A stretch of 15,772 nt of DNA from Gemmatimonadota bacterium (GTDB lineage Bacteria; Gemmatimonadota; Gemmatimonadetes; Palauibacterales; Palauibacteraceae): NCBI GenBank assembly GCA_039588275.1, contig JBDHAC010000074.1, positions 1 through 15,772 of the forward strand. Reading direction: 5' to 3'. The notes below the pieces were generated by a model, which was given only the letters and a program-made list of their open reading frames with translations, did no database searches and was not told the DNA's origin. Made by a program: the position numbers and the translations under genes. Below, piece after piece: positions 1 through 15,772 of this stretch (its first letter is position 1; every line of letters starts with the position of its first letter).

Positions 1-243
<243 letters not shown>

Positions 244-333
244 GTCGACCCGTAACGCTGGTGGCCTGCCGCTCAAACCCCGAAACCGTCGTTCGCGGGG
301 CGGCGACTCCGAAAAAGACTCGCCGGCTCACTG

Positions 334-406
334 AGCTGACGGTGGGACTCGAACCCACAACCTCCGGATTACAAATCCGACGCTCTACCGATTGAGCTAC
401 GCCAGC
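334..406 (-). tRNA. tRNA-Thr (anticodon TGT)
   Basis: Reverse complement GCTGGCGTAGCTCAATCGGTAGAGCGTCGGATTTGTAATCCGGAGGTTGTGGGTTCGAGTCCCACCGTCAGCT. Acceptor GCTGGCG/CGTCAGC, anticodon loop TTTGTAA, T-arm GTGGG-TTCGAGT-CCCAC. CCA is not encoded. Confidence 0.97.
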
Positions 407-421
407 CAAAAATAGACCACT

Positions 422-450
422 AACATATCGGGGTCGAGGCATAGCGTCAA
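422..450 (-). promoter_or_regulatory. Sigma70-type promoter of the tRNA-Thr/tRNA-Tyr/tuf operon
   Basis: Minus strand reads TTGACG (450-445), 17 nt, TATGTT (427-422), ending 15 nt upstream of the tRNA-Thr 5' end. Confidence 0.8.
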
Positions 451-470
451 CACCGTAACTCCCTGTCAGA

Positions 471-1976
471 TCAGGGTTCGTCGGGTGTCTCGCCACCCTG
501 TCCGGAAGCTCGGGAATCGGCGATCGGAACGGCTCCATCACGGACCCGCCATCGCGTTCCTTCCGGGGTGTCCTCCAGCAGGATGCTCCGCCCTTCGATC
601 TCTTCGCGGATCCGGTCAGCTTCTTCAAAATTACCGGCGCGCCGTGCTTCCGAGCGGGCCGCGATGCGGTCTTCCACCCACTCCCGCAGCTCCGGCGCCA
701 ACTCCTCGCGCTCCTTCTGTCGCAGTTCCAGAACGCCAAACACGGCATCGAAGTCGTCGACGAATCGAAGCGCCTCCGGCACACCGCTCGGGATCCGGCC
801 AGCGGCTTCGTCGAGCCGCTGATTGCCCTCGCGCACGAGCGCGAAGACCGCGGCCAACGCCTCGCTGACGTTCAGATCGTCGTCCAGCCCCAGCTCGAAT
901 TGGCGTCGCGCCTCGACCGCGAGCTCACCCAGACCGATCTCCGAAGCCGGGGGCGCACCGGTCTGATCGAGGCGCGCGAGTCGCAGCCGGAACTCTTCGA
1001 GCCGGTCCACGGCGCGGTGTGCGTTCTCCAGCCCGGCGAAGGTGAAGTTGAGCTGACTCCGGTAGTGTCCGCTCAGGAGCAGGTAGCGGATCGCCGACGG
1101 CGCGTGGCCCGACTCCGCCAGCTGCGGAATCGTATAGGTGTTCCCCAGCGACTTCGCCATCTTGCCGCCGTCGACCAGCAGGTGTGCGGCGTGCAGCCAG
1201 TAGCGGGCAAACGGCTTTCCGGTCGCACCCTCCGATTGCGCGATCTCGTTGGTGTGGTGCGGGAAGAGGTTGTCTACCCCTCCGGTGTGGATGTCCAGGG
1301 TCTCACCCAGGTAGTGCATCGCCATCGCCGAGCATTCCAGGTGCCAGCCAGGTCGCCCCGAACCCCAGGGCGAGTCCCAGGTGGCCACCTGCCCCTCCCC
1401 GGATCGCTCTCCCCCCTTCCACAGCACGAAGTCACGGGGGTCGTCCTTCGCGTACTCCTCATCACCCGACGCACGTCCGGCGAGCGCGATGGCATCCGGA
1501 TCCAGGTTCGCCAGCCTCCCGTATCCGGGGAAACGAGCGATCGGAAAGTAGACGGACCCTTCGCTCGAGTACGTGAGTCCGCCTTCCTCGAGCCGCCTCA
1601 CCAGCTGGATCATCTGGTCCACGTGCTCGGTCGCGCGCGGGTATTCCTCGACACGCTCCAGTCCCAGCGTGTGCCAGTCCTCGAAGAACTGATCGATGAC
1701 CGGCTCGGTGATCTCCTCCAGGGAAGCGCCTTGCTCCGACGCCGCGGTGATCGTTCGGTCGTCCACGTCGGTGAGATTCATCACCTGGATGACCCGGAAG
1801 CCCTTCCACTTCAGGTACCGCCGAAGGAGATCCTCCCACAGGAAGGTGCGGAAATTCCCGATGTGGGCCCGGTCGTAAACCGTTGGGCCGCAGGTGTACA
1901 TGCGGACTTCGCCGGGGGTGAGCGGCTCGAACGGCTCGAGAGTCCTCGTCAGGGAGTTGTAGAAGCGGAGCGCCAT
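471..1976 (-). CDS. cysS: Cysteine--tRNA ligase
   Basis: 501 aa. [13 protein letters not shown] (HIGH-type motif), [54 protein letters not shown] (KMSKS variant), C-terminal anticodon-binding domain ending [12 protein letters not shown]. Confidence 0.97.
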
Positions 1977-2142
1977 ACGCCTTGTCTCGGGTGAGGGCGG
2001 TCGATCCAGCGGTGTGGTCCGGCCGCGAATCGGTCTTCGAGCTTCGCGCTGTATAGCGACGGGCCGGGGGGTTTGTTCCGCGCGCCTCCGTACGCGAACG
2101 CCGATCGAAGCTCTTCAGACCACCGGCGAGAGGCGAGCCGGC

Positions 2143-2796
2143 TCACCCTTCGCCGCGGAACTTCTCGGTATGCCAGGCGCGGTATGCGGCGAGGGCCCCT
2201 TCGTTCGCCAGGCTCCACACGGCCAGGCAGCCGCCGAGGTGCGGGTCGGCCTTTGCGGCGATGAGCCCTGGAAGGACGCCGGCCCCAGCCGCGAACGCCA
2301 TCTCGTCCAGCGGCTCGAAGGGTGGCCCCCCGAACAACGTCCGAGCCACGATCCATCCGTCCACGAAACCGCGGACTGCGACCAACTCGCGGTCGATCAG
2401 CTCGTCGCAACTCACGTCGGGATCCCCTCGCACCGCCTGCATGCGAAGCACGGCATAATTGACGTACGCGCGATCAGCTTCCCGCAGGTTGCCGGGCGTG
2501 ACGATGGCGGCGAGGGAATCCGTCACGACATCGATCGCGTTCCAGGGGAACGCGCGCTCCGCCGTCGCGGCCTCGACCGCCTGGCCGTACGCCGTGAAGT
2601 AGAGGACCAGCGGATCTTCTTCCAGGTTCTGTTGCAGGGCGCGTGAGCGATCCCGCATGGAGAGGAGCTCATCGCGCTCGAAGGAGAGCTCGTCGCCCGA
2701 GGGTGCGCTCAAGGTGTATTGTGCGTACCCGGCCTGGGGGATACCGAGAATGATCGCCGCGATTAGAGTCGTCAGGACTCGGCGCGGCACACGCAT
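2143..2796 (-). CDS. Hypothetical secreted/periplasmic protein (217 aa)
   Basis: Start re-assigned to ATG 2796, because the track ORF 2143..3054 overlaps the upstream gene. MRVPRRVLTTLIAAIILGIPQAGYA-Q is a Sec-type signal peptide. It begins 4 nt after the stop of the DUF1232 gene. No family recognised. Confidence 0.75.
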   Translation of the reverse strand: MRVPRRVLTTLIAAIILGIPQAGYAQYTLSAPSGDELSFERDELLSMRDRSRALQQNLEEDPLVLYFTAYGQAVEAATAERAFPWNAIDVVTDSLAAIVTPGNLREADRAYVNYAVLRMQAVRGDPDVSCDELIDRELVAVRGFVDGWIVARTLFGGPPFEPLDEMAFAAGAGVLPGLIAAKADPHLGGCLAVWSLANEGALAAYRAWHTEKFRGEG

Positions 2797-2800
2797 GAGG

Positions 2801-3283
2801 TCAGGCTCGGTTGAGCGACAGCGCTTGGCGAGCGCGCTCGCCGGGCGGGTCCAGGTCCCGTCCTTCCGACTCGTACAGCCCGGCAAACCGCAGCACGTCG
2901 TCGCCCACGTCCCCGAGCAGCTCTTGCTCGCGCGCGAGGACGGTGCGAGAGACCTCGTCAGCCGGGCGATCCCCGGTCCAACCGTCTTCGATGACTTCCC
3001 AGCCCAGCTCTTCACCGATCCGGTGGGCCACGTACGCGCAGCAGAAGATGTCATCGATGTAGCCGTACGGACCGACCTCCGACTCGGGGATAACGTCGTT
3101 GGGACTCACGAGATACGCGATCGCCGCGTCCACCCAGAGCCTCTGCTCCTGGGAAAGCCGGGGATCCTTGAGCAGGTTGAACATCAACATCCCGTAGATG
3201 GGCGCCAGGAGCACCACATCGCGCAGCGTGCCCGCGTATCTGGCGACTTGCTCTTTCAAAATCTGGAGATAGTCGGCTGGCAT
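2801..3283 (-). CDS. YkvA/DUF1232 family protein (160 aa)
   Basis: LLKDPRL...AAIAYLVSPNDVIPESEVGPYGYIDD matches the DUF1232 Y-x-x-SP-x-D-x-IP...G-x-x-DD signature. Start re-assigned to ATG 3283, preceded by GGGAGAAGG. Confidence 0.85.
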   Translation of the reverse strand: MPADYLQILKEQVARYAGTLRDVVLLAPIYGMLMFNLLKDPRLSQEQRLWVDAAIAYLVSPNDVIPESEVGPYGYIDDIFCCAYVAHRIGEELGWEVIEDGWTGDRPADEVSRTVLAREQELLGDVGDDVLRFAGLYESEGRDLDPPGERARQALSLNRA

Positions 3284-3368
3284 GCCTTCTCCCCCCGGCC
3301 TGGAGCGGCGGCTCGCGTCGTCCTGCCGGCCCGGACGAGCCCGGGGGCCGGCAGCGCTCATTTCCCTC

Positions 3369-3396
3369 AAGATACCATGCGCCCGCCTTCGTGTAA
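3369..3396 (-). promoter_or_regulatory. Putative extended -10 sigma70 promoter for the DUF1232 gene
   Basis: Minus strand reads TTACAC (3396-3391), 16 nt, with TG-G-TATCTT as the extended -10 (hexamer 3374-3369), inside the glmS-DUF1232 intergenic gap. Confidence 0.5.
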
Positions 3397-3420
3397 CCCC
3401 CGCAATGGTGTGTCGGTTCG

Positions 3421-3465
3421 CCGAGCCCGGCTCGGTCGGTCAGGCGTCGCCGGGTCGACCCGGCG
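3421..3465. repeat. Two tandem GC-rich inverted repeats directly after the glmS stop codon
   Basis: CCGAGCC-C-GGCTCGG at 3421-3435, and the perfect 18-nt palindrome CGCCGGGTCGACCCGGCG at 3448-3465. No poly-U tail follows. Confidence 0.55.
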
Positions 3466-5322
<1,857 letters not shown>

Positions 5323-5334
5323 CGCCCCATCCCC

Positions 5335-6717
5335 TCACGTCCCAGCTGGTATGCGTCCCTCCACCCAGTCGATGAGCCCTTGCGCGTCTTCCTCGTGTTG
5401 CGCTTCTGCAACGATGCGCAGGATCGGCTCGGTTCCGGAAGGCCGAACGTGGACCCAGCGCCCGTCCGGCCATTCGAGGCGAAGCCCGTCGGTCGTATCC
5501 GCCCCCACCGCTGGGGACGCCGCGTCGCGGATTCCCTCAAGGAGCTGTCGGACTTCCAGCGATCCTCTATCGATCTTCCGTTTCGCTATGTGGTATCTTG
5601 GAAGCGGCTGCAAGCGCGCGCTCAACCCATCCGTTTCGGCGGATAGCCACTGCAAGATGAGCGCCGCGGCGAGCGGCGCATCCCGTGTCATGTGCAACGC
5701 TGGATAAATCACGCCACCGTTGCCTTCTCCGCCGATTACGGCTCCCACTTCGACCATCTTTGCGACGACGTTCGCTTCACCGACCGGAGCGCGGTGAAAC
5801 GGGACGCCGAAGCGCCGGGTCGCGTCTTCGATAGACCGGCTCGAGGAGAGATTCGTCACGACCGGACCGGGCTCGCGTGCGAGCACGAGCTCGACGGCCA
5901 GCGTGAGGGTCCAATCCTCACCGATCGGGCGCCCCTCTTCGTCGACGATCGCGAGTCGATCGACGTCGGGATCCACGGCCAGCCCGACGTCGGCTCCCTC
6001 GGCTATGACCCGACTCCCGAGATTGGTCAGGTGCTCGGGAATCGGTTCCGGATTGCGAGGAAACCGTCCGTCCGACTCCATGTCTACACCGATGACCCGG
6101 CAACCGAGCCGCTCCAGCAGTTGGGGCATGATCCGGCCCCCGGCTCCGCGAACGCAGTCGACCACGACGCGAAAGGACCTCGCCGCGATCCGGTCGGGGT
6201 CCACGATATCGAGTTCCACGATGCGGTCGACGTGCGTCCGGATCGCATCTGCCGCCGCTGATCGCGTGCCCACCGCTGACCAATCGGAGTAGTCCGGGCC
6301 GCGTTCGTAGATGCGCTGTACTTCGGCACCCTCCTCCGGGTGGAGGAAGCGGCCGTCGCTGCCGGCGAGCTTCAATCCGTTCCAAGCAGCCGGGTTGTGC
6401 GAGGCGGTCACGAGGAGTCCGCCGATTGCCCGAGGAGAGTCCTCGACGGCCAGCAGTCCGGTCGGGGTCGGGACGATCCCGAGATCTCGGACATCCAACC
6501 CGACCGCGCGTAGCCCCGCGCAGACCGCATCGACCAGCAGCTCGCCCGACGTACGACTGTCGCGGCCAACGAAGACCACCGCATCCCGTTCGAGCGGGGC
6601 GCCGCCGCGCATGTACGTCCCGAACGCCGCGCCGTAGCGCGCGGCCACTTCGGGTGTGAGCCCTTCGCCCACGATGCCACGGATTCCGGATGCAGAGACG
6701 ATGAGGGATTCGGGCAC
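5335..6717 (-). CDS. glmM: Phosphoglucosamine mutase (alpha-D-phosphohexomutase family)
   Basis: 460 aa. SGIRG, GRDSR, catalytic TASHNP, metal loop DPDVDR, GGEGNGG, RPSGTEP. Lies 12 nt upstream of glmS, which favours GlmM over PMM/PGM. Confidence 0.88.
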   Translation of the reverse strand: MPESLIVSASGIRGIVGEGLTPEVAARYGAAFGTYMRGGAPLERDAVVFVGRDSRTSGELLVDAVCAGLRAVGLDVRDLGIVPTPTGLLAVEDSPRAIGGLLVTASHNPAAWNGLKLAGSDGRFLHPEEGAEVQRIYERGPDYSDWSAVGTRSAAADAIRTHVDRIVELDIVDPDRIAARSFRVVVDCVRGAGGRIMPQLLERLGCRVIGVDMESDGRFPRNPEPIPEHLTNLGSRVIAEGADVGLAVDPDVDRLAIVDEEGRPIGEDWTLTLAVELVLAREPGPVVTNLSSSRSIEDATRRFGVPFHRAPVGEANVVAKMVEVGAVIGGEGNGGVIYPALHMTRDAPLAAALILQWLSAETDGLSARLQPLPRYHIAKRKIDRGSLEVRQLLEGIRDAASPAVGADTTDGLRLEWPDGRWVHVRPSGTEPILRIVAEAQHEEDAQGLIDWVEGRIPAGT

Positions 6718-6750
6718 GCTTTCATCCGTCCAGGGACACTACCGCCTCGC

Positions 6751-6809
6751 ACCGCAGGGCGGGCATCGGCTCGCCCGCGGTCGACTCGGCGCGCATCGGC
6801 TGCACCGAG
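6751..6809. repeat. Two tandem imperfect hairpins with identical GCATCGGCT core (30-nt period)
   Basis: Hairpin 1 (6751-6781): ACCGC-a-GGGCGGGC-ATCG-GCTCGCCC-GCGGT. Hairpin 2 (6785-6809): CTCGGCGC-GC-ATCG-GC-t-GCACCGAG. The shared 9-mer is at 6763-6771 and 6793-6801. Confidence 0.65.
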
Positions 6810-6841
6810 CGCCCGACAGTAGGTACCCGTCGAGGCCAGCG

Positions 6842-7315
6842 TCAACCGTGGTCGGAGGGGGCGCGGCGCGGCCGGGCTGGCTTCGTCCGATCCGAGATCG
6901 AAGTCGCGGGCGCCGCGCGAAGCGTGGCATCGTCCTGCGTCGTCGTGTCGAGGCCGAGCGAAGCGAGACGGCGGCGAACGCGGCGAACGTCGCGCGGGCT
7001 CACCGTCACGGCCGCGAAGGCATCGCTCCAGCGCACGACCCGTCCTGCCGAGCCCAATAGCTCCTCCACCGACGTGCGGGCCCGGCGGGCGAGATCCGCC
7101 ACCGCCAGGCCGGAGGGAGTCCGGACCAGCAAGTGCACCCGATCCGGCAGGACACACGTCTCGATCGGCTCCGCCCCGAGCCAGCGACAAGAGGCCATGA
7201 GGTGGCTTTCGATCGAGGCCCGTCGCGCGGAGCTCAACACGCGGGCACGGGCCAGCGTCGTCCACGCCAGGTGAACGTAGAGTCGGTGCGGTGTGCGATC
7301 CGAGGGCATACACAC
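6842..7315 (-). CDS. IS200/IS605 TnpA (Y1 HUH transposase)-like protein, catalytic residues substituted
   Basis: 157 aa. Motif order matches the Y1_Tnp fold: LYVHLAWTT..R (cf. yHivw.tKyR), VLPDRVHLLVRTP (cf. pDHvHll...pp), WSDAFAAVTVS (cf. W..gyfa.tVs), followed by a helix that lacks the YxxxQ. GGAG RBS lies 9 nt upstream of GTG 7315; an alternative ATG is at 7309. Confidence 0.75.
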   Translation of the reverse strand: MCMPSDRTPHRLYVHLAWTTLARARVLSSARRASIESHLMASCRWLGAEPIETCVLPDRVHLLVRTPSGLAVADLARRARTSVEELLGSAGRVVRWSDAFAAVTVSPRDVRRVRRRLASLGLDTTTQDDATLRAAPATSISDRTKPARPRRAPSDHG

Positions 7316-7444
7316 TCTGATCTACTCCACCCGGTCATCCGCCTGTCATGGCGTCGCTGCCCTGATTCGCCGCGCCGCTTCGCGAACCTGCGTGGGGGAA
7401 GGTCATCGACCCCGCCTGGGCCGTCGCGCACCCCGACGGGCAGC

Positions 7445-7450
7445 CATAAT
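7445..7450 (+). promoter_or_regulatory. Possible sigma70 -10 element for the cystathionine gamma-synthase/lyase gene
   Basis: CATAAT in an AT-rich patch 50 nt upstream of GTG 7501. No convincing -35 element. The hairpin CCGTCG-N7-CGACGG (7421-7439) lies just upstream. Confidence 0.35.
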
Positions 7451-7500
7451 TTCCAGCCACGGCATTGATGGCCTGACTCGAAGAGGAAGCGTATCCCTAC

Positions 7501-8664
7501 GTGAGCGAATCCACGAAGTACGGGTTCGGGACGACGGCGATACACGCCGGACAGGAGCCCGACCCGACGACGGGGGCGATCATGCCCCCCATCTATCAGA
7601 CCTCCACGTATGTGCAGGATGCGGTCGGGGCGCCCAGGCTCGGGTACGACTACGCGCGGGTCAGCAATCCTACCCGCGACGCGCTGCAAGCCAACCTGGC
7701 CGCCCTCGAAGGTGGAAGGCACGGGATCGCCTTCGCGTCTGGCCTGGCGGCCATCGAGGCGCTCCTCAAGGCGACCCTCAACGAGGGCGACCACCTGGTG
7801 TGCGGGGCGGACGTGTACGGCGGGGTCGACCGGATGCTACGGCTTGTGTGGTCGCGGTTCGGTCTGTCTTTCGACTTCGTGGACACATCGGACCTCGCGG
7901 CGCTCGAGGCCGCCGTTCGTCCCGAGACGCGGCTGATCCATGTGGAAACCCCGAGCAATCCGATGATGATGGTCACCGACATCGCCGCGTGCGCTGAAAT
8001 CGCGAAACGGAGCGATTGCCTGCTCTCGGTGGACAACACCTTTGCGACGCCGTACCTGCAACGTCCGCTCGAGTTCGGAGCGGACATCGTGATGCACTCC
8101 ACGACGAAGTTCTTGAACGGGCACAGCGACATGATCGGGGGTGTCCTGATCACGGACTCCGATGAGCTGAACGAGCAGCTGCGCTTTCAGCAAAAGACGA
8201 CGGGGGCGGTGCCCGGGCCGCTCGATTGCTGGCTCGTCCTGCGCGGCACCAAGACCCTGCACCTCCGCATGCGGGCTCACTGCGAGAACGCGCGGGCCGT
8301 CGCAGCGCTGCTCGACGCCCACCCCGAGGTCGAGGGCACGAATTACCCCGGACTGCCGGCTCACCCGCAGCATGCGCTCGCCACACGTCAGATGCACGAT
8401 TACGGATCCATGGTGAGCTTCGAGCTGGGGTCGGCGGAGCGCGCGCATCGGTTCGCGGGCTCCACGAAGATCTTCGCGCTGGCGGAGAGCCTCGGCGGCG
8501 TGGAGAGCCTCGTGTCGGTGCCCGCGGTGATGACGCACGCGTCGGTCCCGGAGGAGAAACGGCGAGAGATCGGGCTCACCCCCGGACTCGTGCGCCTTTC
8601 GGTCGGCATCGAAGATTCTGATGATCTCACCCAGGACCTGGAGGCCGCGCTGACAGGACTTTGA
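7501..8664 (+). CDS. Cystathionine gamma-synthase/gamma-lyase family PLP enzyme (Cys/Met metabolism)
   Basis: 387 aa. TTAIHAGQEPDPTTGAIMPPIYQTSTY, YARVSNPTR, FASGLAA, ETPSNP, VDNTFATP, PLP-lysine motif HSTTKFLNGHSD, AESLGGVESL, LVRLSVGIED. MetB versus cystathionine gamma-lyase cannot be resolved by eye. Confidence 0.93.
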   Translation: MSESTKYGFGTTAIHAGQEPDPTTGAIMPPIYQTSTYVQDAVGAPRLGYDYARVSNPTRDALQANLAALEGGRHGIAFASGLAAIEALLKATLNEGDHLVCGADVYGGVDRMLRLVWSRFGLSFDFVDTSDLAALEAAVRPETRLIHVETPSNPMMMVTDIAACAEIAKRSDCLLSVDNTFATPYLQRPLEFGADIVMHSTTKFLNGHSDMIGGVLITDSDELNEQLRFQQKTTGAVPGPLDCWLVLRGTKTLHLRMRAHCENARAVAALLDAHPEVEGTNYPGLPAHPQHALATRQMHDYGSMVSFELGSAERAHRFAGSTKIFALAESLGGVESLVSVPAVMTHASVPEEKRREIGLTPGLVRLSVGIEDSDDLTQDLEAALTGL

Positions 8665-8681
8665 TCGTTCCGCGGGCGTCC

Positions 8682-8708
8682 TGAAACTGGCCCTCGGGCC
8701 GGGACGTA
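8682..8708 (+). promoter_or_regulatory. SigW-type ECF sigma promoter upstream of the M48 peptidase
   Basis: TGAAAC (8682-8687), 17 nt, CGTA (8705-8708). Intergenic and in sense orientation. An identical motif occurs at 12741-12767. Confidence 0.72.
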
Positions 8709-8782
8709 CGACCCGTCGACGTCAACGCCCGCGCCCCGCAGCGCGCTCGCGGAGCCCGTGGCCTCAACCGATAGAGGACCCC

Positions 8783-9769
8783 ATGAACGACCAAGCAGGC
8801 GTCCAGCGACGCATCCTCACCGGCATCAGCCCGCTCGCCTGGGAACACCCGGCCGACCGGGCAGCGCTCAATACGCTTCGGAAGGTGCCGGGCTTCGACC
8901 TCGCGCTCCGTAAGGTGTTCGGGTTGTTCGGCGAGCGAGCGCTGCGCCTCGCGTTCAAGGCCAACGCGGTGCGCGTCTCCCCCAACCAATACCCCTGGGT
9001 GCACGAGCGACTCGAGCGCGTGTGCGAGGTGCTCGACGTGGACTCACCCCCAGAGGTCTACATCTCGCAGACGCCGATCGTGAACGCGGGCGCGGTGGGC
9101 ATGAGCGAGCCGTTCATCGTCTTGAACTCCTCGATGTTGGAGGTCCTCGGGCCCGATGAAGTCGAGGCCGTCCTCGGGCACGAGGTGGGGCACATACTCA
9201 GCGGGCACGTCCTGTATCGAACCCTGCTCATCCTGCTGCTGAACCTGGTGATCTTCCGATACACGCTGGCCGGACTGGCCATCCGACCGATCTTGATGGC
9301 GCTCCTCGAGTGGTATCGGAAGAGCGAGCTGTCCTCCGACCGGGCCGGTCTCCTGGCGGTGCAGGACGCGGAAGCCGCGATGCGGTCGTTGATGCTGCTC
9401 GCGGGCGGTACGCGAGGCGAGACGCTGCACCTGGACGAGTTCGTGGCCCAATCCCAGGAATACCGCGAAGGTGGAGATCTGCTCGATTCCGTGTACAAGG
9501 TCCTGAACGTCCTCGGGCAGACGCACCCGTTCGCCGTGGTGCGAGTGGCCGAACTGCAGGACTGGATCGAGTCGGGGGCCTACGAGCGCATCGTCGCGGG
9601 CGAGTACCAGCGCCGGGACGAGAAGGACACGCGGACCTACAGGCAGGACCTCGCCGAAGCGATGAAGGGGTACAAGGACGCGGCGCGCGAGCTGTTCGAC
9701 GAGGTGGATGCCGCCGTGGACCGGCTTCGCTCGAAGATCGGCGACGCGTTCCGCGCGCGGAATGAGTGA
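8783..9769 (+). CDS. M48 family (HtpX/Ste24-like) zinc metallopeptidase
   Basis: 328 aa. NAGAVG strand, zinc motif LGHEVGH, a hydrophobic segment after it, third ligand in SELSSDRAG, and THP motif. AGAGG RBS. Confidence 0.9.
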   Translation: MNDQAGVQRRILTGISPLAWEHPADRAALNTLRKVPGFDLALRKVFGLFGERALRLAFKANAVRVSPNQYPWVHERLERVCEVLDVDSPPEVYISQTPIVNAGAVGMSEPFIVLNSSMLEVLGPDEVEAVLGHEVGHILSGHVLYRTLLILLLNLVIFRYTLAGLAIRPILMALLEWYRKSELSSDRAGLLAVQDAEAAMRSLMLLAGGTRGETLHLDEFVAQSQEYREGGDLLDSVYKVLNVLGQTHPFAVVRVAELQDWIESGAYERIVAGEYQRRDEKDTRTYRQDLAEAMKGYKDAARELFDEVDAAVDRLRSKIGDAFRARNE

Positions 9770-11079
9770 TGAGGGTCCTCGTCGTCGGGAGTGGCGGGCG
9801 CGAGCACGCGATCGTCGACAAGCTCCGGCGCGACGAACCGGGGGCCAAACTGTATGCCGCGCCGGGAAACCCCGGCATCGCCGAGCTGGCCCAGAAGGTG
9901 CCGCTGGCCGCCGACGACATCGACGGGTTGGCCGGCTTCGCGCAGCGGGAGAGCATCGACCTGACCGTCGTGGGGCCCGAGGTGCCGTTGGCCGCCGGGA
10001 TCGTGGACCTGTTCCAGTCGCGCGGCGTGCCGATCCTCGGTCCGACGCGCGCCGCTTCGCGCATCGAGGCTTCGAAGGCGTTCGCCAAGAGGCTCATGCA
10101 GGAGCAGGAGGTTCCGACCGCGGACTTCGTGACCTTCACGGACGCCGAGACAGCGCTCGCCCACGTCCGAGCCCTGGGCGGTCCCCTCGTCGTCAAGGCG
10201 TCGGGCCTCGCTGCGGGCAAAGGCGCGATCGTCTGTCCGACGACCGAGGAGGCTCTCGCGGCGGTCGGGGCGCTCATGGTAGAGAACCGCTTCGGAGATG
10301 CCGGCGCTGAAGTAGTGATAGAGGAGTTCATGGAGGGTATGGAGGTCTCGGTGTTCTTCCTGACGGACGGGGATCGTGCCGTTCCCCTCCTGACCTCGAG
10401 GGACTACAAGCGCGTCGGGGAAGGTGATCTGGGACTCAATACGGGCGGAATGGGCGCCTATTCTCCGGCCTCGCCCAGCGACACGGAGTTTCTCGAAGAC
10501 GTCCGGCGCACGATCGCGCAGCCCGTGCTCGAAGCGCTCGCGGGCGAAGGGTGTCCGTATCGGGGGTTTCTGTACGCGGGCTTGATGTTGACGGTGGACG
10601 GACCCCGTGTGGTAGAGTTCAACTGTCGTCTGGGAGATCCCGAGACGCAGGCGGTCCTGCCGCTCACCGCATCGAACCTGCTGGAGCCGATGCTCGCGAT
10701 CGCCCGCGGAGAGGGGCTCGGGGAGTGGGTGGCACACCCGGTACCGGGCGCAGCCCTGGTCACGGTGCTGGCCAGCGCGGGGTATCCGGAGTCGTCCGAC
10801 CGAAGCCGACCCATCGAGCTGCCGGCCATGGATCCCGATACGGTCCGCGTTTACCACGCCGGCACCGCCCGCGAGGCTGGAGCGCTCGTCTCGAAGGGCG
10901 GCCGCGTGCTCGGCGTCACCGGTCTCGGCGCTAACCTGGAGCAGGCCGCACGCAACAGCCGTGAGGCGGCGGGGCGCATACACTTCGATGGCGTCCATTG
11001 GCGGGGGGACATCGGGTGGCACGAGCTGTCGCCCGATCGCTCTCCGGAGTCCGTCTCACCCGCCCCACCCGCATCCTGA
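9769..11079 (+). CDS. purD: Phosphoribosylamine--glycine ligase
   Basis: MRVLVVGSGGREHAI, PGNPG, VVGPEVPL, EASKAFAK, VVKASGLAAGKG, NTGGMGAYSP, EFNCRLGDPETQ, GGRVL. The ATG overlaps the M48 stop (TGATG); GTG at 9766 is an alternative start. Confidence 0.98.
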   Translation: MRVLVVGSGGREHAIVDKLRRDEPGAKLYAAPGNPGIAELAQKVPLAADDIDGLAGFAQRESIDLTVVGPEVPLAAGIVDLFQSRGVPILGPTRAASRIEASKAFAKRLMQEQEVPTADFVTFTDAETALAHVRALGGPLVVKASGLAAGKGAIVCPTTEEALAAVGALMVENRFGDAGAEVVIEEFMEGMEVSVFFLTDGDRAVPLLTSRDYKRVGEGDLGLNTGGMGAYSPASPSDTEFLEDVRRTIAQPVLEALAGEGCPYRGFLYAGLMLTVDGPRVVEFNCRLGDPETQAVLPLTASNLLEPMLAIARGEGLGEWVAHPVPGAALVTVLASAGYPESSDRSRPIELPAMDPDTVRVYHAGTAREAGALVSKGGRVLGVTGLGANLEQAARNSREAAGRIHFDGVHWRGDIGWHELSPDRSPESVSPAPPAS

Positions 11080-11097
11080 CCGCCCGCCTGCGTTACG

Positions 11098-11925
11098 GTG
11101 CCCGAGCTACCCGAGGTCGAAACCATTCGCCGCGAGTTGGCACCCGAACTCCAGGGTCGGCGCATCGAGCGGCTCTCGGTGCGCAAGCCGGACATCCTCC
11201 TCGGCCCCCGCACGGCCCGCGCTTTTCGGAGGCGGGTGGAAGGCCGCCTCGTTTCCGGAGTGTCTCGACGCGCCAAGTACCTGCTCTTCCATCTGGAGGG
11301 GGGCCACCTGATGCAGGTGCAACTGCGCATGAGCGGCCGCTTCGCGCTGGGGGAGCGACTGCCGGACCCGGGAGAGTTCAAGCACATCGTCGCCCAATTC
11401 GCGTTGGACGATGGGCGGACCCTGTTCTACGACGACGTGCGGCGACTCGGCGGATTCCGCATGCTCTCGGGTGCCGAGTGGAGGCGACTGGAGGCGAACC
11501 TCGGCCCCGAACCCCTGGAGCCGGGCTTCACCGGCGCTCGACTTCGAGAGGCCCTCGCCGGCCGGCGCGCACCGGTGAAGAACGTCCTGATGGACCAACG
11601 CCGGGTCGCCGGAGTCGGAAACATCTACGCGAGCGAGGCGCTACACGCGGCTCGCATCGACCCGCGTCGCCCCGCCGGAGAGCTGGCTGCCCCCGAGTTG
11701 CGGCGTCTCCACCGCTCGATCCGTCGAATACTCGCGAGCGCGCTCGCGCAGGCCGGGACCACGTTCCGGAACTACCGCGCGGTGAACGGTCGCAGCGGTA
11801 GCTTCCAGTCGCTACTCCGAGTCTACGGACGGGAGGGTGAGCGGTGTGAGCGCTGCCGTTCGGAGATCGTTCGCATCGTCCAGGCCGGTCGCAGCACGTT
11901 CTATTGTGCCACCTGCCAGCGGTGA
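11098..11925 (+). CDS. mutM: Formamidopyrimidine-DNA glycosylase / AP lyase (Fpg)
   Basis: 275 aa. MPELPEVET catalytic N-terminus, RRAKYL, LRMSG, LGPEPL, LMDQRRVAGVGNIYASE (H2TH), C-terminal zinc finger CERC...RSTFYCATCQ. Confidence 0.98.
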   Translation: MPELPEVETIRRELAPELQGRRIERLSVRKPDILLGPRTARAFRRRVEGRLVSGVSRRAKYLLFHLEGGHLMQVQLRMSGRFALGERLPDPGEFKHIVAQFALDDGRTLFYDDVRRLGGFRMLSGAEWRRLEANLGPEPLEPGFTGARLREALAGRRAPVKNVLMDQRRVAGVGNIYASEALHAARIDPRRPAGELAAPELRRLHRSIRRILASALAQAGTTFRNYRAVNGRSGSFQSLLRVYGREGERCERCRSEIVRIVQAGRSTFYCATCQR

Positions 11926-11991
11926 GCTCCGGCGACCCGCTCGGGCGCTTCAGCGACCCGCGAGCTCGTCTTCGCCGGAGCGGCATTTGTT
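11926..11991 (+). terminator. Long hairpin after mutM, possible terminator or attenuator
   Basis: GCTCCGGCGA (11926-11935) pairs perfectly with TCGCCGGAGC (11972-11981). It encloses an inner imperfect stem and is followed by GGCATTTGTT, a weak U tract. Confidence 0.5.
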
Positions 11992-12110
11992 CGGGCCCAT
12001 CGGGCGGGCTATCGTCGTGTCCGGCGGTGGGGTGAGGCAAAACAGCCCTCCACGACCTGCGGACTCACGCATGGTCACCCGACGACGAATCGTACGGCTT
12101 TGGCGGCGAC

Positions 12111-12710
12111 GTGCCTGTGGGATACAGGGATCAGAGCGACCAGGACCTCGTCCAGGGATGCCTCCGAGGTGACGAGCGCGCCGCTCGCGAGATCATCCAT
12201 CGCTTCGAGAAGCCGGTGTTCTCGCTCATCTATCGGATGGTGCGCGACCGCGAGCTGGCGGAGGATCTCTCGCAGGAGGCCTTCGTCCGGACGCTCAACA
12301 ACCTCCGGCGGTACGACCCCGCGTACAAATTCTCTTCGTGGCTGTTCAAGATCGCGTACAACCTCACGATCGATCATCTCCGGAAGAAGGAGCTGGAGGT
12401 CGTATCGATCCAGGGAGCGCCGGATGCGGTCACTCCCGATCAGCAGGCGGCCACGTCGATCGCGCTCGAGACACGAGATGAGAGGCCTGATCAGCTGTTC
12501 GAGGCGCGCTCGCTCGGATCGGAGATCGAGACGGCGATCGATCGGTTACGACCGGAGTACCGGACCGCGATCCTTTTGCGGCACGTGGAGGGGCACTCGT
12601 ACGAGGAGATCGCCGAGATCATGGACGTACCTCTGGGCACGGTAAAGACGTATATCCACCGCGCGCGCGGGGAGCTGAAGATCGCGCTGCTGCACCTGCT
12701 AGAGCCTTGA
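12111..12710 (+). CDS. ECF RNA polymerase sigma factor, SigW-like
   Basis: 199 aa. Region 2 AEDLSQEAF...KFSSWLFKIAYNLTIDHLRK and region 4 SYEEIAEIMDVPLGTVKTYIHRAR closely resemble Bacillus SigW motifs as I recall them. GTG start with a weak RBS. Confidence 0.93.
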   Translation: MPVGYRDQSDQDLVQGCLRGDERAAREIIHRFEKPVFSLIYRMVRDRELAEDLSQEAFVRTLNNLRRYDPAYKFSSWLFKIAYNLTIDHLRKKELEVVSIQGAPDAVTPDQQAATSIALETRDERPDQLFEARSLGSEIETAIDRLRPEYRTAILLRHVEGHSYEEIAEIMDVPLGTVKTYIHRARGELKIALLHLLEP

Positions 12711-12740
12711 GCCACATGCATTTTCCGGAGGCCGGGCGCC

Positions 12741-12767
12741 TGAAACCAGACGCTCGGGGCTTCCGTA
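12741..12767 (+). promoter_or_regulatory. SigW-type ECF sigma promoter between the sigma and anti-sigma genes
   Basis: TGAAAC (12741-12746), 17 nt, CGTA (12764-12767), 43 nt upstream of GTG 12811. Confidence 0.78.
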
Positions 12768-12810
12768 GGGTACACGGGCGCGAGAGGCGCGCCGCAAGAC
12801 GAGGAACGAA

Positions 12811-13407
12811 GTGAGCAAACACCTGACACAGGACGAGATCGAGCTGTTCGCGAAAGCGGGCGGCTCCCCAGCCCCGGAGGCCCGCCGCACGCACGCCAAG
12901 ACGTGTGCGCGGTGCCAGGAGGACATCGGCGCGTGGAGGGCCCTCGACGGGCACCTCGCACGATTGCGGCAGATCTCGCCCGCACCCGGCTTCACGAGCC
13001 AGGTCATGGCTCGCGTCCGACTACCGGTGCCCATGTACGAGCGTGCGTTCGCGCTCGCCCGGCGCCGCTGGGCGCTGGTCACGGCGGCCGCCGCCGCGCT
13101 AGCGCTCACAGTCACCGGATCCGCGTACTGGCTGTTCGAATCGCAGGGACTGGCACCGATCGAGGTCGGCGCCTTTCTGCTTGGCGGTGCGCGAGACCTC
13201 GCCGTGCGCGGGCTGCTTGCGCTCGGGCGGGTCGCGTACGACCTCGGCCTGGTGGACGCCGGGACGACGTTCGCCGACCAGTTGAGCGCGACACAAGCGC
13301 TCGGCGGACTGGCGCTGGCCGGCATGATCGGACTCCTGGCGGTGGCCAGCATGGTGCGATTGATGCGACCCACGCCGGGGCTGATCGGGGCCACGAGTCG
13401 GGAATGA
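12811..13407 (+). CDS. Zinc-binding (ZAS / zf-HC2) membrane anti-sigma factor
   Basis: 198 aa. H4-x23-H28-x3-C32-x2-C35 ZAS motif, APGFTSQVMARV linker typical of anti-sigmas, then hydrophobic segments (WALVTAAAAALALTVTGSAYWLF and ALGGLALAGMIGLLAVASMV). GAGGA RBS. Adjacent to the ECF sigma gene. Confidence 0.85.
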   Translation: MSKHLTQDEIELFAKAGGSPAPEARRTHAKTCARCQEDIGAWRALDGHLARLRQISPAPGFTSQVMARVRLPVPMYERAFALARRRWALVTAAAAALALTVTGSAYWLFESQGLAPIEVGAFLLGGARDLAVRGLLALGRVAYDLGLVDAGTTFADQLSATQALGGLALAGMIGLLAVASMVRLMRPTPGLIGATSRE

Positions 13408-13472
13408 CCGCTGCGATCGAAGGGCAACTAAGAGACCATGTGGACGGGTTGTGAAGTCATAGGCGAGGTGAC

Positions 13473-15035
13473 ATGAGGAAGTTCAGTTGGAGAGGCGCCG
13501 GCCGACAGGTTGGCCTGTACGCGCTTGGGTTGCTCGTCGCTACGAGCGGTTTCGTGGTCGCACAGGAGTCCGAAGTCGTCTCGAGTGCGGTGACGCTCTC
13601 CTCGCGTCAGGGAGGACGCGCTGAGCTCAGCATTGAGCTCGCGAACGGGGTCGAGCACCGCATCACGTTCAACCGTGGCGCGATCCGAATCGACGACCAA
13701 CAGATCGGCGCCTACGAAGAGGGCGGTGCCTTCATCGAATCCTGGCGCGAGCTGCTCCGCGAACAGGTGGAGCTCGATCACAGCGGACTGCGCGAGCGAC
13801 TGCTCCAATGGCGGGCCGGCGAGCTGGCCGACGCGGAAGCGTCCGCCGCGGATGCGCTCTACGCAGGGCTCGGCCGGTTGCTCGGCGCCCCGGAGCCGGC
13901 CGCTCCCGCGGTCGAGGAGACGGCGACTGTCACTGGACCCGGTGGAAACCAGCTCGCGATCGCGCCAGGCGGGATCGGCTTCGAAGAGCTCGCCCGTGAG
14001 CTGGAACGGCTCCAGGGCTCACTCGCTTCGTTGAGCGACGCGGCGCGAGACGCGGGAAGCCGTCTGGCTCTGATCGTCCACGACGATTACGCGATATCCC
14101 CGGGCCGCACGGTAGAGGGCAACCTTGCGCTGCTAGATGGTACGCTGGAGATCGGCGGGACCGTGGCGGGCGACGTGCTGGTCCTGAACGGCGACCTCGT
14201 GTTGGCCGATGGCGCTCGCATCGAGGGCGATGTCCTGCAGGTCGGTGGCTCGGTGGAGACCCTGGGCGGCGTTGTGGCCGGTGAGATCCTCTCGGACATC
14301 GCGGTGAGCCCCTCGCGATCGAGTGGACCCGTGACCCGCGAGGCGCCCGAGGTCCGGGTGCGGGCCCCGGTCGTCCAGCGTTCCCGCGCCCGGAGCGTCC
14401 GCGGCCCGTTCCGTCAGTTAACGCACAACCTGGGGCACGCGGCCGGAGGCTTCACGGGAGCCCTCAGCGCCTTCCTCGCGCTCGGTGTGCTCGGACTGTT
14501 GACGGTCTATTTCGGCCGGCGGCGCCTCGAGATGGTGGCGGACACCGTGCGCCATGAGTTCGCGCGCTCCTTCGCCATGGGGCTAGCGGGCGAGGTGCTC
14601 TTCTTCCCCGCCCTCCTGATCATGACGGTACTGGTGATCACGATTCCGGTGATCCCGTTCTTCGTGATCGGGACCGGACTCGCCATGTTGTGCGGCTATC
14701 TGGCCGTCGCGCACGGTGCCGGAGAGATGTTCGCCCGCCGCAGGTATCGGTACGAGTGGCTCGAGCGTCTGCGTCGATCCAACTCCTACTACTACGTCCT
14801 CAGTGGGCTCGTCCTGCTTCTCATCCCGTTCGCCCTCGCATCCGCACTCTGGGTGTTCGGAGGCTTGCTCGGGTTCCTGCGTGGCCTGGTGGTGTTCGTG
14901 GCGTGCGTGGCCACGTGGGTCCTGTGCACCAGCGGATTCGGCGCCGTCCTCCTGACGCGCGGGGGATCCCGAAGCGTGGTAGTGGATTGGGGAGCCACCG
15001 AGCCCGAGGGCGAGGGTGAGGTGTCCGATGCCTGA
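13473..15035 (+). CDS. Membrane protein with bactofilin/polymer-forming-cytoskeletal-like beta-helix repeats
   Basis: 520 aa. N-terminal signal-like segment, repeats VEGNLALLDGTLEIGGTVAGDVLVLNGDLVLADGARIEGDVLQVGGSV, an Arg/Pro-rich linker and about five C-terminal TM helices. GAGGTG RBS. Confidence 0.8.
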   Translation: MRKFSWRGAGRQVGLYALGLLVATSGFVVAQESEVVSSAVTLSSRQGGRAELSIELANGVEHRITFNRGAIRIDDQQIGAYEEGGAFIESWRELLREQVELDHSGLRERLLQWRAGELADAEASAADALYAGLGRLLGAPEPAAPAVEETATVTGPGGNQLAIAPGGIGFEELARELERLQGSLASLSDAARDAGSRLALIVHDDYAISPGRTVEGNLALLDGTLEIGGTVAGDVLVLNGDLVLADGARIEGDVLQVGGSVETLGGVVAGEILSDIAVSPSRSSGPVTREAPEVRVRAPVVQRSRARSVRGPFRQLTHNLGHAAGGFTGALSAFLALGVLGLLTVYFGRRRLEMVADTVRHEFARSFAMGLAGEVLFFPALLIMTVLVITIPVIPFFVIGTGLAMLCGYLAVAHGAGEMFARRRYRYEWLERLRRSNSYYYVLSGLVLLLIPFALASALWVFGGLLGFLRGLVVFVACVATWVLCTSGFGAVLLTRGGSRSVVVDWGATEPEGEGEVSDA

Positions 15036-15772
15036 CGGCCAGGACCCCACGCGTCCCGTAATCCGGACCGCTGCGCTCCTCGCGATCACATTGCTGGGTG
15101 CTGCTGCGCCCCTGGCGCCGGCCGGCGCGCAGGAGTGGCGTGATTTCCGTGCGGCCCGGCAGGGGGAGGGCTACGAGTCGCTGGATGCCGAGATCGTCTA
15201 CGGTATCGGCCGCCTGACGATTACCCGCTCGGACCAGTCGTTCCTGTACGACGTCCACATGCGCTACGATGCGGAGCGCTTCGTGCCCGTCCGAAGCTGG
15301 AACGCGCACGGCCAACAGGGGAAGCTGCGCATCGCGATCACGTCCACGGGGCTCGAGGACGACGACGACCGGCGCGTAAAGGTGCACCTGGACGACTTCG
15401 ATCTCGATCTGAACCTGGACGATCTGACGCGAGTGGGTGACTCCGACGGCCGGCTCGCGCTCGAGCTACACCCGGGCGTTCCGACCAGCCTCCGCGTCCG
15501 CGCCGGGGCTTCGGAAAACCGGCTCGAGCTCGGTGGACTCTCGCTGACCGGGCTGGATGTCGCCACCGGAGCCAGCAGCACGCGCATCTCGTTCGAGGAG
15601 GCGAACCTGAGCCGTATGTCCGAGCTCACGCTGAAGGCGGGAGCGGCCGAGTTCCGGGCTGAAAAGCTCGGGAACGCGCGTTTCGATCACCTCAGCTTCC
15701 ACGGCGGCATCGGGGACGTCACGCTGGACTTCACCGGAGCCTGGGAGCAGGACGCCACGGCCTCGGTCAGCA
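15028..15772 (+). CDS. Secreted toast-rack / LiaF-LiaG-like beta-strand repeat protein (partial, runs off the right edge)
   Basis: Absent from the ORF track. Open from ATG 15028 to the window end, overlapping the previous gene by 8 nt, with a GAGGTG RBS. Manual translation: MPDGQDPTRPVIRTAALLAITLLGAAAPLAPAGA-QEWRDF...LELHPGVPTSLRVRAGASENRLELGGLSLTGLDVATGASSTRISF...LTLKAGAAEFRAEKLGNARFDHLSFHGGIGDVTLDFTG. The family assignment is from motif memory. Confidence 0.75.
   Translation, partial: MPDGQDPTRPVIRTAALLAITLLGAAAPLAPAGAQEWRDFRAARQGEGYESLDAEIVYGIGRLTITRSDQSFLYDVHMRYDAERFVPVRSWNAHGQQGKLRIAITSTGLEDDDDRRVKVHLDDFDLDLNLDDLTRVGDSDGRLALELHPGVPTSLRVRAGASENRLELGGLSLTGLDVATGASSTRISFEEANLSRMSELTLKAGAAEFRAEKLGNARFDHLSFHGGIGDVTLDFTGAWEQDATASVS

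Follow-up and report, generated by a model that had tools for sequence, protein, structure and literature searches.

A dead Y1 transposase homologue, apparently domesticated, and a candidate competence regulon in Gemmatimonadota

Between a cystathionine gamma-synthase-type gene (cgs) and glmM, the stretch of DNA analysed here (the window, 15,772 nucleotides in all) carries a reading frame for a protein that resembles the Y1 transposases of the IS200 type and has lost the residues with which such enzymes cut. Is this the remnant of a decaying insertion sequence, or was the gene kept for another task, and if so, for which? The first-pass annotation of the window had favoured the second answer and had proposed a hairpin-binding protein that regulates amino-sugar synthesis. 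The features concerned are these:

6842..7309, minus strand: dead Y1 (HUH) nuclease gene, 155 aa from ATG 7309 or 157 aa from GTG 7315
6977..7288, minus strand: PF01797 Y1_Tnp core, the sole PF01797 match in the genome (86% complete)
7133..7144, minus strand: D58-R59-V60-H61, the former HUH motif, with the first His replaced by Arg (Arg at 64/66 orthologous loci)
6956..6970, minus strand: R116...L120, the former catalytic Tyr and metal-ligand Gln positions, by alignment
5335..6717, minus strand: glmM (TIGR03990 above cut-off), the fixed downstream neighbour, given as context
7501..8664, plus strand: cgs (NF005871 above cut-off), the fixed divergent neighbour, given as context

The gene had been described as an uninterrupted frame of 157 aa, on the strand of glmM and 124 nt upstream of it, with no tnpB or other IS gene nearby. 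All of this holds: the frame runs over 6842-7315 on the minus strand from a GTG start, and the window's ORF list contains no such genes. Residues are numbered here in that 157-aa frame, of which approximately residues 9-120 form the folded core, followed by a variable, poorly conserved tail. The protein scores 33 bits against PF01797 (cut-off 23), 31 bits against the IS200 equivalog NF033573 (cut-off 55) and 14.8 bits against the RAYT model NF047646 (cut-off 80). An AlphaFold2 model built from a 40-sequence alignment (mean pLDDT 89.9) is closest to Sulfolobus TnpA 2ec2 (Z 15.0, rmsd 2.2, 103 residues aligned) and IS608 TnpA 2vhg (Z 14.9, rmsd 2.4, 104 aligned), followed by RAYT 4er8 (Z 10.1, rmsd 3.6, 119 aligned), with the structural background at Z 8.4 and less; a search of the ESM Atlas returned Y1_Tnp clusters only. 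The proposed Y1/HUH fold is thus supported by profile and structure alike.

The catalytic core of Y1 enzymes, as described by Quentin et al. (2018, PMC6006769), consists of two His, a Tyr and a Gln. In the window's protein the motif reads D58-R59-V60-H61 with CGG for R59, the sole Tyr is Y13, and R116 and L120 occupy the columns of the catalytic Tyr and the Gln, as manual alignment had indicated; profile alignment to ISDra2 TnpA agrees and places R59 on the first HUH His. The loss is conserved among the 66 orthologous loci described below. The first His position holds Arg in 64, Gly in one and His in one, the Tyr position holds Arg in 57 and Tyr in none, Gln is found at its position in two, and the second His is kept in 43, so that the first His is gone from 65/66 and the Tyr from 66/66; in intact Gemmatimonadota relatives all four residues are kept (24/24). 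One orthologue (G007) retains DHVH and the Gln, with Phe for Tyr. Together with P0066 it forms a pair in which the first His and the Gln are kept and Phe or Arg stands for Tyr, a possible intermediate or reversion.

A sequencing error at R59 had been considered unlikely, on the ground that CGG is two changes from a His codon. The conclusion stands and the ground does not: His to Arg needs one change (CAC to CGC), and the better argument is that every one of the six Arg codons occurs at this position among the orthologues. A contig from a public run is likewise identical to window positions 6755-7321, with zero differences, and may come from the same sample. Sequencing error and pseudogene were ruled out by the ortholog family, the six Arg codons and this contig.

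Other residues are conserved. R111 and R115 are each present in 57/66 loci, and several residues that vary in the intact sisters are fixed in the dead clade: E36 (65/66), C43 (61), R44 (63), E49 (61), P50 (65), G91 (61) and A101 (64). The core stays basic, and the net charge is +10, a little more than the +8 of intact relatives. H10 and Y13 are conserved in 64/66 and 65/66 loci; Y13 appears to be structural, since the intact sisters have Tyr or Phe there. The helix-C motif K80-G81-x-S83, nearly invariant in the intact sisters (24, 22 and 23 of 24), is eroded in the dead clade, where K80 remains in 50/66 and S83 in 41/66 loci and G81 is not kept; the window's own protein lacks the motif. According to PMC3479197, basic residues of helices B and C hold the RAYT hairpin, with helix C in the minor groove. 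Specific hairpin recognition is therefore doubtful, and the hairpin-binding part of the earlier proposal is left uncertain.

The family to which the protein belongs is compact. A protein search gave 50 matches, 49 of which (with the window's protein) form a tight group with invariant D-R-x-H, followed after a gap by one intact enzyme; the relatives' named records are Gemmatimonadota MAGs. A 40-member profile found a match in 65 of 114 genomes of the window's family, a group of uncultured bacteria, and in 0/16 genomes of the other family of the same order (f2), and scores above 140 bits were confined to the window's family among 301 phylum genomes, a sample that includes one unpublished genome on which no result depends. 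Strong matches number one per positive genome. The exception is G336 with two copies, 80% identical and both at the usual locus, which probably represent two strains in one bin. All 66 strong loci were taken for the residue, neighbour and repeat counts, which are counts over kindred genomes and hence not independent. Both neighbours, cgs and glmM, are present at 60/66 loci; of the remaining six, five are cut off by the end of a contig, and in G007 a different gene stands upstream in place of cgs. With glmM downstream in 64/66 loci, the synteny expected of a domesticated gene is conserved, and across the 65 positive genomes the gene is essentially single-copy.

The selective regime was assessed with codon models, omega being profiled on a grid with kappa fixed at 2. 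The best omega lies at 0.05-0.10 in all four clades of 8-14 sequences, with an omega of 1 worse by 250-406 lnL units, which indicates purifying selection; for glmM and cgs the optimum is 0.05, at the lower end of the grid. Pairwise NG86 ratios are higher for distant pairs (medians 0.66 and 0.47, vs 0.34 and 0.28 for glmM), values distorted by saturation at high GC3, and fall to medians of 0.34 (6 pairs) and 0.12 (14 pairs) for close pairs, where the closest bin gives the Y1 gene somewhat higher values than glmM and cgs. No stop codons interrupt the core at the orthologous loci. At 55 loci both neighbours were of sufficient length; for these, the tree of the gene has 35/52 splits in common with the glmM+cgs tree, about as many as glmM and cgs share with each other (34/52; shuffled mean 0.2), and its 20 well-supported splits are free of conflict with well-supported splits of the host. 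Descent has thus been congruent with the host.

The remaining 49 of the 114 family genomes gave no match, and those tested keep the regulon repeat described below. At the gene-less loci of five genomes examined, cgs and glmM lie back to back (5/5), and a remnant of an insertion sequence was sought there and found at none (0/5, best domain E 0.075). In a four-gene host tree of 31 genomes, match-less genomes fall in five places among the carriers, in a tree whose deep supports are weak and where two of the five placements are single draft genomes. This distribution suggests presence in the ancestor of the family followed by repeated loss, and such loss in several lineages marks the gene as accessory, like radC. 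With every trait of a domesticated transposase in place, namely single copy, fixed locus, purifying selection and vertical descent, the gene is almost certainly catalytically dead and domesticated rather than decaying, as had been proposed.

As to its source, the closest relatives that are still intact have DH[VI]H or a variant of it, a W, and Y---Q--HH, the last being the signature of TnpA-Y1 subclass 1.2 in the classification of Quentin et al. (PMC6006769), who left out proteins without the motifs as being probably without function. A tree of 226 sequences unites the 66 loci with two dead-type proteins from databases in a single clade of 68 (support 0.967), next to which stand one intact protein and then 22 of 24 intact Gemmatimonadota loci (supports 0.87 and 0.81). 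The dead clade is thus nested beside intact Y---Q--H[H] proteins, in a tree that contained no reference 1.2 sequences from Quentin et al. The intact relatives reach up to six per genome in another family of the class, and at the 23 intact Gemmatimonadota loci checked the neighbours are unrelated to both cgs and glmM. Of the intact loci, 18/24 are flanked by REP-like hairpins whose loop reads CT-N-AAG, a count that is partly circular because the pattern was chosen by eye from these loci; the same hairpin occurs beside the dead gene at 0/66 loci. Since the sisters are intact, hairpin-flanked and unfixed, the dead clade appears to go back to a mobile or semi-mobile hairpin-associated nuclease that was fixed and disarmed once. 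The sisters' hairpins are themselves perfect, REP-like and often adjoin GCCGAG/CTCGGC, an apparent REP-nuclease system.

The search also brought up proteins of 270-320 aa with two tandem Y1 domains, i.e., single-chain pseudo-dimers, in several of which one half apparently lacks the Tyr or a His (P0073, P0077, P0078, P0082, P0085, P0089, P0091, P0092, P0095, P0100, P0113, P0123, P0137, P0140, P0175 and P0185). P0098 and P0134, one of them from a Polyangiaceae MAG, make up another degenerate Y1 group, lacking both HUH and Tyr, apparently an independent inactivation.

What the gene was kept for is suggested by the DNA upstream of it:

7334..7349, minus strand: direct repeat ATGAC-N6-ATGAC (family consensus WTGAS-N6-WTGAS, 11-bp period)
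7319..7324, minus strand: inferred -10-like hexamer, 9 nt after the repeat, at offsets where A and T are enriched in the family

Under a loose pattern, WTGAS-N6-WTGAS stands upstream of 62/66 loci, compared with a mean of 1.56 and a maximum of 6 in dinucleotide shuffles; one of the repeat-less loci has only 80 nt of upstream DNA, and of periods 8-15 only 11 is enriched. An in-frame start follows 36-38 nt after the first base of the repeat in 57/66 loci, a spacing that suggests an mRNA with no leader or almost none, so the promoter would have its half-sites near -37 and -26. ATG 7309 (155 aa) is likely the true start. The ribosome-binding site that had been proposed did not survive this comparison: the GGAG in question sits between the conserved repeat and the -10-like hexamer and, with the repeat at 7349-7334, 40 nt from ATG 7309, probably lies outside the transcript. 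An 11-bp repeat ending about 10 nt before a -10 box presumably resembles PhoB/OmpR- or SARP-type activator sites.

The same repeat recurs elsewhere in the genome. In G000 a scan returned recA, radC, two recQ-type genes and comM/yifB among many unrelated matches. An orthologue test in 30 genomes mixing carriers, non-carriers and outgroups, with upstream windows of 160-600 nt (wider for comEA and dprA), found the repeat within the order upstream of recA in 28/28, radC in 19/26 and comM in 22/24 loci (two loci without upstream DNA dropped). For comEA, in a partly different set of 30 genomes, 26 of them with a comEA match, it was present in 24/25 within the order, and in 4/5 in a small set; comEC gave 3/5. 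Outside the order it was absent from recA (0/2), radC (0/2), comM (0/2) and comEA (0/1). Only 4/30 dprA loci (two in f2), 0/5 comF and 4/23 pilin loci carry it, genes that may sit inside operons. As controls, lexA gave 0/30, glmM 3/64, cgs 1/62 and the crudely called genes of G000 79/3177. With a -10 term added, the pattern occurs 12-44 times per genome in five genomes and 1-2 times when reversed; G343 has 27 sites, including recA, YraN (PF02021) and a GspH/pilin gene. Many genome-wide matches of the pattern precede PIN toxins, metabolic genes or non-coding DNA. Downstream of comEA in G000, on the same strand, lie pil-like genes, which we take to be pilB/pilT/pilC, and N-methyl pilins. The repeat further precedes a signal peptidase I gene in G000 (C44:25047-25062) and in G343; in G000 it is followed by a sigma70-like gene, possibly a regulatory link. 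The regulon appears order-wide, spanning competence and recombination genes that are often leaderless.

Membership of the Y1 gene in this regulon is very probable, and the regulon itself is likely to be that of competence. In the ComX regulon comEA, comEC, radC, dprA and recA form the competence set (PMC6560143), comM and comF are described as being under TfoX/QstR (PMC6237807, PMC4630621), and YraN is described as acting with ComM on the transformation D-loop (PMC13663708). The likeness to the regulons of ComX in S. pneumoniae and TfoX/QstR in V. cholerae thus lies in the shared genes comEA, comEC, comM, radC, recA and yraN (PMC6560143, PMC6237807), and the difference in the motif, here a direct repeat of 11-bp period at about -37 and -26, often before leaderless genes. 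Shared regulation need not imply a role, as radC is competence-induced and dispensable for transformation (PMC6237807, PMC4630621). The recA gene keeps its repeat in 14/14 in-order genomes where the Y1 gene was not found, so the Y1 protein is a target and not the regulator; the candidate that it regulates itself was rejected on the same evidence. The repeat is a putative site of a competence-type activator. It is distinct from a TTCG-N7-TTCG repeat found at lexA and at the proximal recA promoter, a candidate Gemmatimonadota LexA box, which stands upstream of the Y1 gene in only 3/66 loci, so that membership in the LexA (SOS) regulon was rejected. By eye, TTCG-N7-TTCG units are repeated over the lexA promoter in 30 genomes, including two outside the order; a CGAA-N7-CGAA unit lies at the proximal recA promoter, and recA of the window's family seems to have two promoters. 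A WYL/PafBC-type activator (PF13280) was not found in G000 (86% complete). The WTGAS repeat apparently marks an undescribed, LexA-independent regulon of competence type.

These observations bear directly on the proposal of the first-pass annotation, in which the gene heads a glmM-glmS run and its product acts on adjacent hairpins to regulate amino-sugar synthesis. Two further features of the window are relevant:

6816..6845, minus strand: probable glmM promoter by eye, TTGACG (overlapping the TGA stop of the Y1 gene), 18 nt, TACTGT
161-243 and 334-406, minus strand: tRNA genes downstream of cysS

Regulation of glmM, or competence-driven read-through into it, is very unlikely. It would fit the fixed position upstream of glmM, the lack of a terminator-like site between the two genes in the window, which makes read-through possible, and a spacer that folds better than its shuffles (z -2.62); the region upstream of the Y1 gene folds no better than shuffles. 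Yet cgs and glmM are neighbours with or without the Y1 gene, and the synteny is best read as an insertion site. The gene need not head the run either, for glmM apparently has its own sigma70-like promoter over the Y1 stop codon: a TTGA..TA promoter-like site precedes glmM in 42/64 loci under a loose pattern, the stop codon is part of TTGA[CGT] in 26/66, and similar sites are visible in gene-less loci, although the window's own site falls below the threshold of a strict promoter scan. No conserved hairpin lies beside the Y1 gene, an Rfam search of the window found the two tRNAs only, with no RNA element next to the gene, and by eye the spacers show no conservation across genera. The repeat, moreover, links the gene to recA, comEA, comM and radC, not to glmM or cgs. 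In one genus (g13) the glmM leader, between the Y1 gene and glmM, contains a conserved 17-nt element (GCGGCCCACCCTTTGCA).

Within the regulon itself several other roles are conceivable. Unlikely is a protein that works mainly as a protein-binding adaptor or inhibitor (of RecA, ComM, RecQ, YraN or a regulator) through its new surface; the newly fixed residues and the eroded hairpin motif speak for it, while Arg at both catalytic positions, in a core that is still basic, fits phosphate binding. That the repeat instead defines a LexA-independent DNA-damage regulon, with the protein binding single strands at damaged forks rather than incoming DNA, is unlikely as well. In G000 the repeat is found at recA, at two genes for recQ-type helicases and, on the opposite strand, at an addB-like gene; in other genomes it precedes genes for an Fpg-type glycosylase and for a helicase; and recA seems to have two promoters, as in PafBC-regulated mycobacteria. 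Against this, comEA and comEC are uptake genes without a repair role, and no WYL domain was found in G000. DNA damage induces competence in several species, and the two states may here be one and the same. Very unlikely is a dominant-negative guard that binds or dimerises with active Y1 transposases, or binds hairpin ends, on incoming single-stranded DNA and so blocks insertion. IS200/605 TnpA is described as an obligate dimer acting on single strands (PMC6006769, PMC3479197), the 114 family genomes have no strong PF01797 match (best non-orthologue E 6.7e-13), and another family of the class has up to six intact relatives per genome; but gene-less genomes are also without Y1 elements (0/5, and 0/16 in f2), metagenome-assembled genomes often drop insertion sequences, and the hairpin-binding residues are eroded. 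Decay, or an enzyme still active through other residues such as Y13 and H61, is highly improbable. The lineage-wide losses, the conserved Y13 and H10, and the DHVH and Gln of G007 would be in keeping with it; decay is largely refuted by the selection, single copy, congruent tree and intact core, and activity is countered by the replacement of H61 in 23/66 loci and the structural nature of Y13.

The preferred reading, to which we assign a probability of about 0.5, is that the protein is a non-cutting accessory, switched on with competence, that binds incoming single-stranded DNA. Because its upstream repeat is that of DNA-uptake and recombination genes, it likely handles incoming DNA rather than controlling a cell-wall gene. 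Y1 enzymes act on single-stranded DNA (PMC6006769), and transforming DNA is described as entering the cell single-stranded (PMC13663708); that the protein acts by binding such DNA is reasonably likely. Less structured single strands, or a protein partner at the E36/C43-R44/E49-P50 patch, would be more likely ligands than a specific hairpin. A hairpin-flanked, subclass-1.2-like nuclease gene would have landed between cgs and glmM in the family ancestor, lost its hairpins and catalytic residues, come under the order's pre-existing repeat-type promoter, and later been lost in several lineages. Switched on together with natural competence, its product would use the Arg at the former His and Tyr positions, with R111 and R115, to hold the phosphate backbone, with no need of metal, in the groove of the former active site, and may shield, sort or hand over incoming single strands during RecA/ComM-dependent integration; the newly conserved patch (E36, C43-R44-R45, E49-P50) might serve for contact with a partner.

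Comparison with known systems places the family between categories. It has the fold and an alignable sequence of IS200/IS605 TnpA (subclass 1.1; IS608 2vhg, ISDra2 2xm3, Sulfolobus 2ec2) and differs in lacking HUH, Tyr, tnpB, subterminal hairpins and multiple copies. Its nearest intact relatives have the signature, short core and low copy number described for subclass 1.2 (PMC6006769), whereas the dead protein, strictly at one locus, lacks the catalytic H, Y, Q and the HH tail, and the intact Gemmatimonadota sisters depart from that subclass in being hairpin-flanked, REP being listed as absent in its published description (PMC6006769). Like RAYT/TnpA-REP of E. coli (4er8), it is a domesticated Y1 protein of the same fold at a fixed chromosomal site; RAYTs, in contrast, are described as catalytically active with REPs (PMC8266576, PMC3479197), and REP-like hairpins are missing here (0/66). 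It likewise lacks the Y---NP motif and flanking REPs and stays below the NF047646 cut-off, the traits of RAYT class 2. Some databases label the protein RayT; for the dead Y1 family both this label and 'transposase' are wrong.

TldR proteins are nuclease-dead TnpB exapted as guide-RNA-using repressors. The dead Y1 protein resembles them in the catalytic death and reuse of an IS200/605-family protein, and differs in deriving from TnpA, with no RNA found in the window. It shares fixation with RAYT and death with TldR, and belongs to none of IS200 TnpA, subclass 1.2 or RAYT.

To our knowledge, the only tamed Y1 transposases described so far are active REP nucleases, and in the open-access literature searched no description was found of a dead Y1 family, of a dead Y1 protein in competence, of the WTGAS motif or of a transposase-derived member of a competence regulon. 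What is added here is a clade of dead Y1 proteins under strong selection together with a pointer to function, the promoter repeat common to comEA, comM, radC and recA. That a disarmed single-strand transposase, its active site refilled with arginine, has become a dedicated part of transformation, expressed from a direct-repeat promoter that defines the first Gemmatimonadota competence regulon, has in our estimate slightly less than even odds. If true, it would add a transposase-derived component to natural transformation, give dead Y1 proteins a testable job, and provide a candidate competence regulon and its motif for an abundant, almost uncultured phylum.
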